NCBI RefSeq assembly: GCF_001447785.1
Contig: NW_015168723.1
Coordinates: forward strand, 248,001 to 298,739
Direction of reading: 5' to 3'
Source: Gekko japonicus
Taxonomy: Eukaryota
Length of the DNA stretch: 50,739 bases
Made by a program: the position numbers and the translations under genes. This document shows, piece by piece, positions 1 to 50,739 of the stretch. Positions within the stretch are counted from its first letter, which is position 1, and each line of letters opens with the position of its first letter. A model generated the notes under the pieces. It was not told the origin of the DNA. It made no database searches and saw nothing but the letters and a program-made list of their open reading frames with translations.

Positions 1-147
1 AGTGGGAGGGCTTCTAGTGTCCTGGCCCCACTGCCGGACCTCCTGATGGCACCTGGTATTTTGGGTCACTGTGTGACAGAGTGTTGGACTGGATGGGCCA
101 TTGGCCTGATCCAACATTGGCTTCTCTTATGTTCTTATGTTATGTTC
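1..147 (+). mobile_element. CR1 LINE 3' end
   Basis: Same 3' UTR as the ORF2-bearing copies, with a (TTCTTATG)n tail. Confidence 0.8.
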
Positions 148-770
148 TTCTACTGCTCTGTACAGCTTACTCTAAGGAGGATCCTATTATGTAATTTTTG
201 CACTGCTTAATGTCTCCTGTTGATATGTATGCTATGCTTCAGTTCTTTCTGGTTGGTCCCAGACTACTACAATCCTAGGGCATTGTTTATCGAACGACCC
301 AGTTTGCTGATTATACTGACTCACTCTGTGTAATCCGCCTTAAGTCCCTGTGAGAAAAGTGGACTCTAAATAATGTACATAAATGCTGATTCAGACTTTT
401 GCATTGTTTTGCTACAACAGACTACCACAGCTACCACAATGGAATTATCATATTGATTCTACATGAAGCTGACCTTACGTTGCCCATTTGGCTCAATATT
501 TTTTTACTTTTGACTGGTGGCAGCTCTGCAGGGGCTGAAGCACACAAATGTCTTCCTTAACACCTAGTAGCTGACAGGTGCTTTGTCTGAAGATCGAACC
601 CTGAGGCTGTGTGCAAAGTTCAGTAAAAACAGCTTTGAATAGACTGACATTAAAGCAGCAGAGTCTGGCAAAGAAATAAATAGAACTAGTTGTCTGAAAC
701 ACACACACTTCCTCCTCGGGCCCTGCAGCAGAGGCCATAAAAGCAGATTTCAAGTGCTTGTATTCCTCCT

Positions 771-975
771 AGGGTTCCCAACCTCCAGGTGAGGGCTGGA
801 GATCTCCCAGAGTTACAACTGATCTCCAAATGACAAGATCGGTTCTCCTGGAGGACATGGCTACTTTGAAGGGTGGACTGATAGGCATTATACCCCACTG
901 AGGTCCCTCCCTTCCCCAGAGTACACCCCCCCCCAATTGCCAAGTATTTCCAAAGCAGGAGTTGGCAACCTGAAC
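771..975. mobile_element. Non-autonomous DNA transposon with TAGGGTTGCCA-type TIRs (further copies at about 2367-2570, 23170-23385, 30650-31165, 36938-37601, 44320-45175, 46455-46660)
   Basis: Recurrent ~200-bp unit bounded by TAGGGTTGCCA...TGGCAACCCTA-like ends. Confidence 0.65.
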
Positions 976-1499
976 CCTTGGAAGTTCCACCATGAATTGT
1001 ATGGCACTGATATTGTGGGATTGGCTTGAACTATCTACTGGACAGTATCACCCCAAGGGAAGCATTTAAGGAAATGACTGATGCCATCAAAACCACTCAA
1101 AGACCCTCTTGTTTTCAGAAAGCACTTTATTATTGTTATTATTCATGATTTCATTGTTTTATCTGGTTTTATGTATGGGCCGCCCTGAGCCCGCTCGCGG
1201 GGAGGGCGGGGTAAAAATGCCTAAATAAATAAAATAAAAAATAACAAACCCCCCGCATTATTGCAATCATAATAGGGACAATTTTGCCCGTGGTCCTTCC
1301 CCAGAGCATTATATTGAGCCCTTCCATTCAGGAGTATCTGAACGGTTTAAAAAGCCGAGGAGGAGGAAACACCTGCAATCCTCCCACCGCTGTCTTTTCG
1401 TCGCCCTTCGGGTATTCCCGCACCGAGCAGCCCCCATCCAGTGCAAGCCGGTTTAATTATCATTAATTCTTTATTCTTAATATTGCTGTCTCTACCAGA

Positions 1500-1830
1500 G
1501 GAAGGAGGACTAACGAGGAGCAAGCGACCTCCCGCACCCAACGCACCTGTGCCCGACCTGGCCCAGAAGCCTGCAGCGCAGCGCCTTGCGCGTCATTTCC
1601 GCCAGTAGCCGGGCCGTACTTCCGGCGCGCTGCTTCGGGCCCGCTTGGCGGTTGCCGTGGCAACCGCTGCGCCGGCCGGCTATTTTGGGCGGTCTCCGCG
1701 GCTCCGGCTTCGTTGGCGGCGGGCGGGGTCCTCCACCTCGGGGGTCGGCTGCCTGGAGACGGAGGGGCTTAGGTGTGTGGGGAGGGGATGGCGGTGATGG
1801 CGGCTTCAGCCGAGCTGCCTTGGGCAGGAG
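1500..1830. promoter_or_regulatory. CpG-island promoter, probably bidirectional (CFAP68 on +; an upstream minus-strand gene, FDXACB1 by mammalian synteny)
   Basis: Very GC/CpG-rich and TATA-less. ETS/GABP-type ACTTCCGG at 1618-1625 and ATTTCCG at 1595-1601, GC box GGGCGGGG near 1720, RFX X-box at 1651-1664. A minus-strand donor-like ACAG|GTGCGT lies at 1547/1546. Confidence 0.7.
1651..1664. promoter_or_regulatory. RFX X-box (GTTGCCGTGGCAAC)
   Basis: Matches the X-box consensus GTTGCC-NN-GGCAAC within a longer palindrome GCGGTTGCC-GT-GGCAACCGC (1648-1667). This fits a cilia gene promoter. Confidence 0.7.
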
Positions 1831-1988
1831 CAGTCTACGCCTGGCTGCTTCTTTCATATTGGGTCCAGGGGCCTCCTGGAAGCATCTGGCTGGATGCTGG
1901 GCTTTTGGGTTGCCAACCCCCAGGTGGGGCCTGGACTTCTCCCGGAAGAGTCCACCTTCCAAAGCAGTCATCTTCTCCAGGTGAACTA

Positions 1989-2235
1989 AGAGCCAGTTTG
2001 GTGTAGCGGTTAGGAGCGCGGATTCTGATGTGGGAGAACCGGGTTTGAGTCCCCACTCCTCCTCCTCCACATGCAGCTGCTGGTGTGACCTTGGGTCAGT
2101 CACAAGTTCTCTCAGAGCTGTTCTCTCAGGAGCCGTTCTCGAAAGAGCTCTCTCAGCCCCACCTACCTCACAGGATGTCTGTTGTGGGGAGGGGAGGGGA
2201 AAGGGATTGTAAGCCACTCTGAGACTCCTTCGGAC
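1989..2235 (+). mobile_element. tRNA-derived SINE, abundant young family (other copies at about 15945-16235, 19748-20315 x2, 22415-22825, 24525-24790, 29092-29382, 34432-34695, 36293-36590, 41836-42074, 45421-45733, 49915-50335)
   Basis: Head AGAGCCAGTTTGGTGTAGTGGTTA...GGGTTTGATTCCC with Pol III A/B boxes; full copies end in an L2/MIR-like tail plus (TCT)n. Confidence 0.8.
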
Positions 2236-2885
2236 TCCCCCAGGTGCCACCCCCAAATCTACAGGAATATCCCAACCCTGCCCAGCCAGGATTCTTGTTA
2301 TGATGAGCCAGGAATGAAGCCTCCATGTCCAGAGGCAGTGTACCTCTGAACTCCAGTTGATGGAGTAGGGTTGCCGACCTCCAGATAGTAGCTGGAGATC
2401 TCCTGCTTTTACAACTGATCTCCAGGTGACAGAGATCAATTCATGTGGAGAAAATGGCTGCTTTGGAAGGTGGATTCTTTGGCATTATATCCTATTGAAA
2501 TACCTCCCCTATTCAGGTTCCACCCCCCCAAAATCTCCAGGTATTTGCCAACCTGAAGCTGGCAACCCTGTGCTGGGGGTGGCGTTGGTGTCTTCAGATC
2601 TTGCTTTGGAGCTTCCCAGGTATGGTTGCTGTTGGGAGCAGAATGCTGGGCCAGTCGGACCCTGGGTCTTATCCAGAAGGGCAGTCTGTTATGTTTCGAG
2701 TTCTGTGACGAATTGGGGCTCAGCCCTTCTTTTTAGTTCCAGCTGGGGACATCCCAGGAAGCTTCTTGAACAAAGCAAGAAGGAACCCCTGTGTATTTCT
2801 TAAAAAGGCTATCATTGTTGAGTCAAAACCAATATTCCCGGGGGGGGGGGGGGGGAGAGTTAAATTCCAGTTCCTTATTCTTACT

Positions 2886-3255
2886 GCGGTAGCTCAAGTG
2901 GTTTAGACGCTGAACTGCAGGCTGTGGAAGGTCGGTAGTTCAGCAGTTTGAGACCCAAGTGCGCCGCATGACGGAGTGAGCTCCCGTCTCTAGTTCCAGC
3001 TCCTGCCAACCTAGCAGTTCGAAAGCAAGAAATTGCAAGTAGATCAATAGGGACCACTTCATTGGGAAGGTAACAGCGTTCCGCGCGCCTTGGTGTTTAG
3101 TCATGCCGGCCACACGACCACGGAAATGTCTTCGGACAGCGCTGGCTCTTCGACTTTGAAACGCAACCCTAGAGTCGGATTCGACTGGCTTTCGAGCAAA
3201 GGAACCTTTACGGATTCAACTGGCTTTCGAGCAAGGGAACCTTTACCTATACCTA
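2886..3255 (+). mobile_element. Sauria SINE (other copies at about 21283-21605 -, 27911-28250 -, 29670-29815 -, 47965-48312 +)
   Basis: AGCTCCTGCCAACCTAGCAGTTCGAAAGCA core, GTCATGCCGGCCACATGACC motif and (ACCTTT)n tail. Confidence 0.85.
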
Positions 3256-4534
3256 TTCTTACTTGTATATCTGCATACCTAGCTGCCTCTCGCTCTCTCT
3301 GTGCATGTTTTCTAATTATAAGTCCTGGGAATGAATATTGTTGAGAGAAGATGTATAGCCCTACTCTGAAGAATACTTAACTGAAATTAGACCAAAATAC
3401 TGCCCTTAGTCTAAGATTATATAGTCAGTTATATTGTTTACCAAACACATTCCTATAAACATAGACATGCAAAGGTTGTAATGGATAAATGTTCTAAATA
3501 AATAAAGTACTCGTGCCAAAGTTCAGTTCTAATTATTTCCATATCAGTTTCTTCTTGTGTATGTTTAGTCCAAGCGTAGCAACTGTCAAGGCTTCCAAAG
3601 GGCCAGCTAAAGATCCCTGTTTCCGCCCTTTCTCAAGGGAAACCTGGCTGGCAGTCAAATCAATCTTGTCAGATTTATTTGTAGAATTCTGTTAACCAAC
3701 TTCAATCCATCTCAGTGTAAAGTTCTTTGCTGTAGCTTGCAATATCTCTGTGTTGCCCTGTTGTTATCTTTATTTAAACCTTTTATCCATTATAACCTTT
3801 GCATGCTTATATTTATATGAACATGTTTGGTAGACAATATAATTGACTATACAATCTTAACACTGCGTAATTAGATCACGGCTGTATTTTGTTTCTTGAC
3901 TGTTTTTCCCGTGATCTCTCGTGTATTCCCACCTGGCATTTGGCTACCCTAGGTATAGGTGTGTTCCTGTGTGTATTGTTTCTGCTGTTATTTAAATTAT
4001 TAAGATTTGTGTCCTATTTTTTTGACCTCAGCAACCTCAGAGCAGTTCTGTAAAAAAATAAAATACAACCCCCTTGCTTAGTTGGCACTCAGGAACAATG
4101 TTGAGTCCAAGCTCCCGTGGATGTCCTGGATGGGTGACATCAGTCTCTTCACCAGTGATCATATAATGATATCACAAACAGAGATCATTGGCCTTTCTGG
4201 CTGGCTGCTCCAGCTTGTCTCTTTCCTTGAGGCATTCAGAGCCCTTGGACTGTTTAACTTTTAGTCGCAAAACCCCTTCCATTGAGGCTCTGAGATCCAG
4301 AGTTCAGACTCCAGCAGGAGAGGTCTTGCTAGTCACATGGAGCTGTGGGACTTGGATGACAGCAGCAGTTCGTATAGCACAACCGTTACTTCTGACTCAG
4401 AGGTATTTCTCCGCAGGACCCCAGTTCGAAATTTCCTCCCAGGGGTGTGTTCAAAGTTTCCTTTCTCCCTGTAATAAGAGCATCTGAGTTTGCCTTTCTA
4501 CTATGACATTTCCAGATGGGTTAGTTGTCTTAAG

Positions 4535-4740
4535 CAGTGTTCCCTCTAAGCTGAGTGAGTCTGAGCTAGCTCACAGTTTTTTAGCCTCCGGCTCACACAT
4601 TTTTGTCTGAGCTCAGGAAGGATGGCTCCAGAGCAAACTGATTGATACAGCAGCCAAATGGCTCGCTCACAACTTTAATGCCAGTAGCTCACAAATTAGA
4701 ATTTCTGCTCACAAGACTCCACAGCTTAGAGGGAACATTG
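4535..4740. mobile_element. ~205-bp hAT-type MITE, TIR CAGTGTTCCCTCTAAG (about a dozen copies: 9616-9821, 10589-10797, 14798-14984, 15542-15749, 17643-17848, 22875-23079, 23543-23748, 37809-38015, 38464-38670, 39191-39396, 48870-49780)
   Basis: 16-bp TIRs with 8-bp TSDs, e.g. GTCTTARG here, CTTAAGAC at 39183/39397, GCAGGGAC at 38456/38671 and CTGGTGGC at 48862/49781. Confidence 0.88.
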
Positions 4741-4749
4741 GTCTTAGGC

Positions 4750-5042
4750 CAGGGGTCCCCAGTCTTTTTGAGCCCGTAGGCACCTTTGGACTTCTAGCAT
4801 GACATGGTAGGCACAGCCACAAAACGGCTCCCACAGCTTACCATCAGTCACACAGTGAAGATCCTGGTACTGTGGTGGCAGCTGCCGCGTAAGCATTTTA
4901 TGAAATCTGCACAGCCAATCAAATCTCCAGTGGCCAGTCAGAAGCCTGGCTGAGGAAACCCCCACCTGGTTCCGCCCACTTTCTAAAAACACTTGGTGGG
5001 CGCCGGGAAATGTGTCAGCGGGCACCACGTTGGGGACCCCTG
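4750..5042. mobile_element. hAT-type MITE, TIR CAGGGGTCCCC (related copies at about 17290-17600 and 35290-35660)
   Basis: TIRs plus a perfect 8-bp TSD TCTTAGGC (4742-4749 and 5043-5050). Confidence 0.85.
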
Positions 5043-5623
5043 TCTTAGGCTGTTGTAGCAAAATTAAACAGGAGTCCAGTAGCACCTGAAAGGTGAACCG
5101 AAGTCAGAGTTTACTTCATCCTGTACATCTCTTCATGCATCAGATGAAATGAGTTCTGACTTGTACTGGAATGAATTATGTTTCAAATGGGTAGCCGTGT
5201 TGACCTGAAACAGGAGAACAGAGTTTGAGTCCAGTGGCACCTTTATTTATTTATTTTTAAGTCTTTTTATTGGCATTTTAACAATAAAACATATTTCAAT
5301 AATTTTACATACAGAGTATCATATATGTTTACCACTAGTATTGTCTTAATAAAAAACTACTGTTATTACATACGAACAAGATAACAAGTTCAACTAGATT
5401 CTGTAGCTAGATGACTGTGGACAAGAGTTTCTCTTATTCATGTAGAACCAATTTGCAATTAGCACTTTAATATATGTAGGCATTGTGTGTGTAATGAAAA
5501 GAGTTTACTTCATCCTGTACATCTCTTCGTGCATCAGATGAAGTGAGTTCTGACTTGTACCGGACTGAATTATGTTTTAAATGGGTAGCCGTGTTGGCCT
5601 GAAGCAGGAGAACAGAGTTTGAG

Positions 5624-5813
5624 NNNNNNNNNNNNNNNNNNNNNNNNNNNNNNNNNNNNNNNNNNNNNNNNNNNNNNNNNNNNNNNNNNNNNNNNNNNNN
5701 NNNNNNNNNNNNNNNNNNNNNNNNNNNNNNNNNNNNNNNNNNNNNNNNNNNNNNNNNNNNNNNNNNNNNNNNNNNNNNNNNNNNNNNNNNNNNNNNNNNN
5801 NNNNNNNNNNNNN
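5624..5813. other. Assembly gap (others at 25307-25573, 42075-42215, 45734-45982)
   Basis: Runs of N. Confidence 1.
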
Positions 5814-6677
5814 GTTTGCCACGGGCTGCCTCCAGACGCCTGTGGTGTGATCGCGCCGGAGCGCGGCATTCCCCTCCGGTCCCTCGTTTACCCGCCAGCG
5901 CCCAGGGAAGGACCCGTGGTGTGCCGCCGGCGCGTCTAATCATGTAATCACGCATGAAACTGTCCCTGGGCAATTAGCCACGCCTCCTCCCCCCCGCGCG
6001 TGATATCCGGCCCGTGTGACCAGGGCCTGGGTATAGCTTTCGTGTGCGCACACACTTGTTCAGATACCGGAAACAGTGGATGTGCACATGAAAGCTTATA
6101 CCCAGAATAAAACTCTGTTAGCGTTGAAGGTGCCCCTGGACTCAGCCTGGAATGGTCTTCAGCCATTGGACCCCGATAGGGTGCTTATGAGCAATGCCGT
6201 GGTTTGTTTTGAGGACACTTTTCTGCATTCCCCCTTCCATTTTTCACTCTCCCCTCCATTTTAAGCATTTATTAGGTTGAAACAGAGTGTTTTTATGGTT
6301 TTAATCTTGGCCCTTTGTGCCCTTGTTAGCCGCCCTGAGCCTTTGGGGGTAGGGCGGGATACAAATCTAAGGATAAATAAATAAATAAATAAGTAGCGTT
6401 CTTCACGATAGAAATTCTTTTATATCAGTGCTTAGCATTGGCGCAAGAGAAAATTAATCTCCTCCTTAATGTAAACCTGTGCAGTGCTTTCTGTTTTCCA
6501 AGCACGTCACCTACTTTGTGTTGTAATCCTCACAGCACCCCAGTAAGGTAGGCCACTATCATTATTTCTAGATAGCGGGTGGCGGGTGAGGTTCGTCTGT
6601 CCTCCTCGTGAGTTTGCAACTGAGATGGGGTTTTAACTGGCAAGTAGCCTCCTGGACCGCCACTTATTCCCTTAGTC

Positions 6678-6997
6678 CAGTAGTGGCGAACCTATGGCAC
6701 GGGTGCCAGAGGTGGCACTCAGAGCCCTCTCTGCAAGCACACATGCCATCGCCCCAGCCAAGCCCAGACCATCATTAAAGTGTCGAATTCTCTGCCAAAT
6801 AATTTTAAGTAAATGAAAGCATTTGGGATTGCTTTCCTTACTTTGTTTGGATCATCTTAAGTTAATGTATGAGTTGTTTTTTCTAAAGTAAAACCTCAGT
6901 GTTCAGGTTAAATTGCCGTGTTGGCACTTTGCGATAAATAGGTGGGTTTTGGGTCGCAGTTTGGGCACTTGGGTCTCTAAAAGGTTCGCCATCACTG
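6678..6997. mobile_element. hAT-type MITE, TIR CAGT(G/A)(A/G)TGGCGAACCT
   Basis: Ends CAGTAGTGGCGAACCT and AGGTTCGCCATCACTG, flanked by duplicated CTTAGTC(C). Confidence 0.8.
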
Positions 6998-7603
6998 CTT
7001 AGTCCCTCTGCCGTGCCGTCTCCCACGTAACACTATAATCCTCTGTTCCTTGTACTCAGAAAACAATGGACTTGCAGATATGAGAGGGTATTCTTATCGT
7101 GAACTGGGGTCACTCACACTGAAGAGATTCTGGGCACTGTCCTAAAGGGACACTGACGGTTCCATTGTGTCAACATGTCGTGCTCAGCACTTTTCTCGAA
7201 TCTGAAATGTGTGGCTGAGCAGGAATGACACAGAGATAACAAACCGCCTAGGTCAGAACTGATGCTGTGGTTGGTACCCCGAAGGGTTTGGGATTGCTAA
7301 ACCTGTGGAGGCCATTTCCCCAGGGGGCTTGCACACTTTTTGTCCCTCAGTTGCTCTCAAAATCCGGAGGGCAACAAGCATCACTCCATTCGAGGGAGTA
7401 TTTTTTTTTTTAATTCAGGGCTTGGGCAGCTTTCCTCTTCCTTGCCTCTGAGTTCATCTCAGCATTCTTCTTGAAGCATGTTCAGTCCTCATCAGACTAG
7501 TTTAGGGTTGCCAGTCTCCAGGTGGTGGCCGGAGAGCTCCCAGGATTACAACGGATCTCCAGTTCACCTGGAGTTCACCCCTTTCCCATTTTCTCCGTAG
7601 GTC

Positions 7604-7828
7604 ATGTCCCTCTCTTGCTTCTTTAACCCTCGCCATGGCTGTCTCTTACACGCCAACGGCCACGGGGAAGTGTGGGCAGACTGGAACAGCACGTCCAAGT
7701 TCTCCCAGTATGGCTGGAGGTGCACCACCAACGAGGACTCTTACTCGAACAAAACTCTGCTGGGTAACTGGAATCAGGACCGTTACGACATCCGGAGAGT
7801 TCTGCAGCCCAAACCTCTCCCTTCCCAG
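7604..7828 (+). CDS. CFAP68: CFAP68 (C11orf1) first recognisable coding exon
   Basis: Encodes ...HANGHGEVWADWNSTSKFSQYGWRCTTNEDSYSNKTLLGNWNQDRYD...PKPLPSQ, matching recalled human C11orf1 (GHGEVWTDW...YGWRCTTNE...GNWNQERYD...PKPLPSQ). Acceptor ttctccgtag ends at 7600 and donor GTAAGA starts at 7829, phase 0. An upstream coding exon cannot be excluded. Confidence 0.93.
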
Positions 7829-8669
7829 GTAAGAGCATCCAACCACCAGGCTCCTAAGCTTGCAAAGGGGGGGGGGGCTGGAATGCGTCATCCTCTAGCA
7901 TTTCACATTTAATTTCTTTTCTAATGTGGTGGATGATTAAAGCACACCCTTGAGAGAGCTAATAAGGAGACAGGTTGTCGACACTGGACTGGGAAGACCT
8001 GGGTTCAGATACTGGGTCCTCCAGGATGCTCAGTGCAATCTTGGGCAAGTCGCTTTCAGCTTTGAAACGTATATGATTTTTCTGCATTGAACTCTGCCTT
8101 TTCCCCCCAATGGGGATCCAAAGTGCCGTGCATCGTTCTCCATTTTAGCCTCACAACAACCCTGTGAAGTGGATCAGGCAGAGAGGGCGTGCCTGGCCTC
8201 AGGTCACCCAGCAAGCTTTCCTGCCAGAGTGGGGATTCAGACCTGGGTCTCTTGGATCCTAGTCCAACACTCTACCACAATTCCACAGGGCCTGCAAGAC
8301 GGAGCTCTTCCGCCAAGCGTTCGAGCAGACGGGATAACATCAACTGAGTAAGCTAGGCCCTTAAATCCACCCAGCAAGCTTTCCTGCCAGAGTGGGGATT
8401 CAAACCTGGGTCTCTTGGATCCTAGTCCAACACTCTACCACAATTCCACAGGGCCTGCAAGACGGAGCTCTTCCGCCAAGCGTTCGAGCAGACGGGATAA
8501 CATCAACTGAGTAAGCTAGGCCCTTAAATCCACCCTGGCCGCCTGTCTTAATATCCTTGCTTATATGGAGGAATGATGGACACAGGAGCCAATTACCAGC
8601 CGTACAGCGAGCGCTGACTCTACGGTGGTTGATTAGAACAGTTCTGGTCATCCTACCTTACATAGCACC

Positions 8670-8900
8670 TTATAAGAACATAAGAGAAGCCAATGTTGGG
8701 TCAGGCCAGTGGCCCCTCCAGTCCAACACTCTGTCACACAGTGGCCAAAAAGACCAGGTGCCATCAGGAGGTCCAGCAGTGTGGCCAGGACACTAGAAGC
8801 CCTCCCACTGTTGCCCCCCCCAGCACCAAGAATACAGAGCATCCCTTGCCCCAGCCTGAGAGTTCCTATCTATACCTTGTGGCTAATAGCCACTGATGGA
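8670..8900 (-). mobile_element. CR1 LINE 3' fragment (similar at 15060-15330 and 47708-47920 on -, 47130-47490 on +)
   Basis: (CATAAGAA)n tail followed by the shared CR1 3' UTR. Confidence 0.8.
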
Positions 8901-9265
8901 CCTCCTGAGGGTTAGGGTTAGGGGCTAGGACCGGGAAGAGCTGGGTTCAAATCAGCCAGGAAGCTTTGTGGGTGACCTTTGGCCAGCCACGCTCTCTCTC
9001 AGCCTAACCGACCTCACCAGGTTGTTGTGAGGATAAAATGGAAAAGGGGAGACTCGCCTGTGCTGCTCTGAGCTATTCAGAGGAAGAGTTAAATAAACAC
9101 GCAATGTGGATTCAGTGCTTTCTCCATAGCTGATTATTCCACTCTCTCTGTTGTTTGTTGATGGAGATATTGTTGATGGGGATATTCTGTCTATTGAAGA
9201 ATCAACATGATTTAATTTAGATAGTTTCTTAGTCAAACGGCACTAAATCTGGACTTCCCTTTCAG

Positions 9266-9332
9266 TTCGGCCACTACTTCGAGTCCACCTACTCAGTGGC
9301 TTATTCCAAGGAAATGCCTCACAGTACAAGAA
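9266..9332 (+). CDS. CFAP68: CFAP68 internal coding exon (FGHYFESTYSVAYSKEMPHSTR)
   Basis: Acceptor ttccctttcag and donor GTAGGT at 9333; 67 nt, phase 0 to 1. Matches human FGHYFETTYDTSY. Confidence 0.9.
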
Positions 9333-10109
9333 GTAGGTGTCCAAAACCGAAACGCGGGTGGAGAACTCAAAGGGGGAGGGGGGGACCCAAATGCCCATCT
9401 GCTCCCTCCCTCATTGCTGAATCTTCTGCCCCCCGAATGTATTGGAACCCTTTGGGGGCGGGACAGGTTGCAACCTTTTAAAATAGATAAATATTCTCAA
9501 TAGATTAGCTCAAATCAGAGAATGCAAAGCAGTGTATCTTCCAGGTTGCAGAGGAAAATCTGATGTGCCCCAAGGACTCCCGAGGTGGGCTACAATGCAG
9601 TAAATCAGTGACATCCAATGCTCCCTCTAATCTTTGGAGTCCTGTGAGCAAAAATTCTACTTTGTGAGATACCGGCATTAAAGTTGTGAGCAAGCAATTT
9701 GGCTGCTGCATAAATGAGTTTGCTCTGGAGCCCTCCTTCCTGAGCTAAGACAAAAATGTGGGAGCCAGAGGCTAAACAACAGTGAGCTAGCTCACACTAA
9801 CTCAGTTTAGAGGGAACACTGGTGATACCAACAAAGAGCCAAGGGATCAAAGTGCGATGCCCTAAAAAGAGGTTGTAGAACAATAAGACTAACCCCCCAA
9901 TGGGATGCAGCCAGATGTACCAGGGAACTTATTCGATCTCCACTTCTCTGTTACGCCGCCTCCAAACTGTCAGTTATTCAGGAGCGTTGTGTCTATTTAG
10001 TAAGTTTCAGGTGGGAGGCCGTGTTGATCTGCAGTAGGAGAGCAAGATTTTAATTCAGTAGCACCTAAAAGATCTCCAGGGGACAAGCTTTTAAGAGTCA
10101 AAGCTCCCT

Positions 10110-10545
10110 TCATAAGAACATAAGAGAAGCCAGTGTTGGATCAGGCCAATGGCCCATCCAGTCCAACACTCTTGTGTCACACAGTGGCCAAAAATACCAG
10201 GTGCCATCAGGAGGTCGAGCAGTGCGGCCAGGACACTAGAAGCCCTCCCACTGTTGCCCCCCAGCACCAAGAAGACAGAGCATCCCTTGCCCCAGACTGA
10301 GAGTTCCTCTCTATACCTTGTGGCTAATAGCCACAGATGGATTTCTGCTCCATATGTTTATCCAGTTCCCTCTTGAAGCTGTCCATGCTTGTAGCCTCCA
10401 CCACCTCCTGTGGCAGTGAATCCCACGTGTTCATCCCTCTTTGGGTGAAGAAGGACTTCCTTTTATCCGTTCTAACCCGACTGCTCAGCAATTTCATTGA
10501 GTGCCCACAAGGAGTTCTTGTATTGTGAGAAAGGGAGAAAAGGGA
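10110..10545 (-). mobile_element. 5'-truncated CR1 LINE inserted in a Penelope-like remnant
   Basis: CR1 tail, 3' UTR and the ORF2 C-terminal region shared with the 24790-25306 copy. Confidence 0.8.
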
Positions 10546-11959
10546 TCATCATCCGGAGACCACTGAGGTCTTATACCCCAGTCAGAAGCAGTGTTCCGTC
10601 TAAGCTGAGTCTGTGTGAACTAGCTCACAATTTTTTAGCCTCCGGCTCACACATTTTTTTGTCTTAGCTCCGGAAGGGTGGCTCCAGAGCAAACTAATTT
10701 ATGCAGTAGCCAAATCGCTCGCTCATAGCTTTAATGCCGGTAGCTCACAAAGTAGAATTTTTGCTCAGAGGACTCCATAGCTTAGAGGGAGCCTTGGAGA
10801 AGGTGGGGTCTCCCTTCCTTCTTGTATTTGACAAGGGGGGCTCTGTCTCTGGAAAGTTTGTCCCCTGGGGAGATCTTGTTGGTCTTTCAGGTGCCACTGA
10901 ACCTGAACCTTCTGTTTAGTGACTGATGGATACCAGCGCACAAGAGAGAGTGCATGGTACGAAAAGCAGAAAATGGGTATTCTCTGAATAATGGCAGGTT
11001 TTTAGGTGTTCAAAGGGAGACCAGCCAAGACTTCTTTCTTCCTGTAGCCTTTGGTGCAATGACATCTTTTTTGCCCATACGTGCAATCCTAGACACAGAG
11101 ACGTCCTCCTAAGCCCACTGGTTTTAGTGGACTTAGAAGGGTGTTACTCCACGCAAGATAGCACTTTAAATCTTCTGAACAGTGGCCCAGTCTGCATCTA
11201 GCATTCACTCCGTTGTCTTACCAAACCCACACTGGAACAGAAAAAGATGCAGCTCAAAACCACATTCAGTTATCCCAGGCCAATGCCGTACTGACTGCAG
11301 AATCACCCCCCCAACGGCCATAAAACAGCCATAAATCTATCCATACGGCTACCATAAAACCAAGAGATCAAACAAAGTGAAAGCAACGTAGAGGGGGATT
11401 TCTGTTCCAACATGGGTTTGGTAAAACGGCAGAGCAAATGCTAGACGCAGAATGGGCCACCGTCTCCACTCCCGTCATCAGATCCCTACCAACTTCAAAC
11501 TGGGACTTTTAACATCATGTCCAGCTACACCTACTTCCTGTCCCCCCCCTTCTTGTCTAACATCCAGTCCGAAGAAGGGTTCTGTGGACATAGGAGCTTG
11601 CTCAGTACTTTGTAGTGTTTTTGTAGATTCTAGCTGAAGTCAAACCCCCTTCCTGTTCTCTTTGATACCTGAAAAACCCAAATCTGAGGCAGATACAAGA
11701 TGTGCAGGTGCTGCCTACCTTCAGCTGAGCAAAACCAACAACTGCCCATACACCTAAAGAGGTGAATAACCAGTATCAGCTGGTTCGCGCCCCCCCCCCC
11801 CAAATGCTCTTGTGGTCCAGCAGGACGGCCTGTTTGGCTTTTTGTAAATTGCAGTTGCATGATCTCGGGACTTCAGCTTACTAGAAGCTAAGGCAGCAGT
11901 TGCCTTTTACCTAGTTAGCCCGCAGCGTGTGCTTACCCCTTGCGTTTCCCTGCTCTTAG

Positions 11960-12138
11960 GAGTTATACGAGAACCTCACTGGTTCCCTGGACACCAGCCA
12001 GAGCTGGAGCCTCCTCCGGTCAAGCGAACTGCTCGGTCATGCTACATGATAGACTATGAGACCCCACGTGGCAAGGGACCCTCCCTGGTGGTTGAAGAGA
12101 CGCCCAAGGAGCCAGAAGAGACTCAGCCGAAGCAGTAA
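11960..12138 (+). CDS. CFAP68: CFAP68 last coding exon (RVIREPHWFPGHQPELEPP...PKQ*)
   Basis: Acceptor tgctcttag ends at 11959 and is phase-1 compatible. Contains the conserved REPHWFPGHQPEL motif; TAA at 12136-12138. Spliced product is 156 aa. Confidence 0.92.
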
Positions 12139-12422
12139 GCATGGGGAGAGGCCTCAAGACACCTGGTTTGGAACGCCCTGCTCACGTGACCCGATTACTC
12201 CCCACCCACCCAAGGCTAGGCTGCTGTGCAGCATCACAGACTGCGGTTGTCATTAAAAGGAAGTGCCCCCCCCAAGTGGAAAGAAGATTCTCACTAGCAA
12301 TTGTGACCCAATGCCTCTACTGCTCTTTTTCTATCTGTGAAAAACTGTTTGACATCCTAGCTTACTGGCTATTAAATTCTGTTTAGTTTTGCAGCCAACG
12401 GTCGAAGAACCTGGATTTTTTA

Positions 12423-12428
12423 AATAAA
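12423..12428 (+). terminator. CFAP68: Candidate CFAP68 polyadenylation signal AATAAA
   Basis: First canonical AATAAA after the stop, followed by GT-rich sequence. ATTAAA alternatives at 12252 and 12371. Confidence 0.55.
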
Positions 12429-12994
12429 ATGTTTGGCTGTCTGTGGTAAGTGAATGGAACCCTGTGCTTGCTCAGTCACTCAGAGTTATTCAGAGGAATA
12501 TTGAATTAGCCATGCTGGTTCAGACCAACGCTTCATCTAACCCAGCATCCCGTTTCCAGCTTTGACCCGTCAGATGCCACACCGAAGGCGATATCCCTCA
12601 CTTACAACTATTCCCCAGCATTTGACGATCAGAGGTTTTCTGCTTCTGAACCCAGAGGACCCATTTAGCTACCATGGCCAATAGCCAACGTTAGATCTCT
12701 CCGCCATAAATCTAAGCCCCTTTGCAGCCCATCTAAAGCACCTTTCCACCACCCCATCTCGTGGCCCTAAGTTCCGCAAGTCAGCTGTGCCCATGGTATG
12801 AATTAGCATTTCCTTTTGCCTGTCCTGAATCTGCTGCCAGTCAGTTTCATGGGGTGATCTGGTATTATGGGAGAAGGAGAAAAGTTTCTATCTGCTGTCT
12901 TCCCACCGTGCATAATGTTGGAGACCACCTTGCCCCTTTGACGAGGCCAGCCCCTAACGCTGAAGGAAGAGGCCAGCAGGTGCTTATACATTGG

Positions 12995-13000
12995 TTTATT
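12995..13000 (-). terminator. CRYAB: Candidate CRYAB polyadenylation signal AATAAA
   Basis: TTTATT on +, about 130 nt downstream of the CRYAB stop. Confidence 0.65.
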
Positions 13001-13128
13001 TGTCAGTAAACAAGCTCATCTGCGGATCTTAGCACAAATAAATAAGAGCAGCCGGTCGGTGGGACTGCTTGCTGCGTACAGACAGAAAGGCTTTCTTGGA
13101 TATAAAAGAGTGGGTCTCAATGAGCTGT

Positions 13129-13332
13129 TTACTTCCTTTGTCCGCCCGCTAGGGCAGGTTTTTCCTCCCGGGTGATGGCGATGGTGCGCTCCGGCATCTC
13201 CGTTGGTTTTCTTGGTCCATTCACCGTCAGGACACCATCAGAAGAGAGGGAGGAAGTGATGGAGAGGGGATCCACATCACCTGGGATCTTGTATTTCCTG
13301 TTGAACTCTCTGGCTACGAAGCCTTGTTCATC
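13129..13332 (-). CDS. CRYAB: alphaB-crystallin exon 3 ([67 protein letters not shown])
   Basis: Hand translation of the minus strand (absent from the ORF track). Acceptor ...CCCCAACAAG, phase 0; TAA at 13131-13129. Clear match to the CRYAB C-terminal half. Confidence 0.95.
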
Positions 13333-13507
13333 CTTGTTGGGGGGGGGAGACAGTTAAACCAAATGTGTCATTTTGTGGTTTTCCAAGACGGTGTACACAG
13401 AATTCCTGCCACGCAAGCACTGACCAATCCCATACCCATCTAGCCGCGTGTATTCTCCAACCATGAACACATGAAGCTGCCTTATGCCAAATCAGACCAT
13501 CAATCCA

Positions 13508-14285
13508 TCATAAGAACATAAGAAGCCAGTGTTGGGTCAGGCCAATGGCCCATCCAGTCCAACACTCTGTCACACAGGGGCCAAAAACACCAGGGGCCAT
13601 CAGGAGGTCCAGCAGTGGGGCCAGGACTCTAGAAGCGGATTACAGACTCCTTTCCCTTCCCTTCCCCACAGCAGACACCCTGTGAGGTGGGTGGGGCTGA
13701 GAGAGCTCTGACAGAAACTGCTGTTTTTCAAGAAACAGCTCTGACAGAACTATGGCTTGCCCAAGGTCATCCAGCCAGGTGCAAGTGGAGGAGTGGGGGA
13801 ATCAAACCCGGTTCTCCCAGATTAGAGTCTGCCTGCACTTCACCACGACACCAAACTGGCTCTCAAGGCCCTTACAAGCAAGGGATAACAGAGCAGTGCC
13901 GACATCTCCGTCTTTGATGGGCATCCTTGTTTCAAAAGGCTCTGCTCTGCTTTTACCTCCGGGCCTAGAGCCTCGACCCCCACTGACCTGTCGTTCCTCG
14001 TGTTTCCCATGGACTTCGATCATATCTCCAAGAACCTTGACTTTTAACTCCTCGGGAGAGAAATGCTTCACGTCCACATTTACAGAGAATTTGTCCTTAT
14101 CCAGTCGCATCTGCTGACAAAACAGTCTGGTTAGGGCAATCGTACTGATAAAAAAAACATTTTGTGTGTGTTCCCTACTTGTGGCTAATCGCCACTGATG
14201 GACCTCTGCTCCATATGTTTATCTACAAGCCGTCCATGCTTGTAGCTGCCACCACCTCCTGCGGCAGTGAATCCCATGTGTTGAT
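13508..14285 (-). mobile_element. CR1 3' fragment split by the CRYAB exon-2 duplicate (CR1 parts 13508-13636 and 14170-14285)
   Basis: CR1 sequence stops at CTAGAAGC and resumes at GTTCC..CTTGTGGCTAA, collinear with intact copies apart from roughly 60 missing bp. Confidence 0.8.
13988..14110 (-). CDS. CRYAB: Second copy of CRYAB exon 2 (exon 2b); whether it is spliced in is unknown
   Basis: Same 41-aa peptide as 16377-16499 with one synonymous change (AAG/AAA). Branch point CCCTAAC, acceptor CAGCAG and donor GTCAGT are all intact. Confidence 0.6.
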
Positions 14286-16376
14286 GTGTGTCAAAGTCAG
14301 TGTTGTTACTCAGACTGGCAGCAGTTCTCCAGGCAGGGGTCTTGCGCATCACCTAGTGCCAGATTTTCTAAAAAAAACTGGAGATGCCAGGGATTGAACC
14401 TAGGACTTTCTGCATGCCAAGATGATGCTGCACCACTGAGCCACGGTGTCCTGGTGTGAAGGTCCCAGCCCCACCCCTGCACTCACAGACCTTGAAGGGA
14501 GCCAGAGGGTTGTCAAAAGAAAAAGCAGTTAAAAGCGTCTTGCGGCTCAGGGAGGCCTTGCCAGCGTCTCCCAGGCTTGCGGCTGGATTACAGCTGGCCA
14601 GGGAGGAAAAGCTTCTGGGAGAGACCCAGAGGGCTAGGGAGAGCAACAGGGAACCCGCGAGCAGGAGAGAGGGATTCACGTGTCTGCCAGCCCCCCCTCC
14701 TCCCGCATTATCGGAGGCCACTGTGAACCTCCCTAGCAAAAAAGTACTGGAGGACTCATCTGCACCCAGTCCGCAGCCTGCAGACACAGGACCAGACCAG
14801 TGTTCCCCCTAAGCTCACAATTTTTTAGCCTCCGGCTCTCACATTTTTGTCTTAGCGCACGAAGGAGGGTTGGAGAGCAAACTAGTTTATGCAGCAGCCA
14901 AATCGCTGGCTCACAACTTTCATGCCAGTGGTTCACAAAGTAGAATTTTTGCTCACAAGAGTCCACGGCTTAGAGGGAGCATTGGACCTGACACATGGCT
15001 TTTGCGATGGGGAGAAACCAGGTGGGGCCTGCAGAACTCCCAAATTACAACTGACCTCCATAAGAATATAAGAGATGCCAATGTTGGATCAGGCCAAAGG
15101 CCCATCCAGTCCAACACTCTGTGTCACACAGTGGCCAGAAATACCAGGGGCCATCAGGAGGTCCACCAGTGGGGCCAGGACACTAGAAGCCCTCCCACTG
15201 TTGACCCCCCCCAAGCACCAAGAAGACAGAGCATCACTTGCCCCAGAGTCCCTATCTATACCTTGTGGCTAATAGCCACTGATGGACCTCTGCTCCATAT
15301 GCTTATCTAATTCCCTTTTGAAGCCGTCCAACCTATAGAGATCAGTTTCCCTGGAGAAAATGGCAACTTTGGCAGGGGGACTGTGTGGTATTATACCAGC
15401 TGAGCTCTTTCTCCTCCCCAACATCCACACCCCCACCCCCCAAATCAGGTATTTTCCTTCCCAGAAGTGGCAACCCAAACGAAACCACAGCAGATGGTGG
15501 ATTACAACTTCGAAGGTTCCTTCTCTTCTAAAGGTCCCTGCCAGGGTTCCCTCGAAACGGAGTTAGTGTGCGCTAGCTCACAGTTTTTCTAGCCTCCGGC
15601 TCACACATTTTTGTCTCCGCTCAGGACAGATGGCTCTAGAGCAAACTAATTCATGCGGTAGCCAAATCGCTCGCTCACAGCTTTAAGGCCGGTAGCTCAC
15701 AAAGTAGAATTTTTGCTCACAAGACTCCACAGCTTGGAGGGAGCGTTGGTCCCTGCAAGTGAGAATCTAGCGCAAGAGAGAGTTTTGTCTGCTGCGCTGT
15801 TGTTCGCTTTGCAGGGGGGTTTCAACAGAGGGGAGTGTGGCGACGTGCGATTCCCCATACCCCTCTGTCTGCAGTCTGAAGAGGCACAGTGTGTTCCTCA
15901 GTGTTCTACCCCCTCTTTCTCCTGCTTGTGTGAACCAGGCTTACGAAGAAGAAGAAGAGATTGGATTTATACCCCGCCCTTCACTACCCAGAGGAGTCTC
16001 AGAGCGGCTTACAGACTCCTTTCCCTTCCCCCTCCCCACAACAGACACCCTGCGAGGTAGGTGGGGCTGAGAGAGCTCTGGACAGAAACTGCTCTTTTCC
16101 AGGAACAGCTCTTATCAGAACTACGGCTTGCCCAAGGTCATCCAGCCAGGTGCAAGCGAAGGAGTGGGGGAATCAAACCCGGTTCTCCCAGATTAGAGTC
16201 CGCCTGCACTTCACCACGACACCAAACTGGCTCTCAAGGCCCTTACAAGCAAGGGATAACAGAGCAGTGCCGACATCTCCGTCTTTGATGGGCATCCTTG
16301 TTTCAAAAGGCTCTGCTCTGCTTTTCCTCCCGCCCTCGCCCCCACCTCCCGGCCTAGAGCCTCGACCCCCACTGAC

Positions 16377-16499
16377 CTGTCGTTCCTCGTGTTTCCCATG
16401 GACTTCGATCATATCTCCAAGAACCTTGACTTTTAACTCCTCGGGAGAGAAATGCTTCACGTCCACATTTACAGAGAACTTGTCCTTATCCAGTCGCAT
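16377..16499 (-). CDS. CRYAB: alphaB-crystallin exon 2, original copy ([41 protein letters not shown])
   Basis: Alpha-crystallin domain motif [14 protein letters not shown]...HGKHEERQ; 123 nt, phase 0-0, CAG acceptor and GTCAGT donor. Confidence 0.95.
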
Positions 16500-16688
16500 C
16501 TGCTGACAAAACAGTCTGGTTAGGGCAATCGTACTGATAAAAAAAACGTTTCATGTGTGTTGAAACGCTCACAACAGCTGGGCGTCAGACGTCAAACAAA
16601 TAGTTACGGAACTGGGTCTACCCAAGATGGAGTTCCTGGTAGTGCATACTGGAGAGCTGCTGAGTAGCCAATGTTGATCTCGATAGGC

Positions 16689-16885
16689 CAGCGGTTCTCA
16701 ACCTGTGGGTCGCGACCCCTTTGGGGGTCAAATGACCCTTTCACAGGGGTCGCCTAAGACCATCGGAAAACACAAATTTCCGATGGTCTTATGATAGCAA
16801 CGAAAATAATTTTATGGTTGGGGGTCACCACAACATGAGGAACTGTATTAAAGGGTCGCGGCATTAGGAAGGTTGAGAACCACTG
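16689..16885. mobile_element. SPIN/URR1-type hAT-Charlie MITE
   Basis: Ends CAGCGGTTCTCAACCTGTGGGTCGCGACCCC and GGGTCACCACAACATGAGGAACTGTATTAAAGGGTCGCGGCATTAGGAAGGTTGAGAACCACTG match the recalled SPIN/URR1 consensus; TSD CGATAGGC/CGATAGAC. Confidence 0.85.
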
Positions 16886-17029
16886 CGATAGACCAACACC
16901 ACTAGAAGGCAGCTTTGTGTGTCCTGGATGTAGCAAAATGAGGAGAATGCCTGACTAAGATGTCTGTCCACAGGGTGTTCAGAATATGGCAGCCCCAAAA
17001 TTTTTCAGTGTAAGCCACGGAGAACACAT

Positions 17030-17250
17030 GACACAGGAACACATGAAGCTGCCTTATACTGAATCCTCAGCTTAGAGGGAACACTGCCCGTGACGGAGTT
17101 TCTGTCTTACAGACTGGCAGCAGCTCTCCAGGGTCTCAGGCAGAGAGGCCTTTCACATCTCCTACCGCCTGGTCCTTTTTAATTGGAGATGCCGGGAATT
17201 GAACCAGGGACGTTCTGCATACCAAGCAGACGCTCTGCCACTGAGCCACA
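17030..17250 (-). mobile_element. tRNA-Ala-derived SINE (others at about 14290-14445, 25600-25765, 26640-26765, 32360-32490, 33835-33958, 40305-40522, 48507-48700)
   Basis: Head GTGGCTCAGTGG..AGAGC...GGTTCAATCCCCGGCATCTCCA with a tail ending GGCAGCTTCATGTGTTC. Confidence 0.75.
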
Positions 17251-18533
17251 TGGTCCTGTTGATAAACTTAGAGCTCAGAATAGACCTCTAGCTTAGGAGT
17301 CCCCATTGTAGTGCCCCTGGGTGCCATGCTTGTGAAGTGTTTTTAGAAAATGGTTGGGGTCTGTTGGGTCTTTGGCCAGTTGCCCAGCAGAGCTTCTGAT
17401 TGGCCACTGAAGATTTGATTGGCTGCCACCACAGCACAAGGATCTTCACTGTGTGGCTAAAGGTAAGCCAGGGCAGCCATTTTGTGACTGCCTCCACCTG
17501 GGGCAGCCATTTTGTGAGAGCCATTTTGTGGCTGTGCCCACCGTCTCGTGTCAGAATTGCAAGAGTGCCCGCAGGCTGAAAAAGGCTGGGGACCCAGGAA
17601 CTGGCTGTTCCTCATCCCCAAAATGAAGGTCCGGCCCATCACCAGTGTTCCCTCTAAGCTGAGTTAGTGTGAGCTAGCTCACAGTTTTTTTGCCTCCAGC
17701 TCACACATTTTTGTCTTAGCTCAGGAAGGAGGGCTACAGAGCCAACTAATTGATGCAGTAGCCAAATCACCTGCTCACAACTTTAATGCCTGTCGCTCAC
17801 AAAATAGGATTTTGGCTCATGGGACTCCACAGCTTAGAGGGAACATTGCCGCCATCACCCAAACCAAACATCCTGGCTTGCGTGTGACGGCTTCTCCGTA
17901 CCAGCACCACACCTGGGTTGTGTGCCTGAACGGAAACTCAAGACAGAAGAAGTTCGGCAGAGTATCTGCCCTGGGGAGTAAGCACTCCACAAGCCAAGTC
18001 TCTAAATAGAAATGTGGAAATAATAGGATGAATTTCTCAGCAGGCAAGTGCAACAACGTATGCCTTACCCTCTGCAAATCAGCCGTCATTGGACATAAAA
18101 ACCCATGGGGCAAGATGCAGATCATAAGAAGCAAGCACCGTAATGCAAAAATAGAAAAGCGGTCTGTGGGGAAGGAAACCGCAGTCACAGAGAGAGTAAT
18201 GAAGGCAATACTGCACGAACAATTAATGTCTTCACCATCGTGGCCACTAATTTTGCTGGCTTTAAAAGAGAACGAGACAAGGCCATCTGCCTGAACCTCC
18301 ACTTTCAGAGGAAGCAACCCGCTGACCACCATTTACCACGGGGCAATAAGAGGGGCCGGTTCTGGCCTCTGATCAGCCTTGCTGGCGGGCCTTGTAGGGG
18401 CATCCAATTGGCCACTGTGTGAATGCTGAATTGGATGCACCGCTGGTCTGACATAATAAACAGGTAGACAGTCAACTGCCCTCTGTGTTTGGGATCTGAC
18501 ATAATAAACAGGTAGACAGTCAACTGCCCTCTT

Positions 18534-18925
18534 CAGGGCTATTTTTGGGCAGGAACGCACAGGAACGGAGTTCCGGCTGGCTTCCAAGTTGGCCACACCC
18601 AGCAGGAACACATTAGCATAATAGGCCACACCCAACAGCAGAAACTCATTAGGATTGGCTACATTAGGGGTGTGTGGCCTAACATGCAAAGGAGTTCCTG
18701 CTACAAAAAAGCCCTGGGTTTGGACAACAAAGAAGGTAAACAATAAGAAGCAAAAGGTGGGTGTGGCTGGATGAGCACACTTCTGGCAACATGAGGGTGT
18801 GGCCTAATATGCCAATGAGCTGTGCTGTCAGGGGTGTGGCCTAATATGCTAATGGATTTCTGCTGTGGGTGTGGCCTGTTATGCTAATGAGTTCCTGCTG
18901 GGCTTTTTCTAAAAAAAAAGCCCTG
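18534..18925. mobile_element. hAT-type MITE, TIR CAGGGCTNTTTT, with multiple ATGCTAATGAG subterminal repeats (others at 21806-22165, 37194-37589, 38249-38838, 43317-43447, 43815-44109)
   Basis: TIRs present; 8-bp TSDs GTGGCAAC (37186/37590) and GTCTCCAC (38241/38839). Confidence 0.82.
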
Positions 18926-20427
18926 AGGATACTTGTTGTGTTTCCAAGACTGTGGCGTCATCCCACTTTGGAAACCTGCTTCAACTTTAACCTGGCCGTC
19001 TTTCAGATGTGGCGGACCCGATCCCCTCAGAAGTTCTCTTGTACCATTGAAACAAACCCTCTCGTGCAGCGCCCACTCATTTCAATGGGCTCGTTCGGTT
19101 TCCCAGTGCGGAAATTAGGCCCAAGGTAAGGCCTTTTCCACAAGCAATTCTGGAACTCGATTTTTGCTTTCATTTCCTGGGTCTGTCATTTGAAGGCTGA
19201 CTCTCCCTACAAACTTGAAATGGCTCTTTTTCGCCTTTTGGTTCTTGCCTGTGTTCATAGGGCTCCAGTTCCAGTCTAAAAACAGTTCTCATTACTGCTG
19301 GTGGAAAGAGTTGCTTTTAGTAGCCATGAAAAGAGGGAATGCAGATGGCGCTTATTGTTACCAATTTTTGTAGGTTGATTTTGTCATTTTAATTTTTTAA
19401 AATCTATTTATTCACTGAACTTTGTTCATCTGAATTCTCCACCTTTTTCCCCAGTGGGCACCCCAAGTAGCTGACATCACTCTGCTCTCTTCCAGTTTAT
19501 TTTCACAACATCCCTGCGAGGCAGGTTAGGTGGAGAGGGTGTGACTGGCCCAAGATCACCCAGCGAGCTTCCATGGCACCAGTGTGGATTCGAACCTGCG
19601 TCTCCCAGATCCTCGACCAACACCCTCCCCACAACACAGTATTGCTTCTCTCTTTTACAGCCACGTTAACATCACAGATTCTTACCTTAACCTTGATCTA
19701 AAAATCCAACAAATCAGTTGTTAAAGAGGTCAAGAAGGATTAATTAAGAAAAAGAAGAGATTGGATTCATACCCCACCCTTCACTATCCGAAGGAGTCTC
19801 AGAGTGGCTTACAATCTCCTTTCCCTTCCCTTCGCCACAACAGACACCCTGTGAGGTAGGCGGGGCCGAGAGAGCTCTTTCCAGAACTGTCCTTGAGAGA
19901 ACAGCTCTGAGAGAACTGTGACTGATCCAAGGTCACACCAGCAGCTGCATGTGGAGGAGTGGGGAATCAAACCCGGTTCTCCCAGGTTAGAGTCCGCGCA
20001 CTTAACCACTACACCAAACTGGCTCTTAATTAAGAAGAAGGGAAGAGATTGGGTTTATACCCCGCCCTTCACTACCCGAAGGAGTCTCAGAGTGGTTTAC
20101 AATCTCCTTTCCCCTCCCCTCCCCGCAACAGAGACCCTGTGAGGTAGGTGGGGCCGAGAGAGCTCTTTCCAGAACTGTCCTTGAGAGAACAGCTCTGAGA
20201 GAACTGTGACTGATCCAAGGTCACACCAGCAGCTGCAAGTGGAGGAGTGGGGAATCAAACCCGGTCCTCCCAGATTAGAGTCCGCACGCTTAACCACTAC
20301 ACCAAACTGGCTCTCTTAATTAATCAATAAAGACAGGGATTGTGACCGTGACCGGTAGTCCTGGGTCCATGACTGCTGGGGGTGGGAACCTGCTAAAGTG
20401 TGTTTAACCAGGAACAAGGAACGTTAC

Positions 20428-20625
20428 CTCTGAGAATCTGCTCTCTAGCCAGGTGGGGAGCCTTAAGAGGGAGGGTCTCAAGAGGAAAGAGCTGAGCGCC
20501 GAGGTGCTGGGGAAAAGCTCAGCTTCCACGAGGTGTTCTCCGAAGGCCTGGCTGAAGAGGCGGTTGGGCGACAGGGCGGACACAAGGGGCCTGCGGAAGA
20601 GAGGATGGTGAACGGTGATATCCAT
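20428..20625 (-). CDS. CRYAB: alphaB-crystallin exon 1 (MDITVHHPLFRRP...WLESRFSE)
   Basis: Typical MDI-HHP-RRP...FGEHL N-terminus; donor GAG|GTAACG at 20428/20427; 66 codons. Confidence 0.95.
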
Positions 20626-20687
20626 CTGGATCGGTCCAAGAGGAGACGCTGGGCAGCGGTGCTGGTCCCGCCAGGCGAGAGCCGGGG

Positions 20688-20765
20688 TTTTATACCCTGT
20701 CCGGCAGCAGGCCTTGCCCCGGCTGAACCCTCTGGAACCGTGATGTCAGGTGTTTTATTGTCCCT
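20688..20765 (-). promoter_or_regulatory. CRYAB: CRYAB proximal promoter: TATA box, HSE-like element and conserved AATAAAA-CCTGACATCAC block
   Basis: Minus-strand TATAAAA at 20694-20688; GTTCCAGAGGGTTCA at 20738-20724; ACAATAAAACACCTGACATCAC at about 20762-20740, resembling the recalled mammalian CRYAB proximal promoter. Confidence 0.75.
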
Positions 20766-21159
20766 GCTCCCCGATCTGCACCATTCCACATGGCCTGCCC
20801 GATTAGCGAGGGATTTGCTTGCTCTCCGACTGGCATCGCCGGGAGGGGGGGGGAACACAGCTAAATTCCAGCCGGTCAGCAAGAAATATCGTTCCCGTTC
20901 CCCGCCCTTCTGTGAAAAGTCCGGGATCCGCCTGGCATCCCCACCCACTGCAGATGCCAGTGGAAGCCACACAGTCGCTATCTTTGTCTCGCAAGCCGGG
21001 GAACAAAAGAGACTTTTGTCGCCGTCGCCCAGGGTCTAGTTTGTGATGATGCCACGCTCTGCCAGGGAACAACAAGATCTGTAGTCCTGGTGCGGGCTGA
21101 GTGCAAGCCAGATGCTACTCAGATAAAACTTTCTCCCTTTCTTATAACGCTAAGTGGAG

Positions 21160-21250
21160 GGTCACCCAATGCAGCTGCTGAGTCATAGCCCCAGGGTTGA
21201 CATCATTCACCTAGGGCACTCACTGCCACTAGACACAATAATCGCAGGGC
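21160..21250. promoter_or_regulatory. Putative CRYAB upstream enhancer (E-box overlapping a Maf/AP-1/ARE-type site)
   Basis: CAGCTG at 21172-21177 overlaps TGCTGAGTCAT at 21176-21186, in unique sequence about 500 bp upstream of the TATA box. Confidence 0.4.
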
Positions 21251-22184
21251 CTTCCTAAACAGAGTCGACTTTAGTGGGCTTAAAGGTAAAGGTTTCCCTT
21301 GCTCGAAAGCCAGTCGAATCCGACACTAGGGGGCGGTGCTCATCTCCGTTTCCAAGCCGAAGAGCCAGCGCTGTCCGAAGACGTTTCCGTGGTCATGTGG
21401 CTGGCATGACTAGATGCCGAGGTGCACGGAATGCTGTCACCTTCCCACCGAAGCGGTACCTATTAATCTACTTGCAGTTTCTTGCTTTCGAACTGCTAGG
21501 TTGGCAGGAGCTGGGGGCAGAGGCGGGGGCTCACTCCATCATGCGGCACTCGGGTCTCGAACTGCCGAACTACCCACCTTCTGGTCTGCAGTTCAGCCAC
21601 TGCAGCCCCGTCAGTGGGCTTAGAAAGGTGTAATTCTTTTTAGGATTGCACTGTCAGAGCAGTTTGAGGATCACACCAGGAACAGGGAGAGGTCTAGACT
21701 TGACCTCAGACATGAGACTCGCTGAGTGACCGGGCCAGTCAGTGCTGGTCTGAGTTCCAGGGAGAAAGAGCAGAACGCAACAAAATCTATAGGAACAGCC
21801 ACTACCAGGGCTATTTTTGGGCAGGAACGCACAGGGTGGCTCCTGAGTTGGCCACGCCCAGCAGGAACTCATTAGCATAATAGGCCACACCCAACAGCAG
21901 AAACTCATTCGGATTGGCTACATTAGGGGTGTGTAGCCTAACATGCAAAGGAGTTCCTGCTACAGAAAAAGCCCTGGGTTTTGACAACAAACAAGGTAAA
22001 CAGAATAAGAAGCAAAAGGTGGGTGTGGCTGGATGAGCACACTTCTGGTGTTAAGGAGCTGTGCGGTCAGGTTGTGGCTCAATATGCTATTGAGTTTCTG
22101 CTGTTGGGTGTGGCCTATTATGCTAATGAGTTCCTGCTGGGCTTTTTCTACAAAAAAACCCCTGGCCACTACCTTTTCTTTGTT

Positions 22185-22383
22185 TCTTTTGCCATCAAGT
22201 CGCAGCCAATTTATGGTGACGTCGGAGGGTTTCCAAGGCAAGAGATGGTTTGCCATGGCCTGTCTTTGCTCAGCAACCCTGGACTTCCTTGGTGGTCTCC
22301 CACCCAAGTATTGACCAGGGTGACTCTGCTTAGCTTCTGAGGCCTGACAAGATCAGATGAGCCTGGGACATCCAAGTCAGGGT
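22185..22383 (-). mobile_element. 5S rRNA-derived SINE (SINE3-like) with an RTE-like tail; partial copy at about 48375-48505
   Basis: Minus strand GATCTTGTCAGGCCTCAGAAGCTAAGCAGAGTCACCCTGGTCAATACTTGGGTGGGAGACCACCAAGGAAGTCC aligns with the 5S rRNA internal control region. Confidence 0.72.
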
Positions 22384-24789
22384 GCCGCTACTTTAAAAAA
22401 AAATTCAGCAGAAAAGAAGAAGTCTCAGAGCGGCTCACAAACTCCCATCCCTTCCCCTCCCCACCACAGACACCCTGTGAGGTAGGCAGGGATGAGAGAG
22501 CTCTGACAGAAACTGCCCTTTCAAGGACAGCTCTGACAGAACTATGGCTTGCCCAAGGTCATCCAGCTGGCTGCAAGTGGAGGAGTGGGGAATCAAGCCC
22601 AGTTCTCCCAGATTAGACTCTGCCTGCACCCCTCCCCACCACAGACACCCTGTGAGGGAGGTGGGGCTGAGAGAGCTCTGACAGAGACTGCTCTATTTCA
22701 AGAACAGCTCTTATCAGAGCTACAGCTTGCCCAAGGTCATCCAGCAGCTGTGAGTGGAGGCGTGGGGAATCAAACCCTGTTCTCCAAGATTAGAGTCCGC
22801 GCACTTAACCACGACACCAAACTGACAACCTCTCTGTTGGCAGGTTTCAGCTGAGATACCTGAACATGGGACGCAGTGTTCCCTCTAAGCTGAGTTCTTG
22901 TGAGCTAGCTCGTAGCTTTTTAGCCTCCGGCTCACACATTTTCATCTCAGCTCAGGAAGGAGGGCTCCAGAGCAGACTAATTGATACAGCAGCCAAACCG
23001 CTCGCTCACAGCTTTAATGCCAGCAGCTCATAAAGTAGAATTTTCCCTCACAAGACTGCACGGCTTAGAGGGAGCGTTGCATGGGACCCCTCTGTAAGGA
23101 TGCCATGTACCTCTGAATATAATGGCAGGAACAACATCATGGGGATAAGTGACAGCTCTGAGCACTGCTTAGGGTTGCCAAACTCCAGGCGGGGCCTGGA
23201 GATCTCCTGGATTTTCAACTGATATCCGGACTACTTAGATCAGGTCCCCTGGAGAAAACGGCAGTTTTGGAGGGCCATCTCTATGGTATTATATCCTGCT
23301 GAGGTCCCTCCCCTGCTCAAACCCCACTGCCCCCAGGCTCCACCCCCCAAATCCCCAGACATTTCCCATCCCAGAGTTGGCAACTGTACTTCTGTTTGCA
23401 AACATTCTGGGGCATTCTGTTGTTTCCCACTGGAAACAGAATTCTAGACCTGGGTTTGATCCAGCGTGGCCATTCCTCGTGTTCCAAAGGCTTTTTGTTC
23501 ACTCAACTCTACTTCCATCCACAGGGCATCGAGGGGCACCGTCAGTGTTCCCTCTAAGCTGAGTCAGTGTGAGCTAGCTCACAGTTTCATAGCCTCCGGC
23601 GCACACATTTTTGTCTCAGCTCAGGAAGGAGGGCTCCAGAGCAACCTAATGTATGCAGCAGCCACATCGCTCGCTCTCAACTTTAATGCCAGTCGCTCAC
23701 AGAGTAGAACTCTTGCTCACAAGACTCCGGCACTCAGAGGGAGCATTGGAAACCCTCCCGGTTTCTTTTGAGTGTTTGCTTCCTCATGCCCCGCCCTCTG
23801 ACCTGAAACTTTCCCTTCGTATCCACGCGGCTGCTAACAATACGGGGTGACTCATCTCAACCCCGCTGGGTTAAATTTAAATCCGGGAGCCAGTCTGGTT
23901 GCTGTAGGCTCATGAATGAAGAGGCAGCGACTGAGCCAGGGTCGTTGCGCCACCGTCAGCTGAGCATGACATGAATGCTGTTCGTCCTGTTCTGACTTTC
24001 TCTGTTCGTCTTCCTTCGCTCTCCCGTCTCTGCATGGGCGTAGCCACTGTAGGCAGCATCCCTCACCGACAGGTTCCTCCTGCCTGTCCACGCTCCAGCA
24101 TCCAGGGTGCCCGACCTGCCATGCCCCTGCAGGGGCACCTTGGGATGCCAGGCACTGCCAGAGGCATCAGGGAGCTGCAGCTGGAAAGACACGCTTGGTC
24201 TAGCTGGCTTTCGATCTCATCCAGAAACACGATGTGCCTGTTCATAGCGTGTGCTCGTTTTTGCACAACGGGAACGTCAGTGCACAGTTGGGATTTGATG
24301 GCAGAGTTGGGACAGGGTTTTGCATCGGTGCGTCGCTTGGCGAAAGGGTTGCGGGCTTCACATAAGGCTTCAGTTTTTTAAGGAACACTCTGCAACACAA
24401 CAAGTTGATACAACATATATCTTGCCCATTTGTACCAAGGGAATGTCAGTTTCTCTCCACACTGTGTGAGGGATAGACACGGAACACGTACGCAGACACC
24501 CACAGGGCTACATCATGTGAACAGAGAATAGGGGTTAAGAATGTGGACTCTAATCTGGGAGAACCAGGTTTGATTCCCCACTCCTCCACATGCAGCTGCT
24601 GGTGTGACCTTGGGTTCTCTCAGAGCTGTTCTCTCAAGAGCAGTCCTTGAAAGAGCTCTCTCGGCCCCACCTACCTCACAGGGTGTCTATTGTGGGGAGG
24701 GGAAGGGATTGTAAGCTGCTCAGATTCATTCAGGTAATGAAGGGCAGGGTATAAATCCAACTTCCTCCTCCTCCTCTTCTTCTTCTTCT

Positions 24790-25306
24790 TACATAAGAAC
24801 ATAAGAGATGCCAATGTTGGATCAGACCAAAGGCCCATCCTGTCCAACACTCTGTGTCACACAGTGGCCAGAAATACCAGTGCCATCAGGAGGTCCACCA
24901 GTGGGGCCAGGACATTAGAAGCCCTCCCACTGTTGACCCCCCCAAGCACCAAGAAGACAGAGCATCACTTGCCCCAGAGCCCCTATCTATACCTTGTGGC
25001 TAATAGCCACTGATGGACCTCTGCTCCATATGCTTATCTAATTCCCTTTTGAAGCCGTCCATGCTTGTAGCACCCACCACTTCCTGTGGCAGTGAATTCC
25101 ATGTGTTTATTACTCTTTGGTTGAAAAAGTACTTCCTTTTATCGGTTCTAACCCGACCGCTCAGCAGTTTCATGGAGTGCCCACGAGTTCTTGTATTGTG
25201 AGAAAGGGAGAAAAGTACCTCTTTCTCTACCTGCTCTTTCCCATGCATAATCTTATAAACCTCGATCATGTCACCCCTCAGTCATCGTTTCTCCAAGCTA
25301 AAGAGC
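24790..25306 (-). mobile_element. CR1 LINE, ORF2 C-terminus plus 3' UTR, running into a gap
   Basis: ORF 25000-25269 encodes MIEVYKIMHG...RTRGHSMKL...RKYFFNQRVINTWNSLP, the classic CR1 ORF2 end. Confidence 0.92.
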
Positions 25307-28300
25307 NNNNNNNNNNNNNNNNNNNNNNNNNNNNNNNNNNNNNNNNNNNNNNNNNNNNNNNNNNNNNNNNNNNNNNNNNNNNNNNNNNNNNNNNNNNNNN
25401 NNNNNNNNNNNNNNNNNNNNNNNNNNNNNNNNNNNNNNNNNNNNNNNNNNNNNNNNNNNNNNNNNNNNNNNNNNNNNNNNNNNNNNNNNNNNNNNNNNNN
25501 NNNNNNNNNNNNNNNNNNNNNNNNNNNNNNNNNNNNNNNNNNNNNNNNNNNNNNNNNNNNNNNNNNNNNNNNNCTCCTCCTCCTCCTCCTCCTTCTCATC
25601 ATGAAGCTGCTTTCAACTGAATCAGACCCTTGGTCCATCTAGGTCAGTCTTGTTTCTTCTGACTAGCAGCTTCCCTCCAGGGTCTCAGGCAGAGAAAGGT
25701 ACTACCTGATACTTTGAACTAGAGATGCCAGGGATTGAACCTGCGACCTTTCGCAAGCCAAGCGGGGTGTCAGACTCCTGCAACCATCAGTTCCCAACAG
25801 CTTTCTTCCAAAGAAGTAAAGTTTATCGAGACAGTGGATAGTTTGCTGATCTCATGGCATCTCATGTTAGAACTGGATAGATGCGCGCAAAGCAAGCGAT
25901 ACCCCTGAATTGGCCCAGGGCCAATGAGGACCCAGGTAAAAGCCCGCCAGAATAACAGGCCCCGGTTCCCAGGGGAAATACTACACCAGGGATTGAAGGT
26001 CAAGCATAGATAACAGAAACAGAGGTGACACAGAGGGAAAGAATCCTAACATTCCAGAGCAGGCACACACACACACACACACACCATGGCAGCCAGGACT
26101 AGCCAGAGGCCGAGCAGACAGCAGGTGTTTTGCCAGTCAGCCATGACCCCTGTGCAGATCCCTGCAGGAATCTTCTCAGTCCCCAGCAGCATCTCCAATT
26201 AAAAGGATAGGATCAGGGGTCGTTTCGTAGAAAAAGAGCTAGAGGAACTCATTAGCATAACTCATTAGCATATGCCACACCCCCTGACATCAGGGGCCCA
26301 GCGGTGGACCTGCAAGGCCGGCGGGAGTGCGAGGAAGCCCCGCCAAGGCCCTCCCTGGCCCCAGGCAGGCAGGGGTGGGGAGAGGCGGGGAGGAAGCAAC
26401 TTACCCTACCTCTTCTCCTGCCTCCTCCTGACAGAATGAGGGCCGGAAGCGGGGCTGACTAGCGATGGTGGCTAAAGAGAATCTCTAACCCCAGTGGCCA
26501 CAGGCAACATCAGGGGAAGGCCTTGACCTCCATGCCCCATTATTGGCCCTCCTGGTGGGCCACTACGTGATCCAGAAAAAATCCACAAAAAATGGAGAAC
26601 TGTATAGTGATTGCGCTTAAGAAGTTTTTAAACAGCAATTGTAGACTATAAAAGGACCAGGCAGCAGGTGATATGAAAGGCCTTTCACTGCCTGAGACCC
26701 TGGAGAGCTGCTGCCAGTCTGAGTAGACGATACTGACCTTGATGCACCGATGGTCTGATTCAGGTGTCATTTCATAGAAAAAGAGGTGCAGGAGCTCATT
26801 AGCATAGCTCATTAACATAACTGATTTGCGTATGCCACACCCCCTGACCTCACCGGAAGTGTGTCAGAAGGCAACACCCACCACTCAGGCACCACTGGAC
26901 TCTTTTCGATTGCTAGCTATTGTGGGGTGGGGGGGGCTGTGCAGATCTGCCCTCACAGAGGAGGGAGAGCTTGTACCTGAATAAACCTTGGCCTTAAAGG
27001 TGTCACTGGACTGTTTTGGATTGCTATGGGGAGGGCCTCTGCAACTTACCTGGCTGCTTCTTGCTCCGTGTGGCCCGGGGCTGCTGGGAGCAGGGGGCGG
27101 GGCTTGTTGCATGCCCCCGCCCCCTTGGCTCTTTACTGCCGGAGCTCCGCTCCTGTGCACTCCCGCAGGAAATGACCCCTGCTCTGATTCAGCATCAGGC
27201 ATCTTCACATGTTCATGTGAGAACATGTAGAGAGGAGCCCCGAGTGGCATAGTGAGGGGGAAGCGGGTTGGAGGCACACGGCAGCCCTCTGCCCCCTAGC
27301 TTCAGGTCCGGGCCCCAGAGGGCTGAGAGAGCGCAGCCCAGGCCGGCTCCCCCTTCTCCGGTTTCATCTTCTGTCCGCAAGGCAGACAGTCTGTCTTTGC
27401 ACCTGCTGCTCCAAAAGAGGCTCTCCTGTTTCATGCCAGGAAAAATATTTTTGCAAATATTAATAACTTTCTAATTGGCGTCATTGCGCAGGCAAAAGGG
27501 AGGCTATCTCCTGGCGGTCTGTTGACCACTTCTGCAGAGCAGAGCTTGGAGAAGTGCTCGATTGTCCTCGTGGCTCCTGGCGCAGCGGCCCTGTCGAGCT
27601 GCCTGCCGCCCTTCCCATTTTGTCAAGGGAAACAGAGGCTGAGGCCAACAGCCAAACTGGGCTTCGAACGTGTCTTTCTCCATACAAGTCTGATATCCCA
27701 AAACAGACAGATGCCTTCCTGGGAAGAGAGTCCCCCTGATTGTGACATTGGGCAATGGCCAACCACCTCTGCTTCTCACTTGCCTCGGAAGCCCCCTGCT
27801 GGGGTCCTCAGAAAGCGCTCTCTCCGCCCCACCTGCCTCACAGGGTGTCTGTTGCAGGGAGGGGAAGGGAAAGCAGATTGTAAGCTGCTCTGAGACTCCT
27901 CCTGGTAGTGAAAGGTAAAGGTTTCCCTTGCTCGAAAGCCAGTCGAATCCGGCTCTAGGGGGCAGTGCTCATCTCCATTTCCAAGCCGACGAGCCAGCGC
28001 TGTCCGAAGACGTTTCCGTGGTCATGTGGCCGGCATGACTGAACGCCAAGGCGCACGGAATGCTGTTACCTTCCCACCGAAGTGGTACCTATTTATCTAC
28101 TTGCAGTTTCTTGCTTTCGAACTGCTAGGGTGGCAGGAGCTGGGGCCAGGGACGGGAGCTCACTCCGTCACGCAACACTCGGGTCTCGAACTGCCGAACT
28201 ACAGACTTTCCTGTCTGCAGCTCAGCATCTTAACCTCTGAGCCACCTAGGTCCATGTGAAGGGCGGGGCATCAATCCAATCTCCTCCTCCTCCTCCTTTC

Positions 28301-28334
28301 TGCAGATGAACATCCCAAGTGGTCATTTTTCTCC

Positions 28335-28495
28335 AGGCCAGTTTGTTGTTGTTGTTTTTGCCATCTTCTGGGCATAGAGAAGGGGTCACTGGGGATGGGG
28401 GGGGATTTGTGAATTTCCTGCATTGTGCAGGGGGTTGGACTAGATGACCCTGGAGGTCCCTTCCAACCCTATAATAATATGATTCTGTGATTCTG
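28335..28495 (+). mobile_element. CR1 3' end of a second family
   Basis: GGGTTGGACTAGATGACC...GGTCCCTTCCAAC followed by ATTCTGTGATTCT terminal repeats. Confidence 0.8.
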
Positions 28496-28931
28496 ATGGC
28501 TGAAGCGGTCACGAGAAGCGCAGTGATATGGGATGAGGGGTTGGGGGGAGAGGCACGGAGATGCAGCCGCTCATCGTGCGCCATCAGATCTTTCATGCCC
28601 TACATTTATGTTCGTTGTCCAGTTGTCCCAGCAGGCCTGGGGGAAGAGCATTTCCCCGACATTTCTAACAGCTGCGGGCACATTGTCACTGGCCGCCTCC
28701 CGCCACCTTCCAGCAGCGAAAAAGACGCCTCTGGTGGAATGCAGCAAGTTGCTTTGGGCCTTCACCCAGGGCTCGGCGTTCCAGGGCCTGTCTGTCTATT
28801 TCGGTCCGTATTTCATCACCCACTCCTCCCCGTGGAATTTAGCTCGATGAAAACATTGCAAATCTGGCCGGGGCTCTTGCTCAGAGAGAGTGGGGCAGGT
28901 ACGCCGAAAGGTCCCTTGCCCAGCAGCGAGC

Positions 28932-29025
28932 ATGGCCGAGCGCACCGTGCCTCACGCCTACCCCATGAGTGCAGAGTACGAGTTTGCCAACCCCAGTAAG
29001 ATCTATGATCAGAACTTTGGAGAAG
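28932..29025 (+). CDS. HSPB2: HSPB2 exon 1 (MAERTVPHAYPMSAEYEFANPSKIYDQNFGE)
   Basis: Matches human HSPB2 RSVPHAHP..AEYEFANPS..Q.FGEG; good Kozak context AGCATGG; donor AAG|GTAAGA, phase 1. Confidence 0.95.
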
Positions 29026-31344
29026 GTAAGAGGGAGGGAGGGAGGGAGGGAGGGAGACCCACACTGGAGGCAAACACATCCTTACACATCCAGAGCCAGT
29101 TTGGTGTAGTGGGTAAGAGCGAGGACTCTAATCTGGGAGAACTGGGCTTGATTTCCTGTTCCTCCGCATGCAGCTGCCGGTGTAACCTTGGGTCAGTCAC
29201 AGTTCTTTTAGAGCTCTTATGGAAAGAGCCGTTTCTGTCAAGAGCTCTCTCAGCCCCACCTACCTCACAGGGTGTCTGTTGTGGGGAGGGGAAGGGAAAG
29301 GAGTTTGTAAGCCGCTCTGAGACTCCTTCAGGTAGTGAAGGGCGGGGTATAAATCCAATCTCCTCCTCTTCTTCTTCTTCTTCCAAGGACAGGCTGCTGA
29401 ATCTGCTCTATTATTTATGTATCTATTTATCTCTTGCCTTTTTCCCCAATGGGACCCAAAGCGGCTTACGTTGTTCTCCTCGCCTCTTTTTTATCCTCAC
29501 AACAACCTTATGAGGTAGGTTAGGCTAAGAGTGGGTGACTGGCACCAGGTCGCCCAGCCGGCTTCCGTACCGCATAGAGAGCGGAACCTGGGTTTACCCA
29601 GCTCCTAGACTGACACTTTAACCACTACGCTCCTGGATACTCCATTTTTAAACAGCAAAAGAAATAATAGGTAAAGGTAAAGGCTTCCCTTGCTCCAAAG
29701 CCAGTCGAATCCGACTCTAGGGTTGCAGTGCTCACCTCCGTTTCAAAGCCGAAGAGCCAGCGCTGTCCGAAGACGTTTCCGTAGTCATGTGGCCGGCATG
29801 ACTAAACACCAAGGGCCGCTGTGTTGGTCTGCAACAGAAGAGCAAGAAATCGAGTCCAGTAGCATCCTTAGAGACCAAAAAGAATTCCAGGGAGAGTCAG
29901 GCAGGTATCCGACGAAAGGAGTTTGGCTCTTGAGAGGTTATACCCTGGAATTCTTGTTGGTCTCTCAGGTGCTATTGGACCCAAGAAACGTTTAATGTTT
30001 CTCCTGTATTTTCTGTGGGGAGGCGTGTGCAGGATGCAGCCTTAGAGTGTTATCAGGTGGCCATGACAGGCCGCTGTCTCGATCACAGAAGGACAAGCAG
30101 ACTTCCGGAGCTCTTCAGAAGTTGGTCAGGTTGGAAGAAAGATGGGGGAGTGGGTGAGCATGGTGAAGTCTACAGTCTGTAGCATCTTAAGATGGAATGA
30201 AGGTGGTGTCATGCGGACCGTGCTTGGTGTACAATAATCTCAGGAGGCACCAAAGGCTGAAAGAATCATGGCTTCTGGGTATACATGTGGAAAGCTTCTA
30301 CGTGTCCCCCCCCCCAAATGGTGTTCTTAAGTGTGCTGTGGACTCCTGGAGCGTGCATTGTCTCGCACTGCATGGTGGAGCAATATTGTCGATCTCTTTC
30401 CAAGACCTTTTTCTACTAGTGTGAGAACCCCCATTTTATTTATTTATCCACTTCATTGGTATTCCACTTTCCTTCCCCCTGGGGGCCCAAAGCAGCTTAT
30501 ATTGTTCCCCTTCTCCTCCATTCAGTCTTCACGACAATGCCAGTAGCTCACAAAGTAGGATATTTGCTCACAGGACTCCACAGCTTAGAGGGAGCATTGG
30601 TCGCCAGGTCCCCCTTGGCCACAAGCAGGGGATTGGGTGTGTGTGATAGGATTGCCACATTCAGGTTGGGAAACTGCTGGAGATTTGGGTATGGAACCCG
30701 GGGAGGACAGGGACCTCAGTGGGGTAGGATGCCATAGAGTCCACCTGCAAAGCACTTGTGTTCTCCAGGGGAGACGATCTCTGTAGTCTGGAGATGAGCT
30801 GTAATTCCAGGGGCTCCCCAGGTCCCACCTGGAGGCTGGCATCCCTAGACAGGAGGCAGCACCTCCTGGGACTTTGGTAGTCCAGCTAGCTCAAAGCTTA
30901 ACCCTGAGGCAGCGTCTGAAGGATCTGTGAAAAGACTACAGTTGCCAGCTCCGGGTTGGGAAATTCCTGGAGATTTGAGGGGGGTGGAGCCTGGGAAAGG
31001 GTGGAGTCTGGGGAGGGAAGGGACCTCGGCGGGGTACACAGTACCATAGAGTCCACCCTCCAAAGCAGCCATTTGCTCCAGGGGGATTTATCTCCGCTGT
31101 CTGGATAGCAGTTGTAATCCTGGGAGAACTCCAGAACCTCCACACCTGGAGGTTGGCAGCCCTAGAAAGGACCTCTTCCTGTAGCAAGCCTGGGATCTTG
31201 GCGGAAGCAGGTGGAAGCCATGACTGGACGAGAGGCCTCCCAGCTGCTATATGGGATGTCAAGTGGCATCTCTGGAATCCATGACTGTTGGCGTGTTGGG
31301 ATACGCTCTGGGGGACGAGCAGCCTCTAGCCATGGGAGCTTATG

Positions 31345-32252
31345 CATGAACACATGAAGTTGCCTTATACTGATTCAGACCCTTCGTCCATCGAGGTCAG
31401 TCTTGTCCACTCAGACTGGCAGTGACTCTCCGGAGTCTCAGATTGAGGTCTTTCACATCACCTAACACCTGATCCTCTCAACTGGAGATGCCGGGGATTG
31501 AACCTGGGACCTTCTGCATGCCAAGCAGAGGCTCTAACACTGAGCCACGGCCCCCTCTTTATTGCTTTCCAGGGTCTCAGGCGGAGGTCTTCCAAGTCAC
31601 CTACTGCCTGGTCCTTTTTAACTGGAGATGCCGGGGATTGAACCTGGGACCTCCTGCATGCCAAGCAGAGGCTCTTCCACTGAGCCACAGCCCCTCTATA
31701 CAGCTCTCCAGGGTCTCAGGCAGAGGTCTTTCCCATCACCTCCTGCCTGGTCCTTTTTAACTGGAGATGCCAGGGACTGAACCTGGGACCTTCTGCATGC
31801 CAAGCAGAGGCTCTACCACTGAGCCACAGTCCCTCTTTACAGCTCTCCAGGGTCTCAGGCAGAGGTCCTTCCCATCGTCTACTGCCTTGCACTTCCAACT
31901 GGAGATGCCGGAGATTGAACCTCGGACCTTCTGCATGCCAAGCAGAGGCTCTACCACTGAGCCACAGTCCCTCTTTACAGCTCTCCAGGGTCTCAGGCAG
32001 AGGTCTTCCAAATCACCTACTGCCTGGTCCTTTTAACTAGAGATGCCGGGGATTGAACCTAGGACCTCCTGCATGCCAAGCAGAGGCTCTACCACTGAGC
32101 CACAGTCCCTCTTTACAGCTCTCCAGGGTCTCAGGCAGAGGTCTTTCCCATCACCTCCTGCCTGGTCCTTTTTAACTGGAGATGCCCGGGATTGAACCTG
32201 GGACCTCCTGCATGCCCAGCAGATGCCCTGCCACTGAGCCGTAGCCCCTCCC
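31345..32252 (-). repeat. Tandem array of six ~139-bp tRNA-Ala-like SINE head units attached to one SINE tail
   Basis: CT(G/A)GAGATGCC recurs at about 31482, 31622, 31761, 31899, 32037 and 32177. Confidence 0.88.
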
Positions 32253-32594
32253 CAGGTGTTTCCTCAGGACTAGAGTTTGAACTGGGATGTGACAAGATCT
32301 TTCTGACCCTCTCTCAAAAGGCACACGAGAGGAACAAGCATCAGCTTTTCCTGAGCTCCAGTTGAAAGGACCAGGCAGTAGGTTGATACGGAAGACCTCT
32401 GCCTGAGACCCTGTAGAGCTGCTGCCTGTCTGAGTAGACAATACTGAATTTGATGGACCAAGGGTCTGATTCAGGATAAAGCAGCTGCAATATGAGAGTT
32501 CTGTTCGGGGGTGGTGGTGGTCATGGCTCGCTGGTACAGCATCTGCTTGACATGCAGGAAGTCCTGGGTTCAATCCCCAGCATCGAAGAGAACA

Positions 32595-33825
32595 AGAACA
32601 CAAGAGAAGCCAATGTTGCATCAGGCCAATGGCCCATCCAGTCCAACAATCTTGTCACACAGTGGCCAAAAAGACCAGGTGCCATCAGGAGGCCCATCAG
32701 TGGGGCCAGGACACTAGAAGCCCTCCCACTATTGCCCCCCCAGCACCAAGAAGACAGAGCATCACTTGCCCCAGCCTGAGAGTTCCTATCTATACCTTGT
32801 GGCTAATAGCCACTGATGGACTTCTGCTCCATATCTATATATCTAATAGCCAAGGCGCCCCCTGCGTGCGGATATCTAAATCCGCACATTGGGGGCACCT
32901 AGGGGGCAAAGAGATGTTCCTGCACATTTGGGGCAATCCCCAGATGTGCAGAAAAATCTGAAAAGTTGAAAAAAATATAGGGGCGATACTTAAATCCCCC
33001 TCAAAAGTAAAAGAGCGTTCCCTGAGAACTGCCTCATCGCCACCGCTTGGGGGGGGGGAGGTCGAAGGCTTGGCAGGCCGGCGGGTGTGAGCCACTCAGC
33101 CCTCGCCACCGCCACCCCGGTTGGGAAATCTTGCTGCTAGGGGTGAGGAGAGGGAGAAGGCTTGGCGGGCTGAGCTCAGGCCTCGCCGCCGTTGCCATGG
33201 GGGGGGGGAGGTTTAGTGGGCCCAGCAGCTTGGAGCCACATGAGCCTCGCCGTTGGGGCCAGGCAGGGGCGGGGGAGGTTTGGCAGGCCAGGCGGCTTGG
33301 AGCCGCACGGCCCTTGCCATCGGGGCCGGGCAGGGGACAAGGGGAGAAGGCTTACCTGCGGCGGCTTCCTCCTCTGCATGAAGCTCCCCCCCCCCGTGAG
33401 TATCGCGGGTCGCCACTTCTTGTGCTTATCTAATTCCCTTTTGAAGCCGTCCATGCTTGTAGCCGCCACCACCTCCTGTGGCCATGAATTCCATGTGTTA
33501 ATCACTCTTTGGGTGAAGAAGGGCTTCCTTTTATCCGTTCTAACCCGACTGCTCAGCAATTTCATGGAGTGCCCACGAGTTCTTGTATTGTGAGAAAGGG
33601 AGAAAAGTACCTCTTTCTCAACCTGCTCTATCCCATGCATAATCTTGTAAACCTTGATCATGTCACCCCTCAGTCGTCGTTTCTCCAAGCTAAAGAGCCC
33701 CGAGCGCTTTAACCTTTCCTCATAGGGAAAGTGTTCCCACCCTTTTATCATTCTAGTTGCTCTTTTCTGCACTTCTTCCAATGCTATAATATCCTTTCTG
33801 AGGTGTGGTGGCCAGAACTGTCCAA
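32595..33825 (-). mobile_element. CR1 LINE fragment (32595-32833 plus 33423-33825) interrupted by a Helitron
   Basis: ORF 33176-33907 contains QFWPPHLRKDIIALEEVQKRATRMIKG...LFSLEKRRLRGDMI, i.e. CR1 ORF2. Confidence 0.9.
32834..33422 (+). mobile_element. Non-autonomous Helitron
   Basis: Starts TCTATATATCT and ends CTTG; subterminal hairpin CCCGTGA-GTA-TCGCGGG at 33393-33409; inserted between A and T of the CR1 host (CTCCATA|TGCTTATC) with no TSD. Confidence 0.8.
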
Positions 33826-34117
33826 ATGTTAGAAGGCCCAGGCAGTAGGTGATGGGGAAAACTTCAGCTGGAGACTCTGGAGAGCTGCTGCCAGTCTGAG
33901 TGAACAATACTGACCTTGGTGGATCAAAAGGTCTGACTCAGTATAAGGCAGCTTCATGAGATACTTCCCAAATCAGGTTGGGATGACTGATGGGAGACGT
34001 GGGGAAAGGGATCCATCCAGCTTTGGCTGTGAGGAGGCCCCATCTGGGCCAGGATCCTAGCCTTCCCTGGGGTTTTGTGCCCCTTTCCTTCAGATGTCCT
34101 GGTTCCTCCAAAGAGGT

Positions 34118-34415
34118 AGAAAAGAGCCAGAATCCAGGAACACCTTAAAGACTAACAAACTATGTGGCAGGGGAGGAGCTTTCCTGAGCCACTGCTCACT
34201 TCTTCAGATACTGCCAGAATGAGAGTCCATCTGTCCTGTATCACGACACTCTCCAAGATATAATGACAGATGGACTCCCATTCTAGCTGTATCCGAAGAA
34301 GTGAGCAGTGACTCACGCAAGCTCCTCCCCTGCCACAAATTGTGTTAGTCTTTAAGGTGCTACCGGACTCTTGTTCTTTTCTACTGCTACAGACAGACTA
34401 ACATGGCGACCCATC
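34118..34415. mobile_element. Penelope-like retroelement remnant arranged as an inverted repeat (related fragments at about 5060-5245, 6030-6145, 10010-10110 plus 10815-10915, 29815-29985)
   Basis: CACCTTAAAGACTAAC...AGCTTTC..TCACTTCTTCAGA arm and its reverse complement, with hammerhead-like cores typical of reptile Penelope terminal repeats. Confidence 0.7.
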
Positions 34416-37115
34416 TTGATCTACCTCCAAAGAGGAGGAGGAGGAGATTGGATTTATACCCTGCCCTTCACCACCCAAAGGAGTCTCAGAGCGGTTTACA
34501 ATTTCCTTTCCCTTCCCCTCCCCACAACAGACATCCTGCGATGTAGGTGGGGCTGAGAGAGGTCTTGAGAGAACAGCTCTGAGAGAACTATGACTGACCC
34601 GAAGTCACGCCAGCAGCTGCGAGTGGAGGAGTGGGGAATCAAACCTGGTTCTCCCAAATTAGACTCCATGCTCCTAACCCCTACACCAAACTGGCAAAGA
34701 GGGTTTGCCCTACATCAGGAGCACCAAAGCTCCAACATTTCAGACAGTTTTATGGACATGTTGGTTAAGACTCAGGGAGATCCTTCATTGCCTGGGCTGA
34801 GTTTCCCCACAATTCCATCTGGCTGAAGGCCCTTCTTGCCTTCTGCAGGCCGTGTGTTCATTTCTCTTTCAGTTGCCTATCCCGCGCTGTCTGAAAAGTG
34901 AGAAAGGCAATTGTTCACTTGGTTAAAGATATACTAGGAAAACACAGTAGACCTATGATCCATTCAAAGGAGCAGCTGCAGTGTGAGGACTGGCACTTTA
35001 ATGTGGTCACGGACTGTATTAATAAATTTGATTTGATTTGGCACTTTAGTATTCATGCGTATGTATGAATTTGAGACCCAGTCCAGGAGTAGATGTAGTC
35101 CCTGGGACACCCAGGTTTAAATCCCCCCTCTGCCATGAAATTAACTGGGCGGTATGTTCACCCCGATGACCTACCTGGCAGGGTTGTTGTGGAGATTAAA
35201 TGAGTGGGGGGAGCCAGGTGCCCCACCCTGATTCCTTGGAGGATGGATGGGATTAAAAATGTGTAGGCTGATGGCATGTCCTCTCCCCAACATGGTGCCT
35301 TGGGGTCTCTCGGCACCCACAAACCCCTTACCTGGTGCCCACCCCAGTGTTTTTAGACAGTGGGTGGAGTGGGGTGGGTCTTTTGCATGGCAGAGCTTCT
35401 AACTGGCCATTGGAAATTTGACTGGCAGTGCCGGTTTTTAAAAACGTTGCTTTGGCAGTAGCTGCCACCTCAGCACAAGGATCTTCACTGTGTGGCTGAA
35501 GGTAAGCTGCGGCAGCCATTTTGAGGCCAGCTTCACCTCCTGCGGCAGCCATTTTGTGGCTGCCTCCACCTCCTGAGGCCGCCATTTTATGCCTGTGCCC
35601 ACCACACTGTGTCAGAATTTCAGAGGTGCCCTCAGGCTTGAAAAGGTTTTGGACCCATCATCTAATGCGGAGGGACTCTGTGGAGGGAGCTGTCCCCTCA
35701 AGACTCTGGAAAACCTGAGCTAAGATGTGTGAGCCGGAGGCTAAAAAACTGTGAGCTAGCTCACACTAACTCGGCTCGAAGGGAACACTGCTACCAGTGG
35801 GGGAATAAGATCCTCCTCTGTCTTCTCCTACCGATCCAGGATAGTTTTAGGACGTGGTTGGCAAGAAGCGGCTTTCGGAAAATGCCGCCGCCAGAAGGCC
35901 TTTTGCCAGCCCCGTTAAGCAGTGGAAAGCTGAGCTGGTGGTGTTGCGCACAAAGCCCTGACAACAGGCCGACAGAGGCCGTTAGCAGTGAAAGAACGCG
36001 GAAGGCAGCAGGAAGCCGCACTGTCGGGGCAGGGTGAAAATGGAGAAGTCCTCTCTCCCCAGAAGACAAGCAAGTGGGGATAAAGGGGCTTTCGTTCTTC
36101 ATGCCGGTCTGCTGGCAGCGGTTGCTTGATAACGGCCACGTGTTTTGGGGTCTAGCGAAATGGCCGGGGCTGGAGCACCACAGCTAGTGCCAGGCAAGAC
36201 GAGAGTAACCGAAGAAGCCGTGGTGGTGGCTGGGGAAAGACGAAGAGGAAAGCCCTGAATGAGGGGCAGAGGTCTCCAGTTTGGGTGATTTGGAGAGCCA
36301 GGTTGGTGTAGTGGTTAAGTGCGCAGACTCTTATCTGGGAGAACCGGGTGTGATTCCCCACTCCTCCACTCGCAGCTGCTGGATGACCTTGGGCAAGCCA
36401 TAGTTCTCTCCGAGCTGTTCTTGAAAAACAGCAGTTTATGTCAGAGATCTCTCAGCCCCACCTACCTCACAGGGTGTCCGTTGTCTGGAGGGGAAGGGAA
36501 AGGAGATTGTAAGCCGCTCTGAGACTCCGAGGAAAGAGCGGGGTATAAATCCAATCTCCTCCTCCTCCTCTTCTTCCTCTTCTTCTTCTTCCACCTTGGG
36601 GTTCTCCAGTCTGTGCCTTATTCACACAGGCGAGAGAATGAACAGAGCCCGCCTTTCTAAAGGCACTAGATTCATAGAATACAATTGCAAACACAGCACT
36701 TACCATGACGTTTAGTTTCATATCTCAACCTGCATTCACTGTTTTGAATTAAAAGTAGTATTATAACTGAGGTGTAATCCTAAACTTTGACAGGCGTGTT
36801 AGAATATCTGATATGTATCGTGTGTGTAAACAGGCTTTGCTTATTTGTTACTTAAGTTGTAATTCCCTTGTTAGATCAATAAACGTTTATGGTATGAAAA
36901 AGAACAAAAAAACCCCAGAGCCCGAAGCAGATAGAATTAGGGTTGTCAGCACCAGGTTGGAAAATACCTGGAGATTTTGGGGGCGGAGCCTGAGGAGGGC
37001 GGGGTTTGGGGAGGGGAGGGGCTTCAGTGGGATGAATGCCATAGAGTCCACCTTCCAAAGCGGCCATTTTCTCCGGGTGAACTGATCCGTATTGCCTGGA
37101 GATCAGTTGTAATAT

Positions 37116-37147
<32 letters not shown>

Positions 37148-39752
37148 TAAATAATAGCGGGAGATCTCCAGCCACAACCTGGAGGGTGGCAACCCAGGCT
37201 CTTTTAGTAGAAAAAGCCCAGCAGGAACTCATTAGCATAATAGGCCACACCCAACAGCAGGAACTCATTAGCATATTAGGCCACATCCCTGACAGCACAG
37301 CTCATTGGCATATTAGGCCGCACCCCCATGTTACCAGAAGTGTGCTCATCCAGCCACACCCACCTTTCCCTTCTTATTCTGCTTACCTTGTTTGTTGTCA
37401 AAACCCCGGGCTTTTCTTGTAGCAGGAACTCCTTTGCATGTTAGGCCACACACCCCTAATGTAGCCAGTCCTAATGAGTTTCTGCTGTTGGGTGTGGCCT
37501 ATTATGCTAATGAGTTCCTGCTGGGCGTGGCCAACTCGTGAGCCAGCTGGAACTCCGTTCCTGTGCGTTCCTGCCCAAAAAGAGCCCTGGTGGCAACCCT
37601 AGGTAGAATGGGCTGCACCAGTTCAGAGGGGGTCCAGCACTAAGTGTTCCTTGGCACAGAAAGCTCCCCGCATATTAGACAACTAGCACAGCGGGGGGGG
37701 GGAAGGCTCTCCCTCCTCTTGTTGCTGGCTGAGCCGCTTTTCTATTTGTGGGAAGTTTTTAGGGCATCTTTTTTTTTAACACAGGAGAGCAATCCAACAT
37801 GGGGTTAGCAATGCCCCCTCTAAGGTGTGGAGTCCTGTGAGCAAAAATCCTACTTTGTGAGCTACTGGGCATTAAAGTTGTGAGCGAGCGGTTTGGCTAC
37901 GGCATAAATCAGTTTGCTCTGGAGCCCTCCTTCCTGAGCAAAGACAAAAATGTGTGAGCCGGAGGCTGAAAAACTGTGAGCTAGCTCACACTCACTCAGC
38001 TTAGAGGGAACACTGGTAGTTAGAGAGTCGGGCTAGGATCTGGGACACTCAGGCTGGAATCCCCCCTCTGCCACGGAAGCTTCGCGGGTGACCTTGGGCC
38101 AGTCATCCTCTTTCAGCCTGACCTACTTCGCAGGGCTGTTGTGAGGGGAAAATGGAGGAGAGGAGAGCTCTATAAGTCGCTTTGGGTGACCATGGGCGGA
38201 AAGGTCAGATATAAATGAAGTAAATAAAATAAAAATGTGAGTCTCCACCAGGGCTCTTTTTGTAGAAAAAGCCCAGCAGGAACTCATTAGCATAATAGGC
38301 CACATCCAACACCAGGAACTAATTAGCAGCACAGCACATTAACATATTAGGCTACACCCCCATGTTACCAGAAGTGTGGTCATCCAGCCACACCCACCTT
38401 TTGCTTCTTATTCTGTTTACCTTCCTTGTTGTTAAAACCCAGGGCCTTTTTTGTAGCAGGGACCAGTGTTCCCTCTAAGCTGAGTTAGTGTGAGCTAGCT
38501 CACAGTTTTTAAGCCTCCGGCTCACACATTTTTGTCTTGGCTCAGGAAGGATGGCTCCAGAGCAAACTAATTTATGCAGCAGCCAAATTGCTCGCTCACA
38601 AGCTTTAATGCCACTAGCTCACAAAGTAGAATTTTTGCTCACAAGACTCCACAGCTTAGAGGGAGCATTGGCAGGGACCTCTTTGCATGTTAGGCCACAC
38701 ACCCCTAATGTAGCCAATCCTAATGAGTTTCTGCTGTTGGGTGTGGCCTATTATGCTAATGAGTTCCTGCTGGGTGTGGCCAACTTGGGAGCCAGTCGGA
38801 ACTCCGTTCCTGTGCGTTCCTGCCCCAAAATAGCCCTGGTCTCCACGATCCTTCATCCATCTGCAGTCTGAAGCGCTATGGCTGCTCAGTGTTCTACTGC
38901 CGCATTGACTTAGTCTGGAGCGGGTATGTCCCCCTGGGTGTTTATATGCACCCTCAAATGACTGGAGATAGACAATACTTCTTTAGTGTTAATTCCCTCT
39001 ATTGTTCCTGGTCAAACAGGTTTTGTGGGGTGGTTTCACAGCACAGAAGTTCCCTAAAAGGCTTGCTTGCCAGATCGTATGACCACGTATACTGAACACC
39101 AACTTCACACTGCTTTGGACTCCCTGGGGAAAATATCAACCTTGTTTCCTCGCATTTGCTGTTTTTCATTTACTCATTATTGCTTAAGACCAGTGTTCCC
39201 CCCTAAGCTGAGTTAGTGTGAGCTAGCTCACAGTTTTTTTGCTTCCGGCTCACACATTTTGTCTTAGCTCAGGAAGGATGGCTCCAGAGCAAACTAATTT
39301 ATGCAGTAGCCAAATCACCTGCTCACAACTTTCATGCCAGTAGCTCACAAAGTAGAATTTTTGCTCACAAGACTCCACACCTTAGAGGGAGCATTGCTTA
39401 AGACCAGAGGTCATTGTAAGGCAAAAAAGCAGAAATACGTTGATCGGAGTGCCATACAGAATACTAAGTGTCCTCCCAAACAAACTGTGGAGAAATGCCC
39501 TTCACCCTACAATTCACCCCGGTATTTCAGCCACTGGAACTGCACTCTATAAACTGGAAGCAGCTGCAAATTGGGAGATTACATAAAGGAAAGAGTTGAA
39601 AGAAGGAGCCCTCAGACTCCAGGCACAAAGCTCTTTAGTGCTTAGAAGTGCTAATGGCCCTGGCTGAAGTGGGACATTGGGTTTCCATCTCATACTTTGC
39701 TAGAATGTCACATTTCATGGGGCAGAGAAGAAAACAGCCAAATTGCTAGAAT

Positions 39753-40079
39753 CAGAGGTCATTTCGGGGGGGATCGCGGGGGAACACAGTTCCCCCGGGT
39801 GAGGTGGGGGGCGGGGCACGCGACGAAGCCACACCCCCTGCTTCCGGCCGCCCTGCTTCCGGCCCTCATTCAGCTAGGAGGAGGCAGAAGAAGAGGGAGG
39901 GTAAGTTGCTTCCTCCCCGCCTCTCCCCACCCCTGCCTGCCTGGGACCAGGGAGGGCCTTGGCGGGGCTTCCTCGCACTCCCGCCGGCCTTGCAGGTCCA
40001 CCGCCGGGCCTTATGATGTCAGGGGGTGTGGCATATGCTAATGAGTTCCCCTAGCTCTTTTTCTACGAAACGACCCCTG
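39753..40079. mobile_element. GC-rich hAT-type MITE (partial inverted copy at about 26214-26455)
   Basis: Ends CAGAGGTCATTTCG and CGAAACGACCCCTG; perfect TSD GCTAGAAT at 39745-39752 and 40080-40087. Confidence 0.8.
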
Positions 40080-40579
40080 GCTAGAATGTATTCTCTTCTT
40101 CTGTGCAGCAGGAAGATCTGGATGACTGCAGGGGAGGGAGGGGCAGACTCTCCCAAGGGGACATTATATGTTTTCTGGATGCAGAGAAGAATATCTCTTC
40201 CATGGCTTCTGATCAGGGAGCCACATGCCATGCAGTGCTAAATTTTTGCCTGGTCCATGTGGCAAGAGACAATGGGGAGAAGTCCCAGTCAGGAGAACAA
40301 AGGGACACATGAACACACGAAGCTGTTTTATACTGAATCAGACTATAGGTCCATCAAAGTAACCATTGTCTATTCAGACTGGCAGTAGCTGTCCAGTATC
40401 TCAGGCATACATTGCTCATATCACCTACTACCTGGCCGTTTTAACTGGAGAGGCTGGGGATTGAACTTGGGACCTTCTGCATGCCAAGCAGATGCTCTAC
40501 CACTGGACCATGGCCACTCCCCAAGGTATTACTGGACTTTAAACTACTGCAACTTTGAGTACTACTACCCTGTCCTATG

Positions 40580-40741
40580 ACAGACAGACAGACAGACAAC
40601 CTTTACTGGCATGTAAGAGATAAGATAACATTAAAATTTAGGAATACAGCAAAGGTATGGCTGTCGAACAGCCAACAAAAAAGAACTGATCAATTAATAG
40701 TTTCCCTGGTTCGAATTACAGATTGAAGAAAACAAGCAACA
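40580..40741 (-). mobile_element. Short 5'-truncated non-LTR retroposon end with a (TCTG)n tail
   Basis: 14-bp direct repeat TACCCTGTCCTATG at 40566-40579 and 40742-40755. Confidence 0.6.
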
Positions 40742-42497
40742 TACCCTGTCCTATGTAAACATCACTGAAGTACCAACTGTAGAGGGAAAGGGTACTGTAC
40801 ATTTTCATCCTTTCTTTTTCCCCTTGTTCAGCCTGAATGCTTGAACAGACTATGTGTATTATTTTTATCTGTTTATTAAGCTTTCTTGTATTTTGAATGC
40901 TCTAAGCCTGATCTCTAGAAACAAACCATGCCTATTCAGTCTTGCTATCTGTAGTGCGATAACAGGGAGGGGCAGTGGGTAAGCTTGTCATCCTTGGAGC
41001 ACAATTGTTTGAAATGGCATATTAGTGATAGATTGCCCCCGTGCTAATTTATAGGAGTGTAGCAACTCGGCGGAGCCTCTAAAGGGTAGTGCAGGTACAG
41101 AACTCTAAGTGTGCAACTCCATTTAGTGGGAGCTACTTTCAATGTCTTTGGTAGCAGCAGTTGATAGCCTGGTTATTGTTGGTACCCTCCGGGAGTAAAG
41201 GAAAGAGGTGGCATTGTCAAGCAGAGACTTAGGACAGCCACAAGGTTCTCCACCCTACTGGGGACCAAACCAAAGGAAAGGTTGGGGGGGAGTGCTTGAG
41301 GGTTCATTCATGAACAAAAACTGGAATAGGGGGGGAAAGGACACCTTGATGGTGGCAAGGACGTTCAGAACTCCCAAGGCAACCTCAAATAAACAGTGTT
41401 TGGAGCAAAATACCACGCTTTATTGTGCAAAATTCCATCTTTGTTTTCTGGCCCGAGGATGCTTATGGTGCAATTTTTTAAAAAATCTGATAACACATTT
41501 TCTCAAAGTCAATCCTAACCGCCATTCTAAGGAGAACACCTGCAAGTAATATGTCCTTAAGAGACAGATACAATGTGCAATTTAATACAGAAACTCTTAT
41601 ATTTGACTGGAGAAACTGATGCAACCTTTCCCACTGGCTACTTTCACTCAAAATCGTACTCCTTCAATTGCTTTTCCACCCTCGTAAAGGAGTACCCTAT
41701 GCTTTAATTTATTTTTCTGCTCAAAATCCACCCCCCAGCTCTGTTCAGACAGACAGACAGACAGATAGATAGACAGAGTAAGTCAGTTGGTGTAGTGGTT
41801 AGAGTGTGATAGATGGGTGAGTGGGTGGACGGATAGAAGAAGAAGAAGAAGATTGGATTTATACCTCGCTCTTCACTCAGAATCTCAGAGCAGCTTACAA
41901 ACTCCTTTCCCTTCCCCTCCCCACAACAGACACCCTGTGAGGTAGGTGGGGCTGAGAGAGCTCTTTCCAGAACTGTCCTTGAGACAACAGCTCTGACAGA
42001 ACTATGGCTTGCCCAGGGTCATCCAGCAGCTGCGAGTGAAGGAGTGGGGAATCAAACCCGGTTCTCCCAGATTANNNNNNNNNNNNNNNNNNNNNNNNNN
42101 NNNNNNNNNNNNNNNNNNNNNNNNNNNNNNNNNNNNNNNNNNNNNNNNNNNNNNNNNNNNNNNNNNNNNNNNNNNNNNNNNNNNNNNNNNNNNNNNNNNN
42201 NNNNNNNNNNNNNNNGTGGTTAGAATGTGATGGATGGATGGATGGATGGATGGAATCTTTCTCTTATGCGTGTCTGCCATATCACATCTACGTACCCCCA
42301 ACCCTCAACCCACCTGAGGAGACTAAGGCCGGGCTGAAATTGGCTAGTCCCATTTCAGCTTCTGGGCAAGACACAGCGAAGTAACAAAAGTTCCACCAAA
42401 CAGTTCCATCGCTTTGGTCCTGACCCTACGGGGCACATCAACCGTGGCCCTTGTTTGGCGATACGTTGTGACAACGGTCTCTTCCCGTCTGTTTTAG

Positions 42498-42940
42498 GCA
42501 TTTCCCCCGGAGACATCCTGGCTCCCACGTTGTACCACGGCTATTACATCCGGCCTCGGATCAACAAGCAGCTCGACCGCGGGATCTCGGAGGTCACCCT
42601 CAACGACCACAAATTCCAGGTCTTCCTCGACGTCTGCCACTTCACCCCCGACGAGATCGCCATCCGCACGGTGGACAACCTCCTGGAGGTGACAGCTCAG
42701 CACTCGCAGAAAGCCGACCGACACGGCTTCATCTCCCGGGAGTTCACCAGGACCTACATCCTCCCCTTGGACGCCGACCCTTTGCTGGTCAAAGCCACGG
42801 TGACCCATGACGGCATCCTGAGCATAGAGGCCCCGCGGACAGGGGAGGAAAGGAAAGCCAAGGTCATGGATGTGAAAATCACGTGCCAAGAAGAGCCGGC
42901 GGGGCACGAGGGGAACTCCAAGGAGAAGTCCCAGTCCTGA
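42498..42940 (+). CDS. HSPB2: HSPB2 exon 2 (alpha-crystallin domain)
   Basis: Acceptor ctgttttag ends at 42497 and is phase-1 compatible. PTLYHGYYIRPR...FLDVCHFTPDEI.IRTVDNLLEV...RHGFISREF.RTY.LP...HDGIL.IEAPR matches HSPB2. TGA ends at 42940; 178 aa in total. Confidence 0.96.

Positions 42941-50739: not shown

What the first reader, a model, noticed from the sequence alone, without database searches (positions are those of the whole stretch)
13988..16499. Tandemly duplicated, splice-competent exon 2 in CRYAB: possible elongated alphaB-crystallin
Seen: exon 2 occurs at 16499-16377 and again at 14110-13988. The copies differ by one synonymous base, and both have branch point CCCTAAC, CAG acceptor and GTCAGT donor. 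The exon is 123 nt and phase 0-0. The 2.27-kb spacing imposes no steric exclusion. Inference: including both gives an in-frame 215-aa protein with a tandem 41-aa repeat of the N-terminal half of the alpha-crystallin domain; using either alone gives the same 174-aa protein. This would be natural exon duplication caught early in a normally strict three-exon small heat-shock gene. It could produce a new lens or muscle chaperone isoform, or require a mechanism that enforces single inclusion.
Basis: partly seen in the sequence, partly recalled or inferred. Interest (0 to 1): 0.88.

Follow-up and report, generated by a model that had tools for sequence, protein, structure and literature searches.

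The report
Second CRYAB exon 2: likely misassembly
The gecko alphaB-crystallin gene does show its middle exon twice in this assembly, but the second copy looks like the animal's other allele pasted into a repeat during short-read assembly, and nothing shows that a longer crystallin is made.

Summary
CRYAB lies on the minus strand, and exon 2 (123 nt, phase 0-0) occurs at 16499-16377 and 14110-13988. The copies differ by one synonymous base and have identical splice signals.

The duplication is not tandem. Copy A is part of a 536-bp block (13637-14172) set into a CR1-like repeat in intron 2, where it replaces about 58-71 nt of that repeat.

- **Source:** the window matches Gekko japonicus CRYAB exactly. 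That species' published genome is an Illumina-only SOAPdenovo/SSPACE assembly.
- **Independent DNA:** run X1 has one contig, at single-copy depth, running from native intron 1 straight into an exon-2 block with copy A's variants. So "copy A" exists as an ordinary allele at the native site, in a genome with one exon 2.
- **RNA:** in run X22, exon 2 depth fits one inclusion per transcript. That animal probably lacks the duplicate, and the 2-2 junction rows were not shown.
- **Annotation:** two NCBI models give the same 174-aa protein. No 215-aa form was found.

Best reading: a false duplication of two alleles, made at a closed gap (about 0.6). The rival is a real, unfixed templated insertion (about 0.35). 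The source animal's reads, which would decide, were not available.

The scan had already noted this block on this same window; no note on other DNA was used.

The parts
20428..20625 (-). CRYAB exon 1 coding part (66 codons); TATAAAA at 20688-20694
   Evidence: Pfam PF00525 E=1.7e-23. Donor GAG|GTAACG read. Identical to residues 1-66 of P0001.
16377..16499 (-). Exon 2, copy B (native position; AAG at 16479-16481)
   Evidence: Aligns to residues 68-108 of solved alphaB-crystallin 2klr_A.
13988..14110 (-). Exon 2, copy A (AAA at 14090-14092)
13129..13332 (-). Exon 3 coding part (67 codons plus stop)
   Evidence: RNA depth of about 2500-3300 in X22.
15993..16561 (-). Block X_B. It holds 62 nt of intron 1, exon 2, about 140 nt of intron and a SINE. 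The SINE (16235 to 15946) runs on to its own (TTC)n tail.
13637..14172 (-). Block X_A, the second copy of the same block. Its SINE (13864-13637) is cut short at the 3' end.
13503..13636 (.). One half of the CR1-like repeat that X_A interrupts
   Evidence: Collinear with copies at 10107-10434, 15055-15330 and 24792-25107.
14173..14285 (.). The other half of the same repeat; about 58-71 nt of the repeat is missing between the halves
16326..16343 (-). 18-nt G-rich stretch present only in copy B, 33 nt after the donor
   Evidence: Absent from the X1 contig, which was laid on copy A with 0 gaps.

Best explanation
The second exon 2 is most likely a false duplication of the two alleles of one locus (a 'heterotype' false duplication). 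The sequenced male would be heterozygous for two versions of the exon-2 block that differ by about 2%. The main contig kept version B. Reads of version A did not align to that contig, were assigned to a nearby gap inside a CR1-like repeat, were assembled there and closed the gap. The real gene then has three exons and makes the 174-aa protein.

Shown: the anatomy of the block; a single copy in an independent genome; version A at the native site in that genome; the assembly method.

Inferred: the way the reads were misplaced. One concrete route is contamination of a roughly 2-kb mate-pair library by ordinary paired-end fragments. After read reversal, such a pair places its unaligned mate one insert plus one fragment away on the same strand, about 2.3-2.4 kb. 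The observed offset is 2371-2389 nt in direct orientation.
For: 1. In DNA run X1, one 415-nt contig at depth 86 (other single-copy pieces 57-88) runs from native intron 1 (16641-16538) straight into the exon-2 block. The block part fits copy A (14149-13839) with 1 mismatch and no gap. No X1 contig lies on exon 2B. An unbroken contig at single-copy depth means one copy in that genome.
2. X1 differs from the window by 2.1% elsewhere (29/1396) but by 0.3% in X_A (1/311; p=0.03). X_A is therefore a known allele of the native block, not a diverged paralogue.
3. Across the stretch the X1 contig covers, the three sites read directly (14090, 13961, the 18-nt indel) have X_A in the X1 state and X_B in the other. 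The three 5'-edge sites are inferred to follow the same pattern from the mismatch count.
4. The window equals G. japonicus CRYAB exactly. That species' published genome is Illumina-only, built with SOAPdenovo plus SSPACE and mate-pair libraries of 2 kb or more, from one male (PMC4673495).
5. X_A lies inside a high-copy repeat and ends inside a SINE. Contigs of this assembly break in such places; two of the window's N runs abut SINE sequence.
6. A-B divergence rises from 1.7% in the unique part to 3.6% and then about 12% along the SINE. That fits repeat reads from elsewhere being mixed in.
7. False duplications of alleles are the main duplication error of older assemblies and create false exon gains (PMC9516828).
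8. As an unchecked lead only: scan notes list many similar 'templated patches' and microhomology deletions in conserved exons of this same assembly.
Against: There is no N run between or beside the copies; the nearest are at 5624-5813 and 25307-25573. Ko et al. list gaps between duplicates as a hallmark of false ones.

Both junctions are clean, with only 2-3 nt of exact microhomology (13-14 nt imperfect at 13636/13637). A k-mer assembler should need real reads across them.

Identical stretches of 125-128 nt inside the block would collapse in a de Bruijn graph, so a plain leftover second-allele contig cannot explain it. A gap-closing step must be invoked, and the paper's main text does not name one.

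The flanks next to X_A (12900-14405) are also closer to X1 (0.9%) than the upstream part is (3.0%, p=0.002). That would fit X_A really lying on an X1-like chromosome.

X1 is another animal, about 2% diverged. Its single copy does not prove that the reference animal has one.
Confidence: 0.6

Rival explanations
1. The duplication is real but young and not fixed. A 536-bp copy of the exon-2 block was written into a break in the CR1-like repeat 2.4 kb downstream. The mechanism would be replication template switching or break repair with microhomology, with loss of about 58-71 nt at the target. It arose on a chromosome of the X1-like type, and the assembled sequence is a mosaic or a recombinant with the B type. 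The signals are identical and the intron is 2.27 kb, so the default outcome, as with disease-causing exon duplications, would be inclusion of both copies. That would give a 215-aa protein repeating residues 67-107. The extra G-runs after copy B's donor might favour copy B.
For: The sequence is contiguous, without N, across both junctions. The target deletion plus short microhomology is a usual signature of templated insertions. X_A and its immediate flanks share the same affinity to the X1 haplotype. The truncated SINE shows that X_A was copied from X_B-type DNA and was not an independent SINE insertion.
Against: X1 has a single copy. X_A is an allele of the native block rather than a copy of the neighbouring X_B, so an extra recombination or assembly mosaic is needed. 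The steep divergence gradient in the SINE part is unexplained. No 215-aa product was found in databases. The assembly type is known for false exon gains.
Confidence: 0.35
2. It is an established, species-wide pair of alternative exons, spliced so that exactly one is used (mutually exclusive exons born by exon duplication).
For: NCBI lists two differently named models, XP_015271074.1 'X1' and XP_015271075.1 'X2', with the same 174-aa sequence. This would fit one model per exon copy, but it is automatic annotation of this same assembly.
Against: The second copy is absent from X1. The copies encode the same peptide, so nothing is gained. No feature that could enforce exclusion is visible, because the intron is long and the frame is kept.
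Confidence: 0.03

Closest known systems
False heterotype duplications in older genome assemblies (Ko et al. 2022, PMC9516828)
   Same: Two versions of one locus differ by allele-level divergence and are placed in series on one scaffold, creating a false exon gain. The second version is absent from an independent genome.
   Different: There is no gap between the copies. The extra copy is small (536 bp), lies 1.8 kb away and is embedded in a repeat with clean junctions. Read depth in the source animal was not testable.
Tandem exon duplication giving mutually exclusive exons (known from my own knowledge: Kondrashov and Koonin 2001; Letunic et al. 2002)
   Same: Two exons of equal length and phase lie next to each other in one gene.
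   Different: Those pairs are old, diverged and conserved across species. Here the peptides are identical and the second copy is missing in another genome.
Templated insertions by microhomology-mediated template switching (FoSTeS/MMBIR) or break repair
   Same: A direct copy of DNA from 2.4 kb away, with a target-site deletion and short microhomology at both joints.
   Different: The existence of the joints in real DNA is unproven.
Rodent alphaA-insert crystallin (own knowledge: an extra 23-residue exon between exons 1 and 2 of CRYAA)
   Same: A lengthened alpha-crystallin made by including an extra in-frame exon.
   Different: That exon is a distinct sequence with proven protein. Here the extra exon would repeat part of the folded domain, and no product is shown.

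Membership tests
CRYAB / HSPB5 gene | N-terminal crystallin domain plus alpha-crystallin (HSP20) domain, split over three coding exons | tested here: met
   PF00525 on exon 1 and PF00011 on exons 2 and 3. Exon 2 aligns to residues 68-108 of solved alphaB-crystallin.
CRYAB / HSPB5 gene | Identity to an annotated CRYAB | tested here: met
   Exons 1, 2 and 3 equal the 174-aa G. japonicus protein P0001.
False heterotype duplication | The two copies are alleles of one locus | tested here: met
   X1 carries copy A's variants at the native position, joined to intron 1.
False heterotype duplication | Half read depth on each copy in the source animal | not testable with these tools
   No run of the source animal was offered; the best DNA holder shares 0.48 of the words.
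False heterotype duplication | Assembly gap between or beside the copies | tested here: not met
   N runs occur only at 5624-5813, 25307-25573, 42075-42215 and 45734-45982. A gap that was closed would leave no trace.
False heterotype duplication | Single copy in an independent genome | tested here: met
   One unbroken X1 contig, depth 86 against 57-88 for single-copy pieces.
Templated insertion (real structural variant) | Direct copy of nearby DNA with target deletion and microhomology | tested here: met
Templated insertion (real structural variant) | Junctions present in reads of the carrier | not testable with these tools
Both junctions lie in high-copy repeats that swamp the tables.
Mutually exclusive duplicated exons | Both exons present across individuals or species | tested here: not met
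   X1 has one.
Mutually exclusive duplicated exons | Transcripts carry one or the other exon, never both | tested here: inconclusive
   The splice joints were not among the 15 rows shown. Depth fits one inclusion in X22, but that animal probably has one copy.

The most novel reading that the evidence does not exclude
The insert is real and segregates in Gekko japonicus, and carriers splice both exon 2 copies into the message. They would then make a 215-aa alphaB-crystallin with residues 67-107 (the first strands of the alpha-crystallin domain) repeated. That would be a natural in-frame exon duplication in a strictly three-exon small heat-shock gene, seen at birth.
Probability: 0.15. Interest if true: 0.55.

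Novelty: not a real feature. Interest (0 to 1): 0.18.

Why it matters
If it is an artefact, the value is practical. The G. japonicus reference would contain allele fragments pasted into closed gaps without any N to mark them. Such patches can mimic exon duplications, templated insertions and gene damage, so similar findings from this assembly need read-depth checks.

If it is real, it would be a rare look at a newborn in-frame exon duplication in a chaperone whose mutants cause cataract and myopathy. It would also be a natural test of how identical neighbouring exons are spliced.

Tried and rejected
1. Read laying with two RNA and two DNA runs. The joint, loose-end and difference tables were filled by repeat-derived contigs, so the exon 2-2, 2B-3 and 2A-3 junction rows were not shown. 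The cap is one call.
2. Run X4 (organism B) matched only repeats and said nothing. X23 had no CRYAB expression.
4. A search of 1.84 billion representatives with the exon-2 peptide found only distant multi-domain small heat-shock proteins with several stretches. None was a near-identical double-exon CRYAB.
5. A search with P0001 found longer reptile CRYAB models of 210-247 aa. These are N-terminal extensions, not exon repeats.
6. The literature holds no paper on a gecko CRYAB exon duplication.
7. I rejected the idea that copy A is the original: only copy B has native intron 1 upstream and a complete SINE.
8. I rejected an independent SINE insertion at copy A: its SINE lacks the 3' tail.
9. I rejected capture during CR1 retrotransposition: the repeat copy is 8-15% from its relatives, while X_A is 0.3% from a living allele.
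10. I rejected a plain leftover second-allele contig from the de Bruijn graph: identical stretches of 125-128 nt would collapse.
Exons were searched one by one by reference.

Full report
**What is there**

CRYAB lies on the minus strand.
- Exon 1 coding part: 20625-20428, 66 codons, Pfam Crystallin N-terminal, E=1.7e-23.
- Exon 3 coding part: 13332-13129, 67 codons plus stop.
- Exon 2 (123 nt, 41 codons, HSP20) occurs twice, at 16499-16377 (copy B) and 14110-13988 (copy A).

The two exon copies differ at one base, AAG versus AAA, both lysine. The last 48 nt of upstream intron are identical, including CCCTAAC and a CAGCAG acceptor. So are the GTCAGT donor and the 26 nt after it. One exon 2 gives 174 aa and both give 215 aa. 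Exon 2 aligns to residues 68-108 of solved alphaB-crystallin, the first part of the alpha-crystallin domain.

**Anatomy of the repeat**

Only about 540 bp is repeated: 16561-15993 (X_B) and 14172-13637 (X_A). The block holds 62 nt of intron 1, exon 2, about 140 nt of intron and the head of a tRNA-derived SINE.
- X_B has native intron 1 upstream, and its SINE runs on to its own (TTC)n tail at 15946.
- X_A's SINE is cut short at its 3' end.
- X_A is flanked on both sides by the two halves of one CR1-like repeat, 13503-13636 and 14173-14285. These halves are collinear with copies at 10107-10434, 15055-15330 and 24792-25107. About 58-71 nt of that repeat is missing.

So X_A is the derived copy. 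It is a direct insert 2371-2389 nt downstream of its source, not a tandem duplication. Exact microhomology at the joints is 2-3 nt, with 13-14 nt of imperfect match at 13636/13637.

A and B differ at five substitutions and one 18-nt G-rich indel in the roughly 300-nt unique part (1.7%). They differ by 3.6% in the first half of the SINE and by about 12%, with several indels, in its last 116 nt.

**Where the window comes from**

The exons equal, residue for residue, the 174-aa 'alpha-crystallin B chain' of Gekko japonicus. That exact sequence carries two NCBI accessions, XP_015271074.1 'isoform X1' and XP_015271075.1 'isoform X2'. Two differently named models with one protein would fit one model per exon copy. 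This is my inference, and both models are automatic annotation of the same assembly.

The published genome of this species was built from Illumina reads of one male. The authors used SOAPdenovo and SSPACE, with mate-pair libraries of 2 kb and more (PMC4673495). The odd-sized N runs of the window fit such scaffolds, and two of them abut SINE sequence.

**Independent DNA**

No run of the source animal was offered. The best DNA holder shares 0.48 of the sampled words, which corresponds to about 2% divergence. That run, X1, covers all unique parts of the stretch at single-copy depth (57-88).

One 415-nt X1 contig (depth 86) is laid with its first 104 nt on native intron 1 (16641-16538, 4 mismatches). 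Its other 311 nt lie on copy A (14149-13839, 1 mismatch, no gap). No X1 contig lies on exon 2B. Three things follow.
- That genome has one exon 2. A second copy would put a fork at the block's edge and break the contig, and depth would be about double.
- That single copy sits at the native place.
- It carries copy A's states: AAA, C at 13961 and no 18-nt stretch. The three 5'-edge sites are probably A-like too, because three of the four mismatches in the intron-1 part are unaccounted for and exactly three A/B differences lie there. That last point is an inference; the rows were not printed.

X1 differs from the window by 2.1% in other unique pieces but by 0.3% in X_A (p=0.03). 'Copy A' is therefore a living allele of the native block.

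**RNA**

Run X22 expresses CRYAB strongly, with exon 3 depth of about 2500-3300. It differs from both window copies at three exon-2 sites, one of which gives Met96Val, and at two exon-3 sites. It is therefore another lineage.

At nt 93 of exon 2 the depth is 304 on copy A plus 793 on copy B, 1097 in total. Near the start of exon 3 it is 1477. That fits one inclusion per transcript, not two.

Copy A's share of reads (0.21-0.28) is at or below what reads that miss the variable base would give when split between the copies (0.22 over the exon, 0.36 at nt 93). No AAA-bearing reads are needed to explain it. However, this animal probably has a single copy.

The 2-2 junction therefore remains untested.

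**Databases and literature**

- The exon-2 peptide searched against 1.84 billion representatives found no near-identical two-stretch protein.
- The G. japonicus protein searched against the larger collection found no 215-aa gecko form. Longer reptile models are N-terminal extensions.
- No paper on such a duplication was found.
Exons were searched singly by reference.

**Weighing**

For an artefact:
- The extra copy is the other allele of the native block, in consistent opposite phase to the main contig.
- It sits inside a high-copy repeat and ends in a SINE, which is where short-read contigs break.
- Its repeat part looks like a blend of SINE reads.
- An independent genome has one copy.
- The assembly type is known for false exon gains from unmerged alleles (PMC9516828).

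A workable route exists, though it is inferred. SOAPdenovo-style gap closing collects reads that fail to align to contigs and whose mates are anchored nearby. Allele-A reads are exactly such reads. Ordinary paired-end contaminants of a roughly 2-kb mate-pair library would displace them by one insert plus one fragment on the same strand. That matches the 2.37-2.39-kb direct offset.

Unchecked notes of this scan list many 'templated patches' and microhomology deletions in conserved exons of the same assembly. I use this only as a lead. It did move me from about even odds towards an artefact.

Against an artefact:
- There is no N at or between the copies.
- The joints are clean, and a k-mer method should need real reads across them.
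- The neighbouring flanks (12900-14405) share X_A's closeness to X1: 0.9% against 3.0% upstream, p=0.002.

These points fit the rival: a real, young, unfixed templated insertion on an X1-like chromosome.

**Verdict**

- False duplication of two alleles: about 0.6.
- Real private or polymorphic insertion: about 0.35.
- Established alternative-exon pair: about 0.03.

Even if the insert is real, it is not a species-wide feature, and no product has been seen. The source animal's read depth and junction reads, or a simple PCR across the repeat, would settle it.

Noticed in passing
window 42479-42922 (+): An HSPB2-like open frame, 34% identical to CRYAB over 148 residues. It lies head-to-head with CRYAB but about 21.8 kb from its start; from my own knowledge the pair is about 1 kb apart in mammals. 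The N run at 42075-42215 lies just upstream and may hide its 5' end.
   Followed up: partly
window 8205-8535: A 163-bp unit repeated exactly twice in tandem, with one mismatch (99.4%), in SINE-like sequence. It could be a real young duplication or another assembly slip.
   Followed up: partly
window 16500-16505 and 14111-14116 (-): Both exon 2 copies have a CAGCAG (NAGNAG) acceptor. Use of the upstream AG would add one glutamine.
   Followed up: no
window 14023/16412, 14018/16407, 14030/16419, 13150, 13318: All RNA reads of run X22 differ from the window at these coding sites, one of which gives Met96Val. The animals under this species label are about 1.5% apart in CRYAB coding sequence, so they are either a divergent population or a sister species.
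   Followed up: partly
window 12900-16856: Divergence from DNA run X1 changes from 0.9% (12900-14405) to 3.0% (14477-16856), p=0.002. The assembled sequence looks like a mosaic of two deep haplotypes, or a recombinant.
   Followed up: partly
window 19754-20026 and 20042-20314: Two SINE copies lie in tandem with a 288-nt period and 94% identity, just downstream of CRYAB exon 1 in intron 1.
   Followed up: no
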